Virus record (IMG/VR): IMGVR_UViG_2917855067_000003
Span: 1-10,082 of that record
Source of the DNA: a virus
Taxonomy: Duplodnaviria > Heunggongvirae > Uroviricota > Caudoviricetes
Direction: 5' to 3' (one strand)
Length of the DNA: 10,082 nt
In this document: positions 1 to 10,082 of the stretch, one piece after another
Position numbering within the stretch: the stretch's first letter is position 1
How the letters are laid out: each line of letters opens with the position of its first letter
Made by a program: the position numbers and the translations under genes
The notes under the pieces: generated by a model
Databases searched by the model: none
Told to the model about the DNA's origin: nothing
The model's input: the letters and a program-made list of their open reading frames with translations, nothing else

Positions 1-1095
1 TTATGTTGCTACGGGTTCGTCGCATTTCGGTAGCCAGTCGCCGTAGCTTTCCTCTTTCAGCGACAGATTGGTTTGTATCCCCTGCTTAGTGTGCCGCTTC
101 TCATAATTCAGGCCGTACTCTTTCAGCATCATGGGCAGCCCCAGCCCGAACATTTTCAGGCTGAGTACGTTCCTGTACCCGTTAGCCTCCATATAGGCCA
201 GATACGCGTGATAGAGATATTTACGATAATTACGCGGGATGATGCTGGCATTCCCCATAAACATCCCGTTGGTCTGCGGGAGCATTTCCAGATAGCCGCA
301 AAAATCAAACGTAGGGTCAGCATCGCGCTTGATGCTGAGCGCCTCGTCGGAATTCTGCTGTGACTGGAGCAGTGCGCGGGCTGCCATCGGGTCGCTGAAC
401 TTCTGCATGAGCTGGCGCACAATCACGGCCAGCTCGCGCGCAATTTTATCCCTGAGCTGCGGGTCGCGTTCCTCCGGCGCAATTTGCTCCGGGAAGTGAA
501 TAATCACCCGGCGACGTGACACACCACCGCTGCGGTCGGTGAAGCGCATGGGGTTATTGTTCACTGCCAGAATCACCGCCGGAATGTGTGTTGAGTACGG
601 GTTCTGGTATTTCGGGTCAACCGAGACCGCATCGCCGCCGGTGATGGCCTTAAGCCCTGCGCCGTCACCGCTCCATTTTTCCTGGTCAGGCAGACGGATA
701 AGCGAGAAGCCAATCAGGGAGGCACGCTTGCGCGGGTCTTCCAGCGTGTCGATGTCGGCTGACGTGGCGTTATCTTCCCCGGCAAGCAATGTCGCGATTT
801 CAGCCAGAATACTTTTGCCACTCCCGCCGGGACCGGTCACTTCGAGAAAGAGCTGCCAGTCGTAACGGTTCGCCAGCACCATAAACAGCGCGGCCAGAAT
901 CACGTCGCGTTTTTGTGGATTTTTACCGGCTGCACGGTCGAGCCAGCGCCAGAAGTTCGGCGCGTGCGTCCCCAGCCGTTTCCCCTTCCACCGGCGGGGT
1001 AAAATCCACATCGCACAGCGTGCGCAGCCAGTGCGATTTGTGGTGCGGGCTGAATACGCCGCTTTGGGTATCGAGTACCCCGTTGCGAAAGCCAA
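1..1095 (-). CDS. alpha: P4 alpha-type primase/helicase, C-terminal segment (SF3/D5-like helicase and origin-binding part); homologous part is about 4..975, stop codon at 1..3
   Basis: ORF-track translation contains Walker A GPGGSGKS and the long C-terminal region typical of P4 alpha. It lies in a different frame from 923..2335 and overlaps it. The ATG at 1095 is an ORF-caller start, not necessarily a biological one. Confidence 0.8.
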   Translation of the reverse strand: MAFATGYSIPKAAYSARTTNRTGCARCAMWILPRRWKGKRLGTHAPNFWRWLDRAAGKNPQKRDVILAALFMVLANRYDWQLFLEVTGPGGSGKSILAEIATLLAGEDNATSADIDTLEDPRKRASLIGFSLIRLPDQEKWSGDGAGLKAITGGDAVSVDPKYQNPYSTHIPAVILAVNNNPMRFTDRSGGVSRRRVIIHFPEQIAPEERDPQLRDKIARELAVIVRQLMQKFSDPMAARALLQSQQNSDEALSIKRDADPTFDFCGYLEMLPQTNGMFMGNASIIPRNYRKYLYHAYLAYMEANGYRNVLSLKMFGLGLPMMLKEYGLNYEKRHTKQGIQTNLSLKEESYGDWLPKCDEPVAT

Positions 1096-2335
1096 TCAGA
1101 CGGCGCGCCGGTGTATCCTGCTGCGGAATAATCAGTTTCAGGGTCTCCACAACTGAGGCGATTTTCCCCGACGAGAACGGGGCGCGCAGACGCTGGAATA
1201 AGTCAGCCACATTCCGTGAAAAAGTGGCGACAGGGATATTTTTCCAGATGCCGTTTTCATAGCGGGACAGGAGCTGGCCGTTCGCATCCACTGCCAGCGC
1301 TTCGCCGTAATGCTCATGCACCCGCAAAGCCTTGTCGCTGGCGCTCATGGCGGTAAATTCCGCCTCGCTCATGGTATCAAACGGACTTTGCGCCGGTGGC
1401 CGGATGGCGTCATAAATCGCTTTGCGTGTGGCTTCCTCGCCGTACTGTATAAACGCATCATTCCAGTCACCGAATACCGGCGGCAGGGCAACAACGCCCT
1501 CACAGGCGTCTGCGGCCGCAGCGGCTTTACTCTGGCCGTCGCCGTTAAGGTCACGGTCGGCAGCGAGCACAATCTGACAGGCCGGGGACTTCTGACGGGC
1601 AAGGCTCGCCAGAGAAAGGAGGTTCACGGAGGACAGTGCTACCATGACGGTTTCCCCGGTCAGGTGATGCACGGTGAGTGCAGTCGCATACCCCTCTGCA
1701 ATCCACAGGCGTTTTCCGGCCTGTTTTTTCCCTTCGATGGTATGGCATGCTCCTTTTACCGCCCCGCCTTTCAGGGTGCGTTTGAGACCGTCAGAATTGA
1801 TAAGCTGAAGGTTAACCAGTGCGCCGGTATCGTCATACAGCGGGACAACCACATCACCGGCGCGGAACGTCACGCCGCCGGTTTTGTGTGTGGCCGACAG
1901 TACCGGACATTCCCGGTCGGGGAAACCCTTTCGGGTCAGGTAGGCGTTGCCGCTGGCCGGTCGGGTTTTCTCCATGAGCCTGACGGCCAGTGCGGCCGCC
2001 GCTTTGCGGTCAGCCTCCGTTTCAGCCTCTGCGGCCGCAATCACTTCCGGGGCAACCGGCGGCAGATTGCCGGTCACGGCGTTCACCTTCCCGGCGGCCT
2101 CTGAGGGAGTCACGCCAAACACTTTTTCTACCAGCTTAAGCCCGTCACCCGCGCCGCATTGATTGCAGAACCACGTCCCGCGCCCTTCTTTATCGTCAAA
2201 GCGGAAACGGTCAGAGCCGCCGCATACCGGGCAGGACTGATGGCGGTTTTTAATTACTTTCACACCCAGCGCAGGGAGAATGCGCGGCCAGTGGCCGCAC
2301 GCCTGTTTTACCGTTTCTGTTACGTTCATTTTCAT
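923..2335 (-). CDS. alpha: P4 alpha-type primase/helicase, N-terminal segment (zinc ribbon and primase domain); ends prematurely at 923 unless a frameshift is corrected
   Basis: Translation from MKMNVTETVKQ contains the zinc-ribbon motif CPVCGGSDRFRFDDKEGRGTWFCNQCG. The ATG at 2335..2333 is preferred over 2386 because AGGGAGA lies 9 nt upstream. The frame stops at 923 while the homology continues in another frame. Confidence 0.8.
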   Translation of the reverse strand: MKMNVTETVKQACGHWPRILPALGVKVIKNRHQSCPVCGGSDRFRFDDKEGRGTWFCNQCGAGDGLKLVEKVFGVTPSEAAGKVNAVTGNLPPVAPEVIAAAEAETEADRKAAAALAVRLMEKTRPASGNAYLTRKGFPDRECPVLSATHKTGGVTFRAGDVVVPLYDDTGALVNLQLINSDGLKRTLKGGAVKGACHTIEGKKQAGKRLWIAEGYATALTVHHLTGETVMVALSSVNLLSLASLARQKSPACQIVLAADRDLNGDGQSKAAAAADACEGVVALPPVFGDWNDAFIQYGEEATRKAIYDAIRPPAQSPFDTMSEAEFTAMSASDKALRVHEHYGEALAVDANGQLLSRYENGIWKNIPVATFSRNVADLFQRLRAPFSSGKIASVVETLKLIIPQQDTPARRLIGFRNGVLDTQSGVFSPHHKSHWLRTLCDVDFTPPVEGETAGDARAELLALARPCSR

Positions 2336-2349
2336 CGTTGTTTTCTCCC

Positions 2350-2670
2350 TCAGTGCAGTACCGGTGCGGTGATATGACGGGCGCAAAGCTCATCCATCAC
2401 GGCCAGCCCGAGAAAGGACAGCGACGGGGCAGCTTTCAGTGGTCCGACTTCCATTAAATCTTCCAGCAGGGCACAGGCAATCTGACGGCCTTTTTCCTCG
2501 CCGTGCTGGCGCAGGTAGAAGCCCTCCAGCTCGGCGGCAATGGCGCTTTCCAGCGCGTCGAGGGTGAGGTGCGGGTAGCGGTGCTGGCGTTCGCACAGGG
2601 TCAGCCATGCACAGGCCACTGCGCGACGATACAGCGCGGCGCGTAATACGGGCGGTAATGGCTTTTTCAT
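2350..2670 (-). CDS. hypothetical protein (106 aa), P4-like leftward operon, immediately upstream of alpha
   Basis: ORF with SD GGGGAGGG upstream of the ATG at 2670. Its start overlaps the stop of the preceding ORF (ATGA), and it ends 14 nt before the alpha start. Function not recognised. Confidence 0.6.
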
Positions 2671-2894
2671 ACGTTACCCTCCCCGGTAAGCCACTGCTGA
2701 TTGCAGCGTTCGACCACGCCGTCGAGCTGGGCGGTCATGAGGTAAATCACGGAGGTGAGCTGTAACTGCTGCGTCGGGTCACGACGAACGGTGGCGCAGT
2801 CCTGCACCTGCATCAGGTTGCCGACGAGCTGGCCGACGTTGCGCATATGCTCCAGACATTCGAGGTCACGGGCGGTAATGGTGGTGTGTCTCAT
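2667..2894 (-). CDS. hypothetical protein (75 aa), P4-like leftward operon
   Basis: ORF with SD GGAGGTG upstream. ATGA overlaps at both ends indicate translational coupling. Function not recognised. Confidence 0.55.
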
Positions 2895-3085
2895 GCGCGC
2901 ACCTCCGCAACCGGCAGACGGCCAGCGAACGAGAGGACGTAATCGCGAATGAGGGAAAGGCGTGCGGCGTGCTCATCACCGGCAACGGTGCGGAGCATAC
3001 AAATACGGGGGGTACGGTCTGCGCGACGAACAGCGGCAAACACAAAGACAAACTGCGGGTGTGACGGGGTGAGGGTCGTAGCCAT
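2891..3085 (-). CDS. hypothetical small protein (64 aa), first gene after the putative leader terminator
   Basis: ATG at 3085 is preceded by a near-consensus SD (AGGAGG, about 9 nt spacing). The same frame stays open up to 3442, but that extension crosses a terminator hairpin and lacks an SD, so the short form is preferred. Confidence 0.5.
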
Positions 3086-3288
3086 AAGGGCAACCTCCTG
3101 TGAATAGCGGTTATTGCCACCACCGGAGTTCCTACGCTCATGGGTGGTGACCCGAACGGGGGTAGGAATACCGGCTTCACAGAATACCGGCCAGCCCGAA
3201 AGCTGCCCCGCCCGGACCACCATTATCTGACAGGGGCTATGGAATAAGCACCACAGCCCGAAAAATGGGTGTGCCTGAGCAACGACGT

Positions 3289-3311
3289 AAAAAAAGACGC
3301 ATGGCGCGTCT
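3289..3311 (-). terminator. rho-independent terminator for leftward transcription (P4 timm-like position)
   Basis: On the minus strand: stem AGACGC / GCGTCT (plus 3295-3300 and 3306-3311), 5-nt loop, followed by a run of 7 U (plus-strand A-run at 3289-3295). Confidence 0.5.
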
Positions 3312-3367
3312 GTTGTCGCCTGTGAATTACACGGGTTCCTACGCCCGGCTGCCGATTTTGCGGCAGC
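3289..3367 (-). ncRNA. candidate small structured RNA (position analogous to the P4 CI / C4-type immunity RNA)
   Basis: About 350 nt lacks a convincing coding region between alpA/vis and the next SD-bearing ORF. The minus-strand transcript would start with a 7-bp hairpin (plus 3348-3354 / 3361-3367), contain further imperfect stems, and end at the terminator. A possible -10 (TATAGT, plus 3374-3379) lies just upstream. No homology check was possible. Confidence 0.25.
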
Positions 3368-3438
3368 GGGAAAACTATACCTGGAAACGGCGAAAAGAAG
3401 CAAGCCAGAAAAAGGGGCTGTTTGCTGAACGGTCATCA

Positions 3439-3705
3439 TCATGCGTCATAGCCCCGGTTACGTTCGGCAATGCGATCCGCCATCCATGCAGTGATTTCAG
3501 ACTGCGCCCACGCCACATTTTTTCCGCCGAGGGAGATTTGTTTCGGGAAGGCTTCCCGGCTGATGAGGTCGTAAATGGTCGAGCGGGACAGGCCGCACAG
3601 ATGCATCACTTCGGGCAGACGGATAAAGCGCTCGTGAACGGTATCAGAAACCGGCATCAGCGGCGCGGCAGGGGCAGAAGACGGGGAAGAAAAAGCAGTG
3701 TGCAT
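3439..3705 (-). CDS. alpA: AlpA/Vis-family helix-turn-helix regulator (88 aa), matching the size of P4 Vis
   Basis: Translation contains the AlpA-family signature ([47 protein letters not shown]). SD GAGG lies upstream of the ATG at 3705. Confidence 0.85.
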
Positions 3706-3766
3706 CGGGCTACCTCACAAAGTCCATACAGTGCCGGTCGTGTCCGTCCGGCTTCGGGTAGCTCCT

Positions 3767-3795
3767 TATTATGTCTATATTTTTCCTCAGGTCAT
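3767..3795 (-). promoter_or_regulatory. candidate sigma70-type promoter for the leftward alpA/vis operon
   Basis: Minus strand reads ATGACC, a 16-17 nt spacer, then CATAAT/ATAATA, about 55-60 nt upstream of the alpA ATG. The -35 is weak. Confidence 0.25.
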
Positions 3796-3834
3796 GTGAG
3801 ATTTTCGGGGAAACAAACATTGACTTTTCGCTCT

Positions 3835-3871
3835 GGCAAACAAAGGCAAACGCTGGCAAACATATGCAAAT
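3835..3871. promoter_or_regulatory. four direct repeats at exact 10-bp phasing (GGCAAAC x3 and TGCAAAT); candidate regulator binding array
   Basis: GGCAAAC at 3835-3841, 3845-3851 and 3855-3861; TGCAAAT at 3865-3871. They sit in the divergent control region between alpA/vis and sid. Confidence 0.4.
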
Positions 3872-3873
3872 CA

Positions 3874-3889
3874 CTGCATTACAATGCAG
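3874..3889. promoter_or_regulatory. perfect palindrome CTGCATT-AC-AATGCAG; candidate operator
   Basis: 7-bp inverted arms with a 2-bp spacer, directly after the phased repeats and before an AT-rich stretch. Confidence 0.4.
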
Positions 3890-3971
3890 CAATTTCTATT
3901 TCTTTTAGTTATATATTTTTCATTTTTAATCAAAATAAAGTCTAAATGCTATAACCAGAGCAAAACAGGAG

Positions 3972-4105
3972 GGTGAACAGTGGTGAACAGACGGTGAACA
4001 GTCAGACCCTCAACTATTCACCCTTTAACTTACTGTATTAATTATCTTTTTATTTAAGGTGAACAGTGGTGAATAGTTATAAGTAAAAAAATAAACGGTG
4101 AGTAA
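3972..4105. repeat. iteron array GGTGAACA(G), the reverse complement of the P4 type I iteron TGTTCACC; ori/crr-like alpha binding region
   Basis: GGTGAACAG at 3972-3980, 3982-3990, 3993-4001 and 4058-4066; GGTGAATAG at 4068-4076; inverted copy CTATTCACC at 4013-4021; degenerate GGTGAGTAA at 4097-4105. Spacing is 10-11 bp within clusters, and an AT-rich stretch (about 3890-3960) lies alongside. Confidence 0.7.
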
Positions 4106-4152
4106 GGTTTTCCTGCGACCTTTCTCTGGCCAGCCGGTTTTTAAGGTCTGTT

Positions 4153-4170
4153 TGTGCCAGCATTCTGACA
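4153..4170 (+). promoter_or_regulatory. Ogr/Delta box (TGT-N12-ACA) of a Psid-like late promoter
   Basis: TGT at 4153-4155 and ACA at 4168-4170 are separated by 12 nt. The dyad centre is about 80 nt upstream of the sid ATG, consistent with a -55 activator site and a short leader. A weak -10-like CAGAAT lies near 4205-4210. Confidence 0.45.
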
Positions 4171-4242
4171 ACGGCAATGAATCGTGTTGTTGTGCAGGAG
4201 GCGTCAGAATCATTTCAGGTTGAACACACGGAGAACCTGAAC

Positions 4243-4986
4243 ATGAAACCCGAACTCATTATCAAAGCCATGCAGACCGTTATCAGTAAACAGGATGAAG
4301 GCGCGGAACAACGCATTGCCGGTGCGCTGGCCGCACTTAACGAAGCAAAAGATGCACACACGGCCAGCATGGGTAAACTCAGCGACATTGAGGCTTCCAT
4401 TCAGCGTTGTGAGCAGGAACGACAGACCGCCCTCAGTGAAAGTGCACAGGCCGAACAGGACTGGCGCAGCCGCCTTCGAACTCTGCGCGGCAACCTCACT
4501 CCTGAACTGAAAGCTGAACACAGTAAACGTATCGCCAGCCGCGAACTGGCTGATGAGTTCACCGGTCTGATTACCGAGCTGGAGAAAGACAAAAGTCTCG
4601 CCATGCTTGGCGCATGCTCCTCCGGTACGGCTTATATCAGCGCCCATGAAAAAGCATTCACCACTTACGCCAACAGCGAATGGAAGAAGGTGCTGGCCGG
4701 TATCAGCCCCGCACTGTTACGTGCCTTCCTGTTGCGTATACGGTCGCTGGAAATGAGCGGAGAAACCTCATCGCGTGCGACCGCGACACGTGAGCTGGGT
4801 GATGCCCTGAATCTGCAGTCAGCCCTGTATCATTTTGATATGGAGCAGGAGCCGGTCCTGTCCGTAACGGGCATGAATCGCCCGGTCATAACCGGGGTTG
4901 ATATGGCGCTGTTAAGAAGCCCGGCCAGACGGATGAAGCTTGCCGCTGAACTGGCTGCAAAATCCCACGAACAGGCAGAGGGCTGA
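4243..4986 (+). CDS. sid: Sid-like capsid size determination (external scaffold) protein, 247 aa
   Basis: Assigned by position as first gene of the sid-delta-psu operon, by its charged, helix-rich composition, and by a length near P4 Sid (about 244 aa as I recall). Start at 4243 has SD GGAG 9 nt upstream; the ORF-track start at 4177 would lie inside the promoter. Confidence 0.6.
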   Translation: MKPELIIKAMQTVISKQDEGAEQRIAGALAALNEAKDAHTASMGKLSDIEASIQRCEQERQTALSESAQAEQDWRSRLRTLRGNLTPELKAEHSKRIASRELADEFTGLITELEKDKSLAMLGACSSGTAYISAHEKAFTTYANSEWKKVLAGISPALLRAFLLRIRSLEMSGETSSRATATRELGDALNLQSALYHFDMEQEPVLSVTGMNRPVITGVDMALLRSPARRMKLAAELAAKSHEQAEG

Positions 4987-4989
4987 ATT

Positions 4990-5229
4990 ATGTTTCACTG
5001 TCCGTTCTGCAAAAAGACCGCGCACGTCCGTACCAGCCGTTATCTGTCGGAAAACGTCAAACAGCGTTATCACCAGTGTACCAATATCGAATGTTCGGCC
5101 ACTTTCCGCACCATCGAGTCGGTTGACGGTGTGATACGTGCCGCACCGGAGAAACCTGACCCCACCCCGGTGACGCCGCTGCCGCCGCGTAAAGAACAGG
5201 GCTGCTACAGCTCGCCGTTCCGGCATTAA
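4990..5229 (+). CDS. delta: Ogr/Delta-family zinc-finger late-gene transcription activator (single-domain, 79 aa)
   Basis: Translation MFHCPFCKKTAHVRTSRY...YHQCTNIECSATF has the Ogr/Delta Cys4 arrangement (C4, C7, C30, C35). It starts 4 nt after the sid stop, with SD GAGGG upstream. Confidence 0.85.
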   Translation: MFHCPFCKKTAHVRTSRYLSENVKQRYHQCTNIECSATFRTIESVDGVIRAAPEKPDPTPVTPLPPRKEQGCYSSPFRH

Positions 5230-5244
5230 TCAGGAGAGAGACAC

Positions 5245-5811
5245 GTGACCACTATGACAATACAGCAGGCCTTTGAGGCCTGTCAGGCAAACAAAAACAC
5301 CTGGCTGACACGTAAAGCCGAACTGGCTGACCTTGAACTTGAATACCGTGAACAGCTCCTTGCTGGTGACGAACAAATCCCGCGCAAAATGCAGGATTTG
5401 CGCGACAATATCGACGTGAAAAAATGGGAGATTAATCAGGCCGCCGGTCGCTATATCCGCTCACATGAGGAGGTGCAGCACATCAGCATCCGCAACCGGC
5501 TCTATGACTTTATGCAGCAGCACGGCGCGGAGCTGGCCGCCACGCTGGCGCCTGAATTGATGGGGTATAATGAACAGCTTCCCGTAGTAAAACAGAGCGC
5601 CATGCAGCATTCGGTTGATTATCTGCGTGAAGCCCTGTCAGTGTGGCTGGCCGCAGGTGACAAAATTAATTATTCCGCGCAGGACAGCGACATTTTAACG
5701 GCCATCGGATTCAGGCCTGATGCGGCTTCGCGGGATGATAATCGAGAGAAATTCACCCCGGCACAGAACCTGATTTACACCCGCCGACGTGCAGAACTGG
5801 TCGCACGGTAG
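5245..5811 (+). CDS. psu: Psu (polarity suppression protein; Rho inhibitor / capsid decoration), 188 aa
   Basis: Translation (..IQQAFEACQANKNTWL.., ..NQAAGRYIRSHEEVQHISIRNRL.., ..KINYSAQDSDILTAIGFRPDA..) closely resembles P4 Psu as I recall it. A GTG start at 5245 sits 8 nt after SD GGAGAGAG; the alternative ATG at 5254 is too far from the SD. Confidence 0.9.
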   Translation: MTTMTIQQAFEACQANKNTWLTRKAELADLELEYREQLLAGDEQIPRKMQDLRDNIDVKKWEINQAAGRYIRSHEEVQHISIRNRLYDFMQQHGAELAATLAPELMGYNEQLPVVKQSAMQHSVDYLREALSVWLAAGDKINYSAQDSDILTAIGFRPDAASRDDNREKFTPAQNLIYTRRRAELVAR

Positions 5812-5857
5812 CACGCGAAAAAATCCCCGAAAATTCCGCTATTTTTCCTGAAAAAAG

Positions 5858-5884
5858 CCATGCATCCATAAGGTGCATGGTTTT
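5858..5884 (+). terminator. candidate rho-independent terminator of the sid-delta-psu operon
   Basis: Stem CCATGCATCC / GGTGCATGG (one wobble, 4-nt loop) followed by TTTT at 5881-5884, about 47 nt after the psu stop. Confidence 0.45.
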
Positions 5885-5984
5885 GCATGCAAATCCCCGT
5901 ATTTTATTTCCCCCACCACGCCAGTACCGGCGCGGCCTGAGCCGGTTCATGCACCTGCATTAAAAGTGACCTCTTAAGCGGGCA

Positions 5985-6003
5985 GGCGTGGCGGGGAGAG
6001 CAT
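5985..6003. other. cos-like site (resembles the 19-nt P2/P4 cohesive end)
   Basis: GGCGTGGCGGGGAGAGCAT matches GGCGAGGCGGGGAAAGCAC at 16 of 19 positions. That P2/P4 sequence is recalled from memory and not verified. The site is downstream of psu, where P4 has cos. Confidence 0.4.
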
Positions 6004-6269
6004 TGCGCGCTGGAATAATAATTAATTATTTATTTTCTCGCTCTGTGTTTGTCATTGATGAGTGGCAATTCGTTGACATGCTGGAGAGATATAATGCTGT
6101 TTAAAAGGAAAGAAGCACTTCTGAGGCTTTTAGGTTAGAGGGGAAGTTAAGGCCGCCTTGAGGCGGCGAAAATTAGTCATTTTGGGTATCGAGGAGTAAT
6201 ATTAGGCTGAATGCCACATGCTCCTGAATTAGAACCTTGAGTGCGAGTTGCTACATAAATAAATGGAGC

Positions 6270-6950
6270 TTAAAAATGATTAATCAAGATTTGATTTTTT
6301 TTAATTGCTCGTCTACTCCAGTGCTCTGTGATGTTTTGAGTGAAGTCGGGACGAACTATTTTTGCTCTAAAGTCCACTGCTTCAAGAGATTCTACTCTCA
6401 AATATATTCCTTCTGATATTTCATCGCTGAATTTTGATTTTTTTATATAAGAAGATAACTTGTTTAGTTCAAAGAAACCTTCGTCAAGAAAAGGAACGCA
6501 ATGAAGGTTTGCATTTGATATTATTTCGTTTCTTTGAGGAAGTGGTAAAAATATTTTTCTTTTCTTATCGAATACATCAAATGCTAAAAAATAGTCAGGT
6601 AAGCGGGTGTAGTGAATAGAATGTTTCGCATAACACCATTCCCCAAATATAATGTATTGGTCTCGAATGTAGTCAAAAAGGTTGTCGCGGTTGTAATTTA
6701 ACCAGTCAGGAAGCATTTTCCATTGGCCATTAAAAGGTTGATGTAAAAAAGAACCCCTATTTTGAAGGAGTAAGTCTGCATTACCATTAAAGGAAATGCC
6801 TAGATTAGCTCCGTCAATTTTCTCTTCTATTATGGTTTTTTTAGTTGAAAGCAATAATCGTTCTTTATCTGAAATGACCTTGTCATCCCTGACGTTAGGA
6901 TGGTAAAAAATATGTGGAGTGGACGGGAATTTATATAGTTCATCTTCCAT
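6270..6950 (-). CDS. Rnl2-type RNA-ligase-like nucleotidyltransferase (standalone adenylyltransferase domain, about 226 aa)
   Basis: Translation carries ligase motifs in the right order and spacing: motif I EEKIDGAN (KxDG), motif III FGEW, motif IIIa FDVFD, motif IV EGIYLR, motif V RAKIVR. ATG at 6950 has SD AGGAAG 9 nt upstream; the ORF-track GTG at 6977 has no SD. It is AT-rich and overlaps the upstream gene by 11 nt. Confidence 0.7.
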   Translation of the reverse strand: MEDELYKFPSTPHIFYHPNVRDDKVISDKERLLLSTKKTIIEEKIDGANLGISFNGNADLLLQNRGSFLHQPFNGQWKMLPDWLNYNRDNLFDYIRDQYIIFGEWCYAKHSIHYTRLPDYFLAFDVFDKKRKIFLPLPQRNEIISNANLHCVPFLDEGFFELNKLSSYIKKSKFSDEISEGIYLRVESLEAVDFRAKIVRPDFTQNITEHWSRRAIKKNQILINHF

Positions 6951-7479
6951 TTGGAAACTTCCTATTATATGTATCACTTATGAGTTTTTCGTCAGCAAAA
7001 TGAACCGTTATGCCTACATCAGCAAGAGATTCTTTCCAGCCCCACCATTTACTATCAGTTGCTTGAAAAATAGGCGGTTTGTCTACGTGTGCGTATGACG
7101 TGGCTACAAATTTTCTATCCGATAAATCAAAGTTTGTCAGGCCTTCATGTACAGGGAACTCCTCATAGCTAGTTTCGGTTTTTGTAATTCTTACGATGTT
7201 TTTATCAGGGAATTTCCATTGGTTAGTGTAAATCCATTTCATAAATTTATCACCAACGCCAGGGGCTCCACTCATGCTTAAATTTGAGCGATACTCTTCA
7301 ACTATTTCTTGTGCTTCATCAATAACTAACCCACCATTTGCAATTGCCTTTTCTATTATTTCAACACACTCTAAAACACAGCTTAGAATATCATCTGGAA
7401 TGTTTTTTATATCTGTGTGCATATTAGCTGTAACAGCAACATTTGTATCAATTAAAAAAGCAGCAGGTAATTTATTCAT
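6940..7479 (-). CDS. PIN-like domain protein (putative nuclease), 179 aa
   Basis: N-terminal AAFLIDTNVAV resembles the first PIN strand with its conserved Asp; further acidic positions (DEAQE, ATDSKW, ISDTY) fit the PIN pattern. SD GAAGG upstream; start overlaps the ATPase stop (ATGA). The domain call is by eye. Confidence 0.6.
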   Translation of the reverse strand: MNKLPAAFLIDTNVAVTANMHTDIKNIPDDILSCVLECVEIIEKAIANGGLVIDEAQEIVEEYRSNLSMSGAPGVGDKFMKWIYTNQWKFPDKNIVRITKTETSYEEFPVHEGLTNFDLSDRKFVATSYAHVDKPPIFQATDSKWWGWKESLADVGITVHFADEKLISDTYNRKFPNGR

Positions 7480-8861
7480 TTAGATGTACCTTCTTTTTCT
7501 TTTATTCTTCTTTTTAACGCTGATTTTGCTTGCTCTGTAATGTCTGTTAATTCATCACCAAAGAAATTATCTGGCCAGTTGAGGATATTTCCAAATGTAT
7601 CGATTTGCAACGGTGTTAATTTTGGGGTTGAAGATGAAATGTCAGAGAAGTACGCGGAAACTTCCTCGGATTTTATTTTGTCTTCTGCTATTCTCCTTTG
7701 CAGTCTGCGAAGGAAATGCTCTGAGTGAGTTTCTATAATTAGCTGTATGCCTCTTGATTTTCCATTTTCTCGTGAACGGATAACATCGATCATAACATCA
7801 GCAAGCACTGATTGTGCTTTTGGGTGTAAATGAATTTCGGGTTGTTCCATCAAAATTATTGAGCCTGGTTGAGCGTAAAAGCATTGTACTAGAACTGGAA
7901 GAACCTGAGAAACCCCAAACCCAACATCTGGAAGGTCTACCCACTGTTTAGAGCCTTTAGTTTTAACTTTGACTTCATATTCTTGACGATGTTCTGAAAT
8001 TGCTTTTACAGAAAAACTATCAATTAAGTCCATTTGTTTTAATTTTTCAGCGATGATTTCTTCTAATGGTTTATTTTTCTTTTTATAATCAAGGCCGATT
8101 CTTCTTTCTTTTGATGAAAGAATGGCGGAAATTGCATTTTCACCTGCATAACCTACGCTTTCTGGTGAAATTCCAGTCCATGGATATAATCGTTCAGGCT
8201 TATTTCTCATTGGCCCTAAGTAACATACTGAACGGAATAGCTTTTCATGCATTAGATTGATGTCTTGCACAAAATCAGCATTTTGATGGTAAGCTACGAC
8301 TTCCTCAGGGAAACCATAAAATCTAACTACATCTTTTATCGCCCAAACCCTACCCTTCTGTCGAGTTAGAGTGAAATTGTTAGTTTTGATTTTATAATTT
8401 GACTTAGCGTCACGAACAAGTCCTATAGATACATCATCTTTTTCTTTCTGATAGAATGTATATGAGAATCCATTGACATATAAGCTATTATTCTCAGCAT
8501 TAAAAGATATCTCAGATTTAAAATGGCATATTTTCGATAAGGATATAATGCTGTCTAATGATGATTTAGAGTATAATTCATCTATTGACCAAGAGTACTC
8601 AAATGAGATGTTCTTGTTAACGTCTCTCATGTTAACCATGTCTTGAAATGAGCCCAATTGTACTGCTGAGTTTTTACCTCCTGGGTAGAATGGGGTTTTT
8701 CTATCAGATGATTCAACCGTTTGTTTAAGCATCATGAGAAGCTGGCCAATACTAGATTTACCAGAGCTATTTGTTCCAAAGAAAAGAGTGATAGGTGACA
8801 TTTTGATTTCACCTGTATCAGTCCAAACCTTAAAATTTTCTACTTTTAATGTTTTAAACAT
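7476..8861 (-). CDS. ABC-type ATPase (AAA_15/AAA_21, OLD/RecF-like), 461 aa
   Basis: Walker A GTNSSGKSS near the N-terminus, Walker B region ILMEQPEIHLHP and H-loop ETHSEHF near the C-terminus, with a long insertion between, as in defence-associated ABC ATPases. SD AAGGA upstream; ATG is only 3 nt after the int stop. Confidence 0.85.
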   Translation of the reverse strand: MFKTLKVENFKVWTDTGEIKMSPITLFFGTNSSGKSSIGQLLMMLKQTVESSDRKTPFYPGGKNSAVQLGSFQDMVNMRDVNKNISFEYSWSIDELYSKSSLDSIISLSKICHFKSEISFNAENNSLYVNGFSYTFYQKEKDDVSIGLVRDAKSNYKIKTNNFTLTRQKGRVWAIKDVVRFYGFPEEVVAYHQNADFVQDINLMHEKLFRSVCYLGPMRNKPERLYPWTGISPESVGYAGENAISAILSSKERRIGLDYKKKNKPLEEIIAEKLKQMDLIDSFSVKAISEHRQEYEVKVKTKGSKQWVDLPDVGFGVSQVLPVLVQCFYAQPGSIILMEQPEIHLHPKAQSVLADVMIDVIRSRENGKSRGIQLIIETHSEHFLRRLQRRIAEDKIKSEEVSAYFSDISSSTPKLTPLQIDTFGNILNWPDNFFGDELTDITEQAKSALKRRIKEKEGTSK

Positions 8862-8864
8862 TTC

Positions 8865-10082
8865 TTATCCTTTGCTTTTAGATTTTATGATGGAAGCATT
8901 TTGGATTTCATCACCCCACCAAGCTAATAAATCACTACGTTGTTTTAAATAATTTGCACGGTTATATGCTCTTCTGACTTCATTTTTATCTGTATGTGCC
9001 AAAGATGATTCAATTATATCAGCGTTGAAACCAGCTTCATTCATAGTTGTACTCGCGATAGAACGTAATCCATGTGCGACTAATTTACCACCATAACCTA
9101 TTCGCTTCAAAGCGGCATTAGCCGTCTGGCTATTCATAGGTTGCTGTGGATCATTTCTACTTGGAAAAATATATTCTCTATGTGCACTGATTGGCCTCAT
9201 TACTTCCAGAATCTCTAATGCTTGAGTAGAAAGAGGTACGATGTGTTCCCGTTTTGCCTTCATCCGTTCGGCTGGGATCGTCCAGAGTTTGGCATTGAGA
9301 TCGATCTCTGCCCATCGTGTACCTGAAGCCTCAGAAGGTCGCACGAGAGTCAGAAGCTGCCATTCAATAAGACAGCGAGTCGAAACAGACAGATTCGACA
9401 TCACCAAAGAGCGCATTAGCTTCGGCAATTCTTCCGGCCGAAGGGTCGGCATGTTTTGCTTTTTTGGTTTCTCAAATGCCATTCCGACACCTGATGCCGG
9501 GTTTGCATCAATCAGGCCAGTGTTGACGGCGTAGATCATGATTTCGTTAATACGTTGTACCAGGCGGCGAACCGTCTCTAATGCGCCACGTGCTTTGATT
9601 GGCTCCAATGCTTCAACTATCGTTCTGGCCTTAATTTCCTGAACAGGTATTGCGCCTATTGCGGGGAACACGTCCTTATCTAAAGAGCGCCATATATCTT
9701 TCGCGTAGTCTTCAGTGACGCTTTTGCTCTTCATTTTGAACCAGTTGGCGGCCACAGTTGAGAAAATGCTATCCAGCTCAATCTGACGCTGTTCTGATGC
9801 CTGCTCTTGTTGCTGTTGCGGATCCATACCCTGCGCGAGTGTGGTTAAGTGCTGGTCGCGTATCTGACGAGCTGCTGCGAGAGTAAGGGCAGGGTATGAG
9901 CCGAGACTCAAATTAGTTCGGCTGCCACTGACCGGACGTTGATAGCGGAAGCGCCAGAGTTTTTTACCGGTGGTTTTGACGAGCAAGAACAGGCCGTCAC
10001 CATCATGAAGGGTGAAGTCTTTTTCCCGAGGTTTGGCTTTAAGGATTTCGTTGTTAGTGAGGGGGCGTGTGAGGCGCGCCAT
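8865..10082 (-). CDS. int: P4-type tyrosine integrase (405 aa)
   Basis: N-terminus MARLTRPLTNNEILKAKPREKDFTLHDGDGLFLLVKTTGKKLWRFRYQ is the P4-integrase arm-binding domain; C-terminus has HGLRSIAST and RRAYNRANY (catalytic Tyr). The start codon is the last 3 nt of the window. Confidence 0.95.
   Translation of the reverse strand: MARLTRPLTNNEILKAKPREKDFTLHDGDGLFLLVKTTGKKLWRFRYQRPVSGSRTNLSLGSYPALTLAAARQIRDQHLTTLAQGMDPQQQQEQASEQRQIELDSIFSTVAANWFKMKSKSVTEDYAKDIWRSLDKDVFPAIGAIPVQEIKARTIVEALEPIKARGALETVRRLVQRINEIMIYAVNTGLIDANPASGVGMAFEKPKKQNMPTLRPEELPKLMRSLVMSNLSVSTRCLIEWQLLTLVRPSEASGTRWAEIDLNAKLWTIPAERMKAKREHIVPLSTQALEILEVMRPISAHREYIFPSRNDPQQPMNSQTANAALKRIGYGGKLVAHGLRSIASTTMNEAGFNADIIESSLAHTDKNEVRRAYNRANYLKQRSDLLAWWGDEIQNASIIKSKSKG

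Follow-up and report, generated by a model that had tools for sequence, protein, structure and literature searches.

The DNA analysed here, referred to as the window, is a stretch of 10,082 nucleotides that runs from the stop codon of an alpha gene (position 1) to the start codon of an integrase gene (position 10082). It is 100% identical to PDIE01000013.1 (assembly GCA_004745295.1), a contig of Escherichia cryptic clade II strain E3356 (PDIE00000000). In the PDIE01000013.1 record the element adjoins smpB, and the annotation pipeline (PGAP) called no protein across alpha. The features of the alpha region, together with a cluster of origin-like repeats, are as follows.

1..2335, minus strand: P4-type alpha gene (primase, helicase and ori binding), 2335 nt as deposited and 2334 nt (777 codons plus stop) in relatives
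923..2386, minus strand: upstream ORF, with the alpha ATG at 2335; 470 aa, comprising the zinc ribbon, the Toprim primase and most of D5_N
2138-2248, minus strand: zinc ribbon (Pfam)
1436-1708, minus strand: Toprim domain, with EGYATA at 1679-1696 (Pfam and sequence)
1..1095, minus strand: helicase-frame ORF, 364 aa, native alpha sequence from about 975 downward
511-837, minus strand: SF3 ATPase core, within the helicase-frame ORF
811-834, minus strand: Walker A motif GPGGSGKS, within the helicase-frame ORF
about 25-327, minus strand: ori/crr-binding winged helix (match to 1KA8, E 4e-61, ORF residues 258-357)
976..977, minus strand: frameshifting base in codon 453, GG versus a single G in every relative (C to CC on the plus strand)
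971, minus strand: A to G substitution, E455G in the helicase frame, which makes the GGGG run 973-970 (polarised with outgroups)
970..1004, minus strand: series of short homopolymers (T4, C4, CC, GG, GG, AA, G4, A3, GG, G4), read from the sequence
3972..4065, minus strand: ori-like cluster of four perfect P4 type-I iterons (TGTTCACC; repeat taken from the P4 annotation)

The alpha gene is divided over two ORFs that overlap at 923-1095 in different frames of the minus strand. The 470-aa product of the upstream ORF consists of 452 native alpha residues followed by 18 out-of-frame residues (AGDARAELLALARPCSR), and it ends at a TAA stop codon at 925-923. This division is not a chance juxtaposition of ORFs, because the Pfam domains matched by the two halves are specific to alpha and follow each other in the expected order. 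We aligned the site with phage P4, four satellites of E. coli and, later, three contigs of the Logan assemblies. Relative to these sequences, a single additional base is found in the window, a G at 976/977, such that AAC-G-CTGG of the relatives becomes AACGGCTGG. When the extra G is deleted in silico, an uninterrupted protein of 777 aa results, the same length as P4 alpha. The 325 codons that follow the shift are all open and otherwise ancestral.

A preliminary description of this DNA had recognised a primase ORF and a helicase ORF overlapping in different frames, and both are indeed found (2335..923 and 1095..1, minus strand). Its further expectation, that together they span about 777 codons, the length of P4 alpha, and are separated by a single indel, is borne out by the in silico deletion, and the alignment to P4 alpha and its relatives that it proposed for pinpointing the base identifies that indel as an insertion (+1). 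The description had placed the frame switch at about 969-990, beside homopolymer runs. The extra G does fall within this bracket, but not in either of the runs that were named, since CCCC at 982-985 and GGCGGGG at 992-998 both read the same as in the closest relative (Logan contig SRR33454285_249671, here L011). The duplicated G is instead flanked by two G4 runs, at 985-982 and 973-970, which are C4 runs on the other strand.

We then compared the encoded domains with those that characterize the P4 alpha family. The N-terminal zinc ribbon and DnaG-type Toprim primase of that family are represented by Zn_Ribbon_Prim (aa 30-66, E 3e-19, Pfam) and by Toprim_3 (aa 210-300, E 4e-13, Pfam), the latter with EGYATA at aa 214-219. 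In the repaired protein, D5_N (aa 375-467) is followed by DUF5906 (aa 500-608) with GPGGSGKS at aa 501-508, which is the family's arrangement of D5_N and then an SF3 ATPase core with a Walker A motif; in the deposited sequence, the native part of D5_N stops at aa 452, and the ATPase is encoded in the other frame. The C-terminal winged-helix domain that binds ori and crr is recognised both by Pox_D5 (E 2e-16, Pfam) and by the P4 origin-binding domain (PDB 1KA8), which matches over 100 residues. Cognate type-I iterons are present in ori-like and crr-like positions (see below). A single polypeptide of about 777 aa that carries all three activities is obtained only when one G is removed. Judged by its sequence features, the gene is a member of the P4 alpha family in every respect except that it is not a single ORF.

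The genes around alpha are those of a P4-like satellite. As in Moura de Sousa & Rocha, we defined such satellites by seven co-localised core components, namely int, psu, delta, sid, alpA, epsilon/ash and alpha, and all seven are found here in the corresponding order. They are represented by Phage_integrase (405 aa), Psu (188 aa), Ogr_Delta (79 aa), a gene in the sid position (286 aa), Phage_AlpA (88 aa), Phage_ASH (183 aa) and alpha, which is recognised at the DNA level; DUF5375 (106 aa, orf106) is present as well. The sid gene is identified by position only, as the 286-aa gene has no Pfam match. With the exception of alpha, all of these genes (int, psu, delta, the sid-position gene, alpA, ash and orf106) are called intact. 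The start of the sid-position gene (window 4126-4986, plus strand) in GenBank looks non-canonical or wrong: the 286-aa call begins at 4126, the first ATG, GTG or TTG of the ORF is further downstream at 4177 (269 aa), and the call in the Logan contig is 247 aa.

The TGTTCACC iterons, whose repeat was compared with the P4 annotation (crr), are the cis sites bound by the C-terminal domain of alpha. The ori-like cluster at 3972-4065 lies between alpA and the sid-position gene, and is presumably the ori of the satellite. A crr-like cluster with three perfect and additional degenerate copies is found just outside the window, past the alpha stop codon (L007 18914-19000). Between the alpha stop codon and these crr-like iterons is a terminator-like hairpin (CAGACCGGCAACAGCCGGTCTTTT).

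The element also carries cargo. The hotspot between psu and the integrase gene contains a three-gene block (window 6270-8861, minus strand) that encodes a 461-aa ATPase with AAA_15, AAA_21 and DUF3696 domains, matching HEC-03B of PADLOC (E 1e-124), a 179-aa protein matching HEC-03A of PADLOC (E 2e-25), and an RNA_ligase-family protein of 226-235 aa (PF09414) with no PADLOC match. This last protein may be an unrecognised third component of the candidate defence system HEC-03. About 420 nt beyond the window, after alpha and the crr-like iterons, L007 encodes a 293-aa protein with PvuRts1I-like_N and SRA domains (19278-20159), a combination that belongs to a type of restriction enzyme dependent on modified cytosine. 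This gene lies immediately outside the int-alpha limits that are usually used to delimit a satellite. At this position, a further relative (L009) has an RVT_1-TIR protein, and it could be that the position after alpha is a second variable cargo site.

We searched for the extra-G allele in other genomes. It is absent from 5,426 complete E. coli genomes, in which the matches are always one base short (2399/2400, 600/601 and 63/64) and the best identity of a 64-mer is 96.9%. The 120 best protein clusters retrieved with the 470-aa query, whose hosts are Citrobacter, Salmonella, Enterobacter, Escherichia and others, all have exactly 777 aa and align with residues 1-452 only (96% of the query), and none of these 120 clusters contains the out-of-frame tail or is a homologue of about 470 aa. 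Exact-product look-ups, made for independent assemblies of the allele or for a continuation of the Logan contig beyond its break (see below), returned no record for the 470-, 364-, 336- and 333-aa ORFs. A scan of IMG/VR for the exact extra-G pattern gave no match. The same pattern occurs once in a Myxococcaceae metagenome-assembled genome among GTDB species representatives and once in JGI metagenomes, in a contig of 71% GC without similarity to the window, and we discarded both as chance occurrences. Even the closest relative, L011, which is 99.7% identical, lacks the extra G, and its alpha frame is open across the site up to the end of the contig. Among the sequences searched, the extra-G allele is thus unique to strain E3356.

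[quoted passage not shown] It was sequenced to 40x with Ion Torrent only, as single-end reads of 35-400 nt; MIRA and SPAdes served for the assembly and PGAP for the annotation (PMC6639607). A second assembly of the same element and its flank exists, namely the Logan assembly of run SRR6148328. Over 14,035 nt, this contig differs from the GenBank contig by 0 substitutions and five 1-nt deletions; given 0 mismatches in 14 kb, which is the basis of the assignment, the run almost certainly belongs to strain E3356. The deletions, relative to GenBank, are at window positions 1551, 8700 and 9422 and at flank positions 4717 and 6035 of L013, and they shorten T7 to T6, A9 to A8, A5 to A4 and AA to A and remove one single A, that at window position 1551. 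They split int, the HEC-03B cargo ATPase and alpha. This comparison is an error profile dominated by indels, and it calibrates how unreliable single-base indels are in the E3356 reads.

The preliminary description had pointed to an independent assembly with one base more or fewer, which would restore a single frame. The Logan contig also reads GG, and it ends 2 nt past the extra G, at window position 975. The other end of this contig begins exactly at a T6 run in nadK, within unique sequence, which suggests that both ends are places where reads disagree on the lengths of runs. We infer that the break reflects a homopolymer-dense stretch that was not settled by the reads, and that it is silent on G versus GG. 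We rejected the break as conclusive by itself, as the T4 run starts exactly k-1 = 30 nt upstream and heterogeneity of this T run may contribute. The distance presumes k = 31, which we take to be the value used in the Logan assembly.

The published error profile of the platform is relevant here. In Ion Torrent data, short homopolymers are over-called and long ones under-called (Bragg et al. 2013, PMC3623719). Run-specific high-frequency indels occur at about 1 per kb, and just 29% of these fall in homopolymeric regions; they lead to frameshifts in assemblies, and the insertions among them involve A/T oftener than G/C (PMC3623719). The sequencing project comprises 16 genomes, whose densities of coding sequences lie between 0.910 and 1.046 per kb and tend to be lower at higher coverage (Spearman -0.50, p 0.05). 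At the lowest of these densities, E3356 would be expected to have about 320 coding sequences fewer than it does, which as a rough proxy amounts to a split gene in about every 15 kb. A single apparent frameshift in the approximately 22 kb that are visible fits this rate. Substitution errors on Ion Torrent are about ten times rarer than indel-type errors.

A second change lies close to the extra base. When polarised with outgroups, alpha in the lineage of the window has three derived changes: a synonymous substitution at 2255, the extra G and A971G. The last two are 6 nt apart, and because derived changes in the gene are so few, they are probably coupled. A971G is also found without the extra G (AAC-GCTGGGGAC) in the intact 777-aa alpha P0071/L017, and since this intact gene carries A971G alone, the substitution is a viable natural SNP. 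The gene in L017 (positions 4276-4435 of a Logan contig from ERR11819932) is otherwise unrelated, with 96% protein identity, and its E455G is independent. Residue 455 is otherwise a strongly conserved glutamate: of the 120 best protein matches, 117 match the motif, and 116 of these have E. The presence of E455G in both L017 and the window could mean either that glycine is tolerated at this position or that the change is recurrent.

Together, the two changes also create a potential hairpin. Its arms, CCCCGCCG (999-992) and CGGC(T)GGGG (978-970), form an 8-bp stem with a bulged T in the derived sequence only, and both changes are needed (ddG -3.0 kcal/mol); 5% of random pairs of an insertion and a substitution equal this value. 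A pair of changes that creates a hairpin resembles quasi-palindrome mutagenesis and is weak evidence for a real mutation. We rejected it as proof of one, both for the 5% expected by chance and because with a single templated patch the bulged T would be gone as well.

In our judgement, the split in alpha is probably an Ion Torrent base-calling or consensus error and not biology. We favour this explanation because of the platform, the indel-prone data, the type of error, the break in the Logan contig, the uniqueness of the allele and the lack of any other decay in the element. The true sequence of E3356 would then be AAC-G-CTGGGGAC, encoding an intact 777-codon alpha in which E455G is a genuine polymorphism. 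Enough reads would have shown the single G between the two G4 runs, the second of which would be supplied by A971G, as GG for this over-call to reach the consensus; from the chemistry, lagging or leading signal of a neighbouring same-base 4-mer may inflate the flow of a 1-mer. Primase, SF3 helicase and ori/crr-binding domain would still be joined in a single polypeptide, and the satellite would stay replication-competent. Several observations nevertheless speak against an artefact. The GenBank consensus has GG and so does the Logan contig, the former is correct at the five other indel sites, and the change lies outside any long homopolymer and near a substitution. That two of the three derived changes in 2.3 kb are neighbours points to a single, possibly mutational, coupled event, and the hairpin stem that the pair creates resembles a quasi-palindrome product, with the chance frequency of about 5% given above. 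Moreover, frameshift pseudogenes are documented in P4-like satellites (PMC8628076).

Several of these observations argue for a genuine and very recent +1 insertion that inactivated alpha, possibly in one complex event with A971G, a reading that we regard as possible though rather unlikely. In this case, the gene would yield a 470-aa primase fragment without the helicase or the ori-binding domain, and the element would not replicate from its own ori and crr. Integration, excision and perhaps packaging would be kept, and the element would be at an early stage of decay into a fixed island with HEC-03 cargo. In addition to the agreement of both available assemblies and the clustering of the derived changes, the catalogue of P4-like satellites includes variants that lack alpha and frameshift pseudogenes of alpA (PMC8628076), and PGAP's failure to call a protein here is in line with an inactivated gene. 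On the other hand, the sole source of the allele is one Ion Torrent data set, and the allele was found nowhere else in the collections searched. There is no secondary damage in the helicase half or in the rest of the element, such that the insertion, if real, would be extremely young. The hairpin statistic is weak and the bulged T is at odds with a single templated patch, and A971G occurs by itself in an intact gene. An analysis of dN/dS on the helicase half has no power to decide the matter, as the gene has only one other derived substitution.

It is also conceivable that the extra G is real and that alpha function is kept, by recoding or as a split gene, but we consider this very improbable. 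With recoding, a +1 slip on the GGG-G quadruplet made by A971G would skip one G of the run 973-970 and restore a 777-aa ORF reading ...PPVEGETAGTHAPNFW..., which would differ by L454A and E455G only. Yet the shift site is not conserved, as all homologues that were compared lack the extra base and have a single ORF; no stimulator is known, no Shine-Dalgarno-like stimulator is apparent by inspection, and GAC, the 0-frame codon that follows, is a common one. We also rejected, by inspection, -1 programmed frameshifting, as the shift that is needed is +1, and transcriptional slippage, as there is no long A/T run. As a split gene, the helicase and ori-binding half would be made from ATG 1011, GTG 903 or ATG 882, alongside the primase fragment. 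In favour of this, the helicase frame is open throughout and ATG 1011 precedes the shift, but none of these three starts is preceded by a Shine-Dalgarno-like sequence (by inspection), and an internal start past the shift would lose D5_N. Finally, a combination of these ideas, in which G and A971G are real and arose in one hairpin-templated quasi-palindrome event, and low-level +1 slippage on GGG-G makes the element a self-attenuated replicon, seems to us extremely unlikely. If it were true, the element would produce abundant free primase and a trickle of full-length alpha with L454A and E455G.

As alpha is essential for the replication of P4 (PMC8628076), the element would be unable to replicate from its own origin if the extra base were real. 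The preliminary description had reasoned that the product would then be a primase without its helicase and iteron-binding domain, and this conditional statement is correct, as the 470-aa product ends before both the Walker A motif (aa 501-508) and the winged helix. The domesticated satellite that it proposed on this ground received no positive support. Nothing indicates a decaying, domesticated element, and the frameshift, if real, is extremely recent. The other possibility that it raised, a homopolymer sequencing error, is the one we favour in view of the platform, the indel-prone data and the unique allele, except that the site is not a homopolymer run; rather, a 1-mer has become a 2-mer between two G4 runs. 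One questionable base thus decides whether the satellite is scored as replication-competent or as defective. Caution is therefore warranted with satellite censuses and arguments for domestication that count disrupted core genes, as these will over-call decay in draft genomes from flow-based sequencing. If the base is real, the element adds another case of a P4-like satellite that was recently pseudogenised and has retained its defence cargo. This would be of minor significance, chiefly as a very young example of a known phenomenon, since events of this type are already catalogued.

Compared with known systems, the alpha gene of the window resembles that of P4 itself (NP_042036.1, 777 aa), with 81% nucleotide identity over the whole gene. 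The two share the order of Pfam domains (Zn_Ribbon_Prim, Toprim, D5_N, SF3 ATPase and Pox_D5), the length of 777 aa after repair, EGYATA, GPGGSGKS and the match to 1KA8 (E 4e-61), as well as a preceding orf106/DUF5375 gene and P4-type TGTTCACC iterons. The window differs in the extra G in codon 453, which yields the 470-aa and helicase-frame ORFs, and in E455G. Intact alpha genes of P4-like satellites in Enterobacterales, for example that of E. coli MARGA_3 (WP_408104248.1), are closer, with nucleotide identities from 92-95% (E. coli) to 99.7% (L011) and collinear satellite genes, but theirs are single 777-codon ORFs without the extra G. If the base is real, the element also resembles degraded (Type B/C) P4-like satellites with frameshift pseudogenes of alpA (PMC8628076), in that a core gene is frameshifted and the element and its defence hotspot persist. 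However, those pseudogenes are recurrent and conserved across clades, whereas the allele in the window is a singleton without secondary decay. With regard to the high-frequency indels and short-homopolymer over-calls of the Ion Torrent PGM, of which the extra G is a candidate case, the correspondence is incomplete, as high-frequency insertions there are more often A/T than G/C and here a G is inserted. An adjacent substitution is likewise outside that signature, but is accounted for if A971G is a real SNP. The likeness lies in the insertion itself, which turns a 1-mer into a 2-mer amid short homopolymers, and in the data, a single run of single-end reads at 40x whose alternative assembly contains five 1-nt indels in 14 kb.

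Follow-up and report, generated by a model that had tools for sequence, protein, structure and literature searches.

We conclude, with a probability of about 0.7, that the DNA analysed here is the body of a P4-like satellite that is integrated at the 3' end of ssrA in Escherichia sp. E3356, carries defence genes as cargo and has a broken alpha gene. The window (the whole stretch that was analysed, 10,082 nucleotides) is the reverse complement of 10,082 bases from E3356 contig PDIE01000013.1, a single contig of one draft WGS assembly, and its ends fall exactly on the alpha stop and the int start of the satellite. Taken as a whole, the element is a new example of the well-known P4-type satellite. 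Its only moderately novel part is a triad of cargo genes that includes an RNA ligase.

An 11.7-kb satellite at ssrA

The sequence-only reading had described a near-complete P4-like satellite with its modules in about 10 kb. Homology to P4 and the Pfam, PHROG and Rfam matches bear out the satellite and its modules (Table 1). Most of these do lie in the window, but the complete element measures 11.7 kb, and the flanks add crr, both att sites and a second cargo gene. A flanking tRNA gene had also been expected; the flank proves instead to be the tmRNA gene ssrA, which adjoins int in the contig and in relatives. The att sites expected beyond the window were found there, as 18-bp direct repeats (CCGCCAGCTCCACCAAAT) that bound the element, one at the ssrA 3' end and the other 11.7 kb away. 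The flanks show an intact element, neither truncated nor rearranged. The circle defined by the repeats is 11,719 bp, compared with 11,624 bp for P4, and fits the small (P4-type) capsid; att-flanked integration and this capsid size are both properties of P4-like elements.

Table 1. Features of the satellite. Positions are those of the window unless another record is named.
Feature	Position	Strand	Evidence
alpha (primase-helicase-ori binding), interrupted	1..2335	-	tblastn to P4 alpha, Pfam
extra C in alpha	975..976	.	MAFFT alignment; CAG-CG -> CAGCCG
cnr / orf106 (DUF5375)	2350..2670	-	Pfam PF17345, E 5e-65; 92% identity to P4 ORF106
75-aa protein, no assigned function	2667..2894	-	phrog_10110, E 6.5e-46
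Ash/Icd-like ORF, 183 aa	2891..3442	-	PF10554 Phage_ASH on deposited gene; phrog_6928, E 2e-79
cI immunity RNA (C4 antisense RNA family)	3140..3227	-	Rfam RF01695, 78.3 bits, full-length
cI RNA target sites / isrK-type leader with terminator	3290..3380	-	RF01394 isrK 77.5 bits; RF03163 c4-a1b1 49.6 bits
vis / alpA (excisionase-regulator)	3439..3705	-	PF05930, E 3e-20; 70% identity to P4 ORF88
ori type I iterons (GGTGAACA/TGTTCACC)	3972..4076	.	pattern search + alignment
TGT-N12-ACA dyad upstream of sid, putative Delta/Ogr activator site	4153..4170	+	pattern search
sid (external scaffold, small capsids), 247 aa	4243..4986	+	phrog_6165 (P4 Sid family), E 3e-74
delta, single Ogr/Delta zinc-finger domain, 79 aa	4990..5229	+	PF04606, E 8.7e-21
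psu (capsid decoration / Rho antagonist)	5245..5811	+	PF07455, E 4.9e-88; 62% identity to P4 Psu
cos region; cohesive end GGCGTGGCGGGGAGAGCAT at 5985-6003	5920..6010	+	alignment to joined P4 ends
stand-alone RNA ligase, 226 aa, nucleotidyltransferase domain only	6270..6950	-	
VapC-like PIN-domain nuclease, 179 aa, predicted effector	6940..7479	-	
ABC-type ATPase with DUF3696 tail, 461 aa, predicted sensor/switch	7476..8861	-	PADLOC, Pfam
tyrosine integrase, ssrA-specific type, 405 aa	8865..10082	-	Pfam Arm-DNA-bind_3, Phage_int_M, Phage_integrase (E 1.5e-32)
att repeats	8582-8599 (ssrA 3' end) and 20301-20318, flanking-DNA record L004		18-bp direct repeat

The P4-like core set of Moura de Sousa & Rocha (2021) comprises int, psu, delta, sid, alpA, epsilon/Ash and alpha. 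The first five are co-localised in P4 order. The Ash ORF, 67% identical to the P4 'cI' ORF (tblastn), is the 'epsilon/Ash' marker of SatelliteFinder-type definitions and overlaps the immunity RNA. Alpha is a full-length homologue as sequence, yet interrupted as an ORF. A P2-family cos, ori and crr iterons and a C4-type cI RNA are likewise features of P4-like elements. No homologue of P4 epsilon (95 aa) or orf151 was found in the window by tblastn; the epsilon ORF (helper derepression) is equally missing from relatives with intact alpha. The 75-aa ORF that sits in their place is absent from P4 itself and belongs to a family reported in 61% of P4-like elements (PMC8628076).

The RNA and DNA sites are equally P4-like. 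The gathering score for RF01695 is 45, and a terminator-like hairpin (3295-3311) lies inside the isrK-type leader. Four exact TGTTCACC iterons occur at 3972-4065, where 0.23 would be expected by chance in the pattern search; two more have one mismatch, and the register matches the P4 ori in an alignment of P4, KMi029 and a Klebsiella element. Outside the window, crr has three exact and two near iterons. The dyad upstream of sid aligns with the P4 Psid dyad and keeps its position in a four-way alignment, although the pattern itself is no rarer than chance; by analogy with P2/P4 late promoters it is a putative Delta/Ogr activator site. The cos cohesive end has 16 of 19 bases as in P4, with three positions differing, and the surrounding 190 bp are 76% identical to the P4 cos junction; about 90 bp of this stretch resemble cos regions of P2-like phages. 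Homology with sister satellites breaks off at 6010, after cos.

All backbone ORFs are length-matched to those of intact E. coli relatives, and the backbone genes are under purifying selection (dN/dS). Sid has diverged from P4 Sid (28% identity, E 8e-22, tblastn) with a length and start equal to those of relatives, Int is only 35% identical to P4 Int, and the 79-aa Delta matches both halves of P4 Delta. The two known cargo hotspots of P4 are each occupied: the cos-int slot by a predicted defence operon, and the crr-att slot, beyond alpha and outside the window, by an AbaSI/PvuRts1I-type type IV restriction enzyme.

Satellite P4 (NC_001609) and the element thus share, in order, alpha, cnr, cI RNA, vis, ori/crr iterons, Psid dyad, sid-delta-psu, cos, cargo slot and int; the alpha proteins are 81–90% and cnr 92% identical, and the excised sizes are 11.6 and 11.7 kb. 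They differ in the integration target (leuX for P4 Int, ssrA here), in the identity of Int (35%) and Sid (28%), and in Delta, which has two Ogr domains in P4 and one here. The element also has the 75-aa ORF instead of epsilon/orf151, replaced gop/beta/cII, a frameshifted alpha and an added restriction gene between crr and att. E. coli ssrA satellites such as KMi029 and HKUOPY1 are 95% identical from alpha to cos but have an intact alpha and other cargo (PARIS-like AAA+DUF4435, Drt3, retron, others). None of the 5,426 complete E. coli genomes contains the cassette of E3356. The cassette is found in Klebsiella VJZH01000001, which is 95% identical over ssrA, int, the three-gene cassette, cos, psu and delta. 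The Klebsiella relatives (VJZH01000001 and K. pneumoniae DAGATR01) occupy the same site, with a different sid and an alpha that is intact or otherwise lesioned.

One extra base in alpha

That alpha is frameshifted, as had been read from the letters, holds for the sequence as given. The tblastn match to P4 alpha splits in two (aa 1-453 at 81%, aa 451-775 at 90%). Codons 1-452 lie in one frame (ORF 923-2335), which then runs on through 17 missense codons to a TAA at 923-925; the part that encodes the helicase and winged helix is in the next frame (1-~984). Pfam finds Zn_Ribbon_Prim, Toprim_3 and D5_N in the first ORF, and DUF5906 and Pox_D5 in the second. The cause is an extra C at 975/976: where the E3356 element reads CC, there is only one C in P4, E. 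coli KMi029 and E. coli HKUOPY1. This is the sole internal indel across 2.3 kb in the MAFFT alignment, and it shifts the frame by +1 after codon ~452, past the D5_N domain and ahead of the helicase P-loop. Without it alpha reads 777 codons with no stop, and an uninterrupted 777-codon alpha is present in six K. pneumoniae relatives. The deposited assembly calls no gene over alpha, and exact look-ups of the truncated and repaired products found neither.

The replication gene had also been called damaged, which is right as far as one extra base goes, but there is no decay downstream of it. For alpha as a whole, dN/dS is 0.06-0.10, falling to 0.027 in the part beyond the lesion; the corresponding values between intact alphas are 0.069 and 0.027. 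Since the repaired alpha shows no relaxed constraint, the lesion is either very recent or an artefact.

If the extra C were a sequencing or assembly error, or a mutation acquired in culture, the natural element would be fully functional with an intact 777-aa alpha. A lone lesion in an otherwise perfect ORF, with the downstream constraint of intact relatives, is what such an origin would leave, the source is a draft assembly, and K. pneumoniae relatives with the same cassette keep alpha intact. We nevertheless consider this unlikely: a C to CC change in CAGCCG involves no long homopolymer and is an atypical site for a short-read consensus error, the deposited annotation has no protein called across alpha, and real replication-module lesions are common in the closest relatives and in P4-like elements generally. 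According to de Sousa et al. 2026 (PMC13586616), no core gene of defective P4s is pseudogenised more often than the primase. Elements without alpha form the 'Type B' class of a P4-like survey (Moura de Sousa & Rocha 2021).

Far less probable is a split alpha that still works, in which the primase (aa 1-452) would act with a re-initiated helicase/origin-binding fragment, or that fragment with host DnaG, and replication would be weakened. The break does lie exactly within the linker that joins D5_N to the helicase P-loop, which leaves the domains of each half whole; GTG and ATG codons occur in the helicase frame 21-42 nt past the ORF stop (923-925); and the in-frame alpha of the closest relative lacks only the primase zinc ribbon. 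Primase-null and helicase-null alpha reportedly complement in trans, with primase dispensable if DnaG is active, and we count this in favour. However, the candidate restart codons lack an upstream Shine-Dalgarno-like sequence, we see no obvious slippery site at which programmed frameshifting could occur, and the arrangement occurs in no relative.

The two closest carriers of the int-cassette block (L173 and L175; 95-96% identity) have independent replication-module lesions: one has lost 133 aa of alpha by an in-frame deletion, the other 5.1 kb that extend from delta to alpha. Moreover, a decayed sister element at ssrA (a Santai-type remnant) has intact defence genes in 16 E. coli genomes; in elements of this type int and psu are pseudogenes and alpha persists as remnants. 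The lesions in the closest carriers fit published satellite decay around intact defence cargo. We infer that the E3356 copy is at the first step of this documented route, because it has a single clean lesion and its closest relatives have independent lesions in the alpha region. Indirect support for the earlier suggestion that the element persists for the sake of its cargo comes from the lesions in carriers, the Santai-type remnant and the work of de Sousa et al. 2026. It is improbable, though, that the element has already become fixed and immobile, a defence island that neither excises nor transfers, with selection on the cargo alone. The broken alpha, the decayed same-site sisters with intact defence genes and the near-identical int-cassette block in a contig from which the stretch from delta through alpha is gone all point that way; yet the E3356 copy has intact int, vis, sid, delta, psu, cos, ori, crr, cI RNA and att repeats (both), the excised size of 11.7 kb matches the 11.6 kb of P4, and selection on the backbone genes is purifying.

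Under the reading that we prefer, a P4-like satellite with defence cargo and a broken alpha, the cI RNA would hold the left operon off in the lysogen, and the defence genes would be expressed and protect the host. With a P2-like helper active, Vis and Int would excise the circle, Delta would switch on helper late genes, Sid and Psu would redirect capsid assembly to the small size, and the helper terminase would package the 11.7-kb circle at cos. A truncated alpha would lack the helicase and origin-binding parts, so that the element could not amplify itself. Transfer would be rare unless another P4-like element supplied alpha in trans, or the lesion is an artefact.

A predicted three-gene defence operon

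The sequence-only reading had placed a novel cassette in the slot of gop, beta and cII. The replacement is clear: none of the three has a tblastn match in the window, and the slot (6011-8909) is AT-rich (33-38% G+C, compared with 55-60% in the backbone) and carries three co-directional genes in their stead. Novelty applies to the third gene, which is undescribed, but not to the ATPase and PIN protein, which match validated HEC-03. The genes are tightly packed: 3 nt separate the int stop from the ATPase start, the PIN gene start overlaps the ATPase stop by 4 nt, and the ligase gene start overlaps the PIN gene by 11 nt.

The ATPase matches the PADLOC profile HEC-03B over its full length (E 1e-124), and NsnB with E 2e-64. 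It contains Pfam domains AAA_15, AAA_21 and DUF3696, a Walker A motif GTNSSGKS and a Walker B dyad that is EQ family-wide. The 179-aa protein consists of one PIN domain, has the PIN fold and the invariant acidic residues D11, E58, D121 and D142, and matches the HEC-03 PIN profile (E 2e-25). An HEC-03-type ABC ATPase adjacent to a PIN protein is what defines HEC-03, but the third gene departs from its two-gene form. HEC-03 defends experimentally, needs both genes and is toxic on induction (Payne et al. 2024 preprint, 10.1101/2024.01.29.577857). The cassette is a member of this validated family, and the ligase is an undescribed third component.

The third protein shows the ligase fold together with motifs I, III, IV and V of nucleotidyltransferases. 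In its predicted model the nucleotidyltransferase domain stands alone, with no accessory domain (C-terminal in Rnl2, N-terminal in Rnl5). It scores 20 bits against TIGR01209 (Rnl3), for which the cutoff is 137, and matched no PADLOC model. Its motifs and model are those of a nick-sealing-type RNA ligase (Rnl2/Rnl5-like).

The triad is widespread. Of 80 ligase-seeded genomes, which span many phyla, about 74 keep the order ATPase-PIN-ligase, and among PIN-seeded metagenome loci with room the ligase is downstream in 61 of 65 and the ATPase upstream in 57 of 57. The two-gene form without a ligase was seen at four loci. We found no paper that describes the triad.

In operation, the ATPase would sense infection and release or activate the PIN RNase, which would cut an essential structured RNA (tRNA or rRNA) and halt translation; the ligase may act on the RNA ends made by PIN. 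Because the HEC-03 that was tested had two genes, we can only infer this last role.

Comparison with defence and RNA-repair systems

With HEC-03 the cassette shares the ABC ATPase and VapC-like PIN protein, and in some genomes the triad sits in defence loci, among DNA-methylase, SNF2-helicase and PglZ genes (11 of 80 loci). HEC-03 was defined and tested as two genes, whereas here and in >90% of the relatives sampled a ligase gene is translationally coupled to PIN.

Menshen (NsnABC) has a similar ATPase: that of the element is NsnB-like, with a DUF3696 tail predicted to contain a PIN-like domain, a Walker B dyad that is non-canonical (EQ here, EN in NsnB) and GxG in place of SGG. The cassette is not Menshen, however. 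There is no NsnA (ParB/DUF262) gene between cos and int, the PIN protein is stand-alone with all its acidic residues whereas in NsnC an inactive PIN is joined to a toxin domain at the C-terminus, and the operon includes a ligase.

PARIS (AriA/AriB) was rejected on the weak match of the ATPase to the AriA profile (E 1e-29, compared with 1e-124 for HEC-03) and on the absence of any Toprim or DUF4435 protein from the cassette. Nor is this a VapBC pair: there is no VapB gene, the gene upstream of PIN encodes the 461-aa ATPase, and the partner of PIN is thus an ABC ATPase, followed by an RNA ligase.

The ligase shares its nucleotidyltransferase fold and all ligase motifs with T4 Rnl2, Naegleria NgrRnl/Rnl5 and trypanosome REL1. 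Unlike these nick-sealing ligases it has only 226 aa, and no N- or C-terminal RNA-binding domain. The pairing of a ligase with a nuclease that cuts translation RNA in a conflict (the cutting is predicted here) recalls T4 Pnk and Rnl1 against PrrC, and bacterial Pnkp-Hen1. In contrast to those RNA-repair systems, the element has no end-healing kinase or phosphatase, and its ligase comes from the defending side rather than from the phage, with a gene that shares an operon with that of the nuclease.

A whole P4-like satellite at ssrA

The window contains the body of an integrated satellite without its ends. As the reverse complement, it matches positions 8780-18861 of our locus L004 exactly; L004 is part of a 150-kb contig from Escherichia sp. 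E3356 (PDIE01000013.1, assembly GCA_004745295.1). The window runs from the stop codon of alpha to the start codon of int. Among 5,426 complete E. coli genomes, the best match to the housekeeping flank of this contig is 96.2% identical, so the host is an Escherichia outside typical E. coli.

The sequence-only reading had proposed a near-complete P4-like satellite of about 10 kb beside a tRNA gene, a view that truncation or missing att sites would have refuted. We confirmed its observation, and its interpretation was largely right. The comparison with P4 by tblastn, Pfam, PHROGs and Rfam bears out the assignment of modules and genes, and the element is whole: the terminal bases of the attachment gene (CCGCCAGCTCCACCAAAT) are repeated once, 11,719 bases away, beyond alpha. 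The window has no tRNA gene. The attachment gene is instead the tmRNA gene ssrA, placed by ARAGORN 184 bases past int, outside the window. The element has a second cargo gene and measures 11.7 kb, an excised size that agrees with P4 (11,624 bp). Between alpha and the distal repeat, again outside the window, lies crr, with one well-kept 120-bp unit of five iterons and a degenerate second unit. The parts list and the integration site are direct observations, as are the single-base lesion, the family assignments and the conservation of the triad. P4-like satellites are well mapped, with thousands of members and with cargo hotspots and primase-gene decay already known, and this element is a further member of that thoroughly described family.

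Protein identities were obtained by tblastn of the P4 (NC_001609) proteins against the window, and Pfam, PHROGs and Rfam are in accord with the resulting backbone assignments. Five P4 genes (gop, beta, cII, epsilon and orf151) have no tblastn match in the window. Three other genes occupy the accessory slot instead of gop, beta and cII. Delta is here a single 79-aa Ogr-type zinc finger, whereas that of P4 is a duplicated 166-aa protein; satellites of the phiR73 type likewise have a single-finger Delta. Where P4 has the epsilon and orf151 ORFs, this element has a 75-aa ORF, whose small product is present in 61% of P4-like elements according to PMC8628076. The origin contains four exact TGTTCACC iterons (0.23 expected by chance). 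In alignment it keeps the register of the P4 ori, and so does the TGT-N12-ACA dyad upstream of sid. The cohesive-end sequence differs from P4 at three positions, and the region around it resembles the cos regions of P2-like phages.

Features of the element and of a decayed relative, with positions in the window unless another record is named; identities are to P4 proteins
Feature	Position	Strand	Description	Source
alpha			81% (aa 1-453), 90% (aa 451-775)	tblastn
ORF106/cnr			92%	tblastn
'cI' ORF			67%	tblastn
ORF88/vis			70%	tblastn
75-aa ORF	2667-2894		function unassigned; small protein of P4-like elements, not in P4	
C4-type immunity RNA	3140-3227		full-length match	Rfam
cI RNA target/isrK element	3290-3380			Rfam
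Sid	4243-4986		28%	tblastn
Delta	4990-5229		39-43%; both P4 Delta halves match one 79-aa protein	tblastn
Psu			62%	tblastn
Cohesive end	5985-6003		GGCGTGGCGGGGAGAGCAT	
RNA ligase	6270-6950	minus (int strand)	226 aa; 11-nt overlap with PIN gene	
PIN nuclease	6940-7479	minus (int strand)	179 aa; 4-nt overlap with ATPase gene	
ABC ATPase	7476-8861	minus (int strand)	461 aa; starts 3 nt past int stop	
ATPase Walker B dyad	7845-7865 (residues ~335-345)		IILMEQPEIHLHP; E-Q in essentially all homologues, where D-E is canonical	
Int			35%	tblastn
Second cargo gene	L004 19278-20159		outside window, between crr and distal att repeat; 293-aa PvuRts1I_N + SRA protein	
Decayed P4-like remnant (L172)	NZ_CP007592.1 3118992-3125698		E. 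coli O157:H16 Santai, ssrA site	

The alpha lesion and decaying relatives

The replication gene is broken by a single base. A four-way alignment of alpha reveals one internal indel, an extra C at window 975/976 that turns CAG-CG into CAGCCG, and the proposed frameshift is therefore real in the sequence as given. Read on the coding strand, alpha leaves its frame after codon ~452, runs through seventeen wrong codons and ends at a TAA. This break separates the D5_N domain from the helicase P-loop, and the shortened protein retains the zinc ribbon and the Toprim primase and lacks the SF3 helicase and the winged-helix origin-binding domain.

Deleting one C restores an alpha of 777 codons with no other stop, and the repaired gene compared with intact relatives gives dN/dS values of 0.06-0.10 over the whole gene and 0.027 downstream of the lesion, the same values as between two intact relatives. 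The lesion is thus either very recent or an artefact, and such a single clean base may indeed be an artefact. Two observations speak for a real mutation: the extra base is not in a long homopolymer, and no protein is called at this place in the deposited annotation. We gave a low probability to a further reading, that a split alpha is produced by programmed frameshifting or by translational restart from a Shine-Dalgarno sequence, because the break region contains neither a slippery motif nor a Shine-Dalgarno sequence. Neither the truncated ORFs (several starts) nor the repaired 777-aa protein had an exact match in a protein database that omits pseudogenes and contig-end products. Apart from alpha, all backbone ORFs have the lengths annotated in intact E. 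coli relatives. The element can be seen as a snapshot of the first step of decay, in which one base has changed and all else is intact.

The closest carriers of the int-cassette block are a Klebsiella locus (L173) and a 6.2-kb Logan contig (L175). The Klebsiella locus matches over ssrA-int-triad-cos-psu-delta at 95%, with host flanks at merely 78-83%, and its alpha (17767-19701) lacks residues 41-173, an in-frame deletion by which the primase zinc ribbon is lost. The Logan contig is 96% identical, and its psu runs straight into the final 150 bases of alpha (5048-5340); this short contig, as assembled, has a 5.1-kb deletion from delta to near the end of alpha. These are independent lesions of the replication module. 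The cassette has a third P4-like carrier, more distant, on an IMG/VR contig.

At ssrA, 16 E. coli genomes have a remnant in which int and psu are pseudogenes and alpha is reduced to a fragment; its ATPase+HNH pair and AbaSI gene are intact, and its crr-AbaSI end is 99.6% identical to that of the present element. In E. coli O157:H16 Santai, all that remains of alpha is a C-terminal fragment, int and psu are both pseudogenes, and the intact AAA ATPase + HNH pair is Septu/PtuAB-like. According to a recent survey, the defence genes of defective P4s stay intact and near-identical, and among the core genes it is the primase that is lost most often (de Sousa et al. 2026, PMC13586616). The two closest carriers and the Santai-type remnant fit this picture.

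A three-gene relative of HEC-03 in the cargo slot

The cargo slot is AT-rich and contains three genes on the same strand as int. Homology to E. coli sister elements (95%) ends at 6010, seven bases past cos, and picks up again at 8910-8945, in the last 15-25 codons of int. Int itself is 85% identical to the sister elements, the remaining backbone 95%, and the int 3' end is low in G+C like the cassette. Given these sharp swap boundaries and the lower identity of int, the element is a mosaic whose int-cassette-cos block has its nearest counterpart (95%) in a Klebsiella element. Megablast and blastn did not find the cassette in the 5,426 complete E. coli genomes, where matches were confined to the cos region; in Klebsiella it is common. 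The K. pneumoniae elements at ssrA share int and the triad at about 87% identity; their sid is different and their 777-aa alpha is intact.

Against the Klebsiella relatives L085-L090, sid (window 4239-4990, L004 13872-14623) has no nucleotide similarity and its flanks are 84-87% identical. No sid gene is called in L085 and L086, and in L087-L089 the Ash ORF is 64 aa, not 183. The divergence between the Escherichia and Klebsiella versions is consistent with Sid proteins matched to different helper capsids.

The second cargo protein is named an AbaSI-family restriction endonuclease (modified-cytosine-dependent, type IV) by RefSeq. Sixteen complete E. coli genomes have the crr-AbaSI-att segment at 99.6% identity, although nothing there exceeds 95% identity to the remaining element. 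This gene occupies the minor P4 hotspot, which the survey places between primase and att. In the same source, of the P4s that have complete defence systems, only about 1% have systems in more than one hotspot (de Sousa et al. 2026, PMC13586616). With both its hotspots filled, the element is one of these reportedly rare P4s (about 1%).

The cassette had been taken as novel; family assignment qualifies that view. The ATPase and the PIN protein match one HEC-03 profile each (PADLOC, E 1e-124 and 2e-25; the A and B labels in PADLOC are reversed relative to the preprint), and the cassette belongs to the HEC-03 family and is not wholly novel. In the preprint, HEC-03 is an ABC ATPase + PIN system embedded in Hma loci that lowered plaquing, required both genes and was toxic when induced (Payne 2024, 10.1101/2024.01.29.577857). 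Menshen, PARIS and VapBC were rejected as identities, each for want of a defining component.

The ATPase has a DUF3696 tail, a GxG ABC signature (DVGFGVSQ) and a non-canonical Walker B dyad, EQ, throughout the family. Menshen NsnB has E-N at this position; its own DUF3696 tail is predicted to hold the PIN-like domain of NsnC. A glutamine where the catalytic base would sit points to a switch that binds ATP and hydrolyses it slowly or not at all.

Searching with the ligase, one genome per species, we found ATPase-PIN-ligase in the same order and on one strand in about 74 of the 80 best loci, spanning Desulfobacterota, Planctomycetota, Bacillota, Bacteroidota, Nitrospirota, Chloroflexota, Spirochaetota, Latescibacterota, a Nealsonbacteria MAG and others. 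Searching metagenomes with the PIN protein, and counting only where the contig has room, we found the ligase directly downstream at 61/65 loci and the ATPase upstream at 57/57. Two-gene forms lacking the ligase occur at four PIN-seeded loci. Triad proteins from both searches are 40-65% identical to those of the window. Conservation of the triad in both sets makes the ligase a conserved third component, in a sister form of HEC-03. At 11 of the 80 ligase-seeded loci the triad is nested inside another defence system, with genes for a DNA methylase, an SNF2 helicase and a PglZ protein around it; no recurrent fourth gene surrounds it among these 80 loci. The searchable literature yielded no description of the triad, which surveys of ABC ATPases or of RNA repair in conflict may mention. 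Co-occurrence of archaeal PIN_5 and Rnl3 is noted in the PIN classification literature, and the PIN classification paper gave no citable statement on cleavage chemistry.

Proposed satellite cycle and cassette action

By analogy with P4 and P2, the left operon would be silenced by the cI RNA in the lysogen, and a P2-like helper would trigger late transcription. Vis and Int would excise the 11.7-kb circle, Delta, Sid and Psu would redirect helper late gene expression and capsid size, and the helper terminase would package the circle at cos. Amplification of the circle would be impossible without the helicase and origin-binding part of alpha, so that transfer would be rare unless alpha came from a resident P4-like element with the same iterons.

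The cargo is the better lead. HEC-03, Menshen and other ABC-ATPase systems suggest by analogy how the cassette may act: its ATPase would sense infection and hold or activate the PIN RNase, which would cut tRNA or rRNA and stop translation; the ligase would act on the same RNA. PIN nucleases that cut with metal ions are generally taken to produce 3'-OH and 5'-phosphate ends, and an Rnl2-type ligase can join such ends without end-healing enzymes. The most economical reading is that the ligase would reseal PIN cuts, limiting self-damage or permitting recovery. In its full form, an integral third subunit of a widespread immune module that reseals the tRNA or rRNA cuts of its own PIN partner as an antidote or reset switch, we consider this reading tentative (probability roughly 0.3). 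If it is true, autoimmunity would be suppressed in uninfected cells and translational arrest would be reversible after infection clears, and defender-encoded RNA repair would be built into an abortive-infection system.

The cassette would then contain a nuclease-ligase 'toxin-repair' pair instead of a toxin-antitoxin pair. HEC-03 was validated with two genes, whereas the cassette has three, the RNA ligase being added, and the range of this conserved three-gene form takes in Enterobacteria, Planctomycetes, Firmicutes and candidate phyla. As a known defence system in a new variant, the ligase-bearing triad is the part worth following up.

Follow-up and report, generated by a model that had tools for sequence, protein, structure and literature searches.

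Immunity in the bacteriophages P1 and P4 relies on a C4-type RNA, which is processed by RNase P from a leader transcript and persists as a stable molecule of about 77-79 nt. In P4, pairing at the leader element seqA reportedly promotes termination at t1 and limits CI synthesis in this way, and a further terminator, t4, is said to lie between cI and timm. The P4 eta gene has a constitutive promoter inside it, the transcripts of which terminate early via interactions between CI and seqA, and P4 Kil is Eta in truncated form; synthesis of the full-length protein depends exclusively on the upstream late promoter and is coupled to the alpA homologue, and translation of eta keeps termination from occurring (PMC10111431). 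The Rho-dependent terminator timm of P4 corresponds to positions 8365-8209 of X51522, starting at the kil ATG and lying inside kil (PMC3177188). Elements described elsewhere as 'IsrK-like' and 'C4' are, in the P4 literature, seqA and the CI RNA, respectively (PMC3632133; PMC4825925). For P1 and P7, differences in the boxes of the immunity RNA and its targets define heteroimmunity (PMC12197685), and Hfq binding together with trans-activation of the downstream ORF is known only for IsrK of Gifsy-1 (PMC4825925).

Here we analysed IMGVR_UViG_2917855067_000003:1-10082, a stretch of 10,082 nt of viral DNA that is called the window throughout and whose immunity features all lie on the minus strand. 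A preliminary description had singled out positions 3289-3438 as an untranslated leader that may hold a small immunity RNA of the P4 CI type. We find that this interval is the 'seqA + t1' leader of a P4-like immunity region, 3' of a putative PLE-like promoter, and that the CI/C4-type RNA is located outside it. The locus is one more example, well preserved and otherwise unremarkable, of a known RNA immunity system, and it leaves the known mechanism unchanged.

Results

The locus aligns with the immunity region of P4

Searching phage genomes by blastn, we found that P4 8180-8775 aligns to 98% of window positions 2891-3450 with 73% identity, so the earlier suggestion of an RNA switch for immunity, of the P4 type and located in the leader of the left operon, had pointed to the right system. 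The neighbouring genes are also P4-like and comprise int, psu, delta/ogr, alpA, DUF5375 (P4 ORF106) and the alpha primase-helicase; together with sid, which is likewise present, int, psu, delta/ogr, alpA/vis and alpha make up the P4-like core gene set. Pfam matches in the window were obtained for Phage_integrase, Psu, Ogr_Delta, Phage_AlpA and Zn_Ribbon_Prim/Toprim/D5_N/Pox_D5, and upstream of alpA there are P4-type ori repeats (TGTTCACC) that align with P4. We are therefore highly confident that the window carries a P4-like satellite prophage and that its immunity region is the segment 3442-3085. Among 5,426 complete E. coli genomes, about 1,500 contain the immunity segment, with up to 99.2% identity. 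The alpha primase gene contains a +1 frameshift and, given this lesion, the P4-like element of the window may be decaying.

The features of the locus are listed in Table 1. The TGA stop of the alpA/vis-like gene (3441-3439) overlaps the start codon of an eta-like ORF in an ATGA arrangement, and 353 nt separate this stop from the next ATG preceded by a Shine-Dalgarno (SD) sequence (ATG 3085-3083; GGAGG 3098-3094), in agreement with the gap of about 350 nt noted before. This ATG belongs to the kil/icd-like gene, which is the first gene translatable from a PLE-like transcript and is followed by ORFs for a 75-aa protein without a family match, a DUF5375 protein and the primase-helicase.

Table 1. 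Features of the immunity region and its surroundings in the window (all coordinates count from the first nucleotide of the window)
Feature	Position	Strand	Basis or remarks
alpA/vis-like gene, 88 aa	3439..3705	-	Pfam Phage_AlpA, E = 3e-20; aligns with P4 ORF88
eta-like ORF, 183 codons	2891..3442	-	ORF list; Pfam Phage_ASH; open frame in relatives
Putative PLE-like sigma-70 promoter, within eta-like ORF	3374..3403	-	Invariant boxes in 24 aligned elements; -35 TTGCTT 3403-3398, 18-bp spacer, -10 TATAGT 3379-3374
a1/b1 C4-target model match	3328..3380	-	Rfam c4-a1b1 RF03163, 49.6 bits vs gathering score 46.7
IsrK-like/seqA leader RNA	3290..3367	-	Rfam isrK RF01394, 77.5 bits vs gathering score 50, E = 1e-15
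Hairpin 1, perfect 7-bp stem	3348..3367	-	GCUGCCG/CGGCAGC, 3367-3361/3354-3348, 6-nt loop CAAAAU
Hairpin 2	3347-3332	-	Box a1 in loop
Box a1 GUAGGAA	3336..3342	-	Loop of hairpin 2; complementary to a' of C4 RNA
Box b1 UUCACAG	3320..3326	-	Single-stranded linker; complementary to b' of C4 RNA
Intrinsic terminator, P4 t1 counterpart	3289..3311	-	Stem 3311-3305/3301-3295, U7 tract 3295-3289
Covarying hairpin, variable t1-C4 spacer	3236..3257	-	Stem 3257-3251/3242-3236
C4/CI-type antisense immunity RNA	3140..3227	-	Rfam C4 RF01695, 78.3 bits vs gathering score 45
Box b' CUGUGAA	3182-3176	-	12-nt loop of C4 RNA hairpin 2
Box a' UUCCUAC	3168-3162	-	Unpaired junction of C4 RNA
seqC-type downstream target	3094..3135	-	Boxes a2 and b2, kil/icd SD
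Box a2 GUAGGAA	3135-3129	-	Complementary to a'
Box b2 UUCACAG	3104-3098	-	Abuts kil/icd SD GGAGG (3098-3094)
kil/icd-like gene, 64 aa	2891..3085	-	NCBIfam phage_ICD_like, E = 1.3e-21

For the comparison with relatives, 22 Enterobacterales loci, retrieved from a genome collection by searching with the 64-aa protein, were aligned with P4 and the window, giving 24 elements. Across them, the structures of the Rfam models were paired in 98.4% of 1,080 cells, and 8 pairs had changes on both sides, while in a control in which the 3' partners were slid by 1-3 columns only 29-46% of the cells were paired. The C4 and isrK models match P4 and all 19 of the 19 relatives scanned, with fixed spacing upstream of icd.

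The flagged interval contains a putative promoter and a seqA/IsrK-like leader that ends in a t1-type terminator

A putative sigma-70 promoter resembling PLE lies within the eta-like ORF. It was identified by conservation: the TTGC of its -35 box and the TAyAGT of its -10 box are invariant in 24 of 24 aligned elements and are separated without gaps by a constant distance (TTGC-N20-TAyAGT). The consensus promoter scan missed it because the -35 box matches the consensus at only three of six positions; the sole call of that scan was ATGACC-16-CATAAT at 3795-3768, upstream of alpA. The -10 box ends 7 nt before 3367, which is position 1 of the isrK model, and from this arrangement transcription is predicted to start near G3367.

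The match to the isrK model is full length (model positions 1-77) and includes the terminator. Its elements follow one another in the order hairpin 1, hairpin 2 with box a1 in the loop, a linker with box b1, and terminator. The c4-a1b1 model, which describes targets of C4 RNA, matched an overlapping segment and exceeded its gathering score by a small margin. The perfect 7-bp stem reported earlier for 3348-3354/3361-3367 (GCTGCCG/CGGCAGC with a 6-nt loop) is hairpin 1, in which the seven pairs are 99.4% paired across the 24 sequences and the loop is mostly invariant. A terminator scan likewise returned the intrinsic terminator that had been reported at 3311-3289, with a 7-bp stem (AGACGCG-CCA-TGCGTCT, 3311-3295) followed by T7 down to 3289. 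This stem is G+C-rich, 98.6% paired and carries a compensatory GC-to-CG swap in 7 sequences, and it aligns with the P4 hairpin GACGCGCCACGCGTC and its T7. The Rfam matches and the alignment of the whole region with P4 at 73% identity therefore identify 3289-3438 as the counterpart of the P4 seqA + t1 leader.

Between t1 and the C4 RNA there is a variable spacer, in which RNAalifold, applied to 21 spacers, supports a covarying hairpin; 5 of the 12 pairs that it predicted have changes on both sides. Folding energy was less informative. The 156 nt of 3285-3440 folded no better than chance (z = -0.9, with 39 of 200 shuffles at least equal), and the 366-nt leader folded better than its shuffles (z = -2.9); the minimum-energy fold of the latter mixes elements and was not used. 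The support for function rests on homology and on the comparison of relatives, not on folding energy. Pairing of a1 with the U-tract of the terminator, considered as an antiterminator, was dropped; the other a-types are unable to form this pairing.

The C4/CI-type RNA is encoded downstream of the terminator

A covariance-model search of the minus strand, as suggested in the preliminary description, gave matches to isrK and c4-a1b1 in the flagged interval and to C4 at 3227-3140. The C4 match covers model positions 1-87 and lies about 100 bases further downstream than 3289-3438. From it, a mature C4/CI-type RNA of about 79 nt is predicted, extending from about 3222 to 3145. It has the architecture of C4 RNA, in which a long basal stem with compensatory changes encloses two hairpins: helices 4-6 are 100% paired in the 24 sequences, one pair changes from GC to AU in 9 sequences, and hairpin 1 of this RNA is fully replaced in 3.

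The two antisense boxes of this RNA find exact partners on both of its sides. Box a' (3168-3162) is the exact 7-nt complement of a1 (3342-3336) and of a2 (3135-3129), and box b' (3182-3176) is the exact 7-nt complement of b1 (3326-3320) and of b2 (3104-3098). Each box of the window pairs over only 7-9 nt. The predicted duplex of the C4 core with seqC has an energy of -31.6 kcal/mol, as compared with -19.8 +/- 3.7 for shuffled sequences, of which 4 in 1000 were as good, and the duplex of the C4 core with seqA has -30.4 kcal/mol, against about -19.6 +/- 3.8 for shuffled targets; both energies beat at least 99% of the shuffles.

The position of the C4 match bears directly on the earlier suggestion that a CI-equivalent small immunity RNA is encoded in 3289-3438 itself and ends at the 3311-3289 terminator. 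The promoter, the hairpins and the terminator of the interval would indeed yield an RNA of about 78 nt, and through c4-a1b1 the interval belongs to the C4 clan. However, the C4/CI model, with 78.3 bits, matches 3227-3140, downstream of the terminator, and not the flagged interval; in P4 itself the C4 model falls at 8507-8420, the locus of the CI RNA, and the isrK model at 8692-8615 (60.8 bits). Moreover, the flagged RNA contains the target boxes in their sense form, a and b, and not the antisense boxes a' and b'. We therefore consider it very improbable that the immunity RNA is made from the flagged interval. The hairpins and terminator that had been taken for a repressor RNA are instead its upstream target, the IsrK-like seqA with a1 and b1, and the counterpart of t1.

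The antisense and target boxes change together

The most telling result of the comparison is the covariation of the boxes. In all 24 elements, complementarity of at least 7 nt is kept among a', a1 and a2, and of at least 8-9 nt among b', b1 and b2. Although no other parts of the RNAs vary as much as the a and b boxes, the box changes are coordinated among three separate sites. About five a-types and seven b-types occur in the 24 elements, in 14-16 combinations. This shows that immunity specificity is assembled by modular combination from two boxes that swap independently of each other.

An open reading frame without amino acid constraint spans the proposed RNA switch

The eta-like ORF spans the putative promoter, seqA, t1, the C4 RNA and seqC, and shares its frame and its stop with kil/icd. 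The sequence ATGATGATGA at 3442-3433 overlaps the alpA stop, and the frame that begins there is in phase with the ATG at 3085. In 22 of the 24 elements, 115-140 codons of this frame precede the kil ATG without interruption, and the frame survives indels of +3, +6, +45 and -3 nt (compensated -1/-2). It contains no stop in 21 of 24 elements, whereas stops number 121 and 87 in total in the two alternative frames, and when the window sequence was shuffled, only 1.5% of the shuffles stayed open. The two Pectobacterium loci retain an open leader ORF as well, in their case shifted relative to kil by the loss of one nucleotide immediately 5' of the ATG.

The coding character of the two parts of this ORF differs. 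In the 64-codon kil/icd part, variability by codon position is 0.159/0.156/0.396, a periodicity that indicates a real coding sequence, and Kil is 85.5% identical to P4 Kil (P4 8180-8365). A tblastn search of phages with the 64-aa Kil/Icd protein found P4, PY54, phiKO2 and Pasteurella phages and did not return P1 Icd at E <= 1e-3; the link to P1 Icd is made by the NCBIfam model alone. The eta-specific part, in contrast, showed variability of 0.285/0.295/0.272 at the three positions, that is, neither codon periodicity nor conservation at the amino acid level. Since the frame is kept open while variability is flat across codon positions, conservation concerns the translatability of the leader and not the amino acid sequence.

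These data also decide against reading the interval as nothing but the N-terminal coding sequence of a 183-aa Ash/Eta/'Icd-like' protein that has no RNA function. The PGAP annotation gives 3442-2891 as a single CDS of 183 aa named 'Icd-like', the Pfam family PF10554 Phage_ASH matches aa 22-131 of the long ORF (105 bits vs gathering score 26, E = 3.7e-30), and the frame is conserved as open. However, amino acids 22-131 are exactly the RNA region, the conserved blocks of which coincide with the RNA helices and the promoter boxes, so that conservation tracks RNA helices, with compensatory changes; the excess of third-position substitutions seen in kil is absent; the a and b boxes are exchanged several nucleotides at a time, with the corresponding change at each of three separate sites; and an intrinsic terminator and the invariant boxes of a putative promoter lie inside the ORF. 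Taken together, we see next to no chance that the interval encodes a protein segment and nothing else.

The ORF likewise qualifies the label 'untranslated leader' given to the interval before. The label would be appropriate for transcripts from the putative internal PLE-like promoter, but not in general, as a conserved 183-codon ORF spans the leader. Translation through 3442..3086 is expected under some conditions, by analogy with P4, and would leave the RNA switch standing.

Comparison with described immunity systems

The whole region is colinear with that of P4 and has the same order of elements (PLE - seqA - t1 - cI/CI RNA - seqC - kil/eta - timm). Both share the b-box type (UUCACAG/CUGUGAA), an eta-like ORF coupled to an alpA/vis homologue, and the flanking genes int, psu, delta, sid and alpha. 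They differ in the a-box, which is GUAGGAA/UUCCUAC in the window and GUGAGAA/UUCUCAC in P4, in one position of b', a U in place of the C of P4, so that one G-U pair arises, and in the spacer between t1 and CI, which is 45 nt shorter in the window. Because the a-box differs at two of seven positions, the window element may be partly heteroimmune to P4. An epsilon homologue was not identified in the window, where the 75-aa ORF without a family match stands in its place.

A further difference from P4 concerns the late promoter PLL, whose activator site is not evident in the window. Upstream of alpA, the P2/P4 late-promoter activator site TGT-N12-ACA was not evident, its sole match being at 4153-4170 and adjoining the sid-like gene, and the position corresponding to the P4 PLL activator site reads TGT-N12-AAA. 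For this reason an equivalent of PLL, and hence read-in from a late promoter, is hypothetical for the window element.

With the immI region of P1 and P7 (a1b1 - C4 RNA - a2b2/icd - ant) the locus shares the logic of an antisense RNA cut from its own target transcript, the two boxes a' and b' with duplicated targets, and a downstream target lying over the ribosome-binding site of a gene of the Icd family. It departs from immI in that no ant gene follows icd, which sets the locus outside the immI definition, and in that its leader lies within a translatable ORF and includes an intrinsic terminator. In the linear plasmid prophages of the N15 family (phiKO2, PY54), similarity is confined to the RNA module and icd, with 81-82% identity over 115-260 nt in the isrK/C4 segment and 39-45% identity in the icd homologue; the remaining genome is unrelated.

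The Salmonella prophage Gifsy-1, with its IsrK/STnc1160/orf45-anrP arrangement (RF01394), resembles the window in the full-length isrK match including the terminator, in a C4-type RNA located downstream on the read-through transcript, and in a downstream ORF for which control through its ribosome-binding site is predicted in the window. In contrast, the genes downstream in the window are kil/icd and satellite replication genes, not the antirepressor AnrP, and the context is a P4-like satellite, unlike the lambdoid prophage of Gifsy-1. Overall, the window element displays the hallmarks of the C4/CI, isrK/seqA and eta/kil families that could be tested, with the promoter of the IsrK-like RNA as a candidate.

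The likeness to Gifsy-1 raises the question of whether the short terminated RNA (3367-3290) acts mainly as a diffusible regulator of the IsrK type, whose a1 and b1 would, in trans, titrate C4/CI or open the read-through transcript and so turn on kil/icd and the downstream genes. The isrK model is matched in full, terminator included, and the complementarity of a1/b1 to a'/b' equals that of a2/b2. In Gifsy-1, expression of IsrK in trans makes translation of the downstream ORF over 100-fold higher, and a processed RNA of about 80 nt (STnc1160) arises downstream of IsrK (PMC4825925); furthermore, IsrK-like sequences of P4-like prophages of S. Typhi scored as required in a TraDIS transposon-insertion screen (PMC3632133). 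However, P4 seqA is treated as a target in cis (PMC4825925, PMC10111431), and the Gifsy-1 authors' own test of a CI-like model was inconclusive (PMC4825925). A role mainly in trans is thus doubtful to us as the chief function of the short RNA, and such a role is compatible with the P4-type switch, to which it would be a non-exclusive addition.

Discussion

We propose, with strong confidence in the model as a whole, that the segment 3442-3085 works as an immunity switch of the P4 type. The proposal builds on the homology and structure of the RNA elements, their three-way complementarity and its covariation, the conserved promoter boxes and the open but unconstrained frame; the processing of the RNA, the roles of the terminators and the effect of translation on termination we infer from work on P4, P1 and Gifsy-1.

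According to this model, the PLE-like promoter inside the eta-like ORF would be constitutive and would produce a transcript from about 3367 that remains untranslated until kil. Its first 78 nt would form the seqA/IsrK-like element, in which two hairpins and the boxes a1 and b1 precede t1 (3311-3289), and transcripts that read through t1 would contain the C4/CI-type RNA, to be excised as a stable RNA of about 79 nt. The exposed b' and a' of this RNA could then pair with a1/b1 in seqA and with a2/b2 in seqC (3135-3098). Pairing at seqC would mask the ribosome-binding site of kil and block its translation, so that transcription would end before the replication genes, while pairing at seqA would raise termination at t1, limit CI synthesis by autoregulation and yield the short seqA RNA. 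By analogy with P4, where it occurs at t4 and at the Rho-dependent timm, the early stop of transcription by which the lytic genes are protected is expected further downstream than the terminator at 3311-3289, and kil/icd of the window is expected to contain an equivalent of timm at about 3085-2929.

The second state of the switch would be set by transcription that enters from upstream of alpA/vis, as from PLL in P4. Ribosomes would then move from alpA into the ATGA-coupled eta-like ORF, and translation of eta through seqA, t1, CI and seqC would prevent the pairings and termination; late transcription would be insensitive to immunity because of this translation. The open and unconstrained eta-like frame of the window fits the description of eta in P4 (PMC10111431).

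For annotation, our findings mean that the 183-codon 'Icd-like' CDS given by PGAP and its Phage_ASH domain overlie a putative promoter, a terminator and two structured RNAs, and that only the last 64 codons of this CDS behave as a protein-coding gene. More speculatively, and at rather long odds in our own judgement, the a and b boxes may act as a two-part, recombining 'barcode' that sets the immunity specificity of P4-like satellites, with the short seqA RNA serving as a diffusible decoy for CI/C4 that allows cross-talk and with the eta-like ORF kept only for the ribosomes that erase the switch. If this were true, the barcode would permit cross-talk between co-resident satellites and prophages of the N15, P1 or lambdoid type that have the same box types, and the eta-like ORF (Phage_ASH) would be maintained for the passage of ribosomes, not for a protein product.

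Conserved elements of the immunity leader

Comparison of the 24 elements, comprising the window, P4 and 22 related loci, revealed that the loop CAAAAU and most of the stem of hairpin 1, the first stem-loop of the IsrK-like seqA leader (the upstream target RNA), are invariant in every element, in contrast to the adjoining a and b boxes, which vary freely. We found no complementary partner for the loop or stem of this hairpin. A further hairpin, lying outside every Rfam model, was detected in the spacer between the intrinsic terminator t1 and the antisense C4 RNA, where both sides of the stem were changed in 5 of 12 pairs while the remainder of the spacer was variable. RNAalifold also paired CCAUU (3268-3264) with the AAUGG that begins the C4 basal stem on its 5' side. 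The spacer hairpin may help the C4 precursor to fold or to be processed.

The Pfam domain PF10554, annotated as 'Ash protein family', covers the same stretch as the promoter, seqA, t1, the C4 RNA and seqC, the downstream target. Since it overlaps these elements and no third-codon-position signal was present over this stretch, the family seems to owe its conservation to RNA and DNA elements and not to a protein. The leader ORF is kept open: in the two Pectobacterium loci (L022 and L023) the loss of a single nucleotide, 3 nt upstream of the icd ATG, places it out of frame with icd, and still it contains no stops, suggesting that the conserved trait is translation of the leader rather than an Eta-Kil fusion protein.

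Near-identical P4-like immunity regions were also found in two assemblies labelled as Firmicutes, a Vagococcus sp. (L012) and a Clostridiales MAG (L021), the latter being almost P4 itself; both are probably contaminating enterobacterial contigs.

Features mapped in and around the immunity region
Feature	Position	Strand	Basis or detail
Alpha primase-helicase gene	1-2335	minus	frame change near 977
PF10554 domain	3050-3379	minus	
Spacer hairpin	3236-3257	minus	covariation across relatives
Hairpin 1	3348-3367	minus	loop CAAAAU
P4-type ori repeats TGTTCACC, at least five copies	3830-4100	minus-strand reading	alignment with P4 origin
Variable psu-int hotspot, three genes	6270-8861	minus	

Replication functions and hotspot genes

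The P4 origin aligns with the TGTTCACC repeats. Directly upstream of the alpA promoter region (~3835-3860) lies a distinct array of three TTTGCC(A) repeats, for which P4 has no counterpart. Compared with an intact 777-aa relative (93% identical), the alpha gene carries a +1-nt insertion that breaks the frame at amino acid 470, leaving two overlapping ORFs, 923-2386 and 1-1095; the split reflects either pseudogene formation or an error in sequencing.

The hotspot between psu and int encodes a 461-aa ATPase (AAA_15/AAA_21/DUF3696) matching PADLOC HEC-03B (E = 1e-124), a 179-aa partner matching HEC-03A (E = 2e-25) and a 235-aa protein with the Pfam RNA_ligase domain (E = 2e-30). In the closest E. 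coli relative the hotspot instead holds a DUF4435 protein and an ATP-binding protein. Together, the three genes of the window are candidate anti-phage cargo.

Follow-up and report, generated by a model that had tools for sequence, protein, structure and literature searches.

Helically phased repeats upstream of vis in a P4-like satellite resemble the Apl operators of phage 186 and may respond to a 186-type helper

Which protein reads the helically phased direct repeats that lie between the vis gene and the replication origin of a P4-like phage satellite? The question arises from the window, by which we mean the whole stretch of 10,082 nucleotides that was analyzed, and which is a P4-like phage satellite. 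Satellites of this kind have been reported in more than 30% of Enterobacterales genomes and carry defense systems. For a satellite that senses its helper, the textbook case is P4, activated by P2 Cox, and this activation has been treated as a peculiarity of the P2-P4 pair. A preliminary description of the window pointed to same-face repeats next to a palindrome, suggested that a regulator binds them cooperatively, and named as candidates either the AlpA/Vis-like protein encoded next door or a helper-phage regulator.

Layout of the control region

The following features of the window enter the argument.

2667-2894, minus strand: 75-aa ORF (PHROG 10110), no Pfam match
3439-3705, minus strand: vis/alpA, an 88-aa excisionase and regulator (Pfam Phage_AlpA, 3e-20; 70% identity to P4 ORF88/Vis)
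3768-3795, minus strand: predicted PLL-like promoter from a consensus scan, -35 ATGACC (3795-3790), -10 CATAAT (3773-3768)
3802-3819, no strand assigned: imperfect candidate Ogr/Delta/B site, TTT-N12-ACA, aligning column for column with P4 TGT-N12-ACA
3834-3869, plus strand: Apl-type operator array of four boxes, from the sequence and a scan with the 186 Apl matrix
3834-3839, plus strand: box 1, TGGCAA, from the sequence
3844-3849, plus strand: box 2, AGGCAA, from the sequence
3854-3859, plus strand: box 3, TGGCAA, from the sequence
3864-3869, plus strand: box 4, ATGCAA, from the sequence
3874-3889, plus strand: palindrome CTGCATT-AC-AATGCAG, core of an imperfect 28-bp dyad at 3868-3895, from the sequence
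3890-3965, no strand assigned: AT-rich spacer between the array and the alpha iterons, from the sequence
3972-4076, no strand assigned: alpha origin iterons GGTGAACAG (reverse complement of the P4 type 1 repeat TGTTCACC), from alignment with the P4 ori
4153-4170, plus strand: perfect TGT-N12-ACA belonging to a predicted Psid-like late promoter that precedes the sid-like gene; P4 has this motif at the aligned position
4243-4986, plus strand: sid-like gene (PHROG 6165 match)
4990-5229: Delta homolog, a single 79-aa Ogr-like zinc finger
5245-5811: Psu
6940-8861, minus strand: cargo gene pair in the psu-int hotspot, PADLOC HEC-03 (HEC-03B 1e-124, HEC-03A 2e-25)
8865-10082, minus strand: integrase

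The repeats are contained in a 537-bp intergenic region that aligns with P4 coordinates 9026-9533 and is flanked by vis/alpA on the minus strand and sid on the plus strand, which bears out its earlier description as a divergent control region. vis/alpA is the first gene after the predicted PLL-like promoter, which itself is aligned with the P4 sequence preceding ORF88/vis, and to the left of vis are found an Ash-family ORF, the 75-aa ORF, DUF5375 and the alpha primase-helicase gene. Relative to this predicted promoter the operator array falls at roughly -73 to -108, about 75-110 bp upstream. Between the two lies the candidate Ogr/Delta/B site at 3802-3819, whose function as a late-activator site is uncertain because one of its half-sites is mutated (TTT, not TGT); TGT-N12-ACA is the Ogr/Delta consensus. 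On the other side of the array, the GGTGAACAG iterons are arranged as three forward, one inverted and two forward copies, with the number and layout of the P4 ori (seven matches versus 1.7 expected). In P4, too, the type 2 and type 1 repeats are separated by a stretch of DNA, which aligns only weakly with the AT-rich spacer of the window.

Some further features distinguish this copy of the element. The Delta homolog is a single zinc finger of 79 aa, compared with the 166 aa annotated for P4 Delta. The 235-aa ORF that adjoins the HEC-03 pair (6270-6977) has no PADLOC match. Judged against the intact 777-aa gene of a related element from E. coli HKUOPY1, the alpha gene of the window is split by a 1-bp insertion near 976 into two overlapping minus-strand ORFs (923-2386 and 1-1095). 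The split alpha gene is a pseudogene or a sequencing error, and the window copy may not replicate; the window element may be defective because of this split.

The repeats themselves were found as first described, with GGCAAAC at 3835-3841, 3845-3851 and 3855-3861 and TGCAAAT at 3865-3871, all at exact 10-bp spacing, followed by the CTGCATT-AC-AATGCAG palindrome at 3874-3889. Boxes 1-3 share the extended form (T/A)GGCAAAC. Apart from the GGCAAAC triple starting at 3835, no 7-mer is found in three evenly spaced copies anywhere in the window, and none of 300 Markov shuffles contained any 7-mer triple at 8-12 bp spacing; GGCAAAC as such is present five times in the window, versus 1.97 expected. 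The direct triple repeat is far beyond chance and the palindrome alone is not, since the window contains seven inverted repeats whose 7-bp arms match perfectly across a spacer of 4 bp or less, versus 3.8 ± 1.9 in shuffles. Two other identities were considered for the phased repeats and rejected. They are not P4 alpha type 1 iterons (TGTTCACC), as the octamer differs and the true iterons, at 3972-4076, are found further right at a distance of 100-240 bp. Nor do they form a sigma-54 promoter (GG-N10-GC; TGGCAC-N5-TTGCA), given that TGGCAAACATATGCA represents GG-N9-GC and that adjacent boxes give other spacings.

Correspondence with the Apl operators of phage 186

The RefSeq record of phage 186 annotates 12 Apl sites, seven of them at pR-pL and five at attP, which can be read as TGGCAA-like hexamers at 10-11 bp spacing. 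[quoted passage not shown] Both the sequence and the spacing of the 186 operators are found in the window, in the form of four same-strand boxes at exactly 10 bp. When a matrix made only from the 12 annotated 186 operators was used to scan for arrays at 10-11 bp spacing, the best three-site and four-site arrays of the whole window, both strands considered, were located at 3834-3869. The score of the four-site array is 33.1, versus a null of 14.3 ± 2.6 in 300 shuffles, none of which reaches that value (maximum 24.1). After rescoring with a uniform background, the window array obtains 32.7, the two arrays of 186 itself obtain 32.2 and 32.0, and the best array of P4 obtains 14.1. The agreement extends beyond the 6-bp matrix, as satellite boxes and phage operators have the same base preferences at +6 (A/T), +7 (C/T), -3 (C) and +10 (T) in a comparison of 184 boxes from unique satellite slots with 244 operators that phages with a 186-like Apl carry in 61 unique pR-pL spacers.

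A BLAST search of positions 3826-3895 against phage records gave one meaningful match, which corresponds to Yersinia phage GCS667, a member of Eganvirus, the genus of 186. This phage, whose Apl is 92% identical to that of 186, carries four TGGCAAAY copies directly after int, where 186 has attP. The site reads TGGCAAACAT TGGCAAATGC TGGCAAACAT TGGCAAAC, and TGGCAAAC is among the best-kept operator forms in phages with a 186-like Apl. In addition, the apl-cI spacer of GCS667 contains at least six phased TTGCCA-type boxes, mostly TTTGCCA.

The window array and the Apl arrays of 186 share the 6-bp core, the flank preferences, the arrangement as direct repeats, the 10-11 bp spacing, the presence of at least three adjacent sites and an equal score. 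The differences concern the setting: the sites of 186 are placed between convergent promoters or in att, whereas the window array is found in a satellite, upstream of a promoter, with no evident integrase or IHF sites around it and with only three to four good sites. Located as it is upstream of vis, in a P4-like satellite, the window array represents the same type of operator and not the phage's own site. A broader likeness exists to RDF arrays, such as lambda Xis at X1-X1.5-X2 and P2 Cox filaments, in which monomers bind cooperatively to head-to-tail repeats and the DNA is bent (PMC7498355, PMC3936717). There the protein acts on the element by which it is encoded, whereas the array in the window would be read by the protein of a helper.

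From the observed match to the annotated operators we infer that Apl would bind the array, bearing in mind that the weak sequence discrimination of Apl has been stressed (PMC7498355). The cooperative regulator envisaged for the same-face repeats is therefore best represented by the second of the two early candidates, a helper-phage regulator, as the boxes match the Apl operators of 186; the first candidate, AlpA/Vis, does not withstand the comparison of related satellites that is given further below.

The palindrome had been presented as a dyad next to the repeats. The longer dyad at 3868-3895 is paired at 11 of 13 arm positions. The TGCA cores of the palindrome, at 3875 and 3885, are in register with the boxes, and the palindrome can be read as two degenerate boxes, CTGCAT at 3874 and ATGCAG at 3884, that keep the 10-bp register of the array. 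Four of the seven arm pairs of the palindrome come free because TGCA is self-complementary. When the two boxes are added, the Apl matrix gives 31.7 for six sites versus 33.1 for four, and they resemble the degenerate or non-specific positions over which Apl reportedly spreads. The palindrome is present once per element in 22 of 22 close relatives of the window's type. It is degraded in Citrobacter and Phytobacter variants, where the phased TGCA cores are kept, absent from one satellite (L171) and replaced by more TGGCAA boxes in another (L145), and both of these satellites retain phased boxes. With its TGCA cores in the 10-bp register of the array, and lost or degraded in close variants that have phased boxes, the dyad is probably not an operator of its own, and the palindrome is better taken as part of the array. 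The window array may be a composite of three Apl consensus boxes and three boxes with a TGCA core, similar to arrays found in other elements. Two additional assignments of the palindrome were discarded. It is not a 186 CI operator, as CI sites are TTCAC-N5-GTGAA, and it would make a weak terminator or hairpin, with a DNA hairpin of only about -5 kcal/mol and no transcript there to terminate.

The equivalent slot of P4 and the proposed action of Apl

At the position of P4 that aligns with the window repeats, the GenBank and RefSeq records show three 10-bp "ori type 2 repeats" (X51522 9176-9205), which read CCACTTAAAG, TCATTTAAAG and CCACTTAAAG, followed by CAA. These repeats contain TTAAAGTCA, TTAAAGCCA and TTAAAGCAA and fit the cox-box consensus TTAAA(G/C)NC(A/C), in which box starts are 10-11 bp apart (PMC3936717). 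It has been established that P2 Cox binds upstream of P4 PLL and that an intact P2 cox gene is needed to derepress P4 lysogens (PMC3936717). The P4 records still label the sites as origin repeats. The window repeats align onto the type 2 repeats, between the vis/PLL promoter on one side and the AT-rich region and alpha iterons on the other. The slot of the window contains no cox-box of the form TTAAA(G/C)NC(A/C), and the motif present there is TGGCAA(AC). The early remark that the motif was not familiar from P4 was correct as regards its sequence and missed that the same slot of P4 holds three repeats of 10 bp.

The parallel between both elements is extensive. In P4 as in the window, the slot that separates the vis promoter from the origin iterons is occupied by at least three direct repeats at 10-bp spacing that are closer to the operator consensus than most operators of the helper itself, and in both cases the reader would be the excisionase and lytic repressor of the helper, which is the product of the first gene of the helper early operon. 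The sequences, in contrast, are unrelated, and the cognate protein of the window repeats would be a 186-type Apl, not P2 Cox. The action of a helper excisionase/repressor on phased boxes upstream of PLL is already established for P2 and P4, and the slot itself is a known helper-responsive element in P4.

We propose that the repeats of the window are operators for the Apl protein of a 186-type (Eganvirus) helper and that Apl switches on the left operon of the satellite, a reading that we consider probable. Upon infection by a 186-type helper, or upon its induction, Apl would be made early. Apl monomers would then assemble cooperatively, one per helical turn, on the three consensus boxes and the weaker fourth one, bending the DNA, and they may spread onto the two degenerate boxes of the palindrome. 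Once bound, Apl would turn on leftward transcription through vis, the Ash/cI region and the alpha primase-helicase gene, leading to excision of the satellite and to replication from the adjoining origin in step with the helper. That Apl would activate rather than repress is suggested by analogy with P2 Cox at P4 PLL. If this proposal is true, Apl would possibly have a third role, that of an inter-element activator.

An alternative that we regard as unlikely is that Apl binds the array without activating transcription. The repeats could be a decoy that titrates Apl, especially at high copy number, and thereby disturbs the excision of the helper or its lysis-lysogeny decision, or they could mediate repression of the vis promoter or modulation of the origin. 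We know of no promoter that is activated by Apl. Indeed, Apl has been documented only as a repressor and an excisionase (RefSeq 186; PMC7498355). Other observations that would suit a decoy or a modulator are that the satellite boxes are nearer to the consensus than most of 186's own operators and that the array adjoins the origin. Nevertheless, the equivalent slot of P4 is a place of positive control by Cox (PMC3936717). Moreover, the array of the window lies upstream of the predicted -35 and not over the promoter, a geometry that, as has been argued, leaves PLL accessible (PMC3936717).

Exchangeable cassettes among related satellites

An iteron-pattern scan led to about 120 P4-like loci. Among satellites that share the alpha iterons, at least five classes of phased repeats occupy the same slot, distributed as follows.

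P2-type cox-boxes: 23 slots
CTGGAAGGAGCTGGAA type: 19 slots
GGACTGGAAGGG/CTnnAAGGG type: 10 slots
Arrays scoring at least 24.1 with the Apl matrix: 51 slots
Other, mostly TGGCC/TGACAA/TGGCAC variants: 32 slots

In the first three classes (cox-box, CTGGAAGGAGCTGGAA and GGACTGGAAGGG) the flanks are nearly identical and the cassette alone differs. This wholesale replacement bears on the possibility that the repeats serve the origin as structural or accessory elements, either binding alpha or a host factor or providing intrinsic bending beside the AT-rich region, which we hold to be very unlikely. The location of the repeats would agree with such a function, as they fall inside the P4 rep_origin annotation, beside the AT-rich stretch and the alpha iterons. 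Nonetheless, the type 1 iterons are conserved while the neighboring slot is exchanged as a whole, which is not expected if a conserved replication protein reads it. It also counts against an origin element that the minimal P4 ori1, reportedly defined by Tocchetti et al. in 1999 as a segment of 123 bp, excludes the type 2 repeats. Finally, those repeats fit the cox-box consensus, and P2 Cox has been reported upstream of PLL.

A second correspondence between a cassette and a helper concerns phage WPhi. The GGACTGGAAGGG and CTnnAAGGG boxes are common to a satellite cassette and to the attP and Pe-Pc regions of WPhi. The cassette GGACTGGAAGGGTCTCAAAGGGTTCTGAAGGACCTGGAA, present in several IMG/VR satellites (L143, L128, L136 and others), matches repeats of WPhi (L242) at 640-690 and 2120-2185. 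A BLAST search of the WPhi-like cassette against phage records gave no match, and the match to WPhi came from reading its attP and Pe-Pc regions. The sequence of the GGACTGGAAGGGTCTCAAAGGGTTCTGAAGGACCTGGAA cassette suggests that these satellites are tuned to a WPhi-type Cox. It has been reported that WPhi Cox does not recognize P2 cox-boxes and fails to activate P4 (PMC5009727), and therefore specificity matters. The WPhi-type cassette follows the same principle as the array of the window, from which it differs in its motif and in the genus of the helper (Peduovirus), and it is not the window's own cassette. Together, three pairs of satellite cassette and helper operators can be drawn up: P2 Cox, with experimental binding upstream of PLL, and WPhi Cox and 186 Apl, both putative pairs that come from sequence comparison.

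Other cassettes at the same slot, phased at 10-11 bp, stand without an assigned helper. They are of the CTGGAAGGAGCTGGAA type (L159, L130, L137 and others), the TGGCC(A/T)TTAT type (L127, L253), the TGACAAT/TGGCACA type (L155, L202) and the GTGCAA/ATGCAG type (L287). Two loci from genome_contigs (L285 and L271) have an Apl-type array at the same distance from vis and on the opposite strand, so that the orientation of the boxes is not fixed. L285 is labeled Vagococcus, which looks like contamination or mislabeling of an enterobacterial element.

More tentatively than for the Apl operators themselves, and at somewhat less than an even chance, we suggest that the slot is a modular "helper-identity sensor" that is swapped by recombination, in which the cassettes copy the Cox or Apl operators of a helper and so set which helper wakes the satellite. 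In the library of papers that was searched, none links Apl to P4-like satellites or describes the slot as a variable cassette. If the slot does hold helper-specific operator cassettes, the helper range of a satellite would be readable from its sequence. The same premise would explain the failure of WPhi Cox to activate P4, and, as about 60% of the P4-like satellites sampled combine Apl-like or other TGGCA-type arrays with a 75-aa gene that takes the place of epsilon, it would mean that most P4-like satellites are tuned to helpers of the 186 type, not the P2 type.

The type of cassette covaries with other genes of the satellite. All 79 satellites whose arrays are Apl-like or otherwise of the TGGCA type encode the 75-aa ORF, versus none of 48 with cox-boxes, and P4 epsilon shows the reverse distribution (48 of 48 cox-box satellites versus 1 of 79 with Apl-like/TGGCA-type arrays). 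Epsilon inactivates the P2 repressor. The 75-aa ORF, found in 62% of the satellites sampled here, has no similarity to epsilon or to the Tum protein of 186, and was discarded as a homolog of either. A 75-aa protein absent from P4 has been reported in 61% of P4-like elements (PMC8628076). It is possible that the 75-aa ORF is a candidate for a second helper-interaction module, directed to 186-type helpers. The split between epsilon and the 75-aa ORF fits two lineages of satellites adapted to helpers with different immunity systems, and could also arise from shared ancestry alone. Part of the covariation may reflect shared ancestry because the class of the cassette tracks the lineage (Vis type and 75-aa gene).

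The same distribution gives some attraction to a reading that we judge highly improbable, according to which the sites are bound by another protein of the satellite or the host, such as the 75-aa protein, with the palindrome serving a dimeric regulator such as LexA. The perfect co-occurrence of the 75-aa ORF with TGGCA-type arrays speaks for this protein as a binder. It was nevertheless rejected in that role, as identical 75-aa proteins are found alongside different arrays and layouts and contain no recognizable DNA-binding domain. As for LexA, the CTGT...ACAG of its box (CTGT-N8-ACAG, with an AT-rich center) is nearly invariant. The palindrome has only the CTG-N10-CAG skeleton of that box, and its inner flanks deviate symmetrically (CTGC...GCAG, as judged by comparison with known boxes), with C and G at positions where the LexA box hardly varies. 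It also counts against a dimeric regulator that the palindrome does not exceed chance expectation, that close variants have lost it and that it is unlike the CI operators of 186.

The least probable of the readings considered is autoregulation by the satellite's own Vis/AlpA, which would use the repeats as operators and bind them in the manner of an RDF on phased direct repeats. The vis gene adjoins the array, Vis is a winged-HTH excisionase and regulator of the AlpA family, proteins of this sort occupy direct repeats separated by one turn of the helix, P4 Vis reportedly controls transcription away from att (PMC7498355), and at a coarse level the family of the cassette is tracked by the Vis lineage. 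Against these points, one identical 88-aa Vis is encoded by 37 elements that carry cox-box, CTGGAAGGAGCTGGAA or GGACTGGAAGGG cassettes (18, 14 and 5 loci, respectively), and Vis is an unlikely binder because one identical protein would implausibly read three unrelated motifs. Likewise, the HTH stretch is nearly the same in the Vis proteins of the window and of P4, whose boxes are unrelated, and Vis is without significant similarity to Apl. In a complete element of the window's type (L240; E. coli HKUOPY1) this is the sole Apl-type array, and no other is located near int/ssrA, where an excisionase must bind, which argues against the satellite's own excisionase as the reader. AlpA/Vis, named at the outset as a candidate binder, is a poor fit on these grounds.

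The Vis of the window's type occurs with several array layouts, and has been found in Kluyvera, Citrobacter, Enterobacter, Raoultella, Klebsiella and others; an array identical to that of the window is present in an Enterobacter genome. As regards the co-residence of satellite and helper proposed for Apl, among 5426 complete E. coli genomes the cassette is found in 16 and a 186-type apl in 43, with an overlap of 0, only 0.13 being expected, so that this comparison is uninformative and lends the proposal no support. In IMG/VR, genome 2602042104 harbors a prophage with an Apl identical to that of 186 together with a TGGCA-type P4-like satellite (the L151/L336 pair), an anecdotal case that represents the only co-residence in an isolate genome among the IMG/VR samples drawn.

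Follow-up and report, generated by a model that had tools for sequence, protein, structure and literature searches.

The locus studied here raises two questions: what is the array of short repeats that lies between vis and sid in a P4-like satellite prophage, and what could fire it, if it is a replication origin, when the gene for the presumed initiator reads out of frame? The window, by which we mean the whole 10,082-bp stretch of DNA analysed, is such a prophage. Several prophage and viral contigs share about 95% identity with its core (positions 1-6010), and for a prophage at ssrA of E. coli HKUOPY1 the value is 94.8%. The element has the following features:

1-2335, minus: gene for the alpha primase-helicase, with one extra G at about 977 (coding nt 1359)
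25-324, minus: coding sequence of the C-terminal origin-binding winged-helix domain of alpha, out of frame with the start codon
between alpha and the C4/isrK region in the gene list, minus: ORF106 homologue (from the gene map)
3140-3380, minus: C4/isrK immunity RNA region (Rfam)
3439-3705, minus: vis (AlpA-family regulator/excisionase), left neighbour of the putative origin
3768-3795, minus: promoter-like site reading into vis, at the PLL position (consensus match only)
4153-4170, no strand assigned: TGT-N12-ACA dyad upstream of sid, an Ogr/Delta-type activator site at the Psid position, conserved in the alignment
4243-4986, plus: sid homologue, right neighbour of the putative origin
4990-5229, plus: short Ogr/Delta-type gene
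5245-5811, plus: psu
6270-8861, minus: cargo block between psu and int
8865-10082: integrase

The promoter-like site aligns with the P4 region upstream of ORF88/vis, and the dyad presumably has the function established for P2/P4 late promoters.

Several parts of the element deserve mention in their own right. Rfam models of the C4 antisense RNA, isrK and the c4 a1/b1 target all match above the gathering score, and the P4-type RNA immunity looks intact. The Delta homologue is a protein of 79 aa with a single Ogr/Delta zinc-finger domain, to which P4 Delta (166 aa) aligns twice (residues 1-44 and 87-139), as if the P4 protein were a tandem duplication of a unit of the window type. The cargo block encodes a 461-aa AAA_15/DUF3696 ATPase (PADLOC HEC-03B, E = 1e-124), a 179-aa protein (PADLOC HEC-03A, E = 2e-25) and an RNA ligase-family protein of 235 aa for which PADLOC gave no hit, and is a candidate defence system in a known P4 hotspot; the HKUOPY1 relative carries in the same place an AAA family ATPase and a DUF4435-domain protein instead. 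GATC is strongly depleted, with 1 site in the core of the window against about 23 expected and 8 in the whole window against 36.4 +/- 5.6 expected (6/8 of them in the integrase gene); the core of P4 (4600-11624) likewise has 1 against about 27 expected.

The repeat array and its counterpart in phage P4

The octamer TGTTCACC occurs four times in the window as an exact match, each time on the minus strand (3972, 3982, 3993 and 4058), against a mean of 0.23 expected, and 0/200 dinucleotide shuffles of the whole window reach four. The octamer scan also reveals two copies with one mismatch, so that the TGTTCACC/GGTGAACA array spans 3972-4075 and comprises six copies, four exact and two with one mismatch:

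3972-3979, minus: type I iteron 1, exact TGTTCACC, aligned with P4 9310-9317
3982-3989, minus: type I iteron 2, exact, 10 bp from iteron 1, aligned with P4 9320-9327
3993-4000, minus: type I iteron 3, exact, 11 bp from iteron 2, aligned with P4 9331-9338
4015-4022, plus: type I iteron 4, inverted, one mismatch (TATTCACC), aligned with P4 9353-9360
4058-4065, minus: type I iteron 5, exact, aligned with P4 9396-9403
4068-4075, minus: type I iteron 6, one mismatch (plus-strand GGTGAATA), aligned with P4 9406-9413

Three direct copies are followed by one inverted copy and two further direct copies (10 bp apart), and the offsets from the first copy (0, 10, 21, 43 for the inverted one, 86 and 96) are near whole helical turns. 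The sequence-only reading had described six to seven copies with 10-11 bp spacing, one of them inverted. The octamer scan and the shuffles bear out the array, its spacing, the inverted copy and six of the repeats; the seventh falls away. This candidate, GGTGAGTA at 4098-4105, has two mismatches, and P4 reads AGTAAGCC there without an annotated repeat. The position is kept in close relatives only and we therefore do not count it as an iteron.

A distant BLAST search with the segment 3700-4250 against phage records returned phage P4, and the matched stretch is annotated as 'origin of DNA replication', with six features named 'ori type 1 repeat' and three named 'ori type 2 repeat'. In the P4 record (X51522) the type 1 repeats lie at 9310, 9320 and 9331 (minus), 9353 (plus), and 9396 and 9406 (minus), and all six (9310-9413) fall inside the rep_origin feature. 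The octamer, the number of copies, their orientations and all their offsets are identical in the window and in P4. The pairwise alignment is near-perfect from iteron 1 to beyond iteron 6, including the 35-bp AT-rich spacer (32/35 identical), and in both elements the array lies between vis (ORF88) and sid, with the alpha gene upstream. The window thus shares with P4 ori1, the alpha-dependent origin, the octamer, its arrangement, the AT-rich internal segment and the location in the vis/PLL-Psid/sid interval. It differs from P4 in a C-to-T change in each of iterons 4 and 6, in a left flank that cannot be aligned, comprising the region of the 'type 2 repeats' together with the AT-rich tract, and in the frameshift in alpha.

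Because the offsets match P4 base for base and the layout is family-wide (see below), we conclude that the array is a homologue of P4 ori1, already known and found here in a new host element. It is very probably the ori1 of this P4-like satellite prophage, alpha-dependent by the precedent of P4. The earlier identification of a P4-type origin made of type I iterons agrees with the GenBank record of P4 in repeat number, orientation, spacing and vis-sid position. The consensus TGTTCACC, which the sequence-only reading gave together with its place in ori and crr, matches the annotation of the same record, where the octamer is marked ten times in crr. A full-text literature search for the octamer yielded primer sequences as the sole matches.

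P4 replication by alpha is of the DnaA-independent theta type. A scan of 3700-4250 for DnaA boxes, the IHF consensus and GATC came up empty, as would be expected of an origin that works without DnaA. By analogy with P4, the C-terminal winged-helix domain of alpha would bind the octamers of ori and crr, the SF3 helicase part would open the duplex, and the N-terminal primase would start bidirectional theta replication without DnaA, DnaB and DnaG. Binding of alpha to the octamers of ori and crr, unwinding and priming were reportedly described by Ziegelin et al. in 1993 and Diaz-Orejas et al. in 1994.

Conservation of the array and its AT-rich segments

To describe the distribution of the array, we scanned one genome per prokaryotic species with a pattern made of iterons 1-3 only, which returned 32 loci in which the conservation of these three iterons is by construction. 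Enterobacteria account for 24 loci from 12 genera (Phytobacter, Kluyvera, Erwinia, Enterobacter, Buttiauxella, Raoultella, Klebsiella, Citrobacter, Tenebrionibacter, Pantoea, Cedecea and Pseudescherichia). The iterons outside the pattern recur in them at the same offsets with at most one mismatch: iteron 4 in 24/24 loci (as a copy at offset 42/43), iteron 5 in 23/24 and iteron 6 in 21/24. Homologues of vis and sid both flank the array in 21/24 loci, and in the remaining three one flank lies beyond the fetched locus. The scan of related P4-like islands that had been proposed from the sequence alone therefore finds the array layout in 24 enterobacterial loci, with both neighbours in place in 21 of them. 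The iteron layout is kept even where alpha is just 55-59% identical to that of P4. The T variant of iteron 6 is also found in most relatives with intact alpha, and the variants of both mismatched iterons (4 and 6) occur in relatives whose alpha is intact; the origin in the window therefore shows no decay.

A search of 5426 complete E. coli genomes located the iteron core in 1028, with 1220 occurrences in total and no more than 4 in any one genome; the whole 3700-4250 segment is matched in only 59 genomes. When distant E. coli copies are aligned, the iterons and the spacer are invariant and the flanks variable. One iteron sequence and one layout are thus found across the P4-like family from Erwinia to Escherichia, which implies that any alpha of the family could cross-fire any origin of the family.

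The other eight loci are from Haemophilus and contain GGTGAACA arrays of a different build, with 4-5 plus 2 direct copies at 10-11 bp spacing and no inverted copy. They adjoin genes for an HK97-type capsid, a prohead protease and a portal protein at the edge of the element, and no homologues of P4 proteins were found within 8 kb of the array in any of the eight. These arrays may belong to a different satellite or phage family with the same iteron.

Three segments in and around the array are rich in A and T:

3890-3960, no strand: AT-rich tract left of the array, composition kept and sequence variable
4023-4057, no strand: 35-bp AT-rich spacer between iterons 4 and 5, 86% AT
4076-4100, no strand: A-rich tract after the array, mean AT 0.76 and at least 0.70 in every locus

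The left tract had been proposed as the unwinding element. Its AT-richness holds, as 30-bp windows within it reach 87-93% AT in the window, and its part at about 3890-3945 averages 75-80% AT across loci and is AT-rich in most of them; across the same loci it shows indels and no sequence conservation. The proposed role does not hold equally well. The internal spacer 4023-4057 is kept both in sequence and in composition in 25/25 loci (mean AT 0.80, minimum 0.77), and because of this conservation, which the sequence of 3890-3960 lacks, we consider the spacer the more likely unwinding element; the left tract may be auxiliary. According to what Tocchetti et al. are said to have found (J Virol 1999), the minimal ori1 of 123 bp consists of six iterons and a 35-bp AT-rich region, and insertions within it reportedly abolished function. 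We take this 35-bp region to be the counterpart of 4023-4057 and not of 3890-3960. The probable location of the essential AT-rich element is thereby corrected to the inside of the array.

Boxes upstream of the PLL-like promoter

The left flank, which cannot be aligned with P4, contains repeats of another kind upstream of the PLL-like promoter (3795-3768), at the position that the 'ori type 2 repeats' take in P4:

3834-3871, plus: four 10-bp phased boxes, TGGCAAAC, AGGCAAAC, TGGCAAAC and ATGCAAAT, matching the Apl operators of phage 186

Weaker boxes continue in phase to 3891, giving four to six boxes of the TGGCAAAC type in all. A perfect hairpin (CTGCAT-TACA-ATGCAG) at 3874-3889, with a terminator-like score on both strands, lies between the boxes and the AT-rich tract and overlaps the two weakest of the 10-bp boxes.

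The three P4 'ori type 2 repeats' are CCACTTAAAG, TCATTTAAAG and CCACTTAAAG. Read in register as TTAAAGTCA, TTAAAGCCA and TTAAAGCAA, they fit the P2 Cox-box consensus TTAAA(G/C)NC(A/C), and at 9176-9205 P4 has at least three such boxes at 10-11 bp phasing. P2 Cox has been reported to bind upstream of the P4 PLL and to wake the P4 prophage (PMC3936717). Because of the fit to the Cox consensus and the reported place of Cox binding, the type 2 repeats of P4 are more likely to be helper-sensor sites than parts of the origin. No array of three or more phased TTAAA(G/C)NC(A/C) boxes is present in the window at the corresponding position. Like those of P4, the boxes of the window lie upstream of PLL and recur in direct orientation once per helical turn, but they are of the Apl type where those of P4 are of the Cox type.

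A pattern scan of viral contigs found the window-type box array in many P4-like elements and also in 186-like prophages. In the latter it has two locations, the attachment site with the adjacent int gene and the apl-cI interval, and both carry the annotation of Apl binding sites in phage 186 itself. We built a scoring matrix from the 12 annotated Apl operators of 186, with which the boxes at 3834-3871 score 38.6 bits, compared with 12.2 +/- 2.3 (maximum 19.1) for shuffles and 13.5 for the best site in the P4 genome. A requirement for three adjacent operators has been reported (PMC7498355), and the window has four adjacent TGGCAA-type copies in phase. P4-like loci exhibit further types of boxes, namely TGGCC(A/T)TTAT, GG(T/G)CAATAT, CTGGAAGG and the P4-type TTAAAG, next to a constant iteron core; different modules occupy the vis-sid intergenic regions of L020/L026/L034, L005/L012/L013, L097/L098 and L099.

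We also considered the boxes as binding sites of Vis, a reading that we dropped for one in which the binder comes from outside the element and is encoded by the helper. The E. coli loci L098 and L099 encode an identical Vis (WP_001149160.1) and have different boxes, which speaks against Vis as the binder. Near the attP of P4 there is no further copy of the P4 box motif, and near int/att of one relative that was inspected (L002) the window-type box is likewise missing. As to co-residence in E. coli, the box module is found in 16 genomes and the 186-like apl region in 43, with an overlap of 0 where 0.13 is expected by chance, a comparison that has no power.

We hypothesize from these matches that the satellite answers an Apl-type regulator of a 186-like helper and not P2 Cox. 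More broadly, and tentatively, the P4-family origin region might be modular, with a universal alpha-iteron core and a swappable helper-sensing module upstream of PLL: Cox boxes in P4, mislabelled 'ori type 2 repeats', Apl-type boxes in the window and other types elsewhere. A literature search on related terms returned no paper that states such a reading. If it is true, each satellite would be tuned for waking by the excisionase or regulator of a particular helper lineage. The Apl-type boxes, if real, would then be a marker, readable from sequence, of the helper phage lineage of a given satellite, useful for predicting satellite-helper pairs and for engineering P4-based delivery. The location of the origin of one more P4-like satellite matters very little in itself; the Apl-type boxes matter more than the origin.

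The alpha frameshift and the firing of the origin

The claim that the helicase and origin-binding part of alpha is out of frame proved correct, owing to the one extra G. Two reading frames of the window are needed to align P4 alpha, one for residues 1-453 and the next for 451-775; the insertion leads to 17 aberrant residues and a stop after residue 470, and its removal restores a 777-residue ORF with no further stop. Alpha has zinc-ribbon, Toprim, D5_N and Pox_D5 domains, in the order primase, SF3 helicase and winged helix (PMC2777425), and the truncated product lacks both the helicase part (SF3, with DUF5906 and Pox_D5) and the origin-binding domain at the C terminus. The coding sequence of the latter still specifies 94/100 residues identical to the P4 domain in PDB 1KA8 (E = 3e-61). 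As the sequence stands, the alpha encoded in cis would end before its helicase and DNA-binding domains, and the origin would fire only with alpha from elsewhere. The extra G is absent from 25/25 related loci that contain the site, and the 15 matches listed of 74 in E. coli all align 251 query bases to 250 subject bases. As it occurs in no relative, it would have arisen very recently or be a sequencing error. The combination of an intact origin with a broken alpha, to which the sequence-only reading drew attention, is thus present in the sequence as given, and it hinges on a single G seen in no relative.

Before asking what fires the array, one has to ask whether it is an origin at all, since it lies between two divergent promoters, with the TGT-N12-ACA activator site 78 bp to its right and regulator boxes to its left. 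The repeats might serve chiefly to bind transcription factors that act on the late promoters PLL and Psid. This is highly improbable, as the P4 record labels them as origin repeats and the octamer is also found far from these promoters, in the crr that follows alpha both in P4 and in close relatives. The crr of P4 lies immediately beyond the alpha gene, about 4.5 kb from ori, and is a second site that replication needs in cis. Close relatives carry it as two repeats of five iterons each, at the same distances from the alpha stop codon as in P4; we found it in three of them (L002, L061 and L096). In a viral contig about 95% identical to the window core we observed one crr repeat of the two, with five iterons and not ten.

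With the array taken as an origin, three accounts of the extra G compete. It may be a sequencing or assembly error, with alpha intact and the origin fired in cis as in P4. The G is the sole lesion, the rest of the element is intact and every one of the relatives compared lacks it, but the change is from a single G to GG with no long homopolymer, which is atypical for a homopolymer error; we regard this account as a real possibility, short of probable. If the frameshift is real and recent, the origin could instead be an inert remnant, too young to have decayed. One lesion in an otherwise intact element is what this would leave, and pseudogenised components are common in P4-like elements (PMC8628076), but sequence alone does not distinguish such a remnant from an origin activated in trans, and we find it somewhat unlikely. 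In the third account the origin is fired in trans, with alpha supplied by another P4-like element that is co-resident or incoming. The mechanism is a reasonable one, given a single iteron for the whole family: octamer and layout are common from Erwinia to Escherichia, so that any alpha of the family should recognise the origin, several such origins can share one E. coli genome (see the counts above), and the array has not decayed beyond the variants of functional relatives. It would, however, depend on a crr in cis, whose place is to the left of the window; moreover, a single unshared mutation gives no sign of selection for the broken-alpha state. We consider trans firing the least expected of the three, and unlikely.

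The crr of P4 (X51522 4291-4590) has the same octamer as the array in the window but is a separate site, and since the window starts at the stop codon of alpha, it excludes the crr region. Iteron origins of plasmids and of SaPI/PICI elements are likewise built of phased initiator-binding repeats flanking an AT-rich segment. The array in the window differs from them in having no DnaA boxes, and the P4-type system differs in its initiator, a primase fused to an SF3 helicase and a winged helix, and in requiring crr as a distant second site.

Follow-up and report, generated by a model that had tools for sequence, protein, structure and literature searches.

The DNA analysed here, referred to below as the window, is a stretch of 10,082 nucleotides and is an otherwise complete P4-type phage satellite. 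Over a region spanning the origin, sid, delta and psu, it is 75% identical at the DNA level to phage P4, and a 97% identical copy adjoining ssrA is found in E. coli HKUOPY1 (L003). The leftward genes code for an AlpA/Vis-like protein, an Ash-family protein, a DUF5375 protein and an alpha-type primase-helicase. Ori type-1 repeats (GGTGAACAG) are located at 3974-4070, and the P4 record places the same repeats just upstream of sid. Rightward, the late operon consists, in this order, of sid, a gene coding for a 79-aa Ogr_Delta zinc-finger protein (delta) and psu, directly 3' of the promoter region that is the subject of this work, and it is followed past psu by genes for an RNA-ligase-domain protein, a HEC-03A/HEC-03B pair and an integrase (Table 1). 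The cysteines of the delta product are found at C4/C7/C30/C35, and the protein shares 53% identity with P2 Ogr and 39-43% with each half of the 166-aa P4 delta. As regards the Sid protein, no Pfam family was matched.

Several other features of the satellite were recorded. A P4-type RNA immunity region is recognized by Rfam on the minus strand at 3140-3380, with a C4 antisense RNA (3140-3227), isrK (3290-3367) and a C4 a1/b1 target (3328-3380), and it overlaps a program-listed 183-aa Ash/Icd-like open reading frame at 2891-3442. Three 10-bp direct repeats resembling CTGGCAAAC are present at 3832-3861, where P4 has its 'ori type 2 repeats', although their sequence differs. The psu-integrase interval (6270-8861, minus strand) is a satellite defence hotspot, whose cargo in the near-identical E. 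coli copy is another pair, composed of a DUF4435 protein and an AAA ATPase, instead of the one found here.

Table 1. Features of the window and of the phages used for comparison. Positions relative to +1 refer to the predicted start in the window; n = 22 denotes the distinct sequences of the -10-anchored set.
Feature	Position	Strand	Position relative to +1	Remarks
Upstream flank			-85..-65	50% identity (n = 22)
Activator site I (predicted), TGTGCCAGCATTCTGACA, TGT-N12-ACA	4153..4170	+	-64..-47	Centre -55.5
Left arm TGT			-64..-62	Invariant (n = 22)
Next four columns, G.CA			-61..-58	3/4 invariant (n = 22)
Dyad interior			-57..-50	55% mean pairwise identity, zero invariant columns (n = 22)
Right arm ACA			-49..-47	Invariant (n = 22)
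Conserved non-coding block, GCAATGAATCG	4174..4184	+	-43..-33	Contains ATG 4177
TCG of this block	4182-4184	+	-35..-33	Invariant (n = 22)
GTTGT block	4189..4193	+	-28..-24	5/5 columns invariant (n = 22)
Degenerate counterpart of P4 site II, TGTGCAGGAGGCGTCAGA, TGT-N12-AGA	4191..4208	+	Centre -17.5	One mismatch
Spacer			-23..-13	58% identity (n = 22)
-10 hexamer, CAGAAT	4205..4210	+	-12..-7	CA(G/C)AAT in 22 distinct Enterobacteriaceae sequences, 5/6 columns invariant (n = 22); CAGAAT in 24 Erwiniaceae loci
Predicted transcription start, A	4217	+	+1	7 nt past the -10; 26 nt ahead of the sid ATG
Shine-Dalgarno, GGAG	4230..4233	+		9 nt ahead of the sid ATG; aGAg columns conserved
sid	4243..4986	+		247 aa, external capsid-size scaffold homologue; 26% identical to P4 Sid in the alignment
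delta	4990..5229	+		79 aa, one-domain Ogr/Delta zinc-finger activator; CX2CX22CX4C; PF04606, E=8.7e-21
psu	5245..5811	+		188 aa, polarity suppression / capsid decoration protein; PF07455, E=4.9e-88
RNA-ligase-domain protein	6270-6977	-		Cargo
HEC-03A match	6940-7479	-		E=2e-25
HEC-03B AAA-ATPase match	7476-8861	-		E=1.3e-124
P2 PO	Start 3127; activator site 3057-3087			Activator site shared with PP
P2 PP	Start 3016; activator site 3057-3087			Activator site shared with PO
P2 PV	Start 10308; activator site 10239-10266
P2 PF	Start 17626-17628; activator site 17555-17583
ENT90 20-mers	L139 10408-10427, 27051-27070, 4737-4756	-

Between the origin repeats and sid, the original prediction had recognized a TGT-N12-ACA dyad, and the 18-mer at 4153-4170 is indeed an exact match to this pattern. 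The bare motif specifies six bases only, and its occurrence is at chance level: two exact matches are found in the window against 2.04 expected from shuffles, and 57 against 42 expected when one mismatch is allowed. The other exact match, at 3314-3331, falls within the isrK / C4-target immunity RNA region and is probably fortuitous. Such counts are in favour of a reading in which the dyad upstream of sid would likewise be a chance match, sid being transcribed from elsewhere, for instance by read-through from the ori region. What is non-random in the dyad at 4153-4170 is its position and its conservation, and not the motif itself.

This conservation was evaluated on 54 loci from reference genomes, retrieved with a Sid alignment after a search for Sid homologues. 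In the Enterobacteriaceae loci, which span Enterobacter, Citrobacter, Kluyvera, Kosakonia, Phytobacter and other genera, and whose Sid proteins are 50-98% identical to that of the window, an exact TGT-N12-ACA starting 90-92 nt ahead of the sid ATG was found in every case (23/23). These loci, together with the window and P4, were then reduced to a set of 22 distinct sequences anchored on the -10 hexamer, with Sid identities of 26-98%. Among the 56 registers of this alignment, the six TGT/ACA columns are all invariant in a single one, precisely that at 4153-4170, which is also aligned to the P4 site. The invariance of the arms, at a constant spacing from both the -10 hexamer and the ATG, as compared with neighbouring columns that are only about 50% identical, points to selection acting on the arms; since the sequences share descent, no formal probability can be attached to this comparison. 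In the right arm, the window reads CTGACA, and the symmetry of its dyad is poorer than with the TGCCACA of most relatives. As for the loci found in IMG/VR with the P4 Sid, all were at least 96% identical to P4 and had kept both of the P4 sites described below, being thereby too alike to inform on constraint. The motif, its conservation and its placement with respect to the -10 hexamer and the ATG are direct observations, as are the genes present and the start of sid. Given this fixed register, and given that no alternative promoter was detected on the + strand, a chance origin of the dyad appears extremely improbable.

The second element of the original prediction was a -10 described as weak, together with an activator site placed at -55 from a start near 4215. 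The hexamer CAGAAT matches TATAAT at 4/6 positions, in agreement with this description, and the +1 that it would imply, A4217, is compatible with the predicted 'near 4215' and puts the centre of the dyad at -55.5. This start is deduced from the -10 hexamer and from homology. The distance from the dyad centre to the first base of the -10 is 43.5 nt, a value identical to that of P4. No acceptable -35 is present, the best candidate, TCGTGT at a 17-nt spacing, matching at 2/6 positions, and a consensus scan of the + strand between 3700 and 6100 detected no sigma-70-type promoter. A 4/6 -10 combined with a 2/6 -35 and the lack of a sigma-70 hit in this interval gives the region the appearance of an activator-dependent promoter. 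Between the dyad and the -10, two further blocks are conserved. The first has the consensus gcAatg.aTCG in the Enterobacteriaceae set, while GCAATGAA is kept in the same place in the Erwiniaceae set, where the block recurs as GCAATGAAATG. The second is GTTGT. Its last three bases, TGT, form the left half of site II in P4, the right half of which is missing wherever delta is a one-domain protein. Just 5' of the activator site, at about 4115-4144, the sequence GACCTYTTYCTGGCnAGCCGG(G)TTTT is kept in the Enterobacteriaceae satellites and in P4; this block could be part of the origin or an upstream promoter element.

The program-made list of open reading frames starts sid at ATG 4177. If 4177-4242 were coding, Sid would be a 269-aa protein, the dyad would be found immediately 5' of a start codon and the real promoter would have to be sought further upstream. 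The window and its closest relatives (L005-L008) share an open frame from 4177, and one database cluster, P0002 (Salmonella Infantis), carries an annotation of 269 aa. Against this reading, in-frame stops separate the counterpart of ATG 4177 from the sid ATG in 13 related satellites (L009-L013, L016, L019, L021-L024, L026, L027), and the same upstream frame is closed in P4 by a TAA (L001 2031-2033). Furthermore, the Sid homologues at 60-80% identity are mostly 247 aa long and begin with MKP(E/D) at the equivalent ATG, the RefSeq/PGAP annotation of the 97% identical E. coli locus uses the equivalent of 4243, and the GGAG found before 4243 has no Shine-Dalgarno counterpart before 4177. Finally, ATG 4177 sits in a block of DNA that is kept even in sequences where its translation is impossible. 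The 269-aa version of Sid is thus highly improbable, and the choice of 4243 over 4177 made in the original prediction holds. On the alignment evidence, ATG 4177 is not a start codon: it would lie upstream of the predicted +1, within the conserved promoter block, and ORF callers choose it because it falls in that block. The annotation of sid can be fixed accordingly, with a start at 4243 and a product of 247 aa.

A promoter transcribing sid from the same genomic place, between the ori type-1 repeats and the gene, is known in P4 as Psid. Between 3960 and 4300, the window displays 83% mean column identity with P4. The 18-mer of the window aligns without any gap over P4 TGTGTCAGGGCTGGCACA (L001 1968-1985), CAGAAT lies over CACAAT, and the sid ATG over the P4 sid ATG. 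In both cases, the first base of the dyad is 52 nt upstream of the -10 hexamer and 90 nt upstream of the ATG, and the two share the CA(G/C)AAT hexamer, the GCAATG...TCG...GTTGT blocks and the operon located downstream. By this homology, the promoter of the window would be the orthologue of Psid, but not the two-site variant of P4 discussed further below.

In P2, TGT-N12-ACA is the late-promoter consensus, and CX2CX22CX4C, which is also present in the delta of the window, is the Ogr motif (PMC3931495). For comparison, the starts and activator sites of the P2 late promoters were taken from the annotation of the P2 RefSeq record and aligned by start. The PO 18-mer, TGTGTCAGTGATAAGCCA, and its reverse complement for PP both occupy -64..-47, with a centre at -55.5, which is the register of the window dyad given a +1 at A4217, whereas for PV and PF the centre of the site is at about -57.5. 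In the same line, the left arm TGTG(T/C)CA matches PO, and the P2 late promoters are likewise devoid of a -35. Two differences can nevertheless be pointed out. All four P2 late promoters depart from an exact TGT-N12-ACA, each of them having one imperfect arm (TGT-N12-CCA or TTG-N12-ACA), and the consensus is therefore a loose one, while the site of the window follows it exactly. Besides, a single site serves the two divergent promoters PO and PP in P2, as opposed to a single operon in the window. The gapless homology to P4, the register shared with PO and PP, the lack of a -35 and the presence of sid, delta and psu downstream all concur with the P2/P4-type late promoter initially proposed.

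Another protein might nonetheless bind the dyad, for example a host factor of the CRP type or a protein involved in replication. TGTGCCA, the left arm, is similar to half of a CRP site, and the rep_origin annotation of the P4 record runs through the equivalent region. The CRP consensus, TGTGA-N6-TCACA, amounts to TGT-N10-ACA. The dyad of the window, with its N12 spacing and its right arm CTGACA, does not conform to a class I CRP site. With regard to replication, the repeats bound by the alpha protein (GGTGAACAG, 3974-4070) differ in sequence from the dyad and lie upstream of it. Since the geometry of the dyad fits that of the annotated P2 activator sites, recognition by such another protein seems very improbable, and an activator of the Ogr/Delta family is retained as the favoured ligand.

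The main difference between the window and P4 concerns the number of sites. P4 has a second exact TGT-N12-ACA, TGTCCGGTGTACGTCACA (L001 2006-2023), which has its centre at -17.5 and overlaps the -10. The geometry of the two exact P4 sites agrees with that of the delta footprints on Psid, which we take to lie at about -55 and -18. Such a second exact site over the -10 is absent from the window, where a degenerate counterpart is found, and every non-P4 relative has AGA in place of the right arm; the TGT-N12-AGA of these relatives results from their -10 being CAGAAT and not CACAAT. In parallel, P4 delta is a 166-aa protein with two domains, as opposed to the 79-aa, one-domain protein of the window. 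A one-domain delta was found right after sid in all of the other related loci examined (47/47), two domains being found in P4 alone. An exact second site would thus go together with a two-domain delta, an association drawn from a single lineage that does not amount to a test. In satellites of the phiR73 type (retronphage phiR73), delta consists of one Ogr-like domain, about 80 aa long, the phiR73 protein being described as half as large as that of P4, and the one-domain delta of the window may be of this type. The satellite family does not in general possess the second delta site that has been studied in P4.

The leftward late promoter of P4, PLL, also has a counterpart in the window, on the minus strand at 3760-3845, with a -10 CATAAT at 3773-3768 that is aligned to P4 CAAAAT. 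Whereas PLL of P4 carries TGTTCAGGCTGTCTTACA at the -55 register (L001 1608-1625), no TGT-N12-ACA was found at this register in the window counterpart, even when one mismatch was allowed; the only one-mismatch matches there are centred at about -49.5 and -72.5.

A different situation is encountered in the satellites of Erwinia, Pantoea and Mixta (L028-L052), where no TGT-N12-ACA is present upstream of sid (at about 2380-2415 in each locus). Instead, TGT-N14-[GA]C[AG], more precisely TGTyTG-N8-CAGGCr, is observed in 23/24 Erwiniaceae loci, with a centre at -57.5 and the same CAGAAT -10, this N14 pattern having been chosen post hoc and being of low information genome-wide. The same type of 20-mer is found at the expected distance upstream of O, FI and V in the Erwinia P2-like phage ENT90 (L139). 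An alternative description of the Erwiniaceae sites as TGT-N10-ACA, with a CRP-like spacing and a centre at -59.5, was dropped, as one locus (L048) loses this motif while keeping TGT-N14-GCA, and as the ENT90 late promoters fit N14. The delta of the Erwiniaceae clade also differs in its finger region (HAKSSRYMSEQVKERY versus HVRTSRYLSENVKQRY). These observations suggest a co-variation of site spacing in satellites and helpers. It could be speculated, with a good deal of doubt, that N12 and N14 represent a helper-matching code, that the combination of one site and a one-domain delta, which is the common one, is probably ancestral, and that the two-site, two-domain arrangement of P4 is the exception. 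The N12 versus N14 spacing in the Erwiniaceae is the sole part of this analysis that might repay more work.

Taken as a whole, the region 4153-4217 is very probably the late promoter of a P4-like satellite, orthologous to P4 Psid and activated by Ogr/Delta, the exact position of +1, the binding of the activator and the activation itself being proposed by homology. According to this model, the promoter alone would be a poor sigma-70 promoter, with its CAGAAT -10 and no usable -35, until the dyad, centred about 55.5 bp 5' of the start, is occupied by an Ogr/Delta-type zinc-finger activator, which recruits the RNA polymerase. This activator would be supplied either by a P2-type helper, infecting or induced, in the form of Ogr, or by the satellite itself in the form of delta. 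The resulting transcript, starting near A4217, would code for Sid, Delta and Psu and, delta being the second gene of the operon, the latter would therefore reinforce its own expression.

The promoter described here is the orthologue of a well-studied one, found in an uncharacterised satellite, and the current view of P2/P4 late gene control is unchanged by these findings. What the comparison across 46 related satellite loci reveals is which positions of this promoter are under constraint. For the satellite itself, the arrangement found upstream of sid would mean that it is wired for the classical response to a P2-type helper.

Follow-up and report, generated by a model that had tools for sequence, protein, structure and literature searches.

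The 19 nt at positions 5985-6003 (+) of the window (the whole 10,082-nt stretch of DNA that was analysed), with the sequence GGCGTGGCGGGGAGAGCAT, were studied as a candidate cohesive end and very probably form the cohesive end within the cos packaging site of a P4-like satellite. This reading is based on sequence homology, position, conservation of the flanks, an exact boundary and the distribution of the allele, all of which were established here. The functional site as a whole probably covers about 150 bp (roughly 5860-6010). The main value of the result lies in confirmation, since it places the island firmly within the P4-like family, and it also fixes the edge of an exchangeable defence slot to the nucleotide, at 6010/6011.

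The cohesive end of P2 (GGCGAGGCGGGGAAAGCAC; cosL 1-19, identical in P4) and the window 19-mer agree at 16/19 positions, which confirms the likeness that an earlier note on this DNA had described. This is the single match to the P2/P4 end with three or fewer mismatches in the whole window, and dinucleotide-preserving shuffles of the window produced such a match in 0/200 cases. The cohesive end of 186 (GGCGTGGCGGGGAAAGCAT) agrees at 18/19 positions, and so 186 appears as the closest reference for the segment, closer than P2/P4. Furthermore, each base of the 19-mer has its counterpart in the annotated cos 1-19 of P2, 186, PSP3 and EtG. Regarding this alignment, the homologous 19-nt cohesive end expected of a P2/P4-family cos is present, and 5985-6003 (+) can be described as the predicted staggered-nick interval, equivalent to cosN, with the allele T5/G14/T19.

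The gene context is that of a P4-like satellite. The window presents the P4-like order of alpha primase, C4/CI immunity RNA, Ash, AlpA, Sid homologue, Ogr/Delta, Psu and int, with Pfam matches for Psu, Ogr_Delta, Ash, primase domains and integrase. The alpha primase-helicase (about 10-2335, -; Pfam primase domains) is followed by the C4/CI immunity RNA with isrK and the a1b1 targets (3140-3380, -; Rfam), the Sid homologue (4177-4986; 28% identity to P4 Sid, E 9e-24), Ogr/Delta (4990-5229; Pfam) and psu (5245-5811, +; PF07455, E 4.9e-88), a polarity suppression and capsid decoration gene that is the last backbone gene before cos. The tyrosine integrase gene (8865-10082, -; PF00589, PF22022, PF13356) forms the far edge of the cargo slot. 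By its core gene set and gene order the window is assigned to the P4-like satellites, with the alpha gene frameshifted. The Rfam scores at 3140-3380 (-) were 78 bits for the C4 antisense RNA, 77 bits for isrK and 50 bits for the a1/b1 target element; C4 is the P4 CI-type immunity RNA, and a P4-type RNA immunity module is present in the window. A remnant of a P2-like helper prophage was also considered as the source of the site, and it was ruled out by the flanking Psu, Delta, Sid, alpha and C4 RNA and by the absence of a portal gene on the right.

The window sequence is identical to part of contig PDIE01000013.1 (GCA_004745295.1), where the island adjoins smpB and int lies on the ssrA side. 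The neighbouring recN gene of this contig is 94-96% identical to E. coli recN, and we read this as a lineage of Escherichia that lies somewhat apart from typical E. coli.

Concerning the position within the satellite, the distance from the end of psu to the 19-mer is 173 nt in the window and 164 nt in P4, and it is constant (175-205 nt) in the 87 IMG/VR satellites with the same 19-mer. The blastn alignment with P4, whose length is 11,624 bp, stops at P4 11623, which is window 5983; therefore, P4 base 1, the first base of the P4 cohesive end, corresponds exactly to window 5985. The claim that the site sits where P4 has cos is borne out in this way.

The likeness extends to the flanks of the 19-mer. 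When the circularised cos junctions of P4, 186 and P2 were aligned to the window, common blocks were found far beyond the 19 nt, and the consensus sequences of satellites and helpers agree from about -113 to +26, so that the sharing of the flank between satellites and helpers goes beyond the core. The conserved 55-bp cos core was placed at 5956-6010 (+), where TGCATTAAAAG...AAGCGGGCA is followed by the 19-mer and then by TGCGCGC. This placement derives from a conserved block of 29+19+7 nt, whose length agrees with that of the "55-bp core sequence" of P2-family cos, which passages of PMC5694545 and PMC9594776 attribute to Ziermann & Calendar 1990. The core of the window is identical to that of P2 at 45/55 positions, to that of 186 at 48/55 and to that of P4 at 43/55, and P2 and 186 also share 48/55, which equals the value between the window and 186. 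Most core positions are conserved in at least 95% of the sequences among 80 distinct satellites and 15 helpers, and the cos core of the window is identical to the consensus of the 80 satellites. Hence, the conserved 55-bp core of the P2/P4-family cos is present as well. The earlier note had proposed to align the flanks with P2, P4 and P4-like islands and had named the lack of conserved recognition elements as the outcome that would speak against a cos site; the elements are conserved, and that outcome is absent.

Several elements can be distinguished within this region. The 19-mer lies between the halves of an imperfect inverted repeat. The left half, GCGGGCA (5978-5984, +), is located beside the predicted top-strand nick and is invariant in the profiles, and the right half, TGCGCGC (6004-6010, +), is located beside the predicted bottom-strand nick and contains the last conserved bases before the cargo. 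The reverse complement of the right half, GCGCGCA, matches the left half at 6/7 positions, and the two halves could represent the two nick half-sites. Upstream there is a cluster of TGCAT motifs (5860-5890, +) starting at 5861, 5874 and 5884, that is, -124, -111 and -101 from the 19-mer, as well as a proximal TGCAC/TGCAT pair (5950-5960, +) starting at 5950 and 5956 (-35 and -29). The register of these five TGCAY motifs is kept in 68-80 of the 80 satellites and in 9-14 of the 15 P2-like contigs, with 69-78/80 satellites and 9-14/15 helpers for the three TGCAT of the upstream cluster, and 0/500 shuffles reach five TGCAY within 110 nt. In the alignment, P4, 186 and P2 also retain the upstream TGCAT motifs, which are candidate terminase-binding repeats. 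Moreover, a GC-rich imperfect palindrome, CGCCAGTACCGGCGCG, lies within the cos flank at 5919-5934 (+), from -66 to -51; it is conserved in the satellites and helpers with the same allele and is present in 186 and P4 and absent from P2.

Neither promoters nor terminators were found in a scan of both strands of 5700-6400, and the Rfam scan detected no RNA family near cos, its sole matches being the P4 immunity RNAs at 3140-3380. A mechanical ORF of 65 aa (5753-5950, -) overlaps the cos flank, and the homologous cos region carries an annotated 'hypothetical protein' in several deposited phage records. These ORF calls across cos are probably annotation artefacts over a cis-acting site.

To the right of the core, the conservation among satellites ends abruptly at 6010/6011, 7 nt past the 19-mer, so that the conserved sequence finishes with the 19-mer plus TGCGCGC. 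In the 80 distinct satellites with the allele of the window, conservation reaches at least 95% at nearly all positions between about -30 and +25, and from +27 on it is about 0.35-0.4, which is the AT-rich background. The collapse at +26/+27 is common to satellites of all three alleles, including the P2/P4 allele. P2-like phages have a moderately conserved right side, toward the portal gene, and a variable far left side. The blastn blocks that cross the 19-mer stop at 6010-6012 in 69 of the 108 IMG/VR loci. The psu-cos region was found by megablast in 259 of 5,426 complete E. coli genomes, and the homology stops at window 6008-6014 in nearly all the matches listed. Altogether, homology is lost at 6008-6014 in about 259 E. 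coli islands and 108 IMG/VR loci, and homology with other satellites returns at about 8910-8960, on the integrase side. The GC content is 0.533 for 5812-6010, 0.398 for 6011-6269 and 0.354 for 6011-8864, and hence the drop to AT-rich DNA that had been noticed to the right of the site is real (0.533 to 0.354). As for the proposal that the site marks the left edge of the cargo, the conserved flank with differing cargos behind it stood up to the comparison, and the exact edge had to be moved from 6003 to 6010/6011.

The AT-rich variable cargo slot, or defence hotspot, extends over 6011-8864 (-). In the window it holds a three-gene operon with overlapping ORFs (6270-8861, -), formed by a gene with an RNA-ligase domain (6270-6977, -; PF09414), a HEC-03A-like gene (6940-7479, -; PADLOC HEC-03 A, E 2e-25) and a HEC-03B-like AAA ATPase gene with AAA_15/AAA_21/DUF3696 (7476-8861, -; PADLOC HEC-03 B, E 1.3e-124), the HEC-03 models in PADLOC being candidate systems only. 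Weaker PADLOC matches of the cargo were to AriA, NsnB and GajA-type ATPases, and no PADLOC match was found for the RNA-ligase gene. The cargo cassette gave a megablast match in 0/5,426 complete E. coli genomes, and the 108 IMG/VR loci sharing the cos allele include one distant relative of it (L020). The cargo of that locus has 70-77% nucleotide identity with that of the window, and the match extends into the ligase gene, which suggests that the ligase belongs to the system.

Other cargos are found behind the same flank. The island of E. coli Santai (ssrA locus, G14 allele) carries an AAA ATPase and an HNH cargo, and two islands at tRNA-Sec with the P2/P4 allele carry SIR2 or retron St85; all three diverge directly after TGCGCGC. 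A variable cassette between psu/cos and int on shared flanks, the arrangement that characterises the hotspot, is thus recognisable in these comparisons. From a practical point of view, the 55-bp core and about 100 nt upstream offer a precise anchor for the extraction of cargo from P4-like islands. A GC-rich 6-bp hairpin with a tetraloop (6152-6167; GGCCGCCTTGAGGCGGC) also lies in the AT-rich stretch that separates cos from the end of the cargo operon. It lacks a T-run and is not clearly more stable than shuffles (z -0.9 on the + strand and -2.0 on the - strand), and it may be a weak terminator or insulator.

The three differences between the window 19-mer and the P2/P4 end are at positions 5, 14 and 19, and two of them are the 186 allele. 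Eight deposited P2-like phages were aligned (P2, 186, GCS667 of Yersinia, pro483 of E. coli, ENT90 of Erwinia, RCIP0057 and Kp4852-2 of Klebsiella, and ENT4 of Enterobacter), and their 19-mers vary only at position 5 (A/T), 14 (A/T) and 19 (C/T). The G at position 14 is the allele of the window, and the other 16 positions showed no variation in any of the phages examined. Loci were also sampled through Psu, independently of the 19-mer, in 22 species genomes of about 12 genera; 21 loci contained a cos-like 19-mer, which was exactly the allele of the window in 19 of them. G14 is found in very divergent P4-like satellites, whose Psu identity ranges from 49% to 95%, in about 12 genera.

The exact 19-mer occurs in 108 IMG/VR contigs, 87 with Psu on the left and 19 P2-like. 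The latter, predicted prophage contigs that serve as the examples of G14 helpers, have a gpQ portal homologue to the right, which lies at 190-204 nt in 13/19, as in P2. In six of the P2-like G14 contigs (L031, L032, L064, L077, L079 and L093) the portal gene is located 1.8-2.9 kb to the right of cos, so that some G14 helpers appear to have extra DNA inserted between cos and the portal gene. A search of 50,697 deposited phage records gave no exact match to the G14 allele over 26 nt. At best 25/26 positions agree, in 186, PSP3, SEN1, EtG and ENT90, with position 14 as the sole difference, and in 186, PSP3 and EtG the annotated cohesive ends are at the bases aligned to those of the window. T5/G14/T19 can therefore be regarded, as far as the alignments indicate, as a normal and widespread variant, one base from the 186/PSP3 cohesive end. 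Since it appears to be common, old and shared with helper-type phages, impaired packaging caused by the three mismatches is unlikely. The suggestion that the mismatches may affect packaging by a P2-type terminase found no support, as they fall on the naturally variable positions 5, 14 and 19 and the allele is that of 19/21 loci; they are a standard allele, and a packaging defect should not be assumed.

Different explanations of these data have to be weighed against the reading as a cos site. That the 19-mer is a chance GC-rich match without any relation to cos is practically out of the question, given the 0/200 shuffles, the base-for-base positional homology with P4 and the conserved 130-nt flank, and nothing was counted in its favour. 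A second explanation accepts the cos site and proposes that the mismatches restrict or weaken packaging, the allele being a helper-specificity class that needs a matching cos or terminase. The distribution of alleles gives it some basis. In IMG/VR, G14 was counted in 87 satellites and 19 helpers, the P2/P4 allele in at least 20 satellites and at least 93 helpers, and the 186 allele in at least 2 satellites and at least 106 helpers, figures that come from unevenly sampled loci (L004-L384) and are lower bounds for the P2/P4 and 186 alleles. In addition, the P2 allele is the one found in the selC islands of E. coli, and G14 the one found in the ssrA lineage. However, the mismatches coincide exactly with the three naturally variable positions, and the fact that G14 satellites far exceed G14 helpers is hard to square with strict matching. 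P4, with the P2 allele, is reported to use 186 as helper, which would mean that changes at positions 5 and 19 are tolerated. Hence, we consider restricted packaging of this kind quite improbable. The P2-like helpers mostly have A14 or T14, and G14 is rare among them, so it could also be speculated that G14 is a satellite-biased cos variant that competes better for the helper terminase or defines helper compatibility. We hold this idea to be a long shot, and mere shared descent is a simpler alternative for the bias. The uneven split between satellites and helpers should thus be taken as a lead and not as a result.

Another explanation concerns the present state of this copy, and it holds that the cos site is an intact-looking relic, kept by recent descent and without current function, in an immobile satellite that can neither replicate nor be packaged. 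The alpha gene (-) reads AACGGCTGG at about 976-977, where AAC-GCTGG stands in each of the 8 closest relatives, and so has one extra base; residues 1-453 of P4 alpha consequently align in one frame of the window and residues 451-775 in another, and the alpha protein is not called in the NCBI record of the source contig. Either the gene is truly inactivated or the extra base stems from the assembly. In the former case the satellite copy may be unable to replicate after induction, and its cos may not be currently in use or mobilisable. The Santai island also speaks for a relic, as it shares the ssrA locus and the cos allele and has pseudogenised psu, int and primase. On the other side, every other P4-like gene in the window is intact, the GG doublet, where relatives have a single G, could come from the assembly, and the cos core does not deviate from the 80-satellite consensus. 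Besides, as with cosmids, DNA that carries cos does not need the replication functions of P4 in order to be packaged (PMC9594776). A relic is therefore unlikely in our opinion, and the alpha frameshift leaves the identity of the cos site unchanged. As regards the Santai locus itself (L142; E. coli O157:H16 Santai, NZ_CP007592.1, 3118401-3128168), it is a decayed P4-like remnant at ssrA with internal stops in psu and int, a truncated primase and an AAA ATPase + HNH cargo unlike that of the window. Its G14 cos allele and a neighbouring AbaSI/PvuRts1I-family endonuclease are both as at the locus of the window.

Returning to 5985-6003 as the cohesive-end segment of a satellite cos, a mechanism can be proposed in which we infer cleavage, the binding of terminase to the repeats and the identity of the helper. 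The site would be laid out with the TGCAT-type repeats and the GC-rich palindrome on the psu side, followed by the 55-bp core (5956-6010) holding the 19 nt. P4 uses the P2 terminase, and P2 and P4 share the core cos signal (PMC9122126). With an active helper of the P2/186 type, the helper terminase would recognise the satellite site as a mimic of its own cos, bind the psu-side flank and the core, and nick on both sides of the 19 nt. This staggered cut would leave 19-nt 5' overhangs and the satellite would be packaged. In satellites, every base that is conserved is at +26 or to its left. Since nothing to the right of +26 seems to be constrained, the variable defence-type cargo can begin only 7 nt beyond the 19-mer, with the hotspot immediately adjoining cos. 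Rousset et al. speculate that cos ends promote the exchange, which could account for the edge at +26; alternatively, +26 could be no more than the last base that is kept by selection.

Part of this picture is already known. Rousset et al. 2022 described the P4 hotspot directly adjacent to cos, showed in their Figure 1A which sequence near cos is conserved and which is variable, and reported a mirror-image hotspot in P2-like phages (PMC9122126). These findings on the hotspot were extended to thousands of elements in a 2026 NAR paper (PMC13586616). Because the hotspot next to cos had already been published, the cos site at the edge of the cargo slot is a correct rediscovery (PMC9122126). The uneven split of G14 between satellites and helpers is a detail that is possibly new.

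Compared with known systems, the site shares with the P4 cos (X51522 / NC_001609) its location downstream of psu, where the non-essential region preceding int begins, a homologous psu-cos spacer (75% over 165 nt), the upstream TGCAT repeats and 43/55 bases of the core. It differs from it at positions 5, 14 and 19 of the 19-mer and at the nick-adjacent bases, with A in the window and G in P4 at -1, and T in the window and C in P4 at +20. The cargo also differs, with gop/beta/cII in P4 and the RNA ligase and HEC-03-like genes in the window, and so does the location of the island, at ssrA in the window and at tRNA-Sec in the examined E. coli islands with the P4 allele. The P2 cos (NC_001895) has 16/19 bases of the 19-mer, 45/55 of the core and an identical TGCGCGC right half-site in common with the window, whereas it lacks the GC-rich palindrome at -66 to -51 and has the allele A5/A14/C19.

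The closest likeness is with the Eganvirus-type cos of 186 and PSP3, which agrees at 18/19 positions of the 19-mer, at 25/26 when TGCGCGC is included and at 48/55 of the core, and which also has A at -1, T at +20, the GC-rich palindrome and the TGCAT repeats; the difference is the A at position 14, where the window has G. Such helpers are arranged as the mirror image of the satellite, with the portal gene on the right of cos and variable genes on the left. Finally, with respect to the defence hotspot of P4-like elements (PMC9122126; PMC13586616), the cargo type of the window was found in 0/5,426 complete E. coli genomes and nothing differs in kind. The window presents the same AT-rich, defence-type cargo between psu and int, adjoining cos, in a hotspot where cargo occurs in either orientation and where SIR2, retron St85 or AAA+HNH is found behind the same flank in other islands.

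Follow-up and report, generated by a model that had tools for sequence, protein, structure and literature searches.

HEC-03 (Hma-embedded candidate 03; PADLOC-DB v2, Payne et al.) is a pair of genes encoding an ABC ATPase and a PIN protein. The HEC-03 of P. cichorii protects against phages, requires both genes to do so and is toxic on induction, and the paper describing it makes no mention of an RNA ligase (bioRxiv 10.1101/2024.01.29.577857). Predictions for Menshen have the DUF3696 tails clamping PIN-like domains (PMC12065111). From work on metal-dependent defence nucleases, it is known that a tRNA nicked once can be resealed by T4 Rnl1 or Rnl2 with no end healing (PMC12445682). An RNA ligase was joined to a PIN protein in silico by Burroughs & Aravind in 2016, who, in the description given by a citing paper, predicted a conflict system of a PIN_3 (COG1569) protein, an ATPase, an HNH nuclease and an "ATP-grasp" RNA ligase, with the co-encoded ligase neutralising the PIN and HNH nucleases (PMC5499597); as described there, the idea of a ligase that neutralises a nuclease is thus not new. 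Defences that rely on an RNase, such as PARIS, Old, PrrC, the effectors of retrons and Septu, and the accessory proteins of type III CRISPR, are generally interpreted as abortive infection. Whether cells can recover from RNase damage is a question that an operon pairing an RNase with a ligase makes directly testable.

The cassette described here lies in the window, by which we mean the whole 10,082-nt stretch of viral DNA that was analysed (IMG/VR record IMGVR_UViG_2917855067_000003). By sequence comparison it is a three-gene variant of the HEC-03 family and not HEC-03 as described. Its novelty looks to reside in the ligase, the ATPase/PIN pair being already known.

A three-gene cassette carried by a P4-like satellite

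The slot and its surroundings comprise the following features, in window coordinates:

5245–5811: psu
5985–6003, plus strand: cos-like sequence GGCGTGGCGGGGAGAGCAT, left edge of the slot, between psu and the cargo
6011–8950, no strand assigned: AT-rich exchanged cargo segment of the satellite hotspot (blastn breakpoints and GC content)
6011–6269, minus strand: untranslated cassette tail 3' of the ligase stop codon
6270–6950, minus strand: predicted minimal ATP-dependent RNA ligase of 226 aa that consists of a nucleotidyltransferase domain alone and resembles Rnl2/Rnl5
6940–7479, minus strand: VapC-like protein of 179 aa with a PIN domain, predicted to be the RNase effector
7476–8861, minus strand: ABC-type ATPase, 461 aa, with a DUF3696 helical tail at the C-terminus, predicted sensor/regulator (Pfam and PADLOC profiles)
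8865–10082, minus strand: P4-type integrase, int (ORF and junction sequence; breakpoint from blastn)

The original prediction described three AT-rich, translationally coupled minus-strand genes between cos and int, and the open reading frames confirm this layout. Its two sampled G+C counts (16/60 at 8041–8100 and 41/60 at 1501–1560) are exact, and the cassette as a whole (6011–8950) has 35.2% GC vs 55.9% for positions 1–6010. Both gene overlaps are likewise exact, namely ATGA between the ATPase and PIN genes (7479–7476) and the 11-nt ATGGAAGATGA between the PIN and ligase genes (6950–6940), supporting an operon. In the ORF listing the ligase frame spans 6270–6977, and an internal ATG at 6950 yields the 226-aa protein. 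The cos-like sequence has three mismatches to what we take to be the P2/P4 cos core. The P4 immunity RNAs C4, isrK and a1b1 were found by Rfam at 3140–3380; within the cassette, Rfam and tRNA scans gave no match, and promoter and terminator scans gave counts at or below the shuffled expectation. In the tail at 6011–6269 we found neither an ORF nor an Rfam family, and no terminator was convincing.

To the left of the cassette, the backbone (1–6010) is 94% identical to P4-like elements of E. coli, and to its right, positions ~8950–10082 are 84–86% identical. In blastn comparisons with two such elements (L137 and L138), homology stops at 6010 and restarts at 8945–8959. In these ssrA-located elements the same slot holds Drt3a/b (L137) or AAA+DUF4435 (L138). 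With its psu/cos–int position, its conserved flanks and a content that varies between elements, the slot is a real satellite cargo hotspot, as had been proposed. Its limits have moved from the proposed 6004–8864 to about 6011–8950, a segment that includes the 3' end of int: the last ~28 int codons fall inside it, and the int stop codon lies 3 nt ahead of the ATPase ATG. The nearest relatives of the cassette are in Klebsiella (whole element ~86% identical in nucleotides) and Serratia, and the int–ATPase spacing is identical in loci from both genera (L001 and L005, respectively). When the cassette was searched with megablast in 5,426 complete E. coli genomes, no match came up, indicating that it is not common E. 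coli cargo.

The ATPase and PIN proteins match HEC-03

Searches with Pfam, PADLOC and predicted folds bore out the assignment of the three products as an ABC ATPase, a PIN-like protein and an RNA-ligase-like protein. The ATPase matches AAA_15 (2.3e-29), AAA_21 (1e-19) and DUF3696 (5.6e-8) in Pfam. Its match to the PADLOC HEC-03 ATPase model PDLC04148 (E 1.3e-124) covers residues 1–456 and model positions 1–456 of 458, other PADLOC matches being NsnB (1.6e-64) and AriA (1e-29), and it shares 37% identity with the ATPase tested from P. cichorii. Walker A (FFGxNSSGKSS), GFGxSQ, Walker B (MEQPE) and the H-loop (ETHSEH) are kept in 82 homologues. The Walker B dyad is E-Q instead of D-E, and its invariance suggests that ATP binding, not fast hydrolysis, may act as the switch.

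The PIN protein matches the HEC-03 PIN model PDLC04147 (E 2e-25) and is 29% identical to the tested P. cichorii PIN (E 5e-20). It has the PIN fold and conserved acidic residues of the VapC type, a fold search placed it nearest to tRNA/rRNA-cleaving VapCs, and its C-terminus carries a conserved SKWWGW segment. PINs of ATPase/PIN/ligase operons also match PIN_3 weakly. We considered a PIN that is inactive, as in Menshen, with the ligase as the sole effector, and rejected this because the acidic residues are invariant.

Both HEC-03 models are thus matched, but the two-gene composition of HEC-03 is not. The operon had been predicted to be undescribed; this stands for the ligase and fails for the ATPase and PIN, which match a characterised pair already known to be protective. 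The defence role that had also been predicted is very likely, given the HEC-03 homology and a hotspot with other defence cargo (Drt3, AbiEii and GASH are known from the slot and its neighbourhoods). On homology and gene context, the cassette is very probably defence cargo of the HEC-03 family, and the ligase a true part of it. A module that is not primarily anti-phage, whether a toxin–antitoxin-like addiction or stabilisation cassette or an RNA-processing cassette for upkeep of the element, would accord with a VapC-like PIN, with the toxicity of HEC-03 on induction, with the occurrence of copies on plasmids and satellites, and with copies that sit amid chromosomal housekeeping genes (L007, L152). 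We hold this to be improbable because the homologous pair cut plaquing by orders of magnitude, known defence genes share the slot and its neighbourhoods, and the cassette has no gene of the labile-antitoxin type.

A minimal RNA ligase with conserved catalytic motifs

Among solved structures, a sequence search with the ligase turned up no more than a marginal, Rnl3-like match, and a fold search was therefore required; in this search its structure model was closest to the nick-sealing enzymes NgrRnl, Rnl2 and REL1. The protein has nucleotidyltransferase motifs I (KxDG), III, IV and V, and residues K44/D46/G47, E104, E180/G181 and K197 (the last in motif V) are 99–100% conserved across 100 sequences. 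The model is a single domain that lacks the C-terminal accessory domain of Rnl2 and the N-terminal one of NgrRnl, through which T4 Rnl2 and NgrRnl bind substrate. As modelled, the ligase is a minimal PF09414-family enzyme and no canonical Rnl2 or Rnl5. At 226 aa and with relatives in viruses, so compact an RNA ligase may interest enzymologists. The original prediction could place the ligase in no named system, and this agrees with our searches: PADLOC models gave 0 matches to it at E ≤ 1, and the literature, outside two comparative-genomics surveys (2016 and 2020), yielded no ATPase/PIN/RNA-ligase system.

With a nucleotidyltransferase domain only, partial reactions are conceivable, and the enzyme might mainly adenylylate ends, which the original prediction had named as one option (abortive ligation that leaves a blocked 5'-phosphate), or act on DNA or RNA–DNA hybrids. 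In nick sealing, the isolated N-domain of Rnl2 has a defect at the 5'-adenylylation step. Such an activity is very improbable as the main role, since the nearest folds are true RNA nick-sealing ligases, every ligase motif including the motif V lysine is retained, and stand-alone viral relatives of equal length suggest a self-sufficient enzyme.

The ligase is co-inherited with its partners

In a genome scan of 80 loci, the ATPase gene was upstream of the PIN gene in all 80, and the ligase gene followed the PIN gene in 72 of the 78 assessable loci of the cassette's clade. Around the tested HEC-03, 30 of 69 sampled loci have the ligase. Conservation of the triad elsewhere, which the original prediction had proposed to check, extends to satellites, plasmids and chromosomes: it occurs in P4-like satellites of Klebsiella and Serratia, on plasmids of four distant lineages (Azotobacter, Aeromonas, Rhodococcus and Tistrella), on one Lachnospiraceae chromosome and in Methanosarcinales, and is thus conserved from Enterobacteria to Actinomycetota and Methanosarcinales. 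Gene order is fixed, with a median overlap of 4 nt. The distance matrices of the three proteins correlate (Mantel r 0.93, 0.84 and 0.87; p 0.001), r being 0.84–0.87 for the ligase and its partners. These comparisons make the ligase gene an integral third member of the operon, inherited along with the other two, conserved in its catalytic residues and found in most of the family.

Full-length ligase relatives at ≤40% identity stand alone in phage and giant-virus contigs, which points to an enzyme that can work by itself. The ligase could accordingly be a separate, synergistic module that acts on host RNAs damaged by phage or by other RNases, or sustains translation of defence proteins, and not on PIN products; its dispensability for HEC-03 function would fit, as would the 5'-OH ends reported for VapC products, which are unsuited to such a ligase. 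We find this quite unlikely, because the short overlaps, the fixed order and the correlations across phyla argue for a functional unit, and the viral scan turned up no ligase of the triad clade (≥43% identity) other than in the operon.

On the ATPase tree, the presence of the ligase changes 7 times, vs a mean of 25.6 with shuffled tip states, and the ligase is reconstructed at the root. We infer that the ligase is ancestral and the tested two-gene HEC-03 is derived by loss, which suggests that the present HEC-03 models leave out a gene that most of the family possesses, and that the one tested member is a reduced form of the system. Loci without the ligase form a clade of 21 plus several singletons and have intact PIN active sites; there were at least about seven losses, and the PIN active site was retained each time. 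Repeated loss, together with defence in the absence of the ligase, shows that the ligase is neither an essential antitoxin nor the main restraint on the toxin.

On A. soli plasmids, the third position is occupied by an HNH_2 nuclease (PF13391, 5.7e-12). Mis-annotation of a ligase was considered for this gene and rejected, as it is a genuine HNH_2 with no ligase similarity. A nuclease in this position is better fitted by an "extra effector" slot, and the ligase itself might be a co-effector: the PIN would cut more than once and the ligase would misjoin or circularise the fragments, so that phage repair could not restore the RNA. Where P2 Old had cut twice, T4 Rnl1 and Rnl2 did yield an aberrant tRNA of reduced length together with a circular fragment (PMC12445682), and the conserved catalytic residues and co-evolution with the PIN are in keeping with such a role. 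We nevertheless judge it unlikely, since the two-gene form defends without a ligase, the scheme presupposes double cuts by the PIN, and a nuclease with a ligase beside it is more simply explained by repair.

A possible cut-and-reseal mechanism

The best overall explanation, to which we give a probability of roughly 0.45, is that the locus is HEC-03-family cargo in which an ATPase-gated PIN RNase is combined with a nick-sealing ligase. An ATPase oligomer would keep the VapC-like PIN inactive through the DUF3696 tails, as modelled on the NsnB–NsnC predictions for Menshen and on PARIS and Septu. A phage cue sensed by the ATPase would free or activate the PIN, with ATP binding as the switch, and the PIN would nick structured translation RNAs (tRNA or rRNA) and halt translation. 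The ligase would rejoin these nicks, which may buffer a leaky RNase in uninfected cells, allow recovery after the threat, or both.

The chemistry of the ends bears on the last step. VapC products of M. tuberculosis are reported to have 5'-OH ends (PMC6459853), and the rtc operon is induced by a VapC of S. Typhimurium (PMC7790460). If the PIN yields 5'-OH ends as VapC does, a 3'-OH/5'-P ligase would need a kinase/phosphatase to seal them, and the cassette encodes no such enzyme for end healing. Nick sealing is further called into question by the missing accessory domain with which T4 Rnl2 and NgrRnl hold their substrate. An antitoxin-like safeguard, as put forward in the original prediction, is still plausible, though weakened by these ends and by the repeated losses of the ligase; we place a repair or safeguard role somewhat short of an even chance. 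More tentatively, the ancestral and commonest form of HEC-03 may be a self-contained cut-and-reseal RNA module that brings arrest and then recovery, not death. If true, this would be reversible RNase-based immunity and the first known defence system with its own RNA-repair enzyme, the part that Pnkp and Rnl1 play for T4 being played here on the host side.

Comparison with known systems

HEC-03 is the closest, sharing a DUF3696 ABC ATPase gene followed by an overlapping VapC-like PIN gene, and an E-Q Walker B. The tested P. cichorii locus differs in having two genes and natively no ligase, in a PIN with E instead of D at the first acidic position, and in being embedded in an Hma system, whereas the cassette resides in a satellite. 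Menshen (NsnABC) has a homologous ATPase, NsnB, with a DUF3696 tail and a Walker B dyad that is also degenerate (PMC12065111). By contrast, its PIN-like domain no longer has the catalytic residues and is joined to a separate nuclease at the C-terminus, while the PIN of the cassette retains its acidic site and stands alone; Menshen has no ligase, and PADLOC found no match in the cassette to NsnA (the ParB/DUF262 sensor) or NsnC.

Unlike VapBC, the cassette has no VapB and has an ABC ATPase in the place of the upstream partner, and its PIN is longer (179 aa) and bears the SKWWGW segment. The PIN_3 system predicted in 2016, compared here as a citing paper describes it, likewise puts an RNA ligase together with a PIN and an ATPase, and recalls the cassette further in the weak PIN_3 matches and in the HNH gene of the A. 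soli relative; it was described with an HNH, which is absent from the triad.

In PARIS (AriA/AriB) and P2 Old, as proposed for the cassette, an ABC ATPase controls a metal-dependent nuclease, there one that cuts tRNA; these systems also occur in P4/P2 hotspots, and Rnl-type ligases are able to close the single nicks that Old leaves. Both have a Toprim nuclease effector instead of a PIN and no ligase of their own, and with PADLOC the cassette matched AriB (Toprim/DUF4435) not at all and AriA weakly. The ligase shares the Rnl2/Rnl5 nucleotidyltransferase fold and motifs with T4 Rnl2 and NgrRnl, and differs from them in its missing accessory domains. Finally, PrrC and T4 Pnkp/Rnl1 follow the same cut-and-reseal logic on tRNA; there the phage brings the repair enzymes against a host nuclease, whereas the cassette encodes nuclease and ligase together in one host-side operon.

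An AT-rich three-gene cassette in a P4-like satellite

The cassette lies in a hotspot of a P4-like satellite, between cos and int, and consists of three genes:

7476-8861, minus strand, ATPase ORF, 461 aa
6940-7479, minus strand, PIN ORF, 179 aa
6270-6977, minus strand, RNA ligase ORF; the ATG at 6950 gives 226 aa

ORF calling and junction sequence agree with the original prediction on all three ORFs and both overlaps: an ATGA (7479-7476) is common to the ATPase stop and PIN start, and the PIN and ligase genes share 11 nt (ATGGAAGATGA, 6950-6940). Its two sampled G+C counts (16/60 and 41/60) were exact on recount; overall, GC is 35.2% in the cassette versus 55.9% in the backbone. An AAGGA ribosome-binding site precedes the ATPase ATG, which follows the int stop by 3 nt (1-3 nt in satellites L001 of Klebsiella and L005 of Serratia), a spacing that points to expression by read-through from int or by a promoter inside the int 3' end. 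In a consensus scan of the cassette, promoter and terminator counts were not above shuffled expectation.

Rfam places the P4 immunity RNAs (C4 antisense RNA, isrK, a1b1) at 3140-3380 of the window. P4-like elements matching the backbone were found in 1,698 of 5,426 complete E. coli genomes, and the cassette was absent from all 1,698. Two ssrA-sited E. coli elements share 94% identity with the window across 1-6010 and 84-86% beyond 8945/8959; between psu and int they carry Drt3a/Drt3b, or an AAA ATPase with a DUF4435 protein. Because this homology stops at 6010 and restarts at 8945/8959, we place the exchanged segment at about 6011-8950. It takes in the last ~28 int codons, its right-hand breakpoint lying inside int (8865-8959); these codons are AT-rich and move together with the cargo. 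The sequence at 5985-6003 is cos-like by comparison with what we take to be the P2/P4 cos core.

Elsewhere in the element, the P4 alpha primase-helicase gene (1-2386, minus strand) is split into two overlapping frames at 923-1095, and the tblastn alignment of an intact 777-aa Klebsiella protein runs in frame -2 and then, near 977-987, moves to frame -3. This frameshift means that the gene is a pseudogene or that the sequence contains an error. The sole part without nucleotide homology to L001 (elsewhere ~86%) is 4240-4989, covering a sid-like ORF (4177-4986); this region is kept at 94% in E. coli P4-like elements, and the capsid-size gene seems to have been exchanged independently of the rest.

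Two of the three genes match HEC-03

The ATPase matches AAA_15, AAA_21 and DUF3696 in Pfam, and its best PADLOC match is the HEC-03 ATPase model (E 1.3e-124, full length), followed by NsnB of Menshen (1.6e-64) and AriA (1e-29). HEC-03 pairs an ABC ATPase with a VapC-like PIN; it lowers plaquing by orders of magnitude, requires both genes, and was toxic enough to prevent IPTG induction (Payne et al., bioRxiv 10.1101/2024.01.29.577857). The tested system came from Pseudomonas cichorii (Table S2 of that paper), and the window proteins are 37% (ATPase) and 29% (PIN) identical to it. PADLOC would call the window locus HEC-03. The PADLOC names of PDLC04147/PDLC04148 (A, B) are swapped relative to Payne et al.: PADLOC "HEC-03B" (458 positions) is the ATPase, which the paper calls HEC-03A, its HEC-03B being the PIN.

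Payne et al. say nothing of an RNA ligase, and the tested PIN has none in its native surroundings, where the next gene sits on the opposite strand. The operon had been predicted to be undescribed; for the ATPase and PIN this does not hold, since they form a known, validated system, but the three-gene form appears to be new. Neither it nor its prevalence or probable ancestry was found in accessible papers or PADLOC models, although Burroughs & Aravind 2016 and Krishnan et al. 2020 may already list an ATPase/PIN/ligase association.

The ligase is a widespread third gene of the family

The same gene order occurs in Klebsiella P4-like satellites (~86% nucleotide identity to the window, in backbone and cassette alike), a Serratia P4-like satellite, a Lachnospiraceae chromosome, and plasmids of Azotobacter, Aeromonas, Rhodococcus and Tistrella, with PIN identity on the plasmids just 37-41%. 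The Aeromonas triad adjoins AbiEii, Hok/Gef and GASH genes.

The original prediction had proposed looking for the triad in other genomes, where it proved to be kept. A PIN alignment searched against 100,044 species genomes gave 248 matches; among the best 80 loci, from many bacterial phyla and Methanosarcinales, the ATPase was upstream of PIN in 80/80 and the ligase immediately 3' of PIN in 72 of 78 assessable (92%), two loci stopping at a contig edge. Methanogenic archaea carry the module at ~53% PIN identity, with the ligase (L029, Methanolobus/Methanosarcinaceae set) or without it (L046). A metagenome scan seeded with the PIN clade of the tested HEC-03 found an adjacent ligase at 30 of 69 assessable loci (43%) and 39 two-gene loci. 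Even at L152, whose PIN shares 58% identity with that of the tested system, an overlapping ligase gene is present.

Across 95 complete triads, pairwise distances were correlated (ATPase-PIN r 0.93, ATPase-ligase r 0.84, PIN-ligase r 0.87; Mantel p 0.001), and median overlap was 4 nt at both junctions. On a midpoint-rooted neighbour-joining tree of 128 ATPases, a biased sample, parsimony assigns a ligase to the root, with 7 state changes (mean 25.6 for shuffled tips); ligase-less loci form a clade of 21 that includes the tested HEC-03, a clade of 3 and four singletons. From these sequence comparisons we infer that the ligase is integral to the family and probably ancestral.

Two further observations concern ligase-less loci. 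On Acinetobacter soli plasmid pAS843-2 (L140, 4535-5293) and on two sister plasmids, a PIN of 39% identity is followed by a gene for an HNH_2 endonuclease (PF13391, 5.7e-12) in place of the ligase; the ATPase is split into two ORFs and an N-6 DNA methylase precedes the locus. Among 161 family members, PIN residue 11, the first catalytic aspartate, is glutamate at 12/49 ligase-less loci, including the tested P. cichorii HEC-03, and at 0/111 with ligase, which may be a single sub-clade trait or attenuation accompanying ligase loss.

In IMG/VR the triad occurs at two loci only, with ligase identities of 53% and 43%; the remaining 44 loci hold ligases at <=40% identity on large phage and giant-virus contigs, with neither ATPase nor PIN. 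Because these relatives stand without partners, the triad ligase is a dedicated clade of a family able to work alone. Their neighbourhoods gave no further functional clue. The stand-alone relatives (L093-L136) are full length, at 24-40% identity, on jumbo-phage-sized and giant-virus (GVMAG) contigs; that of Halogranum tailed virus 1 is an "HNH protein" in GenBank and an "RNA ligase" in RefSeq.

A possible damage-limiting role for the ligase

By analogy with the NsnB-NsnC assembly predicted by AlphaFold3 and with the PARIS and Septu complexes, whose structures are solved (PMC12065111), DUF3696 tails of an ATPase oligomer would sequester PIN; on a phage cue the ATPase would release or activate PIN, which may cleave tRNA or rRNA. 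We tentatively favour a ligase that limits this damage or aids recovery (probability about 0.4), because this most simply explains why a nuclease and a nick-sealing ligase co-evolve, and because ligase-less HEC-03 is toxic when induced. Moreover, when the metal-dependent nuclease Old nicks a tRNA once, T4 Rnl1 or Rnl2 reseals it with no end healing (PMC12445682), and a similar idea, that the ligase neutralises the nucleases, has been put forward for operons of PIN_3 (summarised in PMC5499597), a family that the triad PINs match weakly. The predicted antitoxin-like safeguard remains plausible in this damage-limiting form but is weakened, and the ligase is not the primary antitoxin: repeated losses of the ligase have left the PIN site intact, and the two-gene system still defends.

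Counting against repair, M. tuberculosis VapC products reportedly have 5'-OH ends (PMC6459853), which a 3'-OH/5'-P ligase cannot use, Salmonella VapC induces the rtc operon (PMC7790460), and the cassette encodes no end-healing enzyme; the ligase might instead work on substrates other than PIN products, or adenylylate ends. The HNH_2 nuclease in third position in A. soli also weighs against repair, although the ATPase there is split, and the ligase could alternatively be a "damage-locking" co-effector. A further rival reading takes the triad as an addiction or RNA-processing module, set against the anti-phage activity of the HEC-03 pair. The main value of the triad is as a clean experimental handle on the possible reversibility of RNase-based immunity.

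An atypical Walker B motif in the ATPase

Walker A (FFGxNSSGKSS), a signature-like GFGxSQ motif and an H-loop (ETHSEH) are kept across 82 ATPase homologues. The Walker B motif maps as follows:

7836-7862, minus strand, Walker B region, ATPase residues about 334-342

It reads MEQPE, with E-Q replacing the usual D-E, in 82/82 aligned ATPases and in the tested HEC-03. This motif is similar to the E-to-Q state that is engineered in ABC ATPases to make them hydrolysis-deficient, and to the E-N dyad that NsnB of Menshen is reported to have.

Follow-up and report, generated by a model that had tools for sequence, protein, structure and literature searches.

Our analysis supports, at a probability of roughly 0.7, the reading of a 179-aa protein (6940..7479, minus strand, ATG start) as the catalytically competent nuclease effector of a HEC-03-type anti-phage system carried by a P4-like satellite. 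The gene lies between those of an ABC-type ATPase and an RNA ligase, the three of them overlapping on the minus strand of the window, by which we mean the whole stretch of 10,082 nucleotides that was analysed. The assignment gives a testable function to a protein that is labelled 'hypothetical' in public records from Escherichia, Klebsiella, Enterobacter and Serratia. The PIN family to which it belongs has already been named, and partly validated, as HEC-03, and the ligase-bearing subtype has been predicted before.

A three-gene cargo in a P4-like satellite

The window is a P4-like satellite. A P4-type tyrosine integrase (8865..10082, minus strand; Pfam Phage_integrase, Phage_int_M and Arm-DNA-bind_3) and the polarity suppression gene psu (5245..5811, plus strand; Pfam Psu, E 4.9e-88) form the opposite flanks of its hotspot, and an Ogr/Delta zinc-finger protein (4990-5229) as well as a primase are also encoded. 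The P4-type identity of the satellite is confirmed by the P4 immunity RNAs, which were detected with Rfam on the minus strand between 3140 and 3380 and comprise the C4 antisense RNA (3140-3227, 78 bits), isrK (3290-3367, 77.5 bits) and the c4-a1b1 target (3328-3380, 49.6 bits). The backbone (positions 1-6010) is ~95% identical to chromosomal P4-like elements of E. coli, and these matches stop at ~6010. From there to 8864 extends the cargo, delimited by the E. coli match boundary and by the composition profile (33-38% GC in the cargo versus 48-63% in the backbone). At megablast sensitivity, none of 5426 complete E. coli genomes contains a match to the cargo. A tblastn search of phage genomes was also empty. 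The ATPase-PIN-RNA ligase cassette is the cargo of the int-psu hotspot of this satellite; the site in P4-like satellites is a known defence hotspot, as reportedly described by Rousset et al. 2022.

Read in the direction of transcription, the cargo encodes an ABC-type ATPase of 461 aa (7476..8861, minus strand) with an AAA_15/AAA_21 core and a C-terminal DUF3696 tail, presumably a sensor or regulator; the 179-aa protein, a presumed metal-dependent nuclease effector with a PIN fold; and a stand-alone RNA ligase nucleotidyltransferase domain of 226 aa (6270..6950, minus strand), which is Rnl2/Rnl5-like and presumably acts in repair, as an antidote or as a co-effector. The ATPase and PIN genes overlap by 4 nt (ATGA; PIN start at 7479-7477, ATPase stop at 7478-7476), and the PIN and ligase genes by 11 nt, measured from the ligase ATG at 6950 to the PIN stop. 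This ATG, yielding 226 aa, is the ligase start in the public annotation and in close homologues, while an upstream GTG at 6977 would give 235 aa. Exactly these three cassette proteins are found in public records of Escherichia sp. E3356 (ATPase WP_135383228.1; the identical PIN protein WP_135383227.1, annotated as 'hypothetical protein'; ligase WP_135383226.1), and relatives with at least 90% identity are known from Klebsiella, Enterobacter, Serratia and Scandinavium.

The integrase stop and the ATPase start are separated by 3 nt (8861-8865), and all four genes point in the same direction. The cassette may be transcribed by read-through from int or from a promoter within the int 3' end. A weak promoter-like site was observed at 8911-8882, within a promoter scan that overall scored no higher than expected from shuffled sequence. 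About 100 nt past the ligase stop, in otherwise AT-rich surroundings, lies a GC-rich hairpin (GGCCGCC-TTGA-GGCGGC, 6148-6170), which was not called by the terminator scan because it has no clear T-run; it could mark where the cassette transcript ends, or else a cargo boundary.

The predicted PIN fold and its acidic residues

The 179-aa protein almost certainly has a PIN fold. Its AlphaFold2 model (based on a 40-sequence alignment; pLDDT 95, pTM 0.90) is a predicted Rossmann-like alpha/beta/alpha fold with five parallel strands, the five strand/helix units following each other in PIN order with no sign of a non-PIN fold. The original prediction had called a PIN fold from an N-terminal LIDTNV motif and three acidic positions downstream of it. 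Both the model and the conservation of the residues bear out this call: the LIDTNV motif is real and occupies residues 9-14, and the downstream acidic positions, whose reality follows from their conservation in 136 full-length representatives, in fact number five. D11 within the motif is kept in 131/136 representatives, D54 in 133/136, E62 in 132/136, D118 in 129/136, and D121 and D142 in 134/136 each, i.e. in ~95% or more, while E58 is not conserved. The four acidic residues of the D-E-D-D set are present in canonical order; they probably correspond to D11 after strand 1, to E62 (helix 3) or D54, to D121, which marks the start of helix 5 in the model, and to D142, which follows strand 4. It is highly likely that the protein is an active nuclease.

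Homologues are numerous. A word-indexed search returned 469, and an exhaustive search yielded 1373 cluster representatives at 50% identity, 962 of them with E <= 1e-10. The top match of the exhaustive profile search, a protein of 3796 aa (P0121), was rejected as spurious: it consists of tandem repeats, with 42 stretches falling on profile positions 48-114, and its score is apparently due to repeat inflation, not homology. The window protein itself matched no Pfam, NCBIfam or PHROG model at threshold, curated PIN models included. Among 44 diverse family members PIN_3 was the sole recurrent Pfam match (8/44, best E 5e-4, sub-threshold). The relative P0484 matched PIN_3 at E 2.1e-5 over profile positions 1-109 of 115, scoring 25.8 bits where the cut-off is 27, and the relative P0408 matched PIN at E 0.0018 over profile positions 2-117 of 120, likewise below threshold. 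PDB sequence searches with the protein and with the family profile gave noise only, and when the family profile was compared with a single VapC sequence by hhalign, the DTN motif alone could be aligned. Foldseek found no significant match in the PDB; the best structural matches of the protein are VapC toxins, and PcrIIC1 is also among its matches.

HEC-03 and its ligase-bearing clade

HEC-03 (Hma-embedded candidate 03; PADLOC-DB v2) has been described as a system of an ABC ATPase and a PIN protein 'similar to VapC', which cuts phage plaquing by orders of magnitude; the evidence for the PIN protein is a gene-level requirement, both genes being needed, and induction is toxic (Payne et al., bioRxiv 10.1101/2024.01.29.577857). 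The main text of the preprint makes no mention of an RNA ligase. The window PIN protein matches the HEC-03A profile of PADLOC (PDLC04147) at E 2e-25, residues 8-160 aligning with profile positions 3-148 of 159, and the adjacent, co-oriented ATPase, whose gene overlaps that of the PIN protein by the 4 nt described above, matches HEC-03B (PDLC04148) over its full length at E 1.3e-124. The composition departs from the two-gene form of HEC-03 by a third overlapping gene, the RNA ligase. It was the Pseudomonas cichorii version of the system that was tested; to its proteins the window ATPase is 37% identical and the window PIN protein just 29% (E 5e-20), and the distance between the PIN proteins counts against the effector reading. 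The PIN proteins have the motifs (D/E)TNV, DEY, SDRKF and D(S/T)(K/D)W in common. The role of probable effector that had been proposed for the 179-aa protein thus gains support from the profile matches of both PIN protein and ATPase, the homologous system being anti-phage, and we consider it likely that the PIN protein is the effector of a defence system.

Judged by sequence, the window represents a separate, ligase-bearing HEC-03 clade that is much more widely spread than the validated one. The PIN proteins are ~177 aa long in this clade as against 157-162 aa in the tested clade (Pseudomonas, Burkholderia), which is a true two-gene system whose next gene is unrelated and lies on the opposite strand. 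In the validated clade the ligase is dispensable. Three of the two-gene loci from Pseudomonas (L095-L097) have a HigB toxin gene and genes resembling those of filamentous phages (Phage_Coat_B) as neighbours, so that the family occurs in a further kind of mobile-element context.

Gene order was surveyed across 80 genomes that span many phyla, among them Desulfobacterota, Chlorobiota, Nitrospirota, Planctomycetota, Spirochaetota, Acidobacteriota and Chloroflexota, with PIN proteins 49-60% identical to that of the window. The ATPase gene lies upstream of the PIN gene in 80/80 loci and the RNA ligase gene downstream of it in 72/80. Among the eight loci without a ligase match, two break off too early after the PIN gene for a ligase to be judged present or absent, one retains a remnant of the ligase, and in five the PIN gene is followed by unrelated genes. 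In locus L054 (5327-5608) ~30 ligase-like residues (DNFYKFPSTPHL...) follow an intact PIN gene, and this decayed ligase gene shows that ATPase and PIN can outlast the ligase. The junction between ATPase and PIN gene is a 4-nt overlap in 55/79 loci and that between PIN and ligase gene in 51/67, so that the tight coupling of the three genes noted in the original prediction is not only confirmed but conserved. The cassette is carried by satellites, plasmids and islands; members at 35-41% identity show the same trio on plasmids of Azotobacter, Aeromonas, Rhodococcus and Tistrella. On the Acinetobacter soli plasmid pAS843-2 (L088, 4535-5293) an HNH endonuclease replaces the ligase after the PIN gene, and the third position therefore seems exchangeable. 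The A. soli cassette adjoins an N-6 DNA methylase, and its ATPase gene is split in two.

The ATPase matches AAA_15 (E 2.3e-29), AAA_21 (E 9.9e-20) and DUF3696 (E 5.6e-08) in Pfam. Its Walker A motif is canonical (GTNSSGKSS, residues 29-37, 8751-8777). The Walker B region reads ILMEQPE (residues ~336-342, 7834-7856) against the usual hhhhDE, with Glu in place of Asp and Gln in place of the catalytic Glu, and the ATPase tested from P. cichorii likewise has MEQPE. An E-to-Q exchange normally locks ABC ATPases in the ATP-bound state, and the protein may accordingly be a slow switch and not a motor. In a metagenomic protein of 479 aa (P0261) the C-terminal part of the ATPase, including MEQPE and the DUF3696 region, continues in frame into a complete PIN domain; the fusion is either genuine or due to a sequencing slip where the two genes overlap by 4 nt.

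Among 32 homologues the ligase motifs K44-x-D-G, F-G-E104-W, E180-G-x-Y-x-R and R195-x-K197 vary little or not at all, and going by these motifs the enzyme is predicted to be catalytically intact and to resemble nick-sealing RNA ligases. Ligases of this type join 3'-OH to 5'-phosphate ends, which are the ends generally left by metal-dependent PIN nucleases. The breaks made by a PIN nuclease would thus be direct substrates of the ligase and an end-healing enzyme would be unnecessary; none is encoded in the cassette.

Proposed mechanism, alternatives and known systems

The following mechanism is proposed. The ABC ATPase would hold or regulate the PIN protein, probably via its C-terminal DUF3696 tail, and would sense a phage cue; such a sensor and keeper is suggested by the analogy to other ABC-ATPase/nuclease systems, by the DUF3696 prediction for Menshen and by the P0261 fusion. 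That fusion, if real, supports a physical complex of ATPase and PIN, to which the published predictions of binding between the Menshen DUF3696 tail and a PIN-like domain also point. Once activated, the PIN protein would cleave RNA, most likely tRNA or rRNA, as VapC-type PINs do, translation would stop, and the infection would abort. The ligase would reseal the 3'-OH/5'-phosphate breaks, either buffering leaky PIN activity or allowing recovery. In this scheme the complex, the trigger, the cleavage of RNA and what the ligase does are inferences; of these an RNA target is moderately favoured, while the ligase as an antidote or reset is a tentative suggestion that we place at just short of even odds. 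It matters whether the ligase serves as antidote, as reset switch or as a component of the weapon, since the answer would reveal how abortive-infection systems limit self-damage.

Alternatively, PIN protein and ligase could form one cut-and-reseal machine instead of a poison and its antidote, which we regard as unlikely. Anticodon nucleotides could then be excised and the shortened tRNA sealed, so that phage repair is defeated, an outcome that would by analogy resemble that of RloC; or translation could be arrested in a fully reversible manner, as a non-suicidal 'pause and repair' immunity. If true, host-encoded RNA ligation would be an integral anti-phage step. A DNA target of the PIN protein, e.g. 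phage replication intermediates or flaps, with the ligase acting on nicked nucleic acid, is hinted at by the PcrIIC1 match and the HNH swap but is improbable given the RNA type of the ligase and the VapC-type matches.

The VapC toxins found among the structural matches raise the question whether the cassette is mainly an addiction module, similar to toxin-antitoxin systems, that maintains the satellite or plasmid, with the PIN protein as toxin and the ligase and/or the ATPase as antidote. The residence of the cassette on mobile elements and the toxicity of HEC-03 induction are in line with such a module. Here, the upstream gene encodes an ABC ATPase of 461 aa and no VapB-like antitoxin gene is present, the satellite site is, as noted above, a reported defence hotspot, and the homologous two-gene system cuts plaquing by orders of magnitude, so that a mainly addictive function appears quite unlikely, although addiction and defence are compatible and not mutually exclusive. 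An earlier proposal that ligases neutralise nucleases speaks for an addiction module; it goes back to Burroughs & Aravind 2016 as summarised in PMC5499597 and is purely computational. A VapBC module in the strict sense was rejected for want of an antitoxin gene: a small upstream VapB with a DNA-binding domain is missing, and the genes have no small ORF between them. VapC is partnered with VapB, the window PIN protein with the ABC ATPase, and the latter PIN differs from VapC also by an extra insertion (90-118) and a C-terminal helix, with no significant sequence match between the two.

Menshen is similar to the window in that a homologous DUF3696-tailed ATPase is partnered with a PIN-like domain, the window ATPase matching the NsnB model at E 1.6e-64. 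In Menshen, the PIN-like N-terminal domain of NsnC is inactive, lacks D-E-D-D and is fused to a separate nuclease; the DUF3696 tail of NsnB is predicted to bind it, and such inactive PIN-like domains serve there as adaptors. By this example the 179-aa protein could be an adaptor on the DUF3696 tail that recruits a variable third-gene effector, as in a split NsnC architecture, and the HNH endonuclease found as third gene on Acinetobacter soli plasmids would fit such a scheme. In sharp contrast to Menshen, however, the window PIN is stand-alone and its family keeps the acidic residues in ~95% or more of the 136 representatives, the validated HEC-03 clade defends without any third gene, and a few close relatives without a ligase retain an intact PIN. 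We therefore judge an adaptor role to be very improbable, and an inactive adaptor PIN is rejected on the conservation of the acidic residues. Menshen itself was also rejected: neither NsnA (ParB/DUF262) nor an NsnC with an inactive PIN joined to a nuclease is encoded in the window, and the PIN present is stand-alone and active-looking.

Weaker matches of the ATPase to AriA, GajA and PtuA connect the cassette to a broader group. PARIS, Gabija, Septu/retron PtuAB and OLD resemble the window in coupling an AAA_15/21 ATPase sensor to a nuclease effector, but their effectors are TOPRIM or HNH, not PIN, and they have no RNA ligase. PARIS or Gabija were rejected as identifications, the TOPRIM partner being absent. 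An RNA ligase of its own sets the cassette apart from every ABC-ATPase/nuclease defence system compared here. No description of the ATPase-PIN-RNA ligase trio was found in the literature on DUF3696 with RNA ligases or on PIN proteins with RNA ligases in phage defence, and two recent preprints on nuclease-NTPase systems leave the trio unmentioned. Operons of the PIN_3/COG1569 family have the same parts as the window cassette and its relatives, namely PIN, ATPase and an RNA ligase to which HNH is the alternative, and in a one-sentence summary by Matelska et al. 2017 (PMC5499597), who cite Burroughs & Aravind 2016, operons of this make-up are proposed as a conflict system, with the ligase counteracting the nuclease damage as in the mechanism proposed here. 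It is this summary, together with the weak PIN_3 matches, on which we equate that family with the window PIN. In organisation, HEC-03 is like the window: a gene for a DUF3696-tailed ABC ATPase is followed by an overlapping gene for a VapC-like PIN protein. The more useful point of the comparison is the split within HEC-03, between a validated two-gene clade and a wider clade that comes with a predicted intact ligase of the nick-sealing type.

Follow-up and report, generated by a model that had tools for sequence, protein, structure and literature searches.

ABC ATPases are paired with nucleases in many anti-phage systems, including OLD, Gabija, Septu, PARIS, Menshen, and HEC-01 to HEC-04, and whether the signal in such systems lies in the binding of ATP or in its hydrolysis is a matter of debate. 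The described system most like the locus considered here is HEC-03 (Hma-embedded candidate 03) from Pseudomonas cichorii ATCC 10857 (Payne et al. preprint, bioRxiv 10.1101/2024.01.29.577857; PADLOC-DB), in which a DUF3696 ABC ATPase is followed by a VapC-like PIN protein. HEC-03 of P. cichorii reduces plaquing, and both of its genes are needed (bioRxiv 10.1101/2024.01.29.577857). A sister ATPase, NsnB of the Menshen system, also combines AAA_15 with DUF3696, and its nucleotide-binding site is altered at three places, with Walker B changed from DE to EN, the Q motif to Arg, and SGG to GxG (PMC12065111). The corresponding effector, NsnC, opens with a PIN-like domain that has been modeled docking on DUF3696 (AlphaFold 3, PMC12065111); our literature search on NsnB biochemistry returned only this bioinformatic Menshen paper. 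The same ABC head fold is found in PtuA of Septu and retron type I-A, in GajA of Gabija, and in the OLD proteins of P2 and Thermus, which have a [D/E]-x-P/I-E-x-x-L-H-P motif in common with the present ATPase and share the logic of an ABC ATPase sensor controlling a nuclease. Their effectors, however, are Toprim or HNH nucleases rather than PIN proteins, and DUF3696 is missing from them.

The window analyzed here, a stretch of 10,082 nucleotides from a caudoviral IMG/VR record (IMGVR_UViG_2917855067_000003), carries a cassette of three genes encoding an ATPase, a PIN protein, and an RNA ligase (Table 1), as against the two genes described and tested for HEC-03. The initial annotation placed an ABC ATPase at positions 7476-8861, and this open reading frame proved exact in its coordinates, its minus-strand orientation, and its length of 461 aa. 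The encoded protein matches the Pfam families AAA_15 (103.6 bits; cut-off 32.1) and AAA_21 (72.2 bits; cut-off 27) as well as DUF3696, aligns over residues 1-456 with positions 1-456 of the 458 in the PADLOC HEC-03 ATPase model PDLC04148 (E=1.3e-124), and has homologs with E values as low as 1e-293. Because of these matches, we take the reading frame to be a real gene and not a chance ORF. Its AlphaFold2 model has a pLDDT of 93.2, and the best Foldseek matches of that model are GajA, PtuA, Smc4, Rad50, and SMC heads, with E values of ~1e-11.

Table 1 Features of the cassette, of the predicted ATPase active site, and of the flanking satellite genes.
Feature	Position	Strand	Basis or remark
psu (polarity suppression protein), one hotspot edge	5245..5811	+	Pfam Psu 4.9e-88
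ATP-dependent RNA ligase family protein, 226 aa (or 235 aa with a GTG start at 6977)	6270..6950	-	Overlaps PIN gene end
VapC-like PIN-domain protein, 179 aa, presumed RNase effector	6940..7479	-	Start overlaps ATPase stop by 4 nt
ABC ATPase, AAA_15/AAA_21 head and C-terminal DUF3696, 461 aa	7476..8861	-	ORF, Pfam, and PADLOC
DUF3696 C-terminal region, residues 396-443	7533..7676	-	Pfam PF12476 5.6e-08
H-loop strand QLIIETHSEH, switch His379	7716..7745	-	Translation
Walker B and D-loop-type motif, SIILMEQPEIHLHP	7821..7862	-	Translation, alignments, model strand, and conservation
Gln340 codon CAA, one substitution from GAA (Glu)	7842..7844	-	Sequence
Signature-motif equivalent DVGFGVSQ, GxG for SGG	7905..7928	-	Translation; equivalence by NsnB analogy
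YLGPMRNKP, R219 where a Q-loop glutamine would stand	8196..8222	-	Translation; assignment by homology to NsnB
Walker A/P-loop GTNSSGKS (K35)	8754..8777	-	Translation; fits GxxxxGK[ST]
Tyrosine integrase of P4-like satellite, other hotspot edge	8865..10082	-	Pfam Phage_integrase, Phage_int_M, and Arm-DNA-bind_3

Both PADLOC models for HEC-03 match the present pair, the second one finding the 179-aa PIN protein at 2e-25, and the two proteins are 37% (ATPase) and 29% (PIN) identical to their P. cichorii counterparts. The P. cichorii ATPase has the same type of Walker B motif, FMEQPEIHLHP, and an H-loop of the form IIESHSEH. Together these data identify the 461-aa protein as the predicted ATP-binding subunit of a HEC-03-type anti-phage system. 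In PADLOC the letter 'B' goes with the HEC-03 ATPase and 'A' with the PIN protein, opposite to the usage in the preprint. Membership in two further systems was considered and rejected. Menshen requires the ParB/DUF262 sensor NsnA, which is absent from the interval between psu and int, and the cassette has no NsnC-type fusion: NsnC joins a catalytically dead PIN domain to a toxin domain, whereas the present PIN protein is a stand-alone domain with its acidic residues in place. The NsnB model matches the ATPase far more weakly than the HEC-03 model does (1.6e-64), and no ligase is reported for Menshen. For PARIS, no AriB gene of the DUF4435/Toprim type adjoins the ATPase gene, and the AriA model is weaker still relative to HEC-03 (1e-29).

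In ABC ATPases, the catalytic glutamate is the first residue after the Walker B strand. The AlphaFold2 model places a β-strand at residues 335-339 (IILME) with E339 as its last residue, so that Q340 is the first residue past the strand, and the run I335-I336-L337-M338-E339 supplies the four hydrophobic residues and the strand-terminal acid of a Walker B motif. A phmmer search against the PDB aligns ILMEQPEIHLHP without gaps to IIEEPEMYLHP of the Thermus scotoductus OLD protein (6p74); the hhhEEPExHLHP-type Walker B that the initial annotation gave for OLD relatives is thus borne out in OLD. The same search pairs MEQP with LDEP of wild-type Rad50 (5da9) and with LDQP of its E-to-Q form (5dac). 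A family profile built from 66 sequences and run against the PDB pairs EQ with the EE of OLD and with the corresponding residues in two forms of retron PtuA, DE in the wild type (9kjx) and DQ in the E-to-Q protein (9nnb); of these two, the latter has the higher score (35.2 versus 32.1 bits). Downstream of these residues, PEIHLHP aligns with PEMYLHP in OLD and IELHLHP in PtuA. The predicted assignment is thus that E339 occupies the Walker B acid (metal-site) position and Q340 the catalytic-glutamate position; a canonical glutamate directly after the Walker B acid is absent from the 461-aa protein, which has Gln340 instead. The proposal that glutamine stands at the catalytic position is upheld by the phmmer alignment, the family profile, and the modeled strand alike.

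The glutamates before Q340 and after the proline, which the initial annotation had named as residues whose placement at the catalytic position would refute its reading, do not change this assignment. E339 directly precedes Q340 and is essentially invariant, as expected if it were itself the catalytic glutamate in an alignment off by one residue, with the metal-site acid of Walker B missing. Such a shift would break the hhhh-acid pattern, in which position 338 is always hydrophobic, and would contradict both the gap-free match to OLD, PtuA, and Rad50 through P-E-x-x-L-H-P and the end of the modeled strand at E339; moreover, the Walker B acid of OLD-type proteins is normally Glu and not Asp (EE in 6p74). 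We rejected the one-residue shift on the pattern, the match, and the strand end, and consider it extremely improbable. E342, on the other side, is retained in 140 of 144 representative homologs and is unlikely to be a displaced catalytic residue, since OLD and PtuA have an equivalent of E342 in addition to their canonical catalytic Glu.

Motif frequencies across the family were taken from 144 unbiased representatives of 50%-identity clusters, which are 33-60% identical; this is the sole unbiased set for the purpose. A second set, of related loci, had been gathered by a pattern scan that included EQPE[IL]HLH and is therefore unusable for motif frequencies. Position 340 of the representatives is Q in 130, H in 10, E in 2, N in 1, and G in 1, while the preceding acid is E in 141 and D in 3, and position 338 is hydrophobic throughout (L 91, I 21, F 18, M 11, V 3). 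The closest homologs carry hMEQPEIHLHP in 120 of 120 cases. HMMER gives ~21,000 hits for the ATPase overall. Gln340 in the related loci is encoded by CAG (42) and CAA (35), both codons being in use. The predominance of glutamine, the single substitution that separates it from Glu, and the use of both Gln codons argue for selection at this position, and in our view the active site is an OLD-type ABC site in a variant form that selection has maintained. The description of this Walker B region as unusual thus has to be amended, since Gln is the rule within the family; judged by the alignments, Gln340 is a trait shared by the whole family, in a system already known, and not a peculiarity of the present gene. 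A full-text literature search for the ATPase motif strings matched no paper.

Glutamine at this position is also compatible with defense, because the validated P. cichorii system has it. PtuA, GajA, and OLD carry the catalytic Glu (as EE or DE); where Gln is seen in that group, it is confined to variant proteins in certain PDB entries (9nnb and 9nnk versus 9kjx). The similarly remodeled site of NsnB has Asn where the present family has Gln. Engineered Rad50 (5dac) and the cohesin SMC1A-EQ structures (8ro9, 8rod, and 8roa) have the same E-to-Q change at the same position, but these are laboratory mutations of motor and repair proteins, whereas the Gln described here is natural and conserved across thousands of proteins. 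In engineered ABC ATPases, the E-to-Q change slows hydrolysis and traps the ATP-engaged dimer. The DUF3696 family can be seen as a natural experiment, in which a substitution introduced in the laboratory to stop hydrolysis has been fixed by evolution in thousands of proteins, with one DUF3696 system bearing the fixed Gln known to defend.

The remaining nucleotide-binding motifs are nearly invariant among the 144 representatives. Within the Walker A motif, G29, N31, and G34 are each found in 141 and K35 in 142. R219, in 143, is part of a conserved YLGPxR in the region where the Q-loop is expected, and in the putative signature equivalent G314, G316, and Q319 are present in 143, 141, and 142. 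The joint departures from the canonical site, with Gln for the catalytic Glu and, by homology to NsnB, probably Arg for the Q-loop glutamine and GxG for SGG, would suit a dead scaffold, a pseudoenzyme that binds no nucleotide and merely holds the PIN protein. However, such conservation of the P-loop, E339, H379, and the D-loop-type HLHP over sequences of 33-60% identity is unexpected in an unused site, and a Walker A mutant of the related HEC-04 lost defense. The pseudoenzyme reading was rejected on these grounds and appears very unlikely to us. The near-invariance of K35, E339, and H379 predicts instead that nucleotide binding is retained.

A more serious alternative is that the ATPase is a true hydrolase whose general base has moved, to E377, E381, E342, or the minority His340, or whose catalysis is substrate-assisted with His379 as linchpin, Q340 tuning the rate. 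The H-loop offers candidates for such a role. E377, H379, and E381 are each present in 143 of the 144 representatives (S380 in all 144), and the glutamates flanking H379 form an ExHSE motif that is specific to this family, the same place being STHS in OLD and TTHS in PtuA. E377 lies where the strand bearing the H-loop terminates in the AlphaFold2 model, and both available Glu-340 sequences retain it (n=2 only). His, which is able to act as a base, is the residue at 340 in 7% of the representatives, and a site so strongly conserved throughout could equally belong to an active enzyme. E342, E377, E381, H379, or the minority His340, all near the site, may offer a different path to hydrolysis. E342, as noted, replaces nothing, because it is equally present in OLD and PtuA alongside the canonical Glu. 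Gln and Asn, moreover, are unable to act as a base, yet Q dominates, and the near absence of Glu, one mutation away, would be surprising in a protein that profited from rapid hydrolysis. We consider a relocated base unlikely. By analogy with the engineered E-to-Q ABC ATPases, and given the near-invariant nucleotide-binding motifs, it is reasonable to suppose that ATP binding is kept and hydrolysis slowed, as in a switch rather than a motor.

The PIN gene adjoins the ATPase gene in the same orientation, and its product consists of a single PIN domain in which D11, D54, E62, D118, D121, and D142 are invariant. A DTN motif stands at the start of the present protein and of 70 of 70 relatives from the loci; the tested P. 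cichorii protein has ETN there. Searches of Pfam, NCBIfam, and PHROG gave no match to the PIN protein, nor did a sequence search of the PDB. It is presumed to be an intact VapC-like nuclease, a putative RNase. The DUF3696 region of the ATPase is likely the module on which this effector docks, by analogy with the AlphaFold 3 models of NsnB-NsnC (PMC12065111).

We propose, with a probability of roughly 0.55, that the HEC-03-type ATPase with Gln340 is an ATP-binding switch that restrains the PIN RNase, whose cuts are resealed by the ligase. The ATPase keeps all residues for binding ATP-Mg and lacks the canonical general base. Since the site is kept and the base lost, ATP would act as a ligand holding the ATPase dimer closed for long periods rather than as fuel, making the protein a slow-turnover or non-hydrolyzing conformational switch or sensor. 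The closed assembly would then keep the VapC-like RNase inactive through DUF3696, as the modeled NsnB-NsnC pair and the Septu, PARIS, and Gabija systems suggest by analogy. A phage cue or a drop in ATP may free or activate the RNase, which would cut tRNA or rRNA and stop translation. Finally, the co-transcribed ligase would reseal the 5′-phosphate/3′-hydroxyl nicks left by a metal-dependent PIN nuclease, and thereby buffer leaky activity or permit recovery.

The 226-aa protein that would perform this last step scores 106.4 bits against the Pfam family RNA_ligase (PF09414; cut-off 27). The sequence K53-I-D55-G56 (motif I) and residues E113, D134, E189-G190, and K206 are invariant in 43 of 43 aligned ligases, and with these motifs intact the protein is a predicted ATP-dependent RNA ligase. 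In 43 of 81 loci, which span many phyla, its gene comes directly after that of the PIN protein, and stop and start of the two genes often overlap in these triads; a reciprocal check found all three sampled ligase homologs (from Lachnospiraceae, Desulfobacter, and Aminivibrio) within the same triad. Conversely, 37 of 79 related loci are without the ligase, and a search of the ligase-free loci for another conserved third gene found none. The tested P. cichorii HEC-03 likewise consists of two genes and has no ligase, whereas the present locus adds an overlapping one. Because the validated system works without it and 37 of the 79 loci lack it, the ligase is accessory and not essential.

A precedent for resealing comes from P2 OLD, whose products are 5′-P/3′-OH nicks that RNA ligases reseal directly (PMC12445682). 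The PrrC anticodon nuclease and T4 Pnk/Rnl1 also combine RNA cutting by a defense nuclease with resealing by a ligase, but there the ligase is that of phage T4 and serves to overcome the defense, whereas the present ligase lies inside the defense operon. The present cassette also differs from the PrrC/T4 Pnk case in encoding no end-healing enzyme (kinase or phosphatase). Rather than a repair enzyme or antidote, the ligase might be an effector or signal generator, which joins or circularizes RNA fragments made by the PIN protein or adenylates a target, or it might counter RNA-cutting weapons of competing phages. Some sources do call the subfamily 'ATP-dependent RNA circularization protein', and a ligase is dispensable for defense in half of the family, the validated system among them, and is thus not needed for cell survival. 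The fixed place of the gene directly after PIN, often overlapping it, points instead to a product-substrate relation with the nuclease. Moreover, according to a proposal cited in PMC5499597 for other conflict systems, an RNA ligase neutralizes a co-encoded PIN or HNH nuclease; the systems in that proposal have an ATP-grasp ligase and other ATPases, where the present one has a PF09414 ligase and a DUF3696 ATPase. A role for the ligase outside repair therefore seems to us rather improbable.

If the ligase is indeed a repair antidote, a toxic RNase would here be kept in check by other means than usual, and the defense would be predicted to be one that the cell can survive. A more speculative extension, which we advance tentatively and would not favor, is that the triad works as an immune module acting on RNA, gated by ATP, that follows a 'cut and reseal' scheme. 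Here the ATP-locked, hydrolysis-poor ATPase would restrain the RNase while the ligase continuously undid nicks, whether stray or made after infection. When ATP dropped or a phage cue arrived, the nuclease would be freed and repair disabled together, producing a reversible, non-suicidal arrest of translation. Such a defense system would encode an enzyme of RNA repair as its antidote, where others rely on a protein antitoxin. By comparison, the motif in the ATPase is only modestly interesting, and the ligase triad is the more interesting feature: HEC-03 and the DE-to-EN change of NsnB are known, whereas a conserved RNA ligase gene in the triad is not described for HEC-03 in the papers covered. 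Our literature search found no description of a ligase in HEC-03, although an earlier mention is possible in Krishnan 2020, reportedly a survey of ABC ATPases, or in Burroughs and Aravind 2016, said to be a survey of RNA repair systems.

The genomic setting of the cassette also differs from that of P. cichorii HEC-03, which is Hma-embedded. The window has the core features of P4, namely psu, delta (Ogr/Delta 8.7e-21), integrase, primase, and the C4 antisense RNA with its targets. The interval between psu and int is a defense hotspot of P4-like satellites (PMC9122126), and here it holds only the ATPase, PIN, and ligase genes, with the integrase stop lying 3 nt before the ATPase start. A megablast search with positions 6000-9000 against complete E. 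coli genomes gave no match. The source contig, from an enterobacterial assembly (GCA_004745295.1), shows the same gene order next to smpB. The GC content is 33-38% in the cassette versus 54-63% in the satellite core; the cassette is cargo of low GC content, carried between psu and int in the hotspot of a P4-like satellite that is inserted beside smpB.

ORF calling and translation of 7821-7862 (-) reproduce both the gene coordinates and the Walker B peptide that the initial annotation had reported for an ABC ATPase. The protein matches the Pfam families AAA_15 (103.6 bits; cut-off 32.1) and AAA_21, with DUF3696 at its C-terminus, and among solved structures its fold lies nearest to the heads of GajA, PtuA, Smc4, Rad50, and SMC.

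Features of the satellite and of the ATPase cassette (window coordinates)
Feature	Position	Strand	Remarks
alpha primase	1-2386		
C4 antisense RNA, isrK, a1/b1 C4 target elements	3140-3380	-	C4, 78.3 bits
ORF at P4 sid position	4177-4986	+	269 aa (286 aa in source annotation)
psu	5245-5811	+	
RNA ligase family gene	6270-6950	-	226 aa (235 aa if upstream GTG is the start); PF09414, 106.4 bits; overlaps end of PIN gene
PIN protein gene	6940-7479	-	179 aa; directly downstream of ATPase, start overlaps ATPase stop by 4 nt
ABC ATPase gene	7476-8861	-	461 aa; ORF call
H-loop strand QLIIETHSEH	7716-7745	-	translation
Walker B peptide SIILMEQPEIHLHP	7821-7862	-	translation
Gln340 codon CAA	7842-7844	-	sequence
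DVGFGVSQ	7905-7928	-	translation
YLGPMRNKP	8196-8222	-	translation
Walker A GTNSSGKS	8754-8777	-	translation
integrase	8865-10082	-	

In ABC ATPases, the catalytic glutamate is the residue just past the Walker B strand. Three independent lines of evidence confirm the earlier proposal that glutamine occupies this position here. A single-sequence search of the PDB matches ILMEQPEIHLHPKAQ, ungapped, to IIEEPEMYLHPQAQ in the OLD nuclease from Thermus scotoductus (6p74), and the motif also aligns to ALDEPTTNLD and ALDQPTTNLD of the wild-type and E-to-Q forms of Chaetomium Rad50 (5da9 and 5dac). When 66 family members are combined into a profile (alignment A1), the EQ of the family falls opposite the EE in OLD, the DE in wild-type retron PtuA (9kjx plus six other entries), and the DQ in 9nnb and 9nnk, two entries that deviate from wild-type PtuA at this point; the profile scores the Q form of PtuA (35.2 bits) above the wild type (32.1 bits). 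The AlphaFold2 model (pLDDT 93.2, pTM 0.90) contains a β-strand at residues 335-339 (IILME), so that four hydrophobic residues lead up to Glu339 as the last residue of the Walker B strand and Gln340 comes immediately after it. A check of homologs for a conserved glutamate at the catalytic position left this reading standing. Both neighboring glutamates were rejected as the catalytic residue: Glu339 is the Walker B acid, which is Glu instead of Asp in OLD-type proteins, while the glutamate after the proline is present in OLD and PtuA alongside a canonical catalytic Glu. We place the probability of the identification and residue assignment at about 0.9.

The Walker B region had also been called unusual, a description that does not hold within the family. 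The 120 closest cluster representatives, at 62-96% identity, all carry h-M-E-Q-P-E-I-H-L-H-P. HMMER, run free of a word index over 1.84 billion representatives, recovered 21,056 relatives at E<=0.001, the best 150 of which include 144 full-length sequences at 33-60% identity; position 340 in these 144 is Gln in 130, His in 10, Glu in 2, Asn in 1, and Gly in 1. The ten His340 relatives (among family representatives P0121-P0270) read EHPE. Across this alignment the nucleotide-binding apparatus is almost invariant: Arg219, Gly314, Pro341, His346, and His379 are each retained in 143 of the 144, Lys35 and His344 in 142, Gly316 in 141, and Glu342 in 140, while position 339 is Glu in 141 and Asp in 3. 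As read from sequence, the ATPase thus has an intact P-loop, Walker B acid, H-loop histidine, and OLD-type D-loop motif with no canonical general base, and this state is conserved and selected. Since one base change would turn the CAA codon into a Glu codon and both Gln codons are in use in related loci (CAG 42, CAA 35, in a locus set retrieved partly by the EQPE pattern and hence biased for the residue, not for the codon), Gln340 is kept by selection, and Glu appears to be selected against. The H-loop His379 is flanked by the family-specific Glu377 and Glu381 (143/144 each), giving ExHSE in this family versus STHS in OLD and TTHS in PtuA, and these glutamates may represent a relocated catalytic or metal-site element. 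Together with Glu342 and the His340 found in 7% of relatives, they are candidate bases for the main rival explanation, in which the ATPase still hydrolyzes ATP, either because the base has moved or by a His-linchpin mechanism; we consider this less likely than a switch but compatible with the sequence data.

PADLOC models of the defense system HEC-03 match both the ATPase (1.3e-124, full length) and the downstream 179-residue protein (2e-25); weaker matches of the ATPase are to NsnB of Menshen (1.6e-64), PDC-M55A, and AriA of PARIS (1e-29). HEC-03, an ABC ATPase and a PIN protein described in a 2024 preprint (bioRxiv 10.1101/2024.01.29.577857), lowers plaquing of several phages, requires both genes, and is toxic on induction; its authors state that the role of ATP binding versus hydrolysis is unknown. 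The tested ATPase from Pseudomonas cichorii reads ...GSTVFMEQPEIHLHP...IIESHSEH... in the supplementary table of that preprint, and thus a Gln-bearing ATPase is already known to work in defense, in a homologous system that protects against phage. The residue is not discussed in the preprint's text. The P. cichorii proteins share 37% (ATPase) and 29% (PIN) identity with those of the window, and the P. cichorii PIN protein begins VVETNVA, with Glu at the first acidic position, whereas ours and 70/70 locus relatives have DTN. HEC-03 A/B labels in PADLOC are reversed relative to the preprint. NsnB of the sister system Menshen has the same remodeled site (PMC12065111), with Asn in place of the Gln of the HEC-03 ATPases. 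Gln340 is a hallmark of a large defense family that already has a name and partial validation, and for the sister family an equivalent change has been published.

The PIN protein has no sequence match in Pfam, NCBIfam, PHROG, or PDB. Its model from 35 homologs is confident (pLDDT 95.5), and two independent alignments show invariance or near-invariance for the acidic residues expected of an active PIN site (Asp11, Asp54, Glu62, Asp118, Asp121, and Asp142). This VapC-like nuclease has an intact site; unlike the Menshen effector NsnC, it stands alone and is probably active. One related locus (L022, 4926-6470) contains a single ORF matching ATPase residues 1-363 and the PIN protein, either a natural fusion with neither H-loop nor DUF3696 or the product of a deletion or frameshift in a metagenome assembly.

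Rad50, cohesin, and PtuA with the E-to-Q change made in the laboratory still bind ATP and hydrolyze it slowly. Extrapolating from these variants, ATP would be a ligand that holds the ATPase dimer closed for long. By analogy with the modeled NsnB-NsnC complex (PMC12065111), Septu, PARIS, and Gabija, the PIN RNase would be held in check by this closed form via DUF3696, and a phage cue or loss of ATP would set it free. We give the switch reading an even chance; the initial annotation had also favored a sensor or switch over a motor. The locus is a clean, testable case for asking if the signal in defense ABC ATPases is carried by ATP binding or by hydrolysis.

A third gene encodes an RNA ligase family protein. 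We fetched 80 loci of ATPase relatives from species-representative genomes and used the window's proteins, as well as profiles, to search the ORFs they contain. A PIN homolog lies directly downstream of the ATPase in 76, and of 81 loci, the window's own included, 43 have a ligase homolog directly behind the PIN gene. The nucleotidyl-transferase motifs (K53-x-D55-G56, E113, D134, E189-G190, K206) are invariant in 43/43 aligned ligases. Ligase-bearing loci occur at every level of ATPase similarity (5/6, 19/32, 18/41) and in Desulfobacterota, Nitrospirota, Spirochaetota, Planctomycetota, Verrucomicrobiota, Clostridia, Acidobacteriota, and Proteobacteria; the ORF search found no other conserved third gene in ligase-free loci. 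Conversely, three ligase homologs picked because their contigs are long (Lachnospiraceae, Desulfobacter, Aminivibrio; 48-51% identity) all sit in an ATPase-PIN-ligase cassette, inserted amid unrelated housekeeping genes. The ligase, catalytically intact as judged by its motifs, is a frequent and tightly linked third gene. The HEC-03 preprint and the Menshen paper (PMC12065111) do not mention it, and literature searches, whose scope left out two relevant surveys, found no description of the triad. This form, a variant of the known HEC-03 system, seems to be the new part.

PIN nucleases are metal-dependent and expected to leave 5′-phosphate and 3′-hydroxyl ends. An RNA ligase can seal these directly, with no need of end-healing enzymes, as has been demonstrated on P2 OLD nicks (PMC12445682). 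Direct joining of the expected ends fits a lone ligase that would serve as a repair antidote for PIN cuts, a reading we hold tentatively. For other operons, an RNA ligase encoded alongside a PIN or HNH nuclease has been proposed, as a general idea, to neutralize it (PMC5499597). The ligase form is a possible example of RNase defense with built-in RNA repair.

The window is a P4-like satellite with alpha primase, a sid-like gene, delta, psu, and integrase, and the region carrying the C4 antisense RNA is its immunity region. The ORF at the sid position has no significant Pfam match, just weak DUF4607. The cassette fills the psu-int interval, a known hotspot of anti-phage cargo in P4-like satellites (PMC9122126); the locus is a new, divergent HEC-03 member in this hotspot. 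GC content is 33-38% in the cassette (window about 6000-9000) versus 54-63% in the satellite core, and the integrase gene shares in the drop at its 3′ end. Since only 3 nt separate the integrase stop from the ATPase start, the cassette may be expressed by readthrough from int. The integration site lies beside smpB (source contig GCA_004745295.1). Just beyond the primase end of the satellite begins a gene whose product has a PvuRts1I-like and an SRA domain (17278-17386 of source contig L001). This domain pair is typical of modified-DNA-dependent restriction enzymes, and the gene may be a second defense gene at the border of the element.

Follow-up and report, generated by a model that had tools for sequence, protein, structure and literature searches.

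A mosaic integrase gene at the edge of the defence hotspot in an ssrA-integrated P4-like satellite

The window analysed here, a stretch of 10,082 nt, comes from Escherichia sp. E3356, where a P4-like phage satellite has integrated at ssrA, and spans the half of that satellite nearest to int. Comparisons of nucleotide identity indicate that its integrase gene (int) is a recombinant mosaic, in which either partner of each compared pair may be the recombinant, and that the 3′ segment of the gene was co-inherited with the adjacent defence cargo. Most probably, P4-like elements swap their hotspot cassettes by homologous recombination, with the int-side crossover located inside the 3′ half of int. 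The finding adds sub-genic detail to the psu-int defence hotspot, which is already known, and does not constitute a new kind of system.

The P4-like core set of int, psu, delta, sid, alpA, ash/epsilon and alpha is complete and ordered as in P4, and the satellite and its flank contain psu, delta, sid, alpA, ash, alpha, a C4 RNA, a cos-like site and ssrA/smpB. Pfam searches of the window recovered Psu, the integrase domains and primase/D5 domains, while Ogr_Delta, Phage_AlpA, Phage_ASH and DUF5375 are annotated on the source contig; alpha is split by a frameshift near 977–984. Rfam matches at 3140–3380 correspond to C4 (78 bits), isrK and c4-a1b1, and the same scan gave no match in the int/cargo region. 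At the end away from int, the hotspot is flanked by the conserved gene psu (5245–5811, plus strand; Pfam Psu, E 4.9e-88). The psu-side edge itself is marked by the cos-like 19-mer GGCGTGGCGGGGAGAGCAT (5985–6003, plus strand), which has three mismatches to the P4 cos end and was matched in 0 of 200 shuffles, and G+C falls directly past this site. Both a P2/P4-type cos site adjoining psu and a CI/C4 immunity RNA are thus present in the window. The gene content between cos/psu and int differs among close elements, as is characteristic of a hotspot: the window carries HEC-03, and RM-like and SIR2-like systems are found in L004, a metagenome-assembled genome (MAG) of the Enterobacteriaceae, and in L001, a Trabulsiella. 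Across 65 loci, junction-proximal cargo is common to only 14 of 2080 locus pairs. The stretch from cos to int is the known defence hotspot of P4-like satellites.

The cargo consists of a HEC-03-type ATPase/effector pair and an RNA ligase, with a defence role predicted by HMM similarity. The first gene (7476–8861, minus strand) encodes an ABC-type ATPase of 461 aa with Pfam matches to AAA_15/AAA_21/DUF3696 and a match to the PADLOC model HEC-03B (E 1.3e-124) that covers 456 of 458 model positions. The second (6940–7479, minus strand), which has its first 4 nt in common with the end of the ATPase gene, encodes the 179-aa HEC-03 partner; it matches HEC-03A (E 2e-25) and gave no match in Pfam. Both PADLOC models of HEC-03 are therefore matched by adjacent genes, and the partner has been described as a PIN-type effector (Payne et al., 2024; bioRxiv 10.1101/2024.01.29.577857). 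The third gene (6270–6977, minus strand) encodes an RNA ligase (PF09414), overlaps the second and is present at every HEC-03 homologue locus examined. A megablast search of 5426 complete E. coli genomes recovered only the int 3′ end, at ~83%, and did not find the cargo; islands with the same cargo were located through protein searches. Among HEC-03 relatives at greater distance, represented by E. coli L099 (66% aa), the int 3′ end and the junction are not specifically related to those of the window, so that the linkage of int and cargo is visible only within the closer clade.

The int gene (8865–10082, minus strand) encodes an intact P4-family tyrosine integrase of 405 aa with the domains PF13356 (Arm-DNA-bind_3), PF22022 (Phage_int_M) and PF00589 (Phage_integrase). 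A motif search located the catalytic motifs RPSEA (9327–9341), MKAKREH (9243–9263), HGLRS (9060–9074), AHTD (8988–8999) and RRAYNRANY (8949–8975), all on the minus strand; as predicted from these matches, the R...K...HxxR...H...Y residues and the arm-binding, core-binding and catalytic domains are all present in the mosaic gene. The stop codon TAA (8865–8867) is followed by the spacer GAA (8862–8864) and the ATPase ATG (8859–8861), which confirms the first-pass annotation in placing the cargo start 3 nt past the int stop. Within the junction AAAGGA-TAA-GAA-ATG (8859–8873, minus strand), defined by the sequence and an alignment of same-cargo islands, the Shine-Dalgarno sequence of the cargo, AAGGA (8868–8872), coincides with the last int codons (Lys-Gly) and lies 6 nt upstream of the ATG. 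In this alignment, which covers three hosts, the arrangement of Shine-Dalgarno sequence, TAA and ATG is also found in the same-cargo islands of Klebsiella and Pantoea. Operon-like junctions of this sort are frequent in general: of 28 first cargo genes that share the strand of int, 16 have their start between −8 and +12 nt from the int stop.

The int gene was compared with 80 related int loci and with the same-cargo islands by maximum chi-square (max-chi2), informative-site and nearest-neighbour tests, which divide it into three segments. Segment A (int nt 1–735; 9348–10082, minus strand; GC3 ~0.53) is closest to L004 and L001; the int 5′ parts of all three are 95–98% identical, although their cargo (HEC-03, RM-like, SIR2-like) is unrelated. 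The three genes then diverge abruptly at nt 660–735, with a max-chi2 breakpoint at nt 735 in both comparisons (divergence 0.05 before, 0.21–0.26 after). Identity of int is thus clearly not uniform across islands with unrelated cargo, the pattern that the first-pass annotation had held to contradict an exchange within int. Segment B (nt 736–960; 9123–9347, minus strand), which holds a step in GC3 just past the conserved Lys-hairpin motif, has no close relative, its identity to any locus compared being at most ~88%. Segment C (nt 961–1218; 8865–9122, minus strand; GC3 ~0.2) includes HxxR, the His, the Tyr nucleophile and the C-terminal tail and is 95.3% identical to a K. pneumoniae island with the same cargo. 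Identity to this island amounts to 0.869 in nt 1–735, 0.849 in nt 736–960 and 0.953 in nt 961–1218, compared to 0.89–0.93 in the cargo genes, 0.768 in the host flank and 0.762 in psu. Informative sites supporting L004 versus the Klebsiella island number 77:18 in segment A, 11:15 in B and 5:49 in C, a split along int that is highly significant (Fisher p = 4e-17) and was reached by 0 of 500 permutations. Furthermore, the identity of Pantoea same-cargo islands to the window climbs from 0.60–0.69 to 0.76–0.80 at the int 3′ end. On the other side of the cargo, identity falls directly past the ligase stop, 266 nt before cos, and the psu-side boundary is poorly defined. The earlier inference of a cassette exchange through recombination inside int is therefore supported by these identity comparisons, whereas the composition argument on which it had been based carries less weight than was supposed there.

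The same pattern extends across the family, for which 65 loci were compared (one genome per species, with 14 same-cargo pairs). In pairs that are at least 0.9 identical in int nt 1–720 and carry different cargo, identity decays from 0.93 to 0.70 toward the stop, whereas same-cargo pairs exhibit no decay and some climb to 0.97–1.0 (L001/L026, L063/L070). Divergence of the 3′ part through rate heterogeneity was rejected on account of these undecayed same-cargo pairs and of nucleotide conservation that is flat along int up to its last ~45 nt (nt ~1170). The nearest int neighbour shares the junction-proximal cargo in 4/22, 4/22, 10/22 and 14/22 cases for successive segments from 5′ to 3′. Pairwise identity in nt 961–1185 is uncorrelated with that in the rest of int (rho 0.05–0.14), compared to a rho of 0.77 between nt 361–720 and nt 721–960. 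Breakpoints in 72 close pairs span nt 285–1125, and all but two fall within nt 519–1125. Mosaicism also affects the 5′ third, where L030 and L047 are 60–70% identical to the window in nt 1–360 and 80–88% further on. These alignments indicate that crossovers scatter over int nt ~520–1125 and that cargo linkage grows toward the stop codon.

Base composition changes along int as well. The G+C counts given in the first-pass annotation are exact (21/60 at 9001–9060, 27/60 at 9601–9660 and 34/60 at 9841–9900), and its statement that the 3′ part resembles the cargo and the 5′ part the backbone holds for regional G+C: 0.372 in the int 3′ part (8865–9240) and 0.349 in the cargo, as opposed to 0.510 in the rest of int, 0.546 in sid-psu and 0.587 on the alpha side. 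The climb in G+C which it described is real, but takes the form of a step at synonymous sites and not of a smooth gradient. GC3 falls from 0.53 to 0.23 in one step at int codon ~281 (window ~9240, int nt ~846), being ~0.5 until about codon 285 and ~0.2 beyond, while GC1 and GC2 are nearly unchanged. The best change-point, codon 281 (chi2 33.1), was reached in 0 of 5000 permutations of third positions (largest value 23.4), and the step is well beyond chance. However, the drop is not peculiar to the window island: of 67 related integrases, drawn from Enterobacteriaceae, Erwiniaceae, Yersiniaceae and Morganellaceae, nearly all show it (family mean 0.48 to ~0.30), with change-points clustering at codons 278–282, ~300 and ~320, and it is seen as well with cargo encoded on the strand opposite to int. 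A low-G+C 3′ part common to nearly all relatives means that composition alone shows no recent event. Hitch-hiking of G+C at the level of the locus was rejected: GC3 of the int 3′ part shows no correlation with G+C either in the neighbouring cargo (rho 0.15, p 0.23) or in the host flank (rho 0.02), and the step is consequently no indicator of the most recent swap. Moreover, the step at nt ~846 is bracketed by the identity breakpoints at nt ~735 and ~960 and coincides with neither. Being off the breakpoints, family-wide and independent of cargo G+C, composition neither dates nor proves the exchange.

With regard to cargo expression, int is followed on the same strand and in an unbroken array by the genes for the ATPase, its partner and the ligase, the junctions being a 3-nt gap, a 4-nt overlap and a further overlap, and the terminator scan identified no terminator-like site between int and the ATPase gene. 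By these features (same strand, no terminator, a 3-nt gap and a Shine-Dalgarno sequence inside int), the int-ATPase pair is a candidate for coupled expression. Given the uninterrupted array without a terminator, transcripts started at the int promoter would extend into the cargo, and the ATPase could be translated in a manner coupled to termination at the int stop. The alternatives put forward in the first-pass annotation, co-transcription with int or a cargo promoter embedded in int, form a sound dichotomy, and an additional promoter inside int is possible. It might also be selection that keeps G+C low in the int 3′ part, on account of a cargo promoter and/or an H-NS-type regulatory region housed there, with the embedded promoter and not read-through as the main source of transcripts. 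This is conceivable, although we think it rather unlikely. The 3-nt gap is too short for a promoter outside int, and a candidate extended −10 element, TGATATAAT (9013–9021, minus strand), precedes the cargo ATG by 152 nt on the cargo strand and falls within the int 3′ part. No other site in the window matches TGnTATAAT; however, at least one match arises in 49 of 200 shuffles, and the TATAAT of the candidate is kept in Klebsiella but absent in Pantoea. Likewise, scans for sigma-70 promoters and terminators over int and the cargo yielded counts equal to those of shuffles. GC3 of the int 3′ part is slightly lower where cargo on the same strand abuts int (0.30 versus 0.34–0.37; p 0.017, uncorrected for phylogeny), yet the drop is just as evident with cargo on the opposite strand (0.34). 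The window and Klebsiella are also more alike in nt 961–1218 (95.3%) than in the cargo (89–93%), as selection on this region would predict. Excerpts of Rousset et al. (PMC9122126) report “native promoter” clones comprising ~90 nt of the int 3′ end and the spacer, some of which were active for systems in the same orientation, whereas PARIS-1, cloned with a short fragment of the int 3′ end, required Ptet for activity.

If cassettes are exchanged by homologous recombination, the 3′ half of int would act as a homology arm, for which its nucleotide identity of 70–80% across the family would suffice. Since crossovers would be scattered over nt ~520–1125, int stretches nearer the stop would travel with the cargo more often. 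The last ~250 nt, comprising HxxR, the Tyr nucleophile, the C-terminal tail and a stop within the ribosome-binding site of the cargo, would then behave as part of the cassette. The int gene of the window would be a chimera, with nt 1–735 from one lineage, a third piece in the middle and nt 961–1218 that arrived with, or stayed with, the HEC-03 cassette. As no relative found exceeds 90% identity to the middle segment, neither how many events took place nor their direction can be reconstructed. Transfer of the whole int gene with conversion at a later stage would lead to the same outcome and is an alternative, given that int overall (87%) is also nearer to the Klebsiella island than psu is (76%).

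It is improbable that the mosaic arose instead by gene conversion among the several P4-family integrase genes present together in enterobacterial genomes, with the cargo moved otherwise, for instance through cos-end joining or illegitimate recombination precisely at the int stop. Such conversion would agree with an int phylogeny that is incongruent with other P4 core genes (PMC8628076), with the mosaic 5′ third (L030, L047) and with a middle segment lacking a cargo-linked partner. However, the identity block continues unbroken and at the same level from int nt ~961 across the stop into the cargo, and blocks likewise cross the stop in L001/L026 and L063/L070. Cargo linkage rises monotonically toward the stop, and same-cargo islands have the junction of Shine-Dalgarno sequence, stop and ATG in common. 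Conversion unrelated to the cargo may well explain the mosaicism of the 5′ and middle parts, but not the 3′ block.

Equally, we consider it very unlikely that the AT-rich 3′ part is simply an ancestral trait inherited vertically with int, in the absence of any recombination inside the int gene of the window. The occurrence of the GC3 drop in nearly all 67 relatives, its independence of cargo G+C and its presence for either cargo orientation all fit an ancestral trait, and on composition this account is correct: the AT-rich synonymous composition is a standing property of the integrase lineage, which matches the AT-rich cargo pool. It is wrong in denying recombination, as the mosaic rests on identity, namely the opposed informative sites of segments A and C and the block identities, and is accompanied by the family-wide decoupling of nt 961–1185 from the rest of int and by linkage to the cargo.

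P4-like satellites are a major and fast-turning reservoir of anti-phage systems in enterobacteria, and the route of cassette exchange is left open in the excerpts of published work on them. A crossover inside int would provide the homologous-recombination model with a concrete and testable footprint and would explain why integrase trees conflict with other core genes. It follows that integrase typing with the whole gene mixes histories, the 5′ part being linked to the att site and host and the 3′ part to the cargo. Furthermore, tightly abutted defence genes are suggested to depend on the transcription and translation of int, and the int 3′ end could be used as a handle to predict or capture hotspot cargo. 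It is possible, if somewhat doubtful, that the swappable unit of ssrA-type P4-like satellites comprises the final quarter of int, which encodes the catalytic C-terminal sub-domain, together with the stop/ribosome-binding-site junction and the defence genes. Each cassette would in that case bring its own homology arm and its own signals for expression and translational coupling, every swap would yield a chimeric integrase, and the defence genes would depend for expression on the int promoter, whose weakness and autoregulation would hold toxic systems such as HEC-03 at a low level. Such a composite module would amount to a general design rule for the shuffling of immunity genes in satellites.

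As described in excerpts of two studies, the P4 psu/cos-int hotspot agrees with the window in element type, in its position by cos, in AT-rich defence cargo of either orientation and in the presence of unrelated systems in close elements (PMC9122126; PMC13586616). Homologous recombination in a conserved flank has been proposed for it as a component of swapping, which is described as very rapid (Moura de Sousa et al., 2026; PMC13586616). In these excerpts, int forms a whole-gene boundary (Rousset et al., 2022; Moura de Sousa et al., 2026), whereas in the window the boundary is resolved inside int. Moura de Sousa et al. leave int out of core similarity and phylogeny, and the terms “breakpoint” and “GC content” do not occur in the excerpts of their paper (PMC13586616). 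Movement of the last ~250 nt of int, the stop and the ribosome-binding site of the cargo together with the cassette would go beyond the hotspot accounts given there. The HEC-03 system of Payne et al. (2024) resembles that of the window in its ABC ATPase and small partner, which are adjacent, overlapping and matched over their full length by the HMMs; for a homologue, defence requires both genes and induction is toxic (10.1101/2024.01.29.577857). The RNA ligase (PF09414), the third gene in the window and at all homologous loci examined, is unmentioned for HEC-03 in that study, and HEC-03 of the window is located in a P4 hotspot and not inside an Hma system. In satellite P4 itself (NC_001609; int followed by cII, beta and gop), int is likewise transcribed toward AT-rich non-essential cargo (G+C 0.359), with the first cargo gene, cII, on the same strand and cos at the far edge. 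Conversely, P4 int belongs to another lineage, encodes 440 aa and is low in G+C only in its last ~40 codons (0.22). Its cII begins 66 nt past the int stop, as opposed to 3 nt in the window, which leaves room for a promoter of its own. The C-terminal swapping of polymorphic toxins follows the same principle of module displacement as that proposed for the int 3′ end. Similarly, in the effector/immunity arrays of the Vibrio cholerae T6SS, a conserved upstream coding sequence serves as homology arm and its 3′ end co-varies with the module, according to excerpts of the work (PMC5361080). T6SS arrays and polymorphic toxins differ from the window in machinery and gene family; in the window, the role of conserved gene falls to the site-specific recombinase of the element itself, and each swap would therefore make a chimeric enzyme.

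The window is a reverse-complemented stretch of contig PDIE01000013 from Escherichia sp. E3356 (GCA_004745295.1). The minus-strand integrase gene int (8865-10082) has its start codon at the window end, position 10082, and on the source contig ssrA, the tmRNA gene, is located 184 nt upstream of int with smpB adjoining. At the opposite end, the alpha primase/helicase gene (1-2386, minus strand) is split into two overlapping ORFs by a frameshift near 977-984, to which P4 alpha residues 1-453 (frame -2) and 451-775 (frame -3) align; this split reflects either a replication-defective satellite or an indel in the draft assembly. Rfam matches above gathering score place the P4 immunity RNAs on the minus strand at 3140-3380, comprising the C4 antisense RNA (3140-3227), isrK (3290-3367) and the c4-a1b1 target (3328-3380), and the P4-type RNA immunity region is intact. 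The genes sid, delta and psu follow on the plus strand, between the immunity RNAs and a cos-like 19-mer (5985-6003; the P4 cos end was verified for comparison). Between this site and int lies an AT-rich block of three overlapping minus-strand cargo genes, which encode an RNA ligase (PF09414; 6270-6977), a 179-aa protein (6940-7479) and a 461-aa ABC-type ATPase (7476-8861).

Each of the two PADLOC HEC-03 models has a full-length match in the cassette, one in the ATPase and the other in the 179-aa protein. HEC-03 is an experimentally validated defense system composed of an ATPase and a PIN effector, which is toxic on induction (Payne et al., bioRxiv 10.1101/2024.01.29.577857). The window thus represents a P4-like satellite carrying a defense cassette in the known psu-int hotspot. 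HEC-03 as described by Payne et al. consists of two genes, ATPase and PIN, with no mention of an RNA ligase, whereas the ligase forms a third gene here. It follows the ATPase and its partner in every homologous locus examined (L082, L090, L099 and L102 besides the window), with hosts including Klebsiella, Pantoea, E. coli (66% aa identity) and Prodigiosinella (68% aa identity); at the Prodigiosinella locus, no int gene was called beside the cassette. The ligase may be a conserved third HEC-03 component, with a possible part in repairing RNA or in countering the PIN RNase as its antidote.

The first-pass annotation had read a G+C gradient along int as a sign of cassette exchange by recombination within the gene, and its three G+C counts are all exact. 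Composition shifts in a single step, and does so at synonymous sites: G+C at third codon positions (GC3) falls from 0.53 to 0.23 at codon 281, while GC1 and GC2 stay nearly constant (change-point chi2 33.1, reached by 0/5000 permutations). Overall G+C is 0.372 in the 3′ part of int and 0.349 in the cargo, as opposed to 0.510 in the rest of int and 0.546-0.587 in the backbone. Relatives of the window's int were collected from 80 loci, one genome per species, and 68 full-length genes were codon-aligned. The drop proved to be family-wide: GC3 averages ~0.48 through codon 280 and ~0.30 beyond, and codons 278-282 hold many of the change-points. The adjoining cargo is nearly always AT-rich (mean G+C 0.35), but its G+C is not tracked locus by locus by the GC3 of the int 3′ part (rho 0.15, p 0.23), and the drop occurs both where the first cargo gene lies on the int strand (3′ GC3 0.30-0.37) and where it lies on the opposite one (0.34). 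The step thus characterizes this int lineage as a whole and is no scar of the last event, and composition fails as stand-alone proof of recombination. Canonical P4 (NC_001609), which carries another int lineage, differs in that the AT-rich stretch is confined to the last ~40 int codons. In P4, int (2607-3926) shows normal GC3 to about codon 400 and ends in a ~40-codon C-terminal extension with a G+C of 0.22, as if cargo-like DNA started in the last codons; cII begins after a 66-nt gap downstream.

Recombination within int is supported by sequence identity. The int genes of two related loci, L004 from an Enterobacteriaceae MAG and L001 from Trabulsiella, diverge from that of the window by ~5% over nt 1-735 (counted from the start codon) and by 21-26% beyond, and the max-chi2 breakpoint against either falls at nt 735 (window 9348). 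Compared with each other, the two share 98% identity as far as nt ~660 and 78% beyond. The L004 cargo, a type II RM-like pair, lies on the opposite strand, and that of L001 is a SIR2/ThsA-like pair; neither resembles HEC-03. Islands with the same cargo were located via the ATPase protein. A K. pneumoniae island carries the same cassette at ssrA (ATPase protein 96% identical) with the same 3-nt junction, while in a Pantoea agglomerans island (ATPase 88% identical) the gap measures 2 nt and int is disrupted. Identity between the window and Klebsiella islands is 0.768 in the host flank, 0.869 over int nt 1-735, 0.849 over nt 736-960 and 0.953 over nt 961-1218, followed by 0.911, 0.931 and 0.893 in the ATPase, 179-aa partner and RNA ligase genes, 0.687 from the ligase stop to the psu stop, 0.762 in psu and 0.783 in delta. 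Informative sites at which the window agrees with L004 and not Klebsiella, versus Klebsiella and not L004, divide 77:18, 11:15 and 5:49 over the three int segments (Fisher p 4e-17; 0/500 permutations as extreme). Against the Pantoea int, identity is 0.60-0.69 in the 5′ part and 0.76-0.80, the cargo level, in the last 300 nt. Taken together, the identity blocks, the informative sites and the shared junction show that the window's int is chimeric, with three or more component pieces, and that its last ~258 nt belong historically to the cassette. The interpretation in the first-pass annotation is therefore partly supported: identity data back recombination within int, though composition alone was no valid argument for it.

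Across this int lineage, breakpoints in 72 close pairs span nt 285-1125 and, with two exceptions, lie within nt 519-1125. Rate heterogeneity along the gene does not account for the pattern, since conservation over the whole family stays level (0.6-0.8) up to the last ~45 nt. Among 41 different-cargo pairs at least 0.9 identical over nt 1-720, identity declines steadily toward the stop (0.93, 0.92, 0.90, 0.87, 0.83, 0.80, 0.70), and where pairs alike in the 5′ part share their cargo it holds at 0.95-0.97. In two same-cargo pairs whose 5′ parts have diverged, identity climbs to 0.97-1.00 in the 3′ part, the rise beginning at nt ~712 (L001/L026) and nt ~877 (L063/L070). Furthermore, the nearest neighbor by int segment shares the junction-proximal cargo in 4/22, 4/22, 10/22 and 14/22 cases from 5′ to 3′. 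Pairwise identity over nt 961-1185 is barely correlated with that of other segments (rho 0.05-0.14, as opposed to 0.77 between nt 361-720 and 721-960). The cargo-linked 3′ mosaic is thus general in this lineage.

The best-supported reading is that homologous recombination between P4-like elements swaps the cassettes, with one crossover within the 3′ half of int and the other toward cos and psu. Between the window and Klebsiella islands, the latter edge lies directly past the ligase stop. Homologous recombination in a conserved flank had already been proposed as part of the exchange at this hotspot (PMC9122126, PMC13586616); the present data add the site of the second event. The 266 nt from the cos-like site to the ligase stop (5985-6270) are 55-74% identical between them compared to ~91% for the cargo, so on its psu side the shared block ends at the ligase stop instead of reaching cos; this spacer also contains a GC-rich hairpin (GCCGCC-TTGA-GGCGGC, ~6153-6168). 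Every swap would yield a chimeric integrase whose arm-binding and core-binding domains stay those of the resident element, as do the first active-site residues if the crossover falls later. Judging by motif positions, the cassette would supply HxxR, His and Tyr as well as the C-terminal tail. Such chimeras presumably stay active because the ORF and motifs are intact. At the Pantoea locus L090, no int was called and psu is replaced as neighbor by a 701-aa ORF and a transposase, and in short metagenome contigs with the Pantoea-type cassette (the L090-L096 set) int is broken into 80-aa and 256-aa ORFs; this cassette and its int 3′ end look to persist in decayed or rearranged islands. The same int-cargo arrangement also has other upstream neighbors, MobA/MobL and AlpA genes in L084 and, in L100, the integrase of a P2-type prophage along with a CI repressor, which suggests tandem or alternative insertion contexts.

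The 3-nt gap noted in the first-pass annotation was confirmed: the int stop TAA (8865-8867) is followed by GAA and the ATPase ATG (8859-8861). The ATPase has its Shine-Dalgarno sequence, AAGGA, within the final int codons, AAA-GGA, and the AGGA-TAA-(G)AA/G-ATG junction is kept in all three hosts (window, Klebsiella and Pantoea). Such tight junctions are frequent: where the first cargo gene lies on the int strand, it starts -8 to +12 nt from the int stop in 16/28 loci. In the window, int and the cargo genes share a strand and are spaced by the 3-nt gap, a 4-nt overlap and then another overlap, and no terminator-like structure was found between int and cargo. This arrangement suggests that transcription initiated at the int promoter continues into the cargo genes and that ATPase translation can be coupled to int termination. 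A cargo promoter internal to int is possible; the sole TGnTATAAT in the window lies on the cargo strand at 9013-9021, is not significant and is not conserved in Pantoea. The reported toxicity of HEC-03 when induced fits, circumstantially, a need for weak expression. According to Table S2A of Rousset (PMC9122126), "native promoter" clones of same-orientation systems start within the int 3′ end; one such cloned system was active, while PARIS-1 required Ptet, and in both the spacer past the int stop is longer than the 3 nt of the window.

The terms "breakpoint" and "GC content" are absent from the searchable text of the 2026 NAR study (PMC13586616), whose core analyses left out int, and term searches of Rousset 2022 (PMC9122126) and the 2021 P4 survey, within a library of open-access papers, returned no statement on breakpoints inside int; an earlier description elsewhere is possible. 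The P4 hotspot with its AT-rich defense cargo and fast turnover has been described (Rousset 2022, PMC9122126; PMC13586616), as has the incongruence of the int tree with other P4 core genes (PMC8628076). The present finding is a sub-genic refinement of this known system, as expected from recombination in a conserved flank.
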